From NCBI GenBank assembly GCA_002269645.1, contig NIVC01001446.1:62001-126000 (forward strand): DNA of 64,000 bases. Direction: 5' to 3'. The position numbers and the translations under genes were made by a program. Origin of the DNA: Macrostomum lignano (Eukaryota). Shown one piece after another: positions 1 through 64,000 of the stretch. How positions within the stretch are numbered: position 1 is the stretch's first letter; the number at the start of each line of letters is the position of its first letter. The notes below the pieces were generated by a model. That model did no database searches. It saw only the letters and a list, made by a program, of their open reading frames with translations, and had not been told where the DNA came from.

Positions 1-600
1 AGTATGGCTTTGTGTGCTGTTGAGTGTGGCTTTGTGTGCTGGTTTGTAACTTGTTTTAAGATGTTGCTTGTTGATTTATAGGTTGTTTCCTGTTAACTTT
101 TGTGCTGTTGTTTGTACGAGCCGTAGTTGGTGCTGTTTTTTGTTAGCTTGTGCTGTTGTCTGTTTGCTTGTGTTGTTGTTTGTTAGCTTGTGTTGTTGTT
201 TGTTAGTTTGTGTTGTCCCTTTTTATCCTGTGCCGTTGCTGGCTAGCTTGATTAGTAAATAATAATAATTTAGAATTTTCTGCCAGAAACGAGAGCTTAA
301 ATTTTTTTTCAACTCGGAGAGAGTTAAGCGCGCCCAGTGCTCAATCACTGGAAAGCCGAAAGTGTCAGGCTGGCCACCGGGGCTTACAAGGAAGGCGGCT
401 TATGCTTGAAGCAGTCGGTCGCTCAGCAAATTTGGATGTTTTGTCAAACCATGTATATATAATTTTCCCTGAAGGACTTATTCGCTTTACTAATTATTAT
501 TTATCCGTGGCGTCGCTTGCAAGTTTGCTGCGAAAGAAGGGTTCTTCTCTCAGTTGAATCAGAGCCCCCATTGAGAAGCCCTTCCGCCTCCTTCCCGCAG

Positions 601-693
601 CGAAATCTCAAAGCCGTGTTCGACGAGGCCATCATGGCGGCCTTGGACCCGCCGCCTCCGCCGAAGTCCAGCCGGAAGTGCCGCCTGCTTTGA
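601..693 (+). CDS. CDC42: Terminal coding exon of a Cdc42 (Rho-family) GTPase; upstream exons lie outside the window
   Basis: After the acceptor ccttcccgcag (ends 600) the frame reads RNLKAVFDEAIMAALDPPPPPKSSRKCRLL*. This closely matches the Cdc42 C-terminus ([29 protein letters not shown]), with a polybasic patch and a CaaX box (CRLL). Not in the ORF track. Confidence 0.85.
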   Translation, partial: RNLKAVFDEAIMAALDPPPPPKSSRKCRLL

Positions 694-809
694 GTTCGGG
701 CAAGACCGGAGTCTTGGCTGGAGCGGGGAGAGAGCATGACGATTGTAGTAGACTGTTGTATTGATTATTCAGCTTTGGGCTTCTTAACTTCAGTCTCTGC
801 TTCTCTCTC

Positions 810-810
<1 letters not shown>

Positions 811-871
<61 letters not shown>

Positions 872-884
872 ATGTCTGTCTTAG

Positions 885-949
<65 letters not shown>

Positions 950-1012
950 GCCTGTCTGTGTGTCTGTCTGTCTGTCTGTCTGTCTTAGTGTCTGTCTGTC
1001 TGTCTGTCTTAG

Positions 1013-1049
<37 letters not shown>

Positions 1050-1224
1050 TAGTGTCTGTCTGTCTGTCTGTCTTAGTGTCTGTCTGTCTGTCTGTCTTAG
1101 TGTCTGTCTGTCTGTCTGTCTTAGTGTCTGTCTTAGTGTCTGTCTGTCTGTCTGTCTGTCTGTATGTCTGTCTTAGTGTCTGTCTGTCTTAGTATCTGTC
1201 TGTCTTAGTATCTGTCTGTCTTAG

Positions 1225-1261
<37 letters not shown>

Positions 1262-1312
1262 TAGTGTCTGTCTGTCTTAGTATCTGTCTGTCTTAGTATC
1301 TGTCTGTCTTAG

Positions 1313-1363
<51 letters not shown>

Positions 1364-1480
1364 ATGTCTGTCTTAGTGTCTGTCTGTCTGTCTGTCTGTA
1401 TGTCTGTCTTAGTGTCTGTCTGTCTGTCTGTCTGTATGTCTGTCTTAGTGTCTGTCTGTCTTAGTATCTGTCTGTCTTAG

Positions 1481-1533
<53 letters not shown>
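811..1533. repeat. (TCTG)n microsatellite with TTAG/TATG interruptions
   Basis: Direct reading; produces the spurious SVCL ORF 736-1176. Confidence 0.98.
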
Positions 1534-1816
1534 GCCGGCCCGTCTTAGACACAAATATATATTTTATAACAACAGTCACGTCATTTTTATAGAACTTTCC
1601 TGCGTTTTATTGTTGCCTGTTATTTATGTCAACTTTTTATATTGTTGCAGTTTCAAGCGGCATTAAAATTGTTGCAAAGCTTTATTATTACTATAATCTA
1701 GTCTTCAGCAGACAGCTGTGGCTATGCAATAATATTGCTGCAGTTGCCCTGCCTTGTTTGTGTGATCTCTTCTAGTGCATGCTTTTCAATTGTGTCCCGT
1801 TTTATTCGCTTTTTAT

Positions 1817-1924
1817 ACTACTGCATAAGATATACTACTGCATAAGATATACTACTGCATAAGATATACTACTGCATAAGATATACTACTGCATAAGATA
1901 TACTACTGCATAAGATATACTACT
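1817..1924. repeat. 17-bp tandem repeat (TACTACTGCATAAGATA), ~6 copies
   Basis: Direct reading. Confidence 0.95.
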
Positions 1925-1974
1925 TGTAATTAAAATTTTTGCTTCTCACGCGATAATTTTCAGTAAGCAACTTT

Positions 1975-2327
1975 TAGTGCGGCGCTCTGATGTGCTGGCG
2001 GCCCAGGCTCGATTCCAAGTGCAGTCACATTCATTTGGGGCTGAATTGGGATCTCCGCTTGGCTCTGCTCGTGCAATTAATGGCCTTGATCGGGACAACC
2101 CCCAAGGCACAGTGAAGTGTACATGCCTAATGATAAATAAGTTAGGGCCACTGTACACTCCTGTGTGAGTGTGTTCCTGTGCGTATGACTGCGTACGTAT
2201 CCGCGCGCTTGTGTGCCTGCTCAGGGGAGTCGGCGGAATGGGCAGCAATGCCTCTCGCCGGTTGTGCGACAATGTCGCTTAAAGTGCGCCAGGGTGCACG
2301 CAGCCCCTGCCTTAAATAAAAAGCGTG
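1975..2327 (+). mobile_element. tRNA-derived SINE family A, copy 1 (5'-truncated)
   Basis: Highly similar to 26056-26421 and to the reverse complement of 5362-5631; B-box-like GGCTCGATTCC; A-rich end (aaataaaaag). Confidence 0.8.
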
Positions 2328-3396
2328 TTAAAATTGTTTTTCTCATTGCTTTTGTGTTCCTTTAAGGCTTAAGGTAGAACGTCACGGATTTCAGTCCTGC
2401 ATCACTGCGTACTCCGATCAGATATTTTAATCTCTTCACAGCGTGTTTAATCCAGTTTTGAGCCACCCGTTTCACTTGGCCTATGCCAGCTATTTTTCCG
2501 TGGTAATCAAGGCCTTTAAATGATAAATACACCTGAAAATTGCTGCGTTTTTTGTCACTGATCTTTGATTGAGTGAATTAAAATTGAAAAATTAAAATTT
2601 TTAATGTGTGTTTAAGTTGCTATTCATTTCAAAGTGAGTAAATGAATCGCAGTCAGTACTCATTCTAATTCTCCTTAGTGTAGAATTGTTCATTTATTGC
2701 TATCAGTCACTTGCCCACCGCCTCTGCGTGCGATAAAATGTCGTGCGATAAAATTCGGCTATAGTGATTTATTGCATGCTCAAATGTGCGACACCTTTGC
2801 AGCTTGTAGTTAATAATTTAGCCCATTCCCCATCTAAAGGTGCACAGAGGGTTGGGGGGTGAACAAGCGGGAGGGGGGGTTCGTGTTTGCATTAGGACTG
2901 CACGACTTTCAATGCGGCACAACGGTAGTTCGAGTTCCGAGTTCGCACCTGCCTTGAATAACAGGGCAAGAGCCGAGTTTCCGTAAGCTTTTCATGTATG
3001 GTCCATTCTGAGTTAATAACATCTTCCCCACTGAATGAGAGTTTTGGTGCATTTTATATTAATTATTTGTAGTGCTCGCGTGCACAACAACCCACAAATT
3101 ATGTGGGGCAAAAGCATATTTACAGGTGAATGACGAAGCCTACCTGACGAATAGCTAGAGACTAGATCGAATCGAGTACAAAATCTGACAGCTATTGATT
3201 ATGAAATGTGCTTAATGATTATCCAATTGGGTTAACATTCTGATGACCGACATTGTAAGCCCCCCATAATTAGTTCGATTAGATGTGTCTGTGTGCGCAG
3301 TTCGGCTGAAGAAGAAAAACACAAGCAAACTACATGTAGCTATGGAGTTACTGCCCTATCTACATCGTCAAGCATTCGGCCTGGGTCTCCCTTCAG

Positions 3397-6001
3397 TCAG
3401 ACGTTGACGTCGCACAGGCAGGACTCGCTGCCGCCCCGTCCAACCAGTCGGCCATCGGTGACGAATCGCCGACGCTCTTCCAGGTCGATGGCGACGTCGT
3501 CTTTGCCGCGACGGATTCCATTTTGAAGCTGAGCGGTTCCCAAACGCCCGCCGCCGCCGCATCCGTTTCCGGCGCGGCCTCCACTTCCACCGCCTCGGCA
3601 CCAACCAAGCAGGGCGGTGCGGGCGGTGCATCGGAAGCTGCGACTCAAGCAGACGAAGATGAGAAAGTTACTGGCGCTGTCCAGCGACACCAGGATGTCG
3701 TTGAGGCAGTAGAACCAGTCGATGCGCGACCCCACCCCGGGCCAGTCGCACATGATGGCCACGGCTCCTGGTGACTCGAACAGGTAGAAAGTGACCGCCA
3801 AGCAGAGCACAATGGCTGTTGCTACTCGAGAGTTGCGCGAGTTCTGTTGGTGCTGCAGGCCGTGCTGTATTTGGAGACTGTGAGATGAAGAGCGCAGAAT
3901 CCTAATGGGAAATCGGAAATTGGAAGTTGACTGAATGTGAGCGTTCAAAGATGCGCCGAGATACCTCTTAGTATAAAAGGTAGGTCAGACTCTCAATGCT
4001 GTTTACTAAGAGAATTAATTCATTTGCTGAATTTCGCTTATATCGATCTATCAGGTCCATGCACGTTCGTACAATTACGTTTGTACTCGTATTACATTTC
4101 TGCACGGCACCTCTCTTCCAACCCCCTCTGTCAGCTTTATCGTTCTCTCCCTAACTCTCCCGCCTACTTTTCAACACCCCTTGTTTTTCTGCCCTGTTAG
4201 CTATAGCCCTGCCTCGTTATCAACCCCCCTGTTTTTCTACCCCGTTAGCTATAGCCCTGCCTAGTTTTCAACCCCCCTGTTTTTCTACCCCGTTAGCTAT
4301 AGCCCTGCCTAGTTTTCAACCCCCTTGTTTTTCTACCCCGTTAGATAAAGTCCTGCCTAGTTTTCAACCCCCCCTTATTTTTCTACCCCGTTAGCTATAG
4401 CCCTGCCTAGTTTTCAACCCCCCTTGTTTTTCTACCCCGTTAGCTATAGCCCTGCCTAGTTTTCAACCCCCTTGTTTTTCTACCCCGTTAGATAAAGTCC
4501 TGCCTAGTTTTCAACCCCCCTTATTTTTCTACCCCGTTAGCTATAGCCCTGCCTAGTTTTCAACCCCCCTTGTTTTTCTACCCCGTTAGATATAGCCCTG
4601 CCTAGTTTTCAACCCCCCTTGTTTTTCTACCCCGTTAGATATAGCGGGGTAGATATATTAAATAGATATATCAAATATTAGATATATTTGAACTTATTCA
4701 AAATTTTATGTGCAATGCCACTAAATGTGGATCAATAGTTGTTAAGTTTCTACTCTATTCCTACCTGGATGCCATCGTTCCCCTTCTGTTCGGCTCAGCA
4801 CCCGCCACGGCTGTGGCGGTGGCGGGTGATGCGGCGGCAGCGGCGGCCGCGGCTCCAACAGTCGGCGGCTTCACGCGGCACAGGTGGCAGGTCATGACCA
4901 CGGAGCTGGCCAGCACTACCGGCACTGGCAGGTAGGCCTGCAGGGCTCGGCTGAACAGCAGCAGCATGGCTTGGTCCAGCTGGGCGGTTCGCTGCACAAA
5001 GAACAGGGCTCCGATGAGCAGAGAGGCGCTGAGCGCCAGGCCGAACACCAGCAGCTGGACCCGCCGGGTCAGCCGGCTGCGCATCGCAATGGGCCAGATG
5101 GTGGCCAGGGTTCGGAACAGGGCCACGCACATGGTCCACAGGTTGCGCACTAGCAGGGCCGCCGTTGTTATGGCGTAAATTGCCTGCGGCATGGTTTTGT
5201 GTGCAAATGCATTTGACTTTACACCTTTTTGACTTAGCTGCAGTGCGGTCTGTGAACACAGTGGGTAAGGCGGCAGCCGCCGATTCCGCTAATCCGCGCG
5301 GAATCGAACCTGGGTACGCTTGTACCGTTGAGAGCCGCTCTGCCCCCACCCCTTTTTGATACAGGCCCTGGCGCACTTTAAGCGCACTTTAAGTGCGCGG
5401 ATACGTACGCAGTCATACGCACAGGCACACACTCACACAGGAGTGTACAGCGGCCTTAACTTTATTTCTTATTAAGCATGTACACTTCACTGTGGCTTGG
5501 GGGTTGGCCCTCAAGGCCGCGTTAATTGCACGAGCAGAGCCAGGCCGAGATTCCAATTTAGACCCACATTAATGTGACTGCACTTGGAATCGAGCCTGGG
5601 CCACCCGCACATTATACCGCTAGGCTACGGCTTTCCTTGCCCCTACCCCACCTGAGTAATCAATGCATAACAGCTACTGTACTCAGCACTAATGGACACT
5701 TCAGGCTCACATCATAGGCATCCAAGAAGATTCGGTTATTGTAGATCCCCGTGTACTGAGCGGCCATGTCGCAGGAGAAGGTGGCCACGCAGAAGGCGCT
5801 GTGGGCGACCTGGCAGGCCTCCAGCAGGATTAATCCAACATCGAAGGCTTCCCTGGTGGATCGGTAGCGCTTGAGCAGGACTGCAAACGAAAATGACCCG
5901 GCTAGGAGGCCCAGACAGGAGACTGCAATGGAGGCCGATCTGAGGTAGAAGAACGCAGCGCTGAGCACCTGCTGTTGAGCTGAGCTGTTGTTGCTCTGCA
6001 T
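3397..6001 (-). CDS. Class A (rhodopsin-like) 7TM receptor, FMRFamide/srw-type peptide-receptor-like, ~404 aa
   Basis: Exons 6001-5711, 5183-4765, 3901-3397 join in frame (phases 0, 2) with GT-AG ends. Multiple hydrophobic helices; TM3 end LWTMCVALFRTLATIWP (DRY-equivalent FRT); TM6 FYLFESP; TM7 SASNFLIFVCLSRSFR, matching the NFxIY..S..FR signature of FMRFa/srw-like receptors. Confidence 0.85.
4150..4645. repeat. ~47-48-bp minisatellite in GPCR intron 2
   Basis: Unit GTTAGCTATAGCCCTGCCTAGTTTTCAACCCCCTTGTTTTTCTACCCC, ~10 copies. Confidence 0.95.
5362..5631 (-). mobile_element. tRNA-derived SINE family A, copy 2 (internally deleted) in GPCR intron 1
   Basis: Reverse complement starts with A-box TAGCCTAGCGG and B-box-like GGCTCGATTCC and shares the body with copies 1 and 3, but lacks the GCTCAGGGG hairpin module. 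Confidence 0.8.
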
Positions 6002-6189
6002 GGCAAAGATAGGACTGAACTCTGAGGCGGGAAGAGGCAGACTAGAGAGAACTCATAGATTGAGGAGATTTATAGAACGAGCTATTTTGTTTAGAGTGAG
6101 GCTCGGTCGCATCCTATTGGCTGAGAAGGATCGTCAGTATTTACGGCGAACTTTTGATACTACATGTAGAATTACCGGTACACGTAAGT

Positions 6190-6828
6190 GATGGTGTGCC
6201 CAGGTGAGTGAGTTGGATAATGGATGTGCCCAGGTGAGTGAGCTGGATAATGGGTGTGCTCAGGTGAGTGAGCTGGATAATGGGTGTGCTCAGACAAGTA
6301 AGCAGCTGGATAATGGGTGTGCTCAGACAAGTAAGCAGCTGGATAATGGGTGTTCTCAGGTGAGTGAGCTGGATAATGGGTGTTTTCAGGTGAGTGAGCT
6401 GGATAATGGGTGTTTTCAGGTGAGTGAGCTGGATAATAGGTGTTTTCAGGTGAGTGAGCTGGATAATGGGTGTGCTCAGGTGAGTGAGCTGGATAATGGG
6501 TGTGCTCAGGTGAGTGAGCTGGATAATGGGTGTTTTCAGGTGAGTGAGCTGGATAATGGGTGTTCTCAGGTGAGTGAGCTGGATAATGGGTGTTTTCAGG
6601 TGAGTGAGCTGGATAATGGGTGTTCTCAGGTGAGTGAGCTGGATAATGGGTGTTTTCAGGTGAGTGAGCTGGATAATGGGTGTTCTCAGACAAGTGAGCA
6701 GCTGGATAATATGTGTGCTCAGACAAGTGAGCAGCTGGATAATGGGTGTGCTCAGAAAAGTAAGCAGCTGGATAATGGGTGTGCTCAGACAAGTGAGCTG
6801 GATAATGGGTGTGCTCAGGGAACTGACC
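6190..6828 (+). repeat. 30-bp minisatellite (GTGCTCAGGTGAGTGAGCTGGATAATGGGT), ~21 copies, probably in a 5'UTR intron of the calpain-like gene
   Basis: Direct reading; most units carry CAG|GTGAGT. Confidence 0.95.
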
Positions 6829-7208
6829 CGGCTCTCTAATATTCTACAAGATCGCAGAGTCAAAACTCGTTCCGAATCCGTGGGGTGCTCAGGTCAATGG
6901 CAATGCAGAATGAAATCAATGCAAAAATGATAAATTTTGAGCTGCCTTTCTAGCTGATGGACGGACTCACCCAGCTATGCAATAACATAAACAACGAAGA
7001 TGAATCTATCTGGTATTTTTAGAATTAATCCGTGCAATATTCAGATAAGTTCGATAGCAAGAGTCTATGATAAAATTGGCATGGTATGTCTACTCTATAA
7101 ATAAAGTTAGTCGAATATTCAGCCAGCAGTTTTGCCTACTCAAATCTGGTTAGTTGCTATCGGAATTTTCTCATAGCCAGGCAGTACTTCAACATTAGAG
7201 AGCCGAAG

Positions 7209-14177
<6,969 letters not shown>

Positions 14178-14923
14178 GCTTCCTTCCCTGCTGGTCTCCT
14201 GTGTTTCGGACTGCCTGCCGCAGCTGGGTTTCTCAGCTGGGTACTAATGCCCCACTTCATATCCAGCTGGTTTGCCCTTAATCCCCCCCGAATGCCCTAC
14301 TCCTCCTTCTGCACTCATCGACCCCTGGACGCCTTATTGACCCCCCGAATCCCCTGTCCCAGAAGCAGAAATATTCTTATCAAAATGGCTGTTTAGACAT
14401 TTTCTACATTTATTGCTAGTATTTATTGCAGGCTACTACTGACATACTTGTTTCAGTAGTATGATAAGAACTTGAGCAGTAGTTTCATTCTTGTAATGAA
14501 CAGAAATCTGATTAATTTTGTTTTTCGTTTTCGAATTTTTTAGATGGGTATAAATGAAACATACAGAGCTTGCCTTTCTGTAGGAATTAGCTTTTCGTAA
14601 ATTTGAAAATGGGTATCTTTTCAGTGTTTTTCTTTTGTAACTGGCGAAATTTGTTTAAAGAATATAAAAACTTGTACCATTCTTCAGGAAGGGGGGCCGT
14701 TACCGGCAAGAAAGACTATAAATCTTTTGTGGCTATAAATAGTCAAGTTTATGGCCCTAAAAGGAGGCATCCCTAGTGGCTCAAGGGACTACTAAGCTAA
14801 ACTAAAAATAGGGCTTTAAAAATGCACGATATGCCGTTTTGCTGTTTCACTTCTTGTGCAGCTGTGGAGTTTGTCGTGCAATCCACATCAATGAGGACCA
14901 GCTCTCGCCACCAAGGCCTAACG

Positions 14924-15140
14924 AATTAGAATTAGAATTAGAATTAGAATTAGAATTAGAATTAGAATTAGAATTAGAATTAGAATTAGAATTAGACGAT
15001 TAGATACGTGAGCGTGTGCCTGAGTACGCTTAGCTGTGCTCAGGGGTCAGTGGAATGGGCAGAATCACCTCAGGGCTGGTTCTGAGACGATGTCGCCCGA
15101 AGGCTTAGCGCCAGGGTGCCCGACAGCTCCATCAAATTTA
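14924..15140 (+). mobile_element. (GAATTA)n tract followed by a diverged SINE-A-related 3' module
   Basis: Contains TGCTCAGGGGTCAGTGGAATGGGCAG, GACGATGTCGC and GCGCCAGGGTGC, in the same order as in the SINE A tails at 2217-2300 and 26316-26396. Confidence 0.6.
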
Positions 15141-15356
15141 TTACAATTAACAGGCAACTGGGCCTGCTAGATGATCTGCGCAAAAGCAGAGCAGGCAGGC
15201 AAAACTGAACTTCTTTTTAAAACCAGACTTCAGCCATTTTTTAATTTTTAAATACACCTGTGAATTACCATCCAGGAGCGAATGAAGGCCAGGTTGTTGC
15301 TTTCAATTCAAAGCTAGAATATACATCTAGGAATTAAAACTTGTAAGTCAGCTTCA

Positions 15357-15585
15357 AACAAAAACGTGTGAATCAGTCTCGGACAAAAACGTGTGAATCA
15401 GTCTCGGACAAAAACGTGTGAATCAGTCTCGGACAAAAAAATGTCAATCAGTATCGGACTAAAAACGTGTAAATCAGTCTCGGACGAAAACGTGTGAATC
15501 AGTCTCGGACAAAAACGTGTGAATCAGTCTCGGACAAAAACGTGTGAATCAGTCTCGGACAAAAACGTGTGAACCAGTCTCGGAC
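15357..15585. repeat. 25-bp tandem repeat (CAAAAACGTGTGAATCAGTCTCGGA), ~9 copies
   Basis: Direct reading. Confidence 0.95.
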
Positions 15586-16071
15586 GGCCTTCAAAGAATT
15601 TTCGCCATCATCAACTCTCTGTAATTGCAGCGGTAAAGTGCTGCGGAGGTTATTTTAGCATCATCAGTGCATTCCAGCTTTCAATAAATTTGAGACAAAG
15701 TGCTGAGCAAACGCTAATTAAAATGCCTGCTCAATCGCAAAGCTGAGCAAATTAGTTTGGATCTGGGCAGCCGCATCTGCTCTGCCATCAGCTTGCGCCG
15801 TTAAAAAACTGTCGCATTTATTGACAGAAAACCCGGCCAGCTCACTGACAGCAGGACGGGCTGCTCAAATAAAAATTAGCTGATTGAAATGCTCTGCCTC
15901 ATCGTAACCCCAGTTTATGCAGCACCGCGCAATCACGCTGTCTGGCTGGTGCACATCGGGTCACAATTTGCTGCACTGGACTCTGCGCCATCAGATCCGG
16001 CACTTTCCCTGCCACTCGTCTGCTATTTCTGGAGCCGGGAATTCTATATTTGCTGTAAACTGTTCTATTGA

Positions 16072-16896
<825 letters not shown>

Positions 16897-16977
16897 CGCA
16901 CACTGCATGCAATTACGAGTAATAAGATTTGTTTAAGTGCCAGGCACGACAATTTCCTTACGCGCAGGCCTCACGCC

Positions 16978-18829
16978 ATGTCCTCAGCCACTGTCATCTC
17001 AACAGTTGACGAGCTCGCGATCAAAATGGCATCCTCGCGTGAGGTGGAAGCTGACCCAATTAACTTCGTCAACAACCTTCCTCAACCTTTCTCCACTGCC
17101 GCAGGTAACCATGTGGGCAGTGAGTGAGTGAGTGAGTGAGTGAGTGAGTGAGTGAGTGAGTGAGTGAGTGAGTGAGTGAGTGAGTGAGTGACCTGCTGCC
17201 AGGATGCACTCCACCGCCCAATGTCCAATCAGATGAAGAGAAAGACAAGAAAAGCTGTGAGGGGGGGAGGCAGGTGGCAGACGGCTCTATATGAATGTCG
17301 CCGTGGCCTCAGTGGGTGGGCCCTCCGCCACTGCAGTTTGACAAGCTCGGCACACTGAATCATACACTCCAGAGCGCAGCGTAGAGGCGACAGATTAAGT
17401 GAAAAAGGACCCCAGCAATGTGAGTGAATTGCTGCTTGTGCTTGGCAAAAAAGGGATTGAAGAAGGAACTTTGATATTCAGCTGGTTATACCTAGCGACC
17501 TAATTTTTGGGAAAAACAATATTTAAACTGTCTGTAGTAGTTGTAGGGGATTGCAGCCTAGTGGTTGGAGCGTTGGATTCACGGCTGAAAGGTCAGGGGT
17601 TCGATTCCCGACCAATTAGATGCAATAATCAATTATTATTATTGTGTGACGATTTAGAAAGTATGTGCGGCTGTACACCCCGTGTGAGCTGTGTGTGCTT
17701 GCATGTCCTCAGGAGGCAGCGAAAAGTCACTGCAGTCATCTTTCGAAATCCTCTACTCCAGCTTCAGCTACTCAGCACTCGAAGCCCAGAATGCTGGTGA
17801 CACAGCGGTCGCTGCAGCTGCTCGCCTGCTTGCTGGGCGCCCTGCGGCTCTGCCATCCCGCCGCTGCCGCCAGCTTTGCCGCGCGCGACTTCGACCCCGC
17901 ATTGCTGATGGAGGAGGAGGTGAGGAGGAGGAGGTCTGGCTGCACTCGGAAAGCGAATTCTCATGTTGTCTGGCGGTACCAGCCTCCCCCAACCTTCATC
18001 TTGATTGAGCGGCTAGTTAATATTAATAATGCATTGCAGCTGCAGCAGTTGACTGCATTTGATGGCAGCAACCGACAGAAAGTCTGCAAAATTCTCGGCG
18101 ACAAAGGAATTGTCCCGAAAGAAATAAAATTTGATTGGAAAATGAAAAAGTTAAATCAGTTTCTGAAATCCCTGCCCGATCCTCTCTCTCATCCGGATGC
18201 TTTTGTGAGATTGGCAATAGCAATGTCAAAGCTATTTTTGCTAGACTGCAAATACTACTCTATTTCGATGAGTAAACGGTTTGGGGGCAATAAATGTATT
18301 TAATTTTTTCAGCAAATGCAGTTTTCCATTCCCCATCGGACACTACTCAGCCTCCACAGAGAGTAAAAAGCTGCTCTCATTGCCCGAATAGCGTATGACC
18401 AGGTAAACACGCAAGGTGCTCTGGCATCGCTAAGAGAATGACAAACTTTGCTCCCAAAAACTCCCTGATCCTCCATTATCAGCTACTAGGCCAGCCTTCA
18501 TAAATCACTCACTCACCTTTCTGCAGCTGAGGGATTCCTAGGACTTTTTTAATTGCAAAAAAGCAAGCGGAATGCTTCATTTTTAGGGATCCATTAGATT
18601 TGGAGTTTGAGCTGGAACTAATGGAGTCCCCCCTGCCGTCACCCATCATCTTCAGCCAGCCTTCCTGCCAGACGATCTGGACGAATTGATTGAACCGCCT
18701 CCTGACGCGAGCATAGCGGTTGAGAACGCCGAGGATCGCGTGCTGCCAGCGGCCCCAGCAAGGAGGCGCTCCGGCCAGAAGCTGCCGAAGAACTGGTGCG
18801 TGTTCCACCCAGTCTCCTGCCACGGCTGA
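16978..18829 (+). CDS. AstC: Allatostatin-C/somatostatin-like neuropeptide precursor
   Basis: Core exons 17791-17919 (MLVTQRSLQLLACLLGALRLCHPAAAASFAARDFDPALLMEEE, signal-peptide-like) and 18656-18829 (PAFLPDDLDELIEPPPDASIAVENAEDRVLPAAPA-RRR-SGQKLPKNWCVFHPVSCHG*), joined at phase 0. C-x6-C ring CVFHPVSC resembles the AstC motif CYFNPISC. An upstream exon 16978-17104 can splice in frame via acceptor 17761. Confidence 0.75.
17546..17644 (+). mobile_element. Internally deleted copy of CORE-like SINE family B (tRNA head joined to tail)
   Basis: A-box CAGCCTAGTGG and B-box GGTTCGATTCC, followed directly by TAATCAATTATTATTATTG, the same tail as the element at 38484-38817. Confidence 0.75.
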
Positions 18830-19133
18830 GCACCCGGCAAGCCAACTCAGCAGCTGAATGGACCAACTTTGACAGGACAGCCAATAAGATCCAACGGAAT
18901 TGACTTGCTTAATGCGTTCACTTGTGCCAGTTTCACCGAAGCTGTTACCCAGGACGTGAAATCAATTGATCGTTGCAAAAATATTACAGCAGAAATACCT
19001 GCTGGAGACCGTCATCTATAAAAGACTTTCCTATTCAGTTTTTTATGGCTTCCTGTCTGCGTTGGACTTGGCTTTTTTCACTCATTCGGGCGTTCTTGAT
19101 CGCTTCTTCTTCTAGTTTGACAGTTCTGGACCG

Positions 19134-19625
19134 GACAATGTGTCTGTGTGAGGGACAATGTGTCTGTGTGAGGGGCAATGTGTCTGTGTGAGGGGCAATG
19201 TGTCTGTGTGAGGGACAGTGTGTCTGTGTGAGGGACAGTGTGTCTGTGTGAGGGACAATGTGTCTGTGTGAGGGGCAATGTGTCTGTGTGAGGGACAATG
19301 TGTCTGTGTGAGGGACAATGTGTCTGTGTGAGGGACAATGTGTCTGTGTGAGGGACAATGTGTCTGTGTGAGGGACAATGTGTCTGTGTGAGGGACAATG
19401 TGTCTGTGTGAGGGACAATGTGTCTGTGTGAGGGACAATGTGTCTGTGTGAGGGACAATGTGTCTGTGTGAGGGACAATGTGTCTGTGTGAGGGACAATG
19501 TGTCTGTGTGAGGGACAATGTGTCTGTGTGAGGGACAATGTGTCTGTGTGAGGGACAATGTGTCTGTGTGAGGGACAATGTGTCTGTGTGAGGGACAATG
19601 TGTCTGTGTGAGGGACAATGTGTCT
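19134..19625. repeat. 20-bp minisatellite (TGTCTGTGTGAGGGACAATG), ~24 copies
   Basis: Direct reading; runs into a SINE-A-like TG-rich segment and hairpin at 19620-19686. Confidence 0.97.
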
Positions 19626-20019
19626 GTGTGTGAGCGTGTCTGTGAGCGCAGTGTCTTTGGCGCGCTCAGGGGTCAGCGGAATGGCCTTCCTACATATCGG
19701 TTTATTTGAGTATATAGGATGGTAGATCCAGTCAGTTCTGTTTTTAGAGACCTTCTGTAAAGCAACCGGAGTGGCGTGAGGCAATAAGGGATAAAACTAA
19801 AGCTGGTCCGCGCTGTTTTGTCCGATAATGTACTTGCGCTTGACTGCACAGCCGCATGTTCGCGAGTAATCAACGCCCTTTGATGAAATTATGCGCTCAA
19901 CTTCCTAAACAGAGATTGCACGGAATTGAAACTGTCTGGAATTAGAATAATCTTATAAAAGGAGTGGATTATATATAATGCTCAGAGATCAATGGCTTGG
20001 GAACAGGATCAGAGGAGTA

Positions 20020-20385
20020 AGTCTGGGATCAGGGGAATTAGGCCTGGGATCAGGGGAATTAGGCCTGGGATCAGGGGGATTAGGCCTGGGATCAGGGGAA
20101 TAAGTCTGTGATCAGGGGAATTAGGTCTGGGATCAGGGGGATTAGGCCTGGGATCAGGGGAATAAGTCTGTGATCAGGGGAATTAGGTCTGGGATCAGGG
20201 GAATTAAGTCTGTGATCAAGGGAATTAAGTCTGGGATCAGGGGAATTAAGTCTGGGATCAGGGGAATTAAGTCTGGGATCAGGGGAATTAAGTCTGGGAT
20301 CAGGGGAATTAAGTCTGGGATCAGGGGAATTAAGTCTGGGATCAGGGGAATTAAGTCTGGGATCAGGGGAATTAAGTCTGGGATT
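20020..20385. repeat. 21-bp minisatellite (CTGGGATCAGGGGAATTAAGT), ~17 copies
   Basis: Direct reading. Confidence 0.95.
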
Positions 20386-20574
20386 AGGGAAATCGAAACT
20401 GAACAACTGAATTTGAGTTGGTAAAGCAAAATCAAGATGTACAGTTTAACACAATCAGGTATAAAAAATTCTGTCTTTTTATTTTTGTCGATTTTACAGG
20501 TGCAAGTCACGTGACAAGGAGACGGTACTTATCGTGATTTATCTAATAAGTCTCATGTCTCAGCAATGACATCC

Positions 20575-23500
20575 TCAATAGGTGGGCAACTCCTGCAGCG
20601 AGGCGGCAGTCATGACGGGAGTCTCCGCAGCCACAAGCGCCGCAGGAACTGCAATTGGAGCGAAGTGATATCGGTGGAAATGCTGCACGAGTCTTATCAC
20701 AAGGACTTATCTTAGACAAGGTCATATCCTTGTCTTATCATTGGGTCCAATAATCCAGGTACTATTTAATTATCCAGGTATTGATCACTAATTAGAGATC
20801 CAATCATCCAGGTACTATCCAATTATCCAGGTATTAATCACTAATTAGATATTCAATGTGGTTTTGCTGTTTCTGAGTACCCTGTTCACACTACCACAAA
20901 AGTACCGTCTCAAACCAACCTGACGAGCGCAGGCTCCGGCTGACGTTCTGCATCAGAGAGTACCGCTCCAGGTGTCGAGTGATTGAGATTCCCGACCGGT
21001 GCAGGCCGCTTCTGGCCAGCCGGTCCATCAAGCAGTGCTCCTGTCGGATGCAAGCCCCGACCACCCGCTGCGGGCCCGCAGTCTCGGGCTGAGCCGCCAA
21101 GCAGGACTGCTGCCTGCCGCCGGCCAGTCGAACCCATTCGCTGCTGGTCACGTGACTTGGACGCCCGAGCTGTCGTCGAATCCAGGGCTCCGACTGCGAT
21201 CGGACGAGATCGCCGGATGGCGTAGGTTGTCGCTGCTGCTGCTGCAGTTGTTCTTCTTGTCGGCGAAAGTAGAAATCACCTCCAACGGTCGGCCAATATG
21301 GTTCGGCAGCGTCCGAGTTGTACTTGCGGTCGATAGCGAGCAGCAAGGCGGCTCGGCCAAGCCGAGGATCCGCGGCGTTGGTCGGGTAATCCGTCGAATG
21401 ATTCACGAACAGCACGTTGTCGTTGCCAGCGATGAACTCTCTGGGTTCGGAGAGTCGGATTGAGCTAGTTTGTCAGAAGATGCAGCTCGTGAACAAACGT
21501 CATTCTGGTCTGAAGTCGTTCTGTTCTGACGTCATTCTGTTCTGACGTCATTCTGTTCTGACGTCATTCTGTTCTGACGTCATTCTGTTCTGACGTCATT
21601 CTGTTCTGACGTCATTCTGTTCTGACGTCATTCTGTTCTGACGTCATTCTGTTCTGACGTCATTCTGTTCTGACGTCATTCTGTTCTGACGTCATTCTGT
21701 TCTGACGTCATTCTGTTCTGACGTCATTCTGTTCTGACGTCATTCTGTTCTGACGTCATTCTGTTCTGACGTCATTCTGTTCTGACGTCATTCTGTTCTG
21801 ACGTCATTCTGTTCTGACGTCATTCTGTTCTGACGTCATTCTGTTCTGACGTCATTCTGTTCTGACGTCATTCTGTTCTGACGTCATTCTGTTCTGACGT
21901 CATTCTGTTCTGACGTCATTCTGTTCTGACGTCATTCTGTTCTAACGTCATTCTATTCTTACCTCATCGTTTTTGACACCATGTTCTGACGTCGTCCTGT
22001 TTTGTGGCGTCATTTTCTTCTATTGTCTGACGTCTTTGTGACCTCATTCTATTCTAACATTTTTTATCCTAGTGGGTAAGCCTGAAGAGCAACATTTACG
22101 GGTAGAGATACATGTAGACATTGAGTATATGTTTACTTTTTGGGAACTTACTCTTGAAGAGCCAATGCATCACACGCATCTGCACTCACCCAGCTAATGA
22201 TATGGTGGTTTCTTCCGGCATTGCTGGATGTTTTTAAAGCAACGTCTTATCTTCTGCTTCTGCTAGCGTCTAAGTTGACAAGAAAATGATGGGATACAGG
22301 CCTAGAAGATGAGTTTATCTTCGCTCCTAGTAGAAATAAAAAAATGATTGCTGAGTTCTCTGAGTGGGCTGAAGAGCATCTTGAAAATGCTTGTTTGCTG
22401 AACCTAACCCTATCATCTTGCTGGCACTGTTGGATGTTGTTTTCCTACTGTCCACAATGAGGGAAGTCCACATTGAAAAGCTTTATAACAATGTCAGATG
22501 CTAATGTCACTGCGGCAGTCCCAGTATCAGATGCTAATGTCACTGCGGCAGTGTGTCACTGTGTCATATGCTAATGTCACTGCGGCAGTCCCAGTGTCAG
22601 ATGCTAATGTCACTGCGGCAGTCCCAGTGTCAGATGCTAATGTCACTGCGGCAGTCCCAGTCAGATGCTAATGTCACTGCGGCAGTCCCAGTGTCAGATG
22701 CTAATGTCACTGCGGCAGTCCCAGTGTCAGATGCTAATGTCACTGCGGCAGTCCCAGTGTCAGATGCTAATGTCACTGCGGCAGTCCCAGTGTCAGATGC
22801 TAATGTCACTGCGGCAGTCCCAGTCAGATGCTAATGTCACTGCGGCAGTCCCAGTGTCAGATGCTAATGTCACTGCGGCAGTCCCAGTGTCAGCAACTCA
22901 CTTTGCTCCACCCTGCTGGATCGGTGGCAGTCGGTCCGCAGTTCGATTCTCCCCACCCAAGGTAGCTCGCCGGGCCCGGGCCTCAAGCGCGACCTGGTCC
23001 ACCCTGGCTATTCGGGGAAGGCTTCGGAGCATCTTGCGAATGCGGTGCTCGTCCAGGAGGCTGCGGGATGGCGGAGGGAGAGACAGAGCTCGGTCTAGCC
23101 TAATAAACTGTTCGATGTTTTGAGTAGTGAATTGTCAACTTGATGAGGCTGAATCTGACACTGGATGAGACTAGGCTGAGACTGAGCTAGACTAGGGTGA
23201 GACTGGATGATACTGGGGTGAGACTTGATGAGACTGGGGTGAGACTGTGTGAGACTGGGCAAGGCTAAGATGAAACTGGATGTAACTAGGATGAGATTAG
23301 GTAAGACTGAGTGAGACAGGTGAGATGGTCGAGACTGAATGAGACTGCGGTGAGACTAGGGTGAGACTGAATGAGACTGGGGTGTGACTAGGGTGAGACT
23401 AGGGTGAGACTGGACGAGACTGCGGTGAGACGGGTGAGACTGGGGTGAGACTAGGGTGAGACTGTATGTGACTGGGGTGAGACTGAGACAAGACTAGTGG

Positions 23501-25985
23501 GAGTCTATGGAGAGGACCTGGCGAGACCTGGGTGTGTGGATACACTAAGCAAAGCTTCTTACTCGTAAACATCGGCGCCTCCAGCAGCTGCGCGCTGGTT
23601 GTCGCGCTGCAGCTCCGCCACCCGCGGCGAATTCTTCTGAGAAGAGAAACAAAATTTTTTTACCACAGCTGATTCAGCCTACTAACAGTAAAAATATGCG
23701 AGTAGAACAGCCACTCCCTCTCTCACCGACTCGTTCGCGTAGACAGCGCTGGCTGGAGTGACTCGCCCTCCGGCTCCCATGGTGGCTCCGCTGAACTGCG
23801 CGAAGGCTGCAGGAGCGGCAGCGGCGGCGGCGGCGGTGGCAGCGGCAGGAGAGTCAGATGCGGCAGCGGTGTCGAAGGCAACCGCGGATTCTTCAGCAGA
23901 GTCCCCTTCGATGCTAAGGGCGGCCGCGGCAGCCTCGATGTCCCGGAGGCTCCGCCGTTCTTCGCTCAGAGCGTCCAGCAGCTGGGCCTGCTGGTGCTGG
24001 CGATGTCCTGCAGCCGTCATCGCCACCGCCGCCACCGTGACCTCCCTGGTCGGAGCCTGCAGACTGGCGTACCCTGACTCCGTGGACGCCGCCATGGCAG
24101 TCGACACCGTGATGCCGACATCGACTTCCTCGGAGGTGCCCAAATCCTCGAGAAGTCGGCGCAGGTGGTCAGCCTTGGCAAGGCTCAGCCGGCGCCTGGC
24201 CTCATCAGCGCCATCGGCCAGGAGTTCCAGCTCTGTGACGGCGGCCAGCTGAGTGAAGACCTCCGTTAGCACCGAGTGCTGCAGGTGCTGACCGAAATCC
24301 AGCTGACTGCGGGTTTCAATGGGGTCTAGGATCTGGGATCTAGGATCTGGGATCTAGGATCTGGGATCTAGGATCTGGGATCTAGGATCTGGGATCTAGG
24401 ATCTGGGATCTAGGATCTGGGATCTAGGATCTGGGATCTAGGATCTGGGATCTAGGATCTGGGATCTAGGATCTGGGATCTAGGATCTGGGATCTAGGAT
24501 CTGGGATCTAGGATCTGGGATCTAGGATCTGGGATCTAGGATCTGGGATCTAGGATCTGGGATCTAGGATCTGGGATCTAGGATCTGGGATCTAGGATCT
24601 GGGATCTAGGATCTGGGATCTAGGATCTGGGATCTAGGATCTGGGATCTAGGATCTGGGATCTAGGATCTGGGATCTAGGATCTGGGATCTAGGATCTGG
24701 GATCTAGGATCTGGGATCTAGGATCTGGGATCTAGGATCTGGGATCTAGGATCTGGGATCTAGGATCTGGGATCTAGGATCTGGGATCTAGGATCTGGGA
24801 TCTAGGATCTGGGATCTAGGATCTGGGATCTAGGATCTGGGATCTAGGATCTGGGATCTAGGATCTGGGATCTAGGATCTGGGATCTAGGATCTGGGATC
24901 TAGGATCTGGGATCTAGGATCTGGGATCTAGGATCTGGGATCTAGGATCTGGGATCTAGGATCTGGGATCTAGGATCTGGGATCTAGGATCTGGGATCTA
25001 GGATCTGGGATCTAGGATCTGGGATCTAGGATCTGGGATGCAATTCGAAGACTCACTGCTTGACATCCCGAACCCTGTCGCACATGGCCTCATGATCCTC
25101 CTGCTTGTCGGTGTCCCGCATCAGTCTCAGAAGGCCTCTCGTCACCAGCTCCTTGACTGGCGGCGTCGCCTCCAGAGTGAACCAGCGCTCCGACAGAATC
25201 TCCCGCAGCAGACTCCAGGAATTCCCAGCTTCACTGCTTCCCAAGCAGCTGCCAACTTGATTCATCTCTCCAGGGGCCGGAGGTGAAATCGCTTCAAAAG
25301 CGACATCGGCAGCCGCAGCCATCGATGTCGGAACTCGGTCCTCGGTCAAAACTGCAAAGTCGTCCTGGTCGGAATCGCTGAGCGGCAGCCCCGCTGCAGT
25401 CGTCGAAGACCGCGGATGCCGGCCGCCGCTGCGAAGGCCCCGACGGCTGGCGCGCTTCGACTGGCCGCCGCCGCCGGCCCGCTGTCGGACGCCGCCGCGT
25501 TTCTTCCGGCTTTCCTTCTTCGACGCTTTTGTCTTCGATGTCTTCGAAGCGTCGGGTTCGCCTTGAAAGCTGACGGATTTCCTTGAAGCCTTTGACTTCG
25601 ACAGCGCTGCTGCCGCCTCTCCCCCGGCCACGGCAGTCGCAGCTTCCCCATCGAAGTTCACTCCGGCATCGTCGTTGATGTCGCCATTGTCGGCGTCCCA
25701 GGAGGAGCCCGCTACTGCCGCTCCAGCCGCTGCCTGACGTCTTCGACGGCCTGCCAGGAGCCGCTGCGGCTGCTGCCGCTGCGTCGAAGTCGGCGTCTCA
25801 AAGCTGCTCACGCCCATCTGCACAGCCTCCGCAATGGCGGCTTCATCAAACAGGCCGTAGCGTCTGGACTGCGAATCGGGTGTCAGTGCCAAGTGTTGGT
25901 AGGAAAGCAAGGACTGCATCTGAACGACGCTACACATTACCAGCCTTGGCCCTAAGCATCGGATTTTGATTCCGTGAGGGGCCAT
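20575..25985 (-). CDS. Uncharacterised multi-exon protein with low-complexity and helical segments; N-terminus uncertain
   Basis: Exons ~25985-25057, 24306-23727, 23636-23563, 23099-22902, 21464-20906, 20682-20575 join in one frame (phases 2, 0, 2, 2, 0) with GT-AG boundaries, ending ...GWFETHFHRYHFAP...ELPTY*. No domain recognised by eye. Confidence 0.7.
21521..21960. repeat. 16-bp minisatellite (CTGTTCTGACGTCATT), ~26 copies, each with a TGACGTCA palindrome
   Basis: Direct reading. Confidence 0.97.
22495..22892. repeat. 30-bp minisatellite (GTCAGATGCTAATGTCACTGCGGCAGTCCCA-type) beginning ~9 nt from a donor site
   Basis: Direct reading; ~12 copies adjacent to the donor at 22901. Confidence 0.95.
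23150..23520. repeat. Degenerate ~10-bp repeat (GGGTGAGACT / GATGAGACTA)
   Basis: Direct reading; intronic. Confidence 0.8.
24326..25039. repeat. Near-perfect 14-bp repeat (CTAGGATCTGGGAT), ~51 copies
   Basis: Direct reading; a dimer of two 7-mers, GGGATCT and AGGATCT. Confidence 0.98.
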
Positions 25986-26055
25986 GTATTAATTTGGGGC
26001 TTGTCAAACGACTCACGCCCATGAGGGCCAACCGCCAGGCACCGAGAGTGTACAT

Positions 26056-26421
26056 GCCGCAGCCCAGCGGTCTAGCGCGGCGCTCTGATGTGCCAGCGGC
26101 CCAGGCTCGATTCCAAGTGCAGTCACATTCATTTGGGGCTGAATTGGGATCTCGGCTTGGCTCTGCTCATGCAATTAACCCGGCCTTAAGGACCAACCTC
26201 CAAGGCGCAGTGAAGTATACATGCCTAACGATAAATAAAGTTAGGACCGCTGTACACTCCTGTGTGAGTGTGTGCCTGTGTGTATGACTGCGTACGTATC
26301 CGCGCGCTTGTGTGCCTGCTCAGGGGAGTCGGCGGAATGGGCAGTAATGCCTCTCGCCGATTGTGTGACAACATCGCTTAAAGTGCGCCAGGGTGCACAC
26401 AGCTCTTGCCTCTAATAAAAG
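26056..26421 (+). mobile_element. tRNA-derived SINE family A, copy 3 (most complete, ~365 bp)
   Basis: A-box CAGCCCAGCGG, B-box-like GGCTCGATTCC, shared body, hairpin module and AATAAAAG end. Confidence 0.82.
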
Positions 26422-27469
26422 TGTACATTTCTGACAATTAGCAAGTCAGGGCCGCTGAACATGTACACACTGTCTCAAAGCTCAGGGGTCAGCTGAATGG
26501 GCCTGACTGCCTCCTCACTGACTGTGGATTGGCTGTTGCCTTGAATTGCGGCAGTGTCTGCAGCCCCCCCTCACCCAACCGAGAGACAGCCAGACAGCCA
26601 CCAGACCCCTTACCGGTCGCTGGGCCTCGTCAAGCTCAGTGGAGACGCTCGGGCCAGCCTGCTGAGCCAGACCCCTCACGATGGAGTTCGGAATGTAGCC
26701 TGGAGTGGTTTCAAATTAAATGGCACTTGCTCAACCACGGAAAGATCACATACCGACAGACATACGGACAAACCATTTTTAGTATATGGACTAGCAATCT
26801 ACGCCCCCCGTAAGGGAGCAAACAAAGAATGTAATAATTTTTTTAATAAACTACGTGTAGCTTCTGACCTCAGCCGTTATATCTTAGCAATTCCCCCCGT
26901 AAGCCTTTACATCTCGGTAATTCCCCCAGCAAGTCTTGACGTCTCAGCAATTTTTAGTATATGGATTATCAACCTCTTACCGTCCGGTGCAAGCAATATA
27001 GGCTGCATCTCGTTGCGGATTCGAACTCCGGACCCTGGCTGGTTGTAGTTCGTGGACATAACGATTCCACCTGGTTCAGCCTAACTCCGTACTGAATTGC
27101 AAGAACTGCGGACTGATTTCAGGGCCTGGCCGTCGCTTTTTGTACCGGCATAACAGAGGGGATTTCATGGGATTTCAATTTGATGCTGAGGGAGCATCTC
27201 AGCAGACTGCACGAGTGCAGGATTGCCATTATTAATTAATGAGGACCGCTTTGAGCAGCCGATGCGCTCAGGTAATTAATGGTTAATCGTCTGGAAAAAA
27301 CCCAGAGAAACAGATTGAGATGGTTTCCGTGACGACTGACGATATATTTATTGGTTTTGCTCTCCATCACAGAACAGACAGATGCACTGACTGCCGTGGG
27401 AGCTGCCTGGGGCCTTTGGGCTTCTGTATTTCTTTAGAACATGTATGCTATCTGTCACAGATCTCTGAG

Positions 27470-28022
<553 letters not shown>

Positions 28023-28539
28023 AAGCAATTAATAAGTCAAGATTGAGAACACTTGCATGAAAAAGTTTCAAATTCGAAGTGAAGCTATTGACAAGAAGCA
28101 CTAAGAAAAACTATTCTAGAAGCAGAAAATTATTTCTTGCTTCAACGACAGTGGCACAACTGTTGAATGAAAAATAGGAACACAAACATTCACTGAGCAC
28201 GCCAGTATTTATAAAAAAGTAGGTTACAACAAAATACAACCTCTAGAATGAGCCATTAAAATAGACATCAACTGGGAAAAATTCATGCACCGTGTCTGAG
28301 GTTGCAGCTTATATGAGATATTGCAGAATCATTTGAGCACGGGAACAGGCTGAAACTCAGCTGTACATTCGGAAGGCATTCCGGTGACGCCTCGGAACCG
28401 AGGAAGGAAGTTAAAGATTGCAGGAAACTTCTAGAATTGTACAATAAACACGAGCTACTACTTGAAGTAGGAAACCAGTTCGTAATAATATGCTTGTAGA
28501 GCAAAACCGTTAAAAACTATCGAAACATTGACAGTGCTC

Positions 28540-28960
28540 AAGAATCAATAAAGTGACAGTGCTCAAAAATCAAGAAAGTGACAGTGCTCAAGAATCAATA
28601 AAGTGACAGTGCTCAAAAATCAAGAAAGTGACAGTGCTCAAAAATCAATAAAGTGACAGTGCTCAAGACTCAATAAAGTGACAGTGCTCAAAAATCAATA
28701 AAGTGACAGTGCTCAAAAATCAATAAAGTGACAGTGCTCAAAAATCAATAAAGTGACAGTGCTCAAAAATCAATAAAGTGACAGTGCTCAAAAATCAATA
28801 AATTGACAGTGCTCAAAAATCAATAAAGTGACAGTGCTCAAAAATCAATAAAGTGACAGTGCTTAAGACTCAAAAAAGTGACAGTGCTAAAAAATCAACA
28901 AATTGACAGTGCTCAAGACTCAATAAAGTGACAGTGCACGAAAATCAATAAAGTTACAGT
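28540..28960. repeat. 25-bp minisatellite (AAAGTGACAGTGCTCAAAAATCAAT), ~16 copies
   Basis: Direct reading. Confidence 0.95.
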
Positions 28961-29070
28961 GCTCAAGCTTAACGATAGCTAGAGATTCAAGACACAGCGA
29001 GTGCATTCGTGAATGAGCACAAACTGGTGCACCAATGGCAGAAACTCGGAATTTACAATGAGCAAATCAG

Positions 29071-33134
<4,064 letters not shown>

Positions 33135-33764
33135 GAGGAGTCCAGCGTGGACTCGCCGCCTCCAAGCAGGCAGCTCAGTGGTCTCCGAATCAGCCGCGGC
33201 AAGCGAAGACCGCCGCCGCCCCTGCAGTTCGTGAAACTCGTCTGCTGCATTCAGTCCAGTTGGTGGCGGCAGTCCGCAGCGGGTTGAAATGTTATTAAAT
33301 CACGAACTGCTGACAGATGAGGCCAGGCTGATAAGATAAAAGCATTCTCGGTTGTGTTTCGAGGACTGCAATGCAAATCCTTTATCAGCTGCTATGAAAA
33401 CTTCTCTTTGTCTCTCATCGGTTTAACATTTATAACACAGTAGTAGGGGCCGGAACTGGGTAGCATAGCTGTATGCAATGCGCTCTGTTCAGTACTTAGA
33501 GGGTGCCTGGGAATCAGGGGTTGGCTGGTTGGAGGGCAGTAGTCATCACCGCTCCGTGACTGGCCGCTCGGTGGTTGGGGCGGCTTTCTGCTAAGCTCCG
33601 CGTAATCTTGGGCCCAGCTAGAGCTAAAAATAGAATTGGTCAAGCAAAGAGTTCTAAATTGAAAATCTCACTGGAATGGAAACTCATTGTTTTTCATTAC
33701 ATTAACCAGTGGCCTTGGACATGGCTCCCATCGCCCCATCAGATAAAGGGCATGGGCTCCCACC

Positions 33765-35085
33765 AAGAGACAAAGGGCTCCTAGCCTCCTACCAAGAGAC
33801 AGGAGCTCCCACCAAGAGACAGGGGCTCCCACCAAGAGACAGGGGCTCCCACCAAGAGACAGGGGCTCCCACCAAGAGACAGGAGCTCCCACCAAGAGAC
33901 AGGGGCTCCCACCAAGAGACAGGAGCTCCCACCAAGAGACAAAGGGCTCCTAGCCTCCTACCAAGAGACAGGAGCTCCCACCAAAAGACAGGAGCTCCCA
34001 CCAAGAGACAGGAGCTCCCACCAAGAGACAGGATCTCCACCAAGAGACAGGATCTCCACCAAGAGACAGGATCTCCACCAAGAGACAGGATCTCCACCAA
34101 GAGACAGGATCTCCACCAAGAGACAGGATCTCCACCAAGAGACAGGATCTCCACCAAGAGACAGGATCTCCACCAAGAGACAGGATCTCCACCAAGAGAC
34201 AGGATCTCCACCAAGAGACAGGATCTCCACCAAGAGACAGGATCTCCACCAAGAGACAGGATCTCCACCAAGAGACAGGATCTCCACCAAGAGACAGGAT
34301 CTCCACCAAGAGACAGGATCTCCACCAAGAGACAGGATCTCCACCAAGAGACAGGATCTCCACCAAGAGACAGGATCTCCACCAAGAGACAGGGGCTCCC
34401 ACCAAGAGACAGGGGCTCCCACCAAGAGACAGGGGCTCCCACCAAGAGACAGGATCTCCACCAAGAGACAGGGGCTCCCACCAAGAGACAGGGGCTCCCA
34501 CCAAGAGACAGGAGCTCCCACCAAGAGACAGGGGCTCCCACCAAGAGACAGGAGCTCCCACCAAGAGACAAAGGGCTCCTAGCCTCCTACCAAGAGACAG
34601 GAGCTCCCACCAAGAGACAGGGGCTCCCACCAAGAGACAGGAGCTCCCACCAAGAGACAGGATCTCCACCAAGAGACAGGATCTCCACCAAGAGACAGGA
34701 TCTCCACCAAGAGACAGGATCTCCACCAAGAGACAGGATCTCCACCAAGAGACAGGATCTCCACCAAGAGACAGGATCTCCACCAAGAGACAGGATCTCC
34801 ACCAAGAGACAGGATCTCCACCAAGAGACAGGATCTCCACCAAGAGACAGGATCTCCACCAAGAGACAGGGGCTCCCACCAAGAGACAGGGGCTCCCACC
34901 AAGAGACAGGGGCTCCCACCAAGAGACAGGATCTCCACCAAGAGACAGGGGCTCCCACCAAGAGACAGGGGCTCCCACCAAGAGACAGGGGCTCCCACCA
35001 AGAGACAGGATCTCCACCAAGAGACAGGAGCTCCCACCAAGAGACAGGGGCTCCCACCAAGAGACAGGGGCTCCCACCAAGAGAC
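33765..35085. repeat. 19-20-bp minisatellite (CACCAAGAGACAGGATCTC / CACCAAGAGACAGGGGCTCC) with higher-order duplication
   Basis: Direct reading; the rare variant AAAGGGCTCCTAGCCTCCTA recurs at ~33772, 33941 and 34571. Confidence 0.96.
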
Positions 35086-35961
35086 AGCTTCTCAAGGTTG
35101 CGGCACCTTCAACCACACACAATCTTGGGATGAGAAAAATCTGTCTGGAAAAGCAACATTTAAAAGGCAGAAGAAACGGTGATTTGGCTTGGCCTCAAAC
35201 TCAAATCTTTAAATAAATTGTTCATAGAACGCGAGTGACAGTCCAGATTCTAAGCTTAGAGCTCCATGAATTGGGGAAGTCCGGGCAGGCTTGGGATCTG
35301 CCCCCCTTCCCCCTTCTCTGTTCCGCATAACTTCTGTTTTTTAACCCCCCCCCTTTGTTCGATGTCGGTAAGCCCTCCCCCATTCCCCCATTGTGGAGGA
35401 AGAGACCTCCAGTGGGTGTCCAGTCGGTAGGGGACCCGAAGCCGCCCCCCATACTGCAGTCCCAGAATAAGTTTTAACAAAGACTTGGGCAAGCGGGCCA
35501 CACAAAAGCCAATGGGAATTAATGACGTCAGTGTCAGCCGCAGCCCCCTCCCTGCTTTGCAGCCTGATAGATCAATAATTCATTCAAGTTCAAAGGCCTG
35601 AAGCCTCCCCAATCCCCAAGCCATAAAGCGACCGTGACATACGGGCGGGTAGTCCATTTTTAGTGTGTTTATTCGGTGCATTCTGATGCTCGTGCAGTAT
35701 GAATAAGCCCGAATTAGTTGCTATAATTGCTGCTCAATATGCGAGCGTATTATAAGATAGATTTTCAATGGATTGTCACGTGTAGTGGATTGGTGGGTGC
35801 GACTTATCCGCACAATATGGAAATGGCATTCCTTGTAGAGGCTTTTTTACATGAAGTTGCAATTTGCAAGTCAATTGAACCAGTTGATTGAACTGTCAAC
35901 ACCCTTAATAATATTTTAAGTTGGTTTCCACTTTTACAAAGTTCCACCGTTAGTGACATCT

Positions 35962-37220
35962 GACACCAAAACACATGACTTCCCAAACACCAATAAAACA
36001 CATGACTTCCCAAACATCAATAAAACACATGAATTCCCAAACACCAAAACACATGACTCCCAAACACCAAAACACATGACTTCCCAAACACCAATAAAAC
36101 ACATGACTTCCCAAACACCAAAACACATGACTTCCCAAACACCAAAACACATGACTTCCCAAACACCAATAAAACACATGACTTCCCAAACACCAATAAA
36201 ACACATGACTTCCCGAACACCAAAACACATGACTTCCCAAACACCAAAACACATGACTTCCCAAACACCAAAACACATGACTTCCCAAACACCAATAAAA
36301 CACATGACTTCCCAAACACCAATAAAACACATGACTTCCCAAACACCAATAAAACACATGACTTCCCAAACACCAAAACACATGACTTCTCAAACACCAA
36401 AACACATGACTTCCCAAACACCAAAACACATGACTTCCCAAACACCAAAACACATGACTTCCCAAACACCAATAAAACACATGACTTCCCAAACACCAAT
36501 AAAACACATGACTTCCCAAACACCAATAAAACACATGACTTCCCAAACACCAAAACACATGACTTCCCAAACACCAAAACACATGACTTCCCAAACACCA
36601 AAACACATGACTTCCCAAACACCAAAACACATGACTTCCCAAACACCAATAAAACACATGACTTCCCGAACAGCAAAACACACGGCTTCCCAAGCAGCAA
36701 AACACACGACTTCCCAAGCAGCAAAACACACGGCTTCCCAAGCAGCAAAACACATGAATTCCCAAGCAGCAAAACACACGGCTTCCCAAGCAGCAAAACA
36801 CACGGCTTCCCAAGCAGCAAAACAAACGGCTTCCCAAGCAGCAAAACACACGACTTCCCAAGCAGCAAAACACACGGCTTCCCAAGCAGCAAAACACACG
36901 GCTTCCCAAGCAGCAAAACACATGAATTCCCAAGCAGCAAAACAAACGGCTTTCCAAGCAGCAAAACACACGGCTTCCCAAGCAGCAAAACACACGGCTT
37001 CCCAAGCAGCAAAACACACGGCTTCCCAAGCAGCAAAACACACGGCTTCCCAAGCAGCAAAACACACGGCTTCCCAAGCAGCAAAACACACGGCTTCCCA
37101 AGCAGCAAAACACACGGCTTCCCAAGCAGCAAAACACACGGCTTCCCAAGCAGCAAAACACACGGCTTCCCAAGCAGCAAAACACACGGCTTCCCAAGCA
37201 GCAAAACACACGGCTTCCCA
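35962..37220. repeat. 24-27-bp minisatellite with two variant domains
   Basis: AAAACACATGACTTCCCAAACACC(AAT) up to ~36665, then AAAACACACGGCTTCCCAAGCAGC. Confidence 0.97.
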
Positions 37221-37447
37221 AGTTCCCGCATCACAGGCTAAGCGACAGGGACACGGAAGTAACTTCAATGTAATACAATTCATCACTGGCAGAGAAAAGT
37301 TCATAAATTGCGTCCTTGGCGCAAACAAACAAAAGCAAAATCTGCTTTTTAAGCATTAAATGTATTTACTCTTCTGGAAGAAATGCAACAGAAATAACAC
37401 GGCAGGCAGCTCAGCTAATAATGCCCGTTGTGCTGCGTGAGGGCTTC

Positions 37448-40025
37448 TCAGATTTTCTGCTGGTCAGCCTTTTTAGACTGATGATTTTTATCGAAAGCAT
37501 TCGGCTTGGCTGTTTGGTGATGCTTTTCGGGAGTCTGCTGCTTTGCTGCTTGATGGTGCTGCTTTTGGGGAGTTTTTTGCTTTGCTGCTTGATGGTGCTG
37601 CTTTTCTGGAGTCTGCTGCTTTGCTGCTTGATGGTGCTGCTTTTCTGGAGTCTGCTGCTTTGCTGCTTGATGGTGCTGCTTTTCTGGAGTCTGCTGCTTT
37701 GCTGCTTGATGGTGCTGCTTTTCTGGAGTCTGCTGCTTTGCTGCTGGCTCGTGCTCTTTCTTGCCTTGACGATGCCTCGGCGAAGGCTGATCCCTGTGCT
37801 TCGCGGCGTCTCTGTCTGACTTTTGCTGACTCTGATGTCCGTGCTGCTTTTGATGCTTCTGCCCTGGATTGGCCTGCTTCTTCTTGTGCTTATGGGACGG
37901 GCTTGACGAGTCAGTGGACCCAACTTTCACGCCTTTGGTCGGGCTTGACGGGATGCTGTCGCTGGTTTTGTTGGACTTGATCTCTGCGTCCTTAGCGGCT
38001 CTGTGCGCCTTGCCGTCCGCTGGGTGCCGCGCTACCGCGGCCTTGAATGCCATCACCCGGGAGCTCATCTTGCCTCTCGCGGCGTTAGCGGGCTGAAAAT
38101 GGCAGTACAAAGGCCGTCGTGAGACAGCGCGTTTTTTAGTTTCTGGATCGATATGTAGATGCTTAAAGTTCAAGTACGACTTACAACGCTTCATTCACAG
38201 AACTCTACGAGATTATATCAAAAGAAGTCGATGACGCACTGTCACGACTTGTCGCCGGACTGACTTTAAAGAACAAAAAAGCAAAAGCCTTTTCACCTGC
38301 TTGCTGGCTGTCTTTGGCCGAAAGTTCATCAGACCGTCGCGAACCCGGCTAAACACTTCGGACACGGTGCCTGTACCGTCCACCTGAAGGTGCGATGAAA
38401 TTTATGAGGGCCGTTCCAACACCAAAGACCAACCCCCAAAGCACGGAGAGTGTAAGATTCGCGTTAAATTCTTTCACATTACTTAATAATAACAATAGTA
38501 ATAATAACAATAATAATAATTGATTACACCTGCCCAATTTGGGCCAGATGTGCAACCGACAGCTCAGCCGCAGCTATTGCGCGGCGCATCTGAAGGCTGC
38601 GTACGGCTGTTCCGTCCAAGGACTGGGGACTGGGGGTCGCCACACACCCTCAATTACCCCAGCTAATGCTGGCACCCATTTTACAGCTGGGTGAACTGAA
38701 GCAATGCAGAGTTAAGTGTCTTGCTTAAGGACACAAATTGTTTCAGTGAGAACGGGAATCGAACCCCCAACCTTCAAGTGGTGAGTCCGACGCTCTAACC
38801 ACTAGGCTACAACCCCCAAGTACCTGTTGGTAGGCACAGAGTCGAGGAGTATTGAATGCAGCAAGCCTGAAGAACTCACCCGAACCAGCTTGCCCTGCCT
38901 CTCGAAGTACTTCACCACCGACAGGGTCTTCTCTCTGAAAGTCTTGATCTTTTTCTGAATAACTTCCTCTTGATCGGTCCGCCTGCCGCGCCGCATCAGC
39001 CGCTGCCACATGACATCTTCGGGCACGTCGAGGAACACGACCACCCGGCAGGGCACCAGCATCATCTCGAAGGCCATGGCCTGCTCCCGGTCCTTCGGGC
39101 AGCCGTTGATGAGGAAGCCGGGGCTGTCTAGCAGGCGGGCTCGCATCGCGTTGCCTAGCAACCGGAGGACATCGGCCACGGGCACCAGGTCGTTATTGAG
39201 CATAGTCCTCCGGAGCCGGTAGGCCGAGCCGGCGCCCAGGGCGATCTCGGTGCGAAGCAGTTCGCCGGTGGACAGGTGCGTCAGGCCGTAGGTGGACACC
39301 AGCCTCTCGCACTGGGTGGCCTTGCCGCTGCCCGGGCCTCCTGGACGCCAGTCAGGGAATTGGTACATGGGAAATTGCTCAGTGGGGAATAGCTTAATGG
39401 GGAATTTCTGAATGGGGAATTGGTCAATGGGGAATCGTTCAACGGGGAATTGCTCAGTGGGGAATTGCTCAGTGGGGAATTGCTTAATGGGGAATTTCTC
39501 AATGGGGAATTTCTGAGTGGGGAATTTCTCAGTGGGGAATTGCTTAATGGGGAATTGCTTAATGGGGAATTTCTCAACGGGGCATTGCTCAACGGGGAAT
39601 TGCTCAACGGGGAATTGCTCAGTGGGGAATTGCTTAATGGGGAATTGCTTAATGGGGAATTGCTTAATGGGGAATTTCTCAACGGGGCATTGCTCAACGG
39701 GGAATTGCTCAACGGGGAATTGCTCAACGGGGAATTGCTCAGTGGGGAATTGCTTAATGGGGAATTGCTTAATGGGGAATTTCTGAGTGGGGTATTTCTC
39801 AGTGGGGAATTGATTGATGGGGAATTGCTCAACGGGGAATTGCTCAGTGGGGAATTGCTCAGTGGGGAATTGCTATTAAACATCAATGATTAATTCTCAC
39901 CCATTATGAAAATCACTCTGGCAGATTTAAGGTCACCGTCTGAAAAAATTGATTTAGTACATTAGTTTCTTTTGCTTCGTCACTTCAAAAAAGTTCAAAC
40001 AAATTAATCACTCACTTTCCGCCAT
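37448..40025 (-). CDS. Divergent adenylate kinase 1-like paralog with degenerate catalytic motifs and a ~214-aa basic C-terminal tail
   Basis: Exons 40025-40016 (ATG GCG GAA A), 39939-39901, 39340-38880, 38383-38297, 38092-37448 (phases 1, 1, 0, 0). LKSARVIFIMGGPGSGKAT, HLSTGELLR, GFLINGCPK, VDGTGTVSEVF; tail with AAKQQTPEKQHHQ repeats. Confidence 0.85.
38484..38817 (-). mobile_element. Full-length tRNA-derived CORE-like SINE (family B) in an intron of the AK paralog
   Basis: Reverse complement: A-box TAGCCTAGTGG, B-box GGTTCGATTCC, then GTGTCCTTAAGCAAGACACTTAAC...CAGTT..CAGCTGTAAAATGGG, which resembles the MIR/CORE consensus GTGACCTTGGGCAAGTCACTTAAC...CAGTTTCCTCATCTGTAAAATGGG; ends in (ATT)n. 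Confidence 0.8.
39370..39872. repeat. 15-bp minisatellite (GGGGAATTGCTCAGT-type)
   Basis: Direct reading; intronic. Confidence 0.95.
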
Positions 40026-40189
40026 AGCAACTGAGCTTTGAGCAACGTTGGCTCGCTAGCCAACGCAAGCAGGCGAAAAAAGATTGGCTGGAGCTTGACG
40101 TGGCCACACCTGAAATCAATGCGATGCGATGTCACGGCCAGCTCTGCAAACCTGACACTTTGGGAACTTCTTAACCTAAAATTTTAACA

Positions 40190-40685
40190 CTAAACCTGAA
40201 CCCAAAGCTTCAACTCTAAATCTTTAACCCTAAACCTTTAACCTTAAGCATTTAACCCGGAACCTTTAAACTTTAACCCAAAGCTTAACACCTAAACCTG
40301 AACCCTAAACCTGAACCCTAACTTCCTAAACCTGAGCCCTAAACCTGAACCCTAAACCTGAACCCTAAACCTGAACCCTAAACCTAAACCCTAAACCTTA
40401 ACTCTAAACATGAACTCTAAAACCTGAACACTAAATCTTGTCCCTAAACCTGAACCCCAAAACCTGGCTCTTAAACCTGGTCCCTATTATCCCTAAACCT
40501 GAACTCTAAACCCGGTCGCTAAAATATGAAAATCCCTGAACATCCCTAAACCGGAACCCTAAACCTGAACCCTAAACCTGGTCCTTAAACCTGAACCCTA
40601 AACCTGAACCCTAAACCTGGTCCTTAAACCTGAACCCTAAACCTGAACCCTAAACCTGGTCCATATACCTAAACCCTAAACCTGC
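40190..40685. repeat. Degenerate telomere-like 13-bp repeat (CCCTAAACCTGAA)
   Basis: Many CCCTAA hexamers within 13-bp units, between the two AK genes. Confidence 0.8.
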
Positions 40686-41283
40686 ACCCTCAACAAGGTG
40701 CAAAACCAAGAACTTCTGAACATCGAAGGCGGGCAAACAAATCGTTTTCAGATACCGCAATGCCAGCGACTTGTGCACTCACCGCGGGCCGCAGGGCCAG
40801 ACGCTTCAGGTCATGACACCCTCTGATGACCTTTTCTGTTTGAAGGACTGCGAACCGACAGTATTCCCACAGTTTGAGCACAGCTGCTAACGATAATAGT
40901 CTGGTGTTTATTTATTCAACAGACATTTAAGGTTTTTTTGGCTGATTGGGACATAGACAAAAGGACTTTGCTGCATTAAAACAAGACTTCTTTTAATAGA
41001 CTTCTCAGTCAGTCTTTCTAGCAGACACAACCTACATAAACCATGATTTATACTACTTACAAAGTAAGTAGTGTTAAATGGGACTCCTTATACACTTAAC
41101 CCCTGATGCAAAAACTAACAAGTTTTAAAGTCATCAAAGCACAGATTGCCAGTATAAACGGAAAATTATCGAGTATTTAAGTCGAGTTTATTCTTTTTTG
41201 GTTAGTTCATCAAGTTTTCACATTTGGCTTCATAAGTCAACTCGAGCCTAAGTGGAACTCGACTTTTGGACTTGTTTGTTCCA

Positions 41284-43765
<2,482 letters not shown>

Positions 43766-44097
43766 TCAATGGTTTCTTAGACTTTTTTTAAGCCTGAAAT
43801 GACCGCAACGCTACTGACCGAAGCATATAAAATTATGGCCTCCGACGATATTATGAACTGCGTGCAAAAAGCAGCTAACGATGTTTATCCAGTCGACGCG
43901 GGCGACATTCGGACTCAAAATAATTTTGCACAGTTTCAGTCATAGACAAAGAAGTTCCAAATTTAATCGTTTGGAAACTACTCTTGCCACTTGCATATCG
44001 CAGCTTATACTGGAATAGAATCGTATTTTTTTGCCCTGATGGTCTGCTTTAAAATTAGCAGTTTGTCTGGTTAGACTTGGATCTCCTAGTGCTTGCT

Positions 44098-44640
44098 GTT
44101 TGATCATTTGGTTATTTGCTCGGTCATTTTTCTCGGTCATTTTCTCGGTCATTTGCTCGGTCATTTGCTCGGTCATTTTTCTCGGTCATTTGCTCGGTCA
44201 TTTTTCTCGGTCATTTGCTCGGTCATTTGCTCGGTCATTTGCTCGGTCATTTTTCTCGGTCATTTGCTCGGTCATTTGCTCGGTCATTTGCTCGATCATT
44301 TGCTCGGTCATTTGCTCGGTCATTTGCTCGGTCATTTGCTCGATCATTTGCTCGGTCATTTGCTCGGTCATTTGCTCGGTCATTTGCTCGATCATTTGCT
44401 CGGTCATTTGCTCGGTCATTTGCTCGGTCATTTGCTCGGTCATTTGCTCGATCATTTGCTCGGTCATTTGCTCGGTCATTTGCTCGGTCATTTGCTCGGT
44501 CATTTGCTCGGTCATTTGCTCGGTCATTTTTCTCGGTCATTTGCTCGGTCATTTGCTCGGTCATTTGCTCGGTCATTTGCTCGTTCATTTGCTCAAGTTA
44601 TTTGTTCGGTCATTTGTTCGGCCATTTGTTCGGTCATTTG
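44098..44640. repeat. 12-bp minisatellite (GGTCATTTGCTC)
   Basis: Direct reading. Confidence 0.97.
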
Positions 44641-45229
44641 ATCAACGGAACAACTCTGAACAACATCTTGGACTGCCCGCGACGTAGAGCTACAAGAGGC
44701 TGCACAACACACGCGGAGACCGACAGAGTGATTGTCTGACTGCCGCACAAAACTTGTTTAGTCACGGTGAATGCATTTCTAATTCAAACTTACTACTGAA
44801 CTGAAAGTAGCTTATACGCAAATGTGCTGACTGGTCCATTTAGTTATTCTATTGCAATAGTATCTCTGCGGCTAGGTCAAAGCCCCACCCAACTCCCTCC
44901 CATGAAAGTCAATGTACACACACGATCGATATTCATCTGCACACTCTCTCTCCCCCTAAATGTACATATATAGACTCTAAATGTACACTGAATTGCCCCC
45001 AGGCATCAACCCCACGCCTCAATCCATACGTTTTTAAAATAAGAACGACGGGACTTCAAGCAGCCAAAACTGAGGCAGGTCTGCTGAACTGATCGCTTTT
45101 TTACAAGCTCGAAACATCACGATTTTTGTGAAACGAAATAAACAACCGATAAGCAATGCCAGGGTAACTCAATTAGACTTGCCTATGGAATATGCAACCA
45201 AGTAAAGCGGAACAATTGACTGTCGGCGA

Positions 45230-45485
45230 TTTAGGTTAGGGTTTAGGCTAGGGTTTAGGTAGGGTTCGGGTTAGGGTTTAGGTTAGGGTTTAGGCTAGGG
45301 TTTAGGTAGGGTTCGGGTTAGGGTTTAGGTTAGGGGTTTTGGTAGAGATTAGATGAGAGTTTAGATTGGGGTTCAGGAATTAACGATAGGATTTAGAGTT
45401 GGCTTCAGGCATTGGAGTTTAGGATAGGGTTTACGTTAGGTTAGGATTAGGGTTTAGGTTAGCGTTTAGGTTAGGTTATTAGGTC
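45230..45485. repeat. Degenerate telomere-like (TTAGGG/TTTAGG) tract
   Basis: Direct reading; flanked by a short inverted pair CAATTGACTG (~45213) / CAGTCAATT (~45495). Confidence 0.75.
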
Positions 45486-45674
45486 CGGCATTGGCAGTCA
45501 ATTCGATGCAGTCAAATTGTTGACAGTGAATTGTCGTAGACCCAATTAAGACCATACAATTATTACGAGCTATAATCTTGAAGATTATAAATAAAAAAAA
45601 ACAAATTAAACTGACTGCCTTTATTCCAGAAGGCTAAAAAGCGCTTGACATGGAGAAGCTGGTTCGATAATCCA

Positions 45675-48600
45675 TCATGCTTGAAAAACTCTTTTAACTG
45701 ATGTCGGCCGCCAAATCTGATGCTGCTGCCTGGCCGTCAGGTTGTTCGTCAGCGAACCCGGGTCAAGGTAGGCCAGACTGCCCGGCTCCGGCTGGAACAG
45801 GAGCCCCGGCGGCGGCGGCGGTGGCGGTGGCGTTGGCACAGGGAACAGCGGCCCGGTGGCTTCCAGCTGCAGCAGGGGTACAGCAGTCGTCTGCTGGAGC
45901 CGACGTAGCGACTGTGTGGCCGTCAGCGGCATTGACGACGGCGACTGTCGCCAGAGCTTCGTCTCGGACAGCAGCCGGACGGATCCGTTGGCCGGCTCGG
46001 ATGTCGGGGTGCCGCAGGCGGCGTCGTCGCGCTGTCCCTGCTCCTGACGCCTTCGGTGACGGCGAATCCGACGAATGTGGCAGACTAGGCTCAGCAGGAC
46101 AGCGACAATAATGATGCCGCCCAGCGTCCCTAGGATGACAGCGTGGTGGCCTTCATCGCCTTTGCCTGTTGGCTTCTCAGTGGAGTCCCTTTCGGTTGAG
46201 GCGGACGCTGCGTTGAGTTGGAGGCGGGGCAGAGAATTGAGGCGGAGATCGGCAGTTACAGGATTGGAACTTAGTGTGAAATGGCTTGTATGGGGGGTTA
46301 TTGGTTGAGCCTTCTGCTGGCTAGACGCTGGGTATCTCAGAATGTCTGAGCTGGTTAGACGCTGGGTATCTCAGAATGTCTGAGCTGGTTAGATGCTGGG
46401 TTTCTCAGAATGTCTGAGCTGGTTAGATGCAGGGTTTCTCAGAATGTCTGAGCTGGCTAGATGCAGGGTATCTCAGAATGTCTGAGCTAGCTAGATGCAG
46501 GGTTTCTCAGAATGTCTGAGCTGGCTAGATGCAGGGTTTCTCAGAATGTCTGAGCTGGTTAGATGCAGGGTATCTCAGAATGTCTGAGCTGGCCGGGATG
46601 CATGGTTTCTGGAATTCCAGACATTATCTGCTACCTGAATGGCATTGAAAAGTACAAGTAGATTTCAGATCGCTCCGAAAATTCGTTATTGCACCGTTAT
46701 TTTTCGAACTGAGCCAATCCGAGATGCACATGAATTTTTTGACCCTTTCCCTGCGCCATGTTGTACTTTTGCGGCAACTATTACAGCGGAACTCTATGAT
46801 CTGAGAAAGTCCTGGAACTTAATGAACAGTGACATTATGAGAGGCCATCCGACGCTCTTGTATAGAATGTTCTCCTCTGCTACCTTGGCTCCCATCTTAT
46901 TCCATACTGTTTGAAGGGCTTCTGTGACCCATTGTGACCTCCGGGTGGGGCTTTTAGAGCTCAGATGTGAAACCCATTTGGCTCCCACGCGGCGCAAGCC
47001 CAGAATCCCAAATCCCAACGAAGGCTACAAATGTCTGTATCAGTCTGCGGCATCTTCTAGACATTTTTGCCTTTTCCCATCCTCAGCGTCCCCACGCATT
47101 AGCAGAATATTCAAGCCGGACTCTGGGCATTCTGTCATAAATTCGGTCAGCAGAGAACTGAGCATCGGAGAAGGTCTAGCATGCATTTTTCTAAGAAATT
47201 AAATTCGGTCTAGCATGCATTTTTCTAAGAAATTAAATTCGGTCTAGCATGCATTTTTCTAAGAAATTAAATTCGGTCTAGCATGCATTTTTCTAAGAAA
47301 TTAAATTCGGTCTAGCATGCATTTTTCTAAGAAATTAAATTCGGTCTAGCATGCATTTTTCTAAGAAATTAAATTCGGTCTAGCATGCATTTTTCTAAGA
47401 AATTAAATTCGGTCTAGCATGCATTTTTCTAAGAAATTAAATTCGGTCTAGGATGCATTTTTCTAAGAAATTAAATTCGGTCTAGCATGCATTTTTCTAA
47501 GAAATTAAATTCGGTCTAGCATGCATTTTTCTAAGAAATTAAATTCGGTCTAGCATGCATTTTTCTAAGAAATTAAATTCGGTCTAGCATGCATTTTTCT
47601 AAGAAATTAAATTCGGTCTAGGATGCATTTTTCTAAGAAATTAAATTCAGAAATTCAACGGTTTGAGAAAAAAAGTTCAACTGGAGCAGACGATTAACAG
47701 ACATTGAAAACTATTCTCTCCCTGACTGCGTTTTCAGTCCGGCCTAAGATGTACTTCAAGCAATTCCTCGTACTTTTAGTCTTTGCGTACTTTCTCTCTA
47801 TTGGGGACATCTCCCTCCAACCAGCAACCACCCCACCCTCGTTCCAGCCACCCCACCCTCGTTCCAGCCACCCCACCCTCATTCCGGCCTCCTCACCCTC
47901 TTCCTCCAAACAGCAGCCACCCCACCGCCTATCCTACAATCAGCAGCCACCCCACCGCCTTTCCTACAATCAGCAGCCACCCCACCACCCCATCCTACAA
48001 TCAGCAGCCACCCCACCACCACCGCCTTTCCTACAATCAGCAGCCACCCCACCACCCCATCCTACAACCGGCAGCCATCCCAATACCCAAGTTGGCTTAA
48101 AGCCACTCGCTTAAAAAGAGACCCTTCAAAAACCAGTAAGGCAATTCAATATAAAATGTCTCCGCCAAGTCTCTCACGGGCGTCGCCAACGGCGCCCCGG
48201 CCAGGACAGTCGCTTCCTTCGTCCTCGACGTCCGGACAATTCGCGTAGCCGTTGCACCGCAGTCTCGAGTCGATGCAGCGACCTGCGCCGCAGTCGAATT
48301 CCGTGTCGGACTGGCAGGGACCTGGGGGGGGGGAGCAAAGTGTGCCTGTTAAACTGGCCTGTAAACATCTGCCTTTCAGAGCATTTGATCCCCAAACATC
48401 TTGAAGCCAACAGCCCTCAAGTAGCTTCAATTCTCCAGTCCCTTCACAAGTGACACAAGTCGATTTACATGTGACACAAGTCCTTTCACATGTGACACAA
48501 GTCCCTTCACAAGTGACACAAGTCGATTTACATGTGACACAAGTCCTTTCACATGTGACACAAGTCCTTTCACATGTGACACAAGTCCTTTCACATGTGA

Positions 48601-51600
48601 CACAAGTCCTTTACACGTGACACAAGTCCCTTCAAATGTGGCACAAGTTCCTTCACATGTGATACAAGTTCCTTCACATGTGACACAAGTTCCTTCACAT
48701 GTGACACAAGTCTTTTCACATGTGACACAAGTCCTTTACACGTGACACAAGTCCCTTCAAATGTGGCACAAGTTCCTTCACATGTGACACAAGTTCCTTC
48801 ACATGTGACACAAGTTCCTTCACATGTGACACAAGTTCCTTCACATGTGACACAACCAGTCGGATTCTAAACGGGAATGCATTTTTTAACAAAAATCCAA
48901 TTTCGTGCCGCCAGCTGCCCTATAGTAACCATTTATTGGATTTGTATTCAGTTTTTCGCACCCGCCATTTAAAGTTGACTCAGAAGATTCAGGCAGAAGA
49001 CCCTGGCGCTCGCCAACCAACCGGCAGATACTTCGTTAAACATCGCAAAGGCTTGTGTTTGCACTTGCATCCCCCCATCCTAACACGGGAGCCCGGGACC
49101 TGGGATGGAAGGTAAACAGCTGCAGGTTTTGGTTTGGTCAAAGAGAGCCAAACATTGATCCACGCGATGAAGGATCCGGGAGGGGAGGTTCAGGCCTGGC
49201 TTCTTTCTGGTGGCGCGAAGCCGGCTGTGAAGTTTTGGTTTGGTTTGGACTGAACTTTCTTTTGCCGGACTGTCCGCTTGGAAATTTGATGGTGGTGGTG
49301 GGGGGACGGCAGCCTTCCCCCCCCCCAACTGTCTGCTGCTTTGTCTGGGCCAGCTGATGCGGCGGCCGATAGCCGGGTTTGTAAGTTTTAATTGTTGATT
49401 GTAAATGTCAACATTTTCACTTCCCCGTTTCTATCTCCTGATTTTTCATTCTCCCTTTTCGATTCCCCTTTTCAGCTTGCCTCTAATCCCCGTTTCCGAT
49501 TATCCGATACCCATTTCTAATTCCCAAACCCCCATTTCCAATTCCCCAATTCCAATTTCTAACTGCCAAATCCCCTTTCCGATTCCCCGATTCCCATTCT
49601 AATCCCTCAATACATATTTCCAATTCCCATTTATAATTCATCAATCCCAATTTCCGATTCCCCAATCCCATTTATAATTTCCCAATCCCAATTTCCAATT
49701 CCCTAATCCCATTTATAATTCCCCAATCCCAATTTCCAATTTCCTAATCCCAATTTCCAATTCCCCAATCCCAATTTCCAGTTCCCCATCTCCATTTCAA
49801 ATTCCCCACTTCCCATTTCTAATTCCTCAATCCCAATTTCCGATTCCCAATCCCCAATTCTAATTCCCCAATTCCCATTTCTAATTCCTCAATCCCAATT
49901 TCCGATTCCCCAATCCCATTTCCAATTCCCCAATCCCATTTCCAATTCCCCAATCCCATTTCCAATTCCCCAATCCCATTTCCAATTCCCCAATCCCATT
50001 TCCAATTCCCCAATCCCATTTCCAATTCCCCAATCCCATTTCCAATTGCCCAATCCCCAATTCTAATTCCCAATCCTCAAGCTCACCGATCCGCACAGCC
50101 GTGACGGCCAGCTGCAGCAGGGGCAGGTGTTCCAGATTCTTGGCAGTCAGCCGCACAACCAGGCGCCGAGTGGCAGCCATGAGAGTCCAGTCAGCCAGAT
50201 TGTCGCACACGGGCTGGAAGTCCTTGCGCTGCCTGTCGGCCGCTGTGAAGCCATCGTACACGGAGATCGAGTTGGCGTGGCACTGGCCTTCGCGAAGGAA
50301 CTGCGCGGTTGCTATGGAAACCAGCAGCTGAAGGCGAAAACGCACGACTGTATGATGAGAGCATTGAATGAGATTGTAGCCATAAATTGAAAAAATGATC
50401 CCAGGTAACAGAACCTGATGAGCAAGACTGCATGAGAACAGAACCTCATGAGCAAGACTACATGAGAACAGAACCTCATGAGCAAGACTGCATGAGAACA
50501 GAACCTCATAAGCAAGACTGCATGAGAACAGAACCTCATGAGCAAGACTGCATGAGAACAGAACCTCATGAACAAGATTGCATGAGAACAGAACCTCATG
50601 AGCAAGACTGCATGAGAACAGAACCTCATAAGCAAGACTCTCATCTCACCTTGGTGTCCTCACGCAGAGCCGAAAAATCCGCAGTGCACTCGACCGCAGC
50701 GTCCTTCTGGGCGCTGGGTGCCAGAATTGACCCGAACTGCTTGCTGGTGAGCAGCTGCTGCCTGCCCGAGTGAATTCTGTACCTCAGCTGGCACTCTGTG
50801 GAGGATGCGCGAGATTCCTTTCAGTTTGTTTTTCAATTTTTCCATTGTTAAAATCCCATTTAGATTGCTAGCATTCCATTCTGGCTGTTCAGATCCCATT
50901 CTGGCTGTTCAGATCCCATTCAGGCTGTTCAGATCCCATTCAGGCTGTTCAGATCCCATTCTGGCTGTTCAGATCCCACTCTGACAGTTCAGATCCCACT
51001 CTGACAGTTCAGATCCCACTGTGAGAGTTCAGATCCCACTGTGACAGTTCAGATCCCACTCTGACAGTTCAGATCCCACTGTGAGAGTTCAGATCCCATT
51101 CTGACAGTTCAGATCCCACTCTGACAGTTCAGATCCCATTCTGAGAGTTCAGATCCCATTCAGGCTGTTCAGATCCCATTCTGGCTGTTCAGATCCCACT
51201 CTGACAGTTCAGATCCCATTCTGAGAGTTCAGATCCCATTCAGGCTGTTCAGATCCCATTCTGGCTGTTCAGATCCCACTCTGACAGTTCAGATCCCACT
51301 CTGACAGTTCAGATCCCACTCTGACAGTTCAGATCCCACTGTGAGAGTTCAGATCCCACTCTGACAGTTCAGATCCCACTCTGACAGTTCAGATCCCACT
51401 GTGAGAGTTCAGATCCCACTGTGACAGTTCAGATCCCACTCTGACAGTTCAGATCCCACTGTGAGAGTTCAGATCCCACTGTGAGAGTTCAGATCCCACT
51501 GTGACAGTTCAGATCCCACTCTGACAGTTCAGATCCCACTGTGAGAGTTCAGATCCCACTCTGACAGTTCAGATCCCATTCTGACAGTTCAGATCCCACT

Positions 51601-54600
51601 ATGGCAGTTCAGATCCCACTGTGAGAGTTCAGATCCCACTCTGACAGTTCAGATCCCATTCTGACAGTTCAGATCCCACTATGGCAGTTCAGATCCCACT
51701 GTGAGAGTTCAGATCCCATTCTGACTGTTCAGATCCCACTCTGGCAGTTCAGATCCCACTCTGACAGTTCAGATCCCATTCTGGCTGTTCAGATCCCATT
51801 CTGGCTGTTCAGATCCCACTCTGATTTGATAAAGGACATCTGCATTACACAAAAGTGCGCGTGCGCCCAGCCAAGTGCAGAAATTGAGCCCCGCTGCCAG
51901 TGGGCAATTTTTAACTCAGAGCGGAGCAGCAGCAAATCTTCCAAGCTTTCAAGTAGGGATCTGCCTATCTTATCCCCTAACAGTCTTAATATCTCCCAGC
52001 TGAGCCGGATCGGATATCCCAACACACTTCCCATTGTTGCCGCGCAGTCCCGGCGTGGCTTGAGCAGCAGGTGGTTTGCCGAATTGCCTGCGAACGCCTC
52101 CGCACTGCTGGGAGGAGCTCAAACGGGGAGAGGGGCTGCGGCTGCCCGGGAACTGAGCTGCCATTGCCGAGGGCGAGGAAACTCCACGGGTGGAGAATGT
52201 TACCCCCCCCCCTGATTGGCGTGTAATTGCCGTAGCAAGGACCACTGCCCGTCTCAGCTAGATCTGCACTTACACTCAGCTAGATCTGCACTTACACTCA
52301 GCTAGATCTGCACTTACACTCAGCTAGATCTGCACTTACACTCAGCTAGATCTGCACTTACACTCAGCTAGATCTGCACTTACACTCAGCTAGATCTGCA
52401 CTTACACTCAGCTAGATCTGCACTTACACTCAGCTAGATCTGCACTTACACTCAGCTAGATCTGCACTTACACTCAGCTAGATCTGCACTTACACTCAGC
52501 TAGATCTGCACTTACACTCAGCTAGATCTGCACCACAGCTCGACCACAGCACCCCCAGCTAGACCACAGCACCCCCAGCTAGACCACAGCACCCCCAGCT
52601 AGACCACAGCACCCCCAGCTAGACCACAGCACCCCCAGCTAGACCACAGCACCCCCAGCTAGACCACAGCACCCCCAGCTAGACCACAGCACCCCCTAGC
52701 TCGACCACAGCACCCCCAGCTAGACCACAGCACCCCAGCTAGACCACAGCACCCCCAGCTAGACCACAGCACCCCCAGCTAGACCACAGCACCCCCAGCT
52801 AGACCACAGCACCCCCAGCTAGACCACAGCACCCCAGCTAGACCACAGCACCCCCAGCTAGACCACAGCACCCCCAGCTAGACCACAGCACCCCCAGCTA
52901 GACCACAGCACCCCCAGCTAGACCACAGCACCCCCAGCTAGACCACAGCACCCCCAGCTAGACCACAGCACCCCCAGCTAGACCACAGCACCCCCAGCTA
53001 GACCACAGCACCCCAGCTAGACCACAGCACCCCCAGCTAGACCACAGCACCCCCAGCTAGACCACAGCCAGCCTCTCACTGTCAGCCGCCGCAGCCGTCG
53101 GGGCCCTCAGCTGTGCCGCAGACACGAACCGGTACACCAGCCGCAGGCCCCGGTGCCTGATGACCTCGTCGGAGCGGAAGCGCAGCCACAGGAAGCGGCC
53201 TGACGAGCGGAGCAGCCGGTCAGGTGAGGCGCGCCCGTGTCGGGTCGGCGGCCACTCGCCGCACAGCCGGCCGTCGTTGCCATCCGGCAGGCCCCTAAGC
53301 GGCGGCGAATAGCCGAACGGGCCGTCCCGGATTTCCAGATAGTCGTTGAGGCATTCGCTGCTCCGCTCGATTAGGAAGCTGGACAGTTTGAAGTCCAGCT
53401 CAATGCGCTGCCCCACCCAGCCTGTGCGAGACGTTCGGGGATTCGTTAGGAGGACGCTTAAGGGGGTCAGTAGCATGGTTGCTGAGGGGGTCAGTAGGGG
53501 GTCATTAGGGGGTCATTGTGAGTGTCATTAAAAGTGTTATTATAGGGTAATTATAATGTAATCATGGGGTCATTGTGAGTTGTCATTGTGGGTGTTATTA
53601 TGAGTGTCATTATAGGGTCATCGTGGAGTCTTAATGGGGGCATTATGGGGTCATTATGGGGTCTTTATGGGGTTATTGTGGGGTCATTATGAGTATCATT
53701 ATGGATGTTATTATGGGTGTTTTTATGGGTGCCATTATGGGGTCATTATGGGGTCATTATGGGGTCATTATGGGTCATTATGGGGTCATCATCGGGTCAT
53801 TATGGGGTCATTATGGGGTCATTGGGTCATTATGGGGTCATTAGGTGCTTAATTAGAGCTGTTGTAAGGATAAGCTACCAGGCTACTCATGGGAGTCATA
53901 CTTATCTGTGGGGGTCATGTATCGATAGTAATTAGGCTGCCACTTGGGATTAAACTTAAAATCGAATTAGTTCAACAATGTCGCGACTGACCTTGGATGA
54001 CCTTGATGCAGTCGGTGTTGTTGGGATATTGTGCCGGATAGAAGGGGCTGGTGAAGCAGAAGGAGTCATCGCGCCAGCCCTGGCTGCCAATGAACTCTGT
54101 GCAGACCTGCGGCTGCTGCGGCAGGACTCCTGCGGCAGGAGATTTGTCTTCTATTAGACGGAAATTAATTGCTTAATTCATTTTTTTCGAGTCGCTTCAC
54201 GAGGCTTCGGTGGGGGGGGCATCAAAAACCTGAAAAATCACAACTCCGAAAGTTTTAGCAATGTCCAACACTATTTTGGTTTTCGGGTTTATGATATTTC
54301 GGGTTTGTGATATTTCGGGTTTGTGATATTTCGGGTTTGTGATATTTCGGGTTTGTGATATTTCGGGTTTGTGATATTTCGGGTTTGTGATATTTCGGGT
54401 TTGTGATATTTCGGGGTTTGTGATATTTCGGGTTTGTGATATTTCGGGTTTGTGATATTTCGGGTTTGTGATATTTCGGGTTTGTGATGGCGACCCCTTG
54501 GTTGGATACTTGTAGAAAACTCACCGCTGATGGCGGCCTCCTGCACTGTTGTCATGGCAACCGACAGCAGCGCAACAACTGTTGAGGAGGTTAAACAGAT

Positions 54601-54678
54601 CTGTGGCTCAGTGTGTAAAATTGAAGGTTGAGAAACTCTGCAATATTTCTGCTTACCGAGCAGGCCGAGGGCTGTCAT
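45675..54678 (-). CDS. NETO: Neuropilin- and tolloid-like (Neto/SOL-2) protein: signal peptide, CUB, CUB, LDLa, TM, cytoplasmic tail
   Basis: Exons 54678-54657, 54578-54525, 54129-53992, 53421-53080, (possible small exon ~52258-52203), 50795-50650, 50327-50087, 48321-48178, 46207-45675; phases are consistent. [54 protein letters not shown], LDLa [56 protein letters not shown] followed by RRIRRHRRR. Confidence 0.9.
46310..46600. repeat. 34-bp minisatellite containing a CTCAGA-ATG-TCTGAG hairpin, Neto intron
   Basis: Direct reading; ~8 copies. Confidence 0.93.
47172..47650. repeat. 34-bp near-perfect minisatellite (AATTCGGTCTAGCATGCATTTTTCTAAGAAATTA), ~14 copies
   Basis: Direct reading. Confidence 0.97.
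48445..48855. repeat. 20-bp minisatellite (TCACATGTGACACAAGTCCT-type)
   Basis: Direct reading; contains palindromic TCACATGTGA / CACGTG. Confidence 0.95.
49500..50075. repeat. ~20-21-bp C/A/T-rich minisatellite (CCAATTCCCCAATCCCATTT)
   Basis: Direct reading; adjacent to the donor at 50086. Confidence 0.9.
50410..50640. repeat. 30-bp minisatellite (CATGAGAACAGAACCTCATGAGCAAGACTG) immediately after a donor
   Basis: Direct reading. Confidence 0.95.
50876..51825. repeat. 20-bp minisatellite (TTCAGATCCCACTCTGACAG variants), ~47 copies
   Basis: Direct reading. Confidence 0.97.
52255..53068. repeat. Two abutting minisatellites: 22-bp (CAGCTAGATCTGCACTTACACT) and 20-bp (AGCTAGACCACAGCACCCCC)
   Basis: Direct reading; they share AGCTAGA and switch at ~52530. 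Confidence 0.97.
54255..54490. repeat. 16-bp minisatellite (TTTCGGGTTTGTGATA), Neto intron 2
   Basis: Direct reading. Confidence 0.96.
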
Positions 54679-56883
54679 CTGAGCATCCGCAGTCTCAGTC
54701 ACTCTGCACTTGCAGACAAAGTCAGGCAAAGCTAGGGATTAAAATTGATCGGCTGGCTTTTGAGTTCGGCAACTCATCGTTGAGGGTTTAGTTGGGATTT
54801 CACCCGCTGTGTCCCCTGAGCAATGGCTGGGATTAATAATGTGGGGATCCTCAGAAAACCTGGAGCTCACTGCCCGAAGCCAGATATATTTAAAATTATT
54901 TGTGGGAATTCTGTCCCAGCCTTCCCATTGGAGGAATTTGCCTGTAGCAGCGCTGGAAATGCGTACGCAGCTACCCAATCAGCTGATGCGGTGAAATTAT
55001 GCAAATTAAGCATGCGCTCGGAATACTTGCTGAGCTCTGGGTGCCTTTGATTGCAGATCTTATGAATACAATGCTTTGTCCACTGATGCTTTGCAGCCTT
55101 GATTCATTATTAGCACCATTGAGAAATGAAAGATTACATAGAGCTTTTGTTAAATATTTGCTATAGATCTCACTGGAGACATAGGGAGATTAGATACAGA
55201 TCTCACTGGAGATTTGAGACATAGAGAGATTAGATATATATCTTACTGGAGATTTGAGACATAGGTAGATTAGATATAGATCTTACTGGAGATTTGAGAC
55301 ATAGGTAGATTAGATACAGATCTCACTGGAGATTTGAGACAGGGAGATTAGATTCAGATCCCATTGGAGACGTAGAGAGATTATATATAGATCTCATTGG
55401 AGAGTTGAGACATTAGGGAGAATAGATATAGATCCCACTAGAGATTTGAGATAAAGAGAGATTTGATATTGAGCTCACTGGAGATTTGACACATAGGTAG
55501 ATTGGATATAGATCTCACTGGGGATTTCAAACATAGGGAGATTAGAAATTGAGCTCCCTGGAGATCTGAGATACAGGGAGATAAGATATAGATATCGTGA
55601 GAGATTTGGGAGGCGAAATATCCGAAGTATTGACGTCAGAATAAAAAACGCTGAAATGATTATTTATTCATGTCTAGTTCAGTTACTGTCAGTAGTGCAG
55701 GGCGCGTGTGCTTCCTGCAAATCTACTTCAGAGCTTTTATAACAGCAGAGTGCACAGGCTTGGGGAAGAAAAGCTGATCAGGTCAGTTGCAGAAGGATTC
55801 GAACTGCTCAGAGCTCGAGCAGGCCAGACAAAAAAGCGAGGAAAGGAAGGACAGCGTGGAAGTCCTCTGCCGAACGTCAGAAGGAGGGATTCTTTCCCCC
55901 AGCTCTTGCCTATGAAGAAAGCGGAGTTGAGAAGACTGTCTGTACTCATCTTCACTCCTTGCCCGAGTTCCTTGACTGGAGGATCATTGGGGTGATTGGG
56001 GGTCAGGCTTCCGGGATGGAGGGCGAGGGTTTGCACTGGCTGTGCATTGAGGACGAGAGAGCTTTCGAGCAAGGACATCTAATAGATAATGACTGGACTG
56101 GATGTGAGCGGAAGCTGTAATAATGGCTTTCCAATCCAGAGGATCGGTTATTAAACGTCCCGGACTGCGTCCGAGGCCCCCTCTGGCCCCTGTACTCAGG
56201 AGATGTACACTCAGGGGCTTGGGAGAAGGAATTGGGGAAGGCTTCTTTCTTTAAAACTCGAGGGGAGAAGGGGCGTTGAGGCGGGCTGTACAGAGTGGGG
56301 GGGGGGTAAGAGAGGCTGCGTCACAACAGGGAGGGGGAGAAGAGGGAAGAAGGGAGGCCGGGAAACGGCGAAGTCACTAAAAGCCGGCGGCTGTCTCTTC
56401 TGCTCCCAGCAATCTCTCACCGAGGGGAAATCCAGCTCAACAGACGAAGCCAAGCAGAAGGAATCTCGAACCAGCTCTAAATAAAGGTGAGACCAGCTTC
56501 TCTGGAAAATAAATTCGATGAAGTTTTATAAACCGGAATAAGTTCATACTTAGGAATTCGGTATTGAATTCGAGTTTGCAATTGAATATAGGAATCTTCA
56601 GTAGCAAACTGAGCATTGCTGTCCGGAATCTTAGAACCTGAGTTTGAGCATTCGGCCTCGCTGTCTACTCGGCCTCGCTGCTGAATCAGTGTTTCTGCAG
56701 CTGGACCCCCTGCTGCCACAGCCTCTAGCAGTCAAGCAGGGAGAGCAGTGAAAGGGCTGACTGGCATCTACCGATTTCTGCGTTACATTCCAGACTAGCC
56801 TACTGTCAGTAGCAGCATTGGCGCAGCTGTCAATAAAAAATCCAATATCCCCCACCCAACCCTTCTCGACAGTTCGGCCGAAA

Positions 56884-57084
56884 ATGTCGTCCATCGCCCA
56901 GCAGAAGAAGATTGTTGAGCAGCTGCGGGCCGAGGCCAGCATGGCCCGGAAGCCGGTGTCCGAGTGCGTCAAGGACATGATCCAGTTCATGGACAGCAAC
57001 AAGGACAAGGACTGCCTGGTGTCCGGTTTCCAGTCCAAGAAGGACAATCCGTTCCAAGAGAAGGGCGGCTGCTCGGTGCTGTAG
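56884..57084 (+). CDS. GNG: Heterotrimeric G-protein gamma subunit, 66 aa, CDS without introns
   Basis: MSSIAQQKKIVEQLRAEASMARKPVSECVKDMIQFMDSNKDKDCLVSGFQSKKDNPFQEKGGCSVL*: GGL domain with NPF and a CaaX box (CSVL); acceptor ttctcgacag just upstream. Confidence 0.95.
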   Translation: MSSIAQQKKIVEQLRAEASMARKPVSECVKDMIQFMDSNKDKDCLVSGFQSKKDNPFQEKGGCSVL

Positions 57085-57904
57085 GGCCAGGACGGGACAA
57101 GGAGGGGGGGCAACTGACCCCTTGGACTCCAGGTACTCCTAGTGATAGCACCGGTGGACTGGAAAGGGGGTTTGGTAAAAACGCTTACGAATTCAAAATT
57201 CAGCACCAGATTCTGGCTTCCAGTCCATTGGCCCTATATCTAGAAGTCCTTGCCTTAAAGTCCCTTTTATCTGGCAGACAATTAAATATTTCCCCGTTGT
57301 GTTTCAAAAGTTCAATCGTCCAGTTCTACTCATGCACAGTAGTAGTGCAGGTTTTTTTACTTAGTCCTGTCGGTTATACATGTAGCGCTGTAGGCTATAA
57401 TTAGCAATGACGTCACCCCAAATTTTGTCTGTCTACCCTAGCCGTGTCTTTGTAGCTGGCACACCGTGACTTCACTTGACTTCCCTTTTTGGGTTCTGCA
57501 CGCCGCACGATCAGAAAAGTGACTGTGTCGCTGTCAATAAAACAATATAAATGATCAGCTGTTGAGAGCGTGAATTTTCGTCCAGAAATCGTTGTGAGCT
57601 TTTGAAATGAAGGACGGCTGTGACTCATCGTTTTTCAGTGGTTTAGTGCTCGGCAATAGGATTTTAATGATATGAAAAATATGTCTTACGGTCTTTCGAA
57701 ATAGGTGCATCGGTTCTTCATATAATTATGGCTCAATTAGGAAAATAAGCGAACACATTAATATCACTTTATAACACATGAATGAAACATTAATAACACG
57801 CTATTAGCACATACTGCTCTGTGTTAAGCAAACTTTCTTCCCACTGTGTCTGCGTCTTACACCACTGTCAAACTCTGCTTTGTCTGCGTCAGCTCTCCTT
57901 TACC

Positions 57905-58930
57905 TGCGTCAGACTCTCTTCCGCCTCTGTCAGCCATTCTGTTGTCTGTATCCGACTCTCTTCAGACACTGTGTCAGAATCTCTTCAGACAGTCTGAGTC
58001 TCCTCAGACACTGTAGGACTCTCCTCAGACACTGTGTCAGACTCTCTTCAGACACTGCGTCAGACTCTCTTCAGACATTGTCAGACTCTCCTCAGACACT
58101 GTGTCAGACTCTCCTTAGACACTGCGTCAGACTCTCTTCAGACACTGCGTCAGACTCTCCTCAGACACTGCGTCAGACTCTCTTCAGACATTGTCAGACT
58201 CTCCTCAGACACTGTGTCAGACTCTCCTTAGACACTGTGTCAGACTCTCTTCAGACACTGCGTCAGACTCTCTTCAGACACTGCGTCAGACTCTCTTCAG
58301 ACATTGTCAGACTCTCCTCAGACACTGTGTCAGACTCTCCTTAGACACTGCGTCAGACTCTCTTCAGACACTGCGTCAGACTCTCCTCAGACACTGCGTC
58401 AGACTCTCTTCAGACATTGTCAGACTCTCCTCAGACACTGTGTCAGACTCTCCTTAGACACTGTGTCAGACTCTCTTCAGACACTGCGTCAGACTCTCTT
58501 CAGACACTGCGTCAGACTCTCTTCAGACACTGCGTCAGACTCTCTTCAGACATTGTCAGACTCTCCTCAGACACTGTGTCAGACTCTCCTTAGACACTGT
58601 GTCAGACTCTCTTCAGACACTGTGTCAGACTCTCTTCAGACACTGCGTCAGACTCTCTTCAGACACTGCGTCAGACTCTCTTCAGACACTGCGTCAGACT
58701 CTCTTCAGACATTGTCAGACTCTCTTCAGACACTGTCAGACTCTCTTCAGACACTGTCAGACTCTTCAGACACTGTCAGACTCTCTTCAGACACTGTCAG
58801 ACTCTCTTCAGACACTGTCAGACTCTCTTCAGACATTGTCAGACTCTCTTCAGACATTGTCAGACTCTCTTCAGACACTGTCAGACTCTCTTCAGACATT
58901 GTCAGACTCTCTTCAGACACTGTCAGACTC
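57905..58930. repeat. 19-23-bp minisatellite (CAGACTCTCTTCAGACACTG(CGT))
   Basis: Direct reading; begins just beyond the HS3ST stop codon. Confidence 0.95.
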
Positions 58931-58947
58931 TTCAACCAGCCGTCACA

Positions 58948-60522
<1,575 letters not shown>

Positions 60523-60954
60523 AGCCGAACTTCATCAGCAGCACTAATTCAAGGATTAATGATGCTGAGTGAGACAAGAAAGGAAGATATGCTCGTTTTT
60601 GTAGCGATTAGAAAGGGAAATGGCGGTCGAGACTCTTCTTGGGTCGATGCATCAGCAAGTTGGGAGGGGAGATGACAGAGCCAATCAGTCAGTCAGTGCT
60701 GCTGCACAAATTTTCTGTTGCCAAGGAATTTCTAGCGGCTGACTTGGCCTAACGAGCTGTCCGCTTCAGCACAGAATGCGGTCTGACTTGATCTGGGCTT
60801 GGGCTGGCACTCCTGGGTGGGGGAGAGCTGAAGTGTAACTGAAATGGGGCCTGAAGAGGGGCTGAATGTTAGCTGAAGGGACACTGAAAGGGGAACTAAA
60901 GGGAGACCTGACGTTGGACACGAAGACGACCTGAAGCTAGGGGACCTGAAAAGG

Positions 60955-62200
60955 ATCTGAAGGGAGACCTGAAAGGAGACCTGAAGGGAAGACCTGAAGG
61001 GAGACCTGAAGGGAGACCTGAAGGGAGACCTGAAGGGAGACCTGAAGGGAGACCTGAAGGGATACCTGAAGGGAGACCTGAAGGGAGACCTGAAGGGAGA
61101 CCTGAAGGGAGACCTGAAGGGAGACCTGAAGGGAGACCTGAAGGGAGACCTGAAAGGAGACCTGAAAGGAGACCTGAAGGGAGACCTGAAGGGAGACCTG
61201 AAGGGAGACCTGAAGGGAGACCTGAAAGGAGACCTGAAGGGAGACCTGAAGGGAGACCTGAAGGGAGACCTGAATGGAGACCTGAAGGGATACCTGAAGA
61301 GAACCTGAAGAGTACCTGAAGGGAGACCTGAATGGAGACCTGAAGGGAGACCTGAATGGAGACCTGAAGGGAGACCTGAAGGGAGACCTGAAGGGAGACC
61401 TGAAGGGAGACCTGAAGGGAGACCTGAAGGGAGACCTGAAGGGAGACCTGAATGGAGACCTGAAGGGATACCTGAAGAGAACCTGAAGAGTACCTGAAGG
61501 GAGACCTGAATGGAGACCTGAAGGGAGACCTGAAGGGAGACCTGAAGGGAGACCTGAAGGGAGACCTGAAGGGAGACCTGAAAGGAGACCTGAAGGGATA
61601 CCTGAAGAGAACCTGAAGAGTACCTGAAGGGAGACCTGAATGGAGACCTGAAGGGAGACCTGAAGAGAACCTGAAGAGTACCTGAAGGGAGACCTGAATG
61701 GAGACCCGAAGGGATACCTGAAGAGAACCTGAAGAGTACCTGAAGGGAGACCTGAATGGAGACCTGAAGGGAGACCTGAAGGGAGACCTGAAGGGAGACC
61801 TGAATGGAGACCTAAAGGGATACCTGAAGGGAGACCTGAAGGGAGACCTGAAGGGAGACCTAAATGGAGACCTGAAGGGAGACCTAAATGGAGACCTGAA
61901 GGGAGACCTGAAGGGAGACCTGAAGGGAGACCTGAATGGAGACCTGAAGGGAGACCTGAAGAGAACCTGATGAAGAGTACCTGAAGGGAGACCTGAATGG
62001 AGACCTGAAGGGAGACCTGAAGGGAGACCTGAAGGGAGACCTGAAGAGAACCTGATGAAGAGTACCTGAAGGGAGACCTGAAGGGAGACCTGAAGGGAGA
62101 CCTGAAGGGAGACCTGAATGGAGACCTGAAGGGAGACCTGAAGAGAATCTGATGAAGAGTACCTGAAGGAAGACCTGAAGGGAGATCCGAAGGGAGACTC
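60955..62200. repeat. 12-bp minisatellite (GAGACCTGAAGG) with variant blocks
   Basis: Direct reading. Confidence 0.97.
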
Positions 62201-63004
62201 TAAGGCCGAAGGGTGACCTTAAGAGGGACCTGAAGGAGGACCTGAGAGAGATCTGAAGGGAAATCTAAGTGGGAACCTGAAGGAAGCCACAGACTCCTGA
62301 AGTATCAGAAACAGGCAACTTCTTAGCAATTAAATCAGCTTCGAACAGAATAAAAATTCTCACCAAAGCAGAATGCAGAGCGAGTTCATTTTTACACCTG
62401 CATGAATTCGAAGAAATCCCGAGAAATCAAAGTATTTTTAGAAACTGTGCTTTATCGCAGGGATAAATAGCGAAGGTTCGCTCTGAAGGATGGGGAATAT
62501 TATATATGAAGCTGGGGATCTGCAAGTTGCCCACTGGTTGGCTGGGGCGCTCCAACCGAAGTCCCTCCATTGAGAGTCCAATCAGCAACTGGAGGCTTTT
62601 TTGAGTTCGAAATAAAATATAAGCCGAATTGATTTGGGATATTGGGATAAAAATGGGAGGTAAAGTAAATTGGGATGTTGGAAAATGCCCACACGGTTGG
62701 GACTTGTCGAGGGCCAGAAATCCCGCGGCTTCAGGCATGGGAAATCAGCGCTGCATTGTACTTGTCCCCCAGCTGCCGCCGTGGGAATTCCGGCTGGAGA
62801 AGCTGCCTTCTTATCTTCCTCAAGCTCCTTTGAGGAGCTTGTCGTGCCTGAGCTGTCAGGGAGTACTGGATGGAGAGTCTGGATGGCCACGGAGCTCTGG
62901 CTGCGATAATTTCTCTAAATTCCCCATTTACACACAGAAGATGTACATTAAGATAGAAGATAGATATATTAGAAGACATAGATTAGATTAGATTAGAATG
63001 AAAT

Positions 63005-63825
<821 letters not shown>

Positions 63826-64000
63826 CTTGCCAGTCCAGATGTTTAACCTGAGTAGTCCATGTCCCGGCCTTACCGTCTCGCCTTTAGCACTCCCGACTCT
63901 CTCAATAGAAACTCATTCTTGTAGATGAACGCTTGGCTTGTTTCTCAAGATTTTCACGGCGCGACTGGTGCAGAATCGGTCCGAAGGAAGGAAGGCACGC

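What the first reader, a model, noticed from the sequence alone, without database searches (positions are those of the whole stretch)
17762..18829. Hidden allatostatin-C/somatostatin-like neuropeptide precursor with an unusual, probably amidated mature peptide
Seen: two exons absent from the ORF track splice in frame into a 100-aa precursor with a hydrophobic signal-like N-terminus, an acidic pro-region, a tribasic RRR site and the C-terminal peptide SGQKLPKNWCVFHPVSCHG*. Established: AstC/AstCC/AstCCC peptides have a C-x6-C disulfide ring (CYFNPISC, CAFNAVSC), and a terminal Gly is the amidation donor. Inference: this is a flatworm AstC-family gene with a divergent ring (H for N, H-amide for F), and short spliced precursors like this are easily missed by gene callers.
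Basis: partly seen in the sequence, partly recalled or inferred. Interest (0 to 1): 0.78.

Follow-up and report, generated by a model that had tools for sequence, protein, structure and literature searches.

The report
Flatworm allatostatin-C-type neuropeptide gene
This is a real, expressed two-exon gene of the flatworm Macrostomum lignano that most likely encodes an allatostatin-C-type signalling peptide; the gene model is already in public databases, but I found no published description of such a peptide in any flatworm.

Summary
ATG 17791–17919 splices (GT…AG, phase 0) to 18656–18829 and gives the 100-aa product as written. It has a signal-like N-terminus, an acidic pro-region (net charge −12), an RRR site and SGQKLPKNWCVFHPVSCHG-stop.

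The window is Macrostomum lignano contig NIVC01001446.1. The gene is not hidden. The identical model is GenBank PAA67877.1 ("hypothetical protein"), from an annotation built only from RNA-seq transcripts. UniProt auto-names it "Somatostatin domain-containing protein".

Two further genomic copies show 0 substitutions in 303 coding nt against 18/733 variable intron columns (p≈0.002).

The gene meets the published ASTC criteria that could be tested:
- one peptide at the precursor's C-terminus after a basic site;
- a six-residue Cys loop with an FxP motif and an aliphatic first residue;
- a single phase-0 intron in the pro-region, as in spiralian ASTC genes.

Only about 0.02% of random C-x6-C loops resemble a known AstC loop this well. 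It departs in two places: His replaces the usual loop Asn, and a His (probably amidated) replaces the terminal F/Y/W. Amidation itself has a precedent in Platynereis AstC.

No homologue was detectable by sequence search. Receptor, expression site and conservation in other flatworms could not be tested.

Verdict: a new member of a known family, of moderate interest.

The parts
17791..17919 (+). Coding exon 1 (43 codons): initiator Met, signal peptide and the start of the acidic pro-region (…DFDPALLMEEE)
   Evidence: It matches the GenBank gene span of 1,039 nt. There are no substitutions among the three genomic copies; the only difference is an in-frame CTG (Leu) indel near 17810.
17791..17874 (+). 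Predicted signal peptide (about 26-28 aa: n-region MLVTQR, h-region SLQLLACLLGAL, c-region HPAAAAS)
   Evidence: Kyte-Doolittle peak of 2.74 at residues 10-18, net charge +2, and -3/-1 rule sites after residues 26, 27 and 28. This is a heuristic only; SignalP was not available.
17920..18655 (+). Single phase-0 intron (736 nt, GTGAGG…TCTTCAG) interrupting the pro-region
   Evidence: GC is 44% against 66% in the CDS. 18 of 733 columns vary among the copies. The position and phase match the published ASTC/SS gene character.
18656..18829 (+). Coding exon 2 (57 codons plus TGA): the rest of the acidic pro-region, the RRR site, the peptide, Gly and the stop
   Evidence: There are no substitutions among the three copies.
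18761..18769 (+). Tribasic RRR prohormone-convertase site (codons 79-81)
   Evidence: It is the only di- or tribasic site in the precursor.
18770..18823 (+). Predicted mature peptide SGQKLPKNWCVFHPVSCH (18 aa; predicted Cys91-Cys98 disulfide and C-terminal His-amide; monoisotopic mass 2062.998 Da)
   Evidence: The processing steps are inferred from established prohormone chemistry and are not shown.
18797..18820 (+). Cys loop C-VFHPVS-C (six residues between the cysteines, with an FxP motif)
   Evidence: Its best BLOSUM62 loop score is 20, against arthropod YFNPIS. Only 0.018% of 50,000 random loops reach that score.
18824..18829 (+). Gly100 (amide donor) followed directly by the TGA stop
   Evidence: That a C-terminal Gly is the substrate of peptidylglycine alpha-amidating monooxygenase is established knowledge.

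Best explanation
The locus is an expressed two-exon gene of Macrostomum lignano encoding a 100-aa prepropeptide of the allatostatin-C (ASTC) type.

Shown here:
- the reading frame and the splice sites;
- identity with a deposited transcript-derived gene model;
- three genomic copies with exon-specific conservation;
- a precursor layout and Cys loop that fit the published ASTC criteria.

Inferred mechanism:
1. The signal peptide (about 26-28 aa) directs the precursor into the secretory pathway.
2. A prohormone convertase cuts after RRR (residues 79-81).
3. The terminal Gly is converted to an amide.
4. Cys91 and Cys98 form a disulfide.

The product would be the cyclic 18-mer SGQKLPKNW-c[CVFHPVSC]-H-NH2. 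It would be released from neurons or endocrine cells and act on a rhodopsin-gamma GPCR of the somatostatin/ASTC receptor type, most likely as an inhibitory or myomodulatory signal, as in other protostomes.
For: - **Gene model.** 129 + 174 nt with a phase-0 GT…AG intron gives 100 aa. The identical product is GenBank PAA67877.1 / UniProt A0A1I8GQL1, and the deposited gene span of 1,039 nt equals 17791-18829.
- **Transcript support.** That annotation was built only from RNA-seq-derived transcripts plus TransDecoder, with no ab initio prediction (Wudarski 2017, PMC5730564). This implies transcripts spliced across this junction.
- **Conservation.** Three syntenic copies lie downstream of calpain. 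0/303 coding columns vary, against 18/733 in the intron and 11/400 in the adjacent flanks. Fisher p = 0.0019 and 0.00096. The only coding change is an in-frame 3-nt indel.
- **Composition.** CDS GC is 66% (GC3 79%) against 44% in the intron.
- **Precursor layout.** Signal-peptide features are present, the pro-region has net charge -12, and there is a single basic site.
- **Published ASTC criteria met.**
  - Two Cys separated by six residues, and one peptide per gene (PMC8786951).
  - A single peptide in the C-terminal region, and a phase-0 intron in the N-terminal part (PMC7536072).
  - Spiralian ASTC genes have only that phase-0 intron.
- **Loop similarity.** The score of 20 against published AstC loops is reached by 0 of 118 C-x6-C loops in the window's six frames and by 0.018% of random loops.
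- **Amidation precedent.** Platynereis pQPVQCLVNIVSCWamide.
Against: - **No detectable homology.** An exhaustive phmmer scan of 1.84 billion representatives finds only the protein itself, and so do the two word-indexed searches. Current Pfam-A gives no hit even at E<=10. Homology therefore rests on an 8-residue motif plus architecture, and convergence cannot be excluded.
- **Residue departures.** The Asn found in 'most' ASTC loops is His here. The residue after the second Cys is His, not the F/Y/W seen in all 14 published peptides compared.
- **Odd pattern of similarity.** The loop resembles the arthropod type (score 20) far more than mollusc or annelid loops (3-11). That is unexpected for a spiralian unless FxP is ancestral.
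- **Receptor doubtful in flatworms.** An early survey counted 0 SOG-class receptors in S. mansoni and S. mediterranea (PMC3261222). A later neighbour-joining tree does place S. mediterranea sequences in SSTR2-like clusters (PMC10725132).
- **Not tested.** I saw no expression-site, peptidomic or orthologue data.
Confidence: 0.72

Rival explanations
1. A lineage-specific secreted Cys-loop peptide that only converges on an AstC-like ring. It would be a genuine secreted, processed peptide but not homologous to ASTC, acting on another receptor or serving a non-neural role such as a glandular, antimicrobial or reproductive secretion.
For: There is no detectable precursor homology anywhere and no Pfam hit. 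Loop Asn and the terminal aromatic residue are both replaced by His. SOG-class receptors were reported absent from two other flatworms. The motif alone is expected tens of times per genome by chance.
Against: Several independent features coincide: C-terminal position, a single peptide, a six-residue loop, FxP, Ser before the second Cys, exactly one residue after it, and a single phase-0 intron in the pro-region. Only 0.018% of random loops score as high. Lack of precursor homology is normal for short neuropeptide precursors (PMC9048919 introduction).
Confidence: 0.15
2. A somatostatin or SSRP-like (urotensin-II-like) peptide rather than ASTC, as UniProt's automatic name 'Somatostatin domain-containing protein' suggests.
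For: The UniProt name. When aligned from the last Cys, …KNWCVFHPVSC shares K, N, S and C with somatostatin-14 …KNFFWKTFTSC (direct reading; the somatostatin-14 sequence is from my own knowledge). SS and ASTC genes share the phase-0 intron.
Against: Somatostatin has ten residues between its cysteines. Protostome SSRP-like peptides are defined by a C.WK.C motif and have three exons with phase-0 and phase-1 introns. This gene has a six-residue loop, no WK and one intron. The Pfam hit could not be reproduced.
Confidence: 0.04
3. An excitatory-peptide/CCHamide-type peptide, on the grounds that it has two cysteines plus a C-terminal His-amide.
For: EP/CCHa peptides share a disulfide bond and C-terminal amidation, and the arthropod forms end in His-amide (PMC12969411).
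Against: In EP/CCHa the peptide follows the signal peptide directly (Aplysia: cleavage at Ala29/Lys30, with the peptide starting at K30). Lophotrochozoan loops have eight residues, and the tail is GGNamide or GGH/GAHamide. Here the peptide is at the precursor's C-terminus, the loop has six residues, and only one residue follows the second Cys.
Confidence: 0.02
4. A transcribed but non-functional ORF: transcriptional noise, or a fortuitous ORF in a unique island between satellites.
For: The region is surrounded by tandem repeats. The GenBank name is only 'hypothetical protein'. There is no homologue.
Against: Conservation is exon-specific, and the only coding change is an in-frame indel. There is a sharp exon/intron GC contrast. 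The signal peptide, acidic spacer, basic site and Cys-loop-Gly-stop form a coherent layout. The same 100-aa protein appears under both a GenBank and a UniProt accession.
Confidence: 0.05

Closest known systems
Arthropod allatostatin-C (Manduca/Drosophila pQVR[FY]RQCYFNPISCF)
   Same: A single peptide at the C-terminus of a short precursor after a basic site. The loop has six residues and is identical at F, P, S and both Cys, with V in place of I (CVFHPVSC against CYFNPISC). Exactly one residue follows the second Cys. There is a phase-0 intron in the pro-region.
   Different: The first loop residue is aliphatic (V) rather than aromatic (Y). His replaces the loop Asn. The terminal residue is His with a Gly amide donor, not a free Phe. 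Ecdysozoan genes carry an extra phase-2 intron that is absent here. The N-terminal extension is unrelated.
Spiralian AstC (Aplysia SHYSSMCMFNVVACY; Platynereis pQPVQCLVNIVSCWamide; Helobdella AHVPCLFSIISCW)
   Same: It belongs to the same superphylum. The first loop residue is aliphatic. The gene has a single phase-0 intron. The precursor is about 100-116 aa. Platynereis shows C-terminal amidation, and Helobdella lacks the loop Asn.
   Different: The mollusc and annelid loops compared here lack the Pro of FxP, which M. lignano keeps. Loop similarity is low (BLOSUM62 scores 3-11, against 20 for arthropods). The terminal residue is His rather than Y/F/W.
Echinoderm SS1/ASTC-type peptides (Asterias ArSS1 KCIGRFQPFSMPC)
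   Same: A C-terminal single peptide, a disulfide loop, an FxP motif, an aliphatic first loop residue and a phase-0 intron.
   Different: The loop has ten residues, and the gene has an additional phase-1 intron.
Vertebrate somatostatin/cortistatin (Pfam PF03002, the source of UniProt's automatic name)
   Same: A short precursor with one C-terminal disulfide-looped peptide after a basic site, and a single phase-0 intron.
   Different: The loop has ten residues with an FWKT pharmacophore, and there is no amidation. No Pfam match could be reproduced.

Membership tests
Allatostatin-C-type (ASTC) neuropeptide precursor | N-terminal signal peptide | tested here: met
   The n/h/c-region layout is present, with a hydropathy peak of 2.74 and -3/-1 rule sites after residues 26-28. 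This is a heuristic only; SignalP was not available.
Allatostatin-C-type (ASTC) neuropeptide precursor | [quoted passage not shown] | tested here: met
   RRR at residues 79-81 is the only di- or tribasic site. The peptide occupies residues 82-99, followed by Gly and the stop (criteria).
Allatostatin-C-type (ASTC) neuropeptide precursor | Two cysteines separated by exactly six residues (in protostomes 'always', PMC9048919) | tested here: met
   C91-VFHPVS-C98 (criteria).
Allatostatin-C-type (ASTC) neuropeptide precursor | Asn within the loop (present in 'most' ASTC peptides) | tested here: not met
   His occupies that position. The feature is common rather than strict: Helobdella has Ser there, and Koch et al. 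state there is 'no strictly conserved motif'.
Allatostatin-C-type (ASTC) neuropeptide precursor | FxP motif in the loop ('many'), with the first loop residue aliphatic in spiralians | tested here: met
   V-F-H-P.
Allatostatin-C-type (ASTC) neuropeptide precursor | One aromatic residue (F/Y/W) after the second Cys, ending the peptide. This is my observation on 14 published peptides, not a stated criterion. | tested here: inconclusive
   Exactly one residue follows the second Cys, which matches in length, but it is His followed by a Gly amide donor.
Allatostatin-C-type (ASTC) neuropeptide precursor | [quoted passage not shown] | tested here: met
   There is one intron, phase 0, between codons 43 and 44 in the acidic pro-region (criteria).
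Allatostatin-C-type (ASTC) neuropeptide precursor | Statistically detectable sequence homology to known ASTC precursors, or a curated family model | tested here: not met
   Exhaustive phmmer finds only the protein itself, as do the word-indexed searches. Pfam-A gives no hit at E<=10. The loop-only comparison is significant (0.018% of random loops), but it covers just six residues.
Allatostatin-C-type (ASTC) neuropeptide precursor | Activates a somatostatin/ASTC-type rhodopsin-gamma GPCR encoded in the same genome | not testable with these tools
   No M. lignano proteome search by family was possible. The literature on other flatworms is contradictory.
Allatostatin-C-type (ASTC) neuropeptide precursor | Conservation of the peptide in related species | tested here: inconclusive
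   The peptide is identical in all three M. lignano copies. No other species was found, but flatworm transcriptomes could not be searched with a motif.
Somatostatin / protostome SSRP-like | A ten-residue loop with FWKT (somatostatin), or a C.WK.C motif and three exons with phase-0 and phase-1 introns (SSRP-like) | tested here: not met
   The loop has six residues and no WK, and the gene has one intron.
Excitatory peptide / CCHamide | The peptide directly follows the signal peptide, has an eight-residue loop in lophotrochozoans, and ends in GGNamide or GGH/GAHamide | tested here: not met
   Here the peptide is at the precursor's C-terminus, the loop has six residues, and the tail is a single His. 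Only the generic features are shared: a disulfide and an amide.

The most novel reading that the evidence does not exclude
This would be the first ASTC-type ligand recognised in Platyhelminthes. It keeps the FxP loop otherwise typical of ecdysozoans and echinoderm SS1, which molluscs and annelids have lost. That would imply CxFxPxSC is the ancestral bilaterian/protostome ring, preserved in the early-branching Macrostomorpha.

Suppose triclads and neodermatans really do lack SOG-class receptors. Then either Macrostomum retains a signalling system lost in other flatworms, or the peptide, with its two His substitutions and His-amide, has moved to a different receptor.
Probability: 0.25. Interest if true: 0.55.

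Novelty: new member of a known kind. Interest (0 to 1): 0.4.

Why it matters
ASTC/somatostatin-type signalling is regarded as an ancient bilaterian system, but flatworms are a gap in the published surveys.

- The ASTC/SS evolution papers I could read do not mention flatworms.
- An early GPCR census found no SOG-class receptors in Schistosoma or Schmidtea.

A credible ASTC-type precursor in Macrostomum lignano, which is a transgenic and RNAi-tractable model, offers three things:
- a concrete ligand for receptor deorphanisation;
- a data point for reconstructing the ancestral ASTC ring;
- a starting motif for finding relatives in parasitic flatworms, where neuropeptide GPCRs are studied as drug targets.

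It does not overturn anything. It extends a known family to another phylum, and the sequence itself is already public.

Tried and rejected
1. **Homologue searches.** The whole precursor in the word-indexed search of 5.8 billion proteins returned only the protein itself among 17 candidates. The exhaustive phmmer scan of 1.84 billion representatives also returned only the protein itself at E<=0.001. This is uninformative about orthologues that conserve only about 15 residues.
2. **Profile search.** Padded to 57 aa, it returned only the protein itself. The word index cannot be seeded by 13-15-residue peptides.
3. **Pfam-A.** No hit at E<=1 or E<=10, on the precursor or on the C-terminal 20 and 30 aa. 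UniProt's 'Somatostatin domain' label could not be reproduced.
4. **Metagenome scan.** A degenerate DNA pattern for C[VI]F[HNQK]P[VI]SCHG-stop found 0 hits in metagenome contigs.
5. **Literature.** There is no paper mentioning Mlig020559 and no Macrostomum AstC. Koziol et al. 2016 is not held in the library. The polyclad larva atlas reports AstA/buccalin only. Supplements of Koch et al. are not held.
6. **Tandem paralogues.** Arthropod AstC, CC and CCC are tandem genes, so I looked for a second copy. No second CxFxPxxC and no excess of C-x6-C-stop endings occurs in the window.
7. **Alternative splice sites.** The GT at 17934 is out of frame, and the acceptor at 18587 leads into a stop.
8. **Receptor search.** I considered spending the last large protein search on a somatostatin-receptor query. 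I did not, because vertebrate hits would swamp any M. lignano receptor and the result would not be readable.
9. **RNA genes.** The tRNA and Rfam scans of the window found nothing.
Full report
**1. What is in the sequence**

The window carries an ATG at 17791, the first in-frame ATG after an upstream stop. The frame stays open to 17919 and is followed by GTGAGG. At 18655 a pyrimidine-rich tract ends in CAG, and the frame resumes at 18656 and runs to TGA at 18827-18829.

Exon 1 is 129 nt and exon 2 is 174 nt. Together they give 100 codons plus a stop, and the 736-nt intron is in phase 0. The product is:

MLVTQRSLQLLACLLGALRLCHPAAAASFAARDFDPALLMEEE|PAFLPDDLDELIEPPPDASIAVENAEDRVLPAAPARRRSGQKLPKNWCVFHPVSCHG

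No other donor and acceptor pair gives an open frame. The next GT (17934) is out of frame, and the only other in-frame acceptor (18587) leads into a stop. The finding's start coordinate, 17762, lies in the presumed 5' UTR; the CDS starts at 17791.

**2. Where it comes from, and whether it was hidden**

The product is 100% identical over its full length to GenBank PAA67877.1, [quoted passage not shown]. It also matches UniProt A0A1I8GQL1, which carries the automatic name "Somatostatin domain-containing protein". Window 11791-24829 is identical to contig NIVC01001446.1 at 73791-86829. The deposited gene spans 1,039 nt, which equals 17791-18829.

The GenBank annotation of this assembly was built only from transcripts: STAR-mapped RNA-seq assembled with StringTie/TACO, plus a de novo transcriptome, with ORFs called by TransDecoder (Wudarski et al. 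2017, PMC5730564). The existence of this exact model therefore implies spliced transcripts across the 17919/18656 junction. That is an inference from the annotation method. I could not view the reads.

**3. Is it a real gene?**

- **Copies.** Two more copies (g2 and g3, 101 aa) lie on contigs NIVC01001915.1 and NIVC01002352.1. Each sits downstream of the same calpain gene. This fits the known partial genome duplication of the DV1 line.
- **Conservation.** Across the three copies no coding column varies (0/303). In the intron 18/733 columns vary, and in the adjacent 200-nt flanks 11/400 (Fisher one-sided p = 0.0019 and 0.00096). The only coding difference is an in-frame CTG (one Leu) in the hydrophobic core of the signal peptide.
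- **Composition.** The CDS is 66% GC (GC3 79%) and the intron 44%.
- **Setting.** The gene is a unique island between an (AGAT)n array at 16073-16896 and a 20-nt satellite at 19133-19630.
- **Chance.** The composite motif (dibasic site, CxFxPxxC, stop within 3 residues) is expected about 0.005 times per 64 kb. That scales to tens of occurrences per 764-Mb genome, so the motif alone would not be convincing. The independent lines above are what make the case.

**4. Anatomy of the product**

| Residues | Feature |
|---|---|
| 1 to about 28 | Signal-peptide layout: n-region MLVTQR, h-region with hydropathy peak 2.74, c-region HPAAAAS with -3/-1 rule sites after 26-28 |
| 29-78 | Acidic spacer, net charge -12, with no dibasic site |
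| 79-81 | RRR |
| 82-99 | SGQKLPKNWCVFHPVSCH |
| 100 | Gly, followed directly by the stop |

From established prohormone chemistry, the inferred processing is as follows:
1. A convertase cleaves after RRR.
2. The Gly is converted to a C-terminal amide.
3. A Cys91-Cys98 disulfide forms.

The result would be an 18-residue cyclic His-amide of 2062.998 Da.

**5. Comparison with known families**

The published criteria for ASTC are these:
- Two Cys separated by six residues, and one peptide per gene (Jiang et al. 2022, PMC8786951).
[quoted passage not shown] Most peptides have a loop Asn and many have FxP. The first loop residue is aliphatic in molluscs and annelids and aromatic in arthropods and nematodes (Koch et al. 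2022, PMC9048919).
- Spiralian ASTC genes have a single phase-0 intron in the pro-region.
- There is a single peptide in the C-terminal region, and a conserved phase-0 intron in the N-terminal part (Zhang et al. 2020, PMC7536072).

The M. lignano gene meets the loop length, the C-terminal single-peptide layout, FxP, the aliphatic first residue, and the number, phase and position of the intron.

It departs in two places. The loop Asn is His; Helobdella has Ser there, and Koch et al. say no motif is strictly conserved. The residue after the second Cys is His rather than the F/Y/W seen in the 14 published peptides I aligned.

Scored against those 14 loops, VFHPVS reaches BLOSUM62 = 20 against arthropod YFNPIS. 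None of the 118 C-x6-C loops in the window's six frames reaches this, and only 0.018% of 50,000 random loops do. The loop is much closer to the arthropod type than to mollusc or annelid loops (scores 3-11).

C-terminal amidation is not exceptional, because Platynereis AstC is listed as …SCWamide.

**6. Rivals**

- **Somatostatin or SSRP-like.** These need a ten-residue loop, or a C.WK.C motif with a three-exon gene. Neither is met. UniProt's "Somatostatin domain" label could not be reproduced with current Pfam-A, even at E<=10.
- **EP/CCHamide.** It shares only the generic disulfide and amide. Its peptide follows the signal peptide directly, lophotrochozoan loops have eight residues, and the tail is GGN/GGH-amide.
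- **A convergent, lineage-specific secreted peptide.** This is the serious alternative. No search finds any homologue, so the family assignment rests on about eight residues plus architecture.
- **A non-functional ORF.** This is unlikely given the exon-specific conservation.

**7. Novelty**

I found no paper describing a flatworm ASTC-type ligand:
- The ASTC/SS evolution papers do not mention flatworms.
- McVeigh et al. 2018 state that allatostatin ligands were "not yet reported in flatworms".
- A polyclad larval atlas lists only AstA/buccalin.
- No paper mentions Mlig020559.
- From my own memory, the abstract of Koziol et al. 2016 lists no ASTC among conserved flatworm families. That paper is not held here, so this is not verified.

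Evidence on the receptor in flatworms is contradictory. Zamanian et al. 2011 counted 0 SOG-class receptors in S. mansoni and S. mediterranea. A 2023 neighbour-joining tree places S. mediterranea sequences in SSTR2-like clusters.

**8. Verdict**

The ASTC-type reading is the best explanation (confidence about 0.72). The "hidden" claim is wrong, and amidation is not the unusual part.

This is a new member of a known family in a phylum where the family had not, to my knowledge, been described. The sequence is already public and carries an automatic somatostatin-like label. Interest is moderate (0.4). It would rise if a cognate receptor is shown, and if the FxP ring proves ancestral and conserved across flatworms.

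Noticed in passing
window 1-64000 (e.g. 10536-11599, 16073-16896, 24320-25039, 30570-31825, 60873-62261): The window is saturated with micro- and minisatellites (65 TRF rows at score >=200). Most long mechanical ORFs are translations of these arrays. The 19-nt GC-rich satellite at 30570-31825 explains the 68.6% GC peak.
   Followed up: partly
window 43150-43707 (-): A Pfam 'Pentapeptide repeat' hit (E = 6.8e-19) coincides with a 15-nt tandem array at 43096-43576. It is almost certainly an artefact of translating a 5-codon repeat, not a pentapeptide-repeat protein gene.
   Followed up: partly
window 45230-45335: A degenerate TTAGGG-like array (tttaggttagggtttaggctaggg…): an interstitial telomere-type repeat inside the contig.
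   Followed up: no
window 7209-10520 (+), annotated product ending near 14177: The upstream neighbour is a calpain gene. Peptidase_C2 hits fall in two ORF fragments, and the annotated product is 568 aa. It is syntenic with the peptide gene in all three genomic copies. A 30-nt tandem array at 7672-9159 lies within its span.
   Followed up: partly
window 38802-39368 (-): A single uninterrupted 188-aa ORF carries a full-length adenylate kinase domain (PF00406, E = 2.6e-33). It looks like an intronless ADK gene, immediately adjacent to a 15-nt satellite at 39355-39874.
   Followed up: no
window about 17810 (exon 1): The only coding difference among the three gene copies is an in-frame CTG insertion (one extra Leu) in the hydrophobic core of the signal peptide of copies g2 and g3.
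   Followed up: yes
window 17920-17940 (start of the intron): The intron begins GTGAGGAGGAGGAGG, continuing the GAG/AGG purine repeat at the end of exon 1. An unspliced read-through would encode …EEEVRRRRSG…, echoing the ARRRSG processing site of exon 2. This is probably a coincidence of the repeat. The nearby GT at 17934 is out of frame.
   Followed up: partly
window 18883: There is no canonical AATAAA/ATTAAA within 300 nt downstream of the stop. Only an AATAAG lies 54 nt after the TGA, so the poly(A) signal of this gene remains undefined from sequence alone.
   Followed up: no
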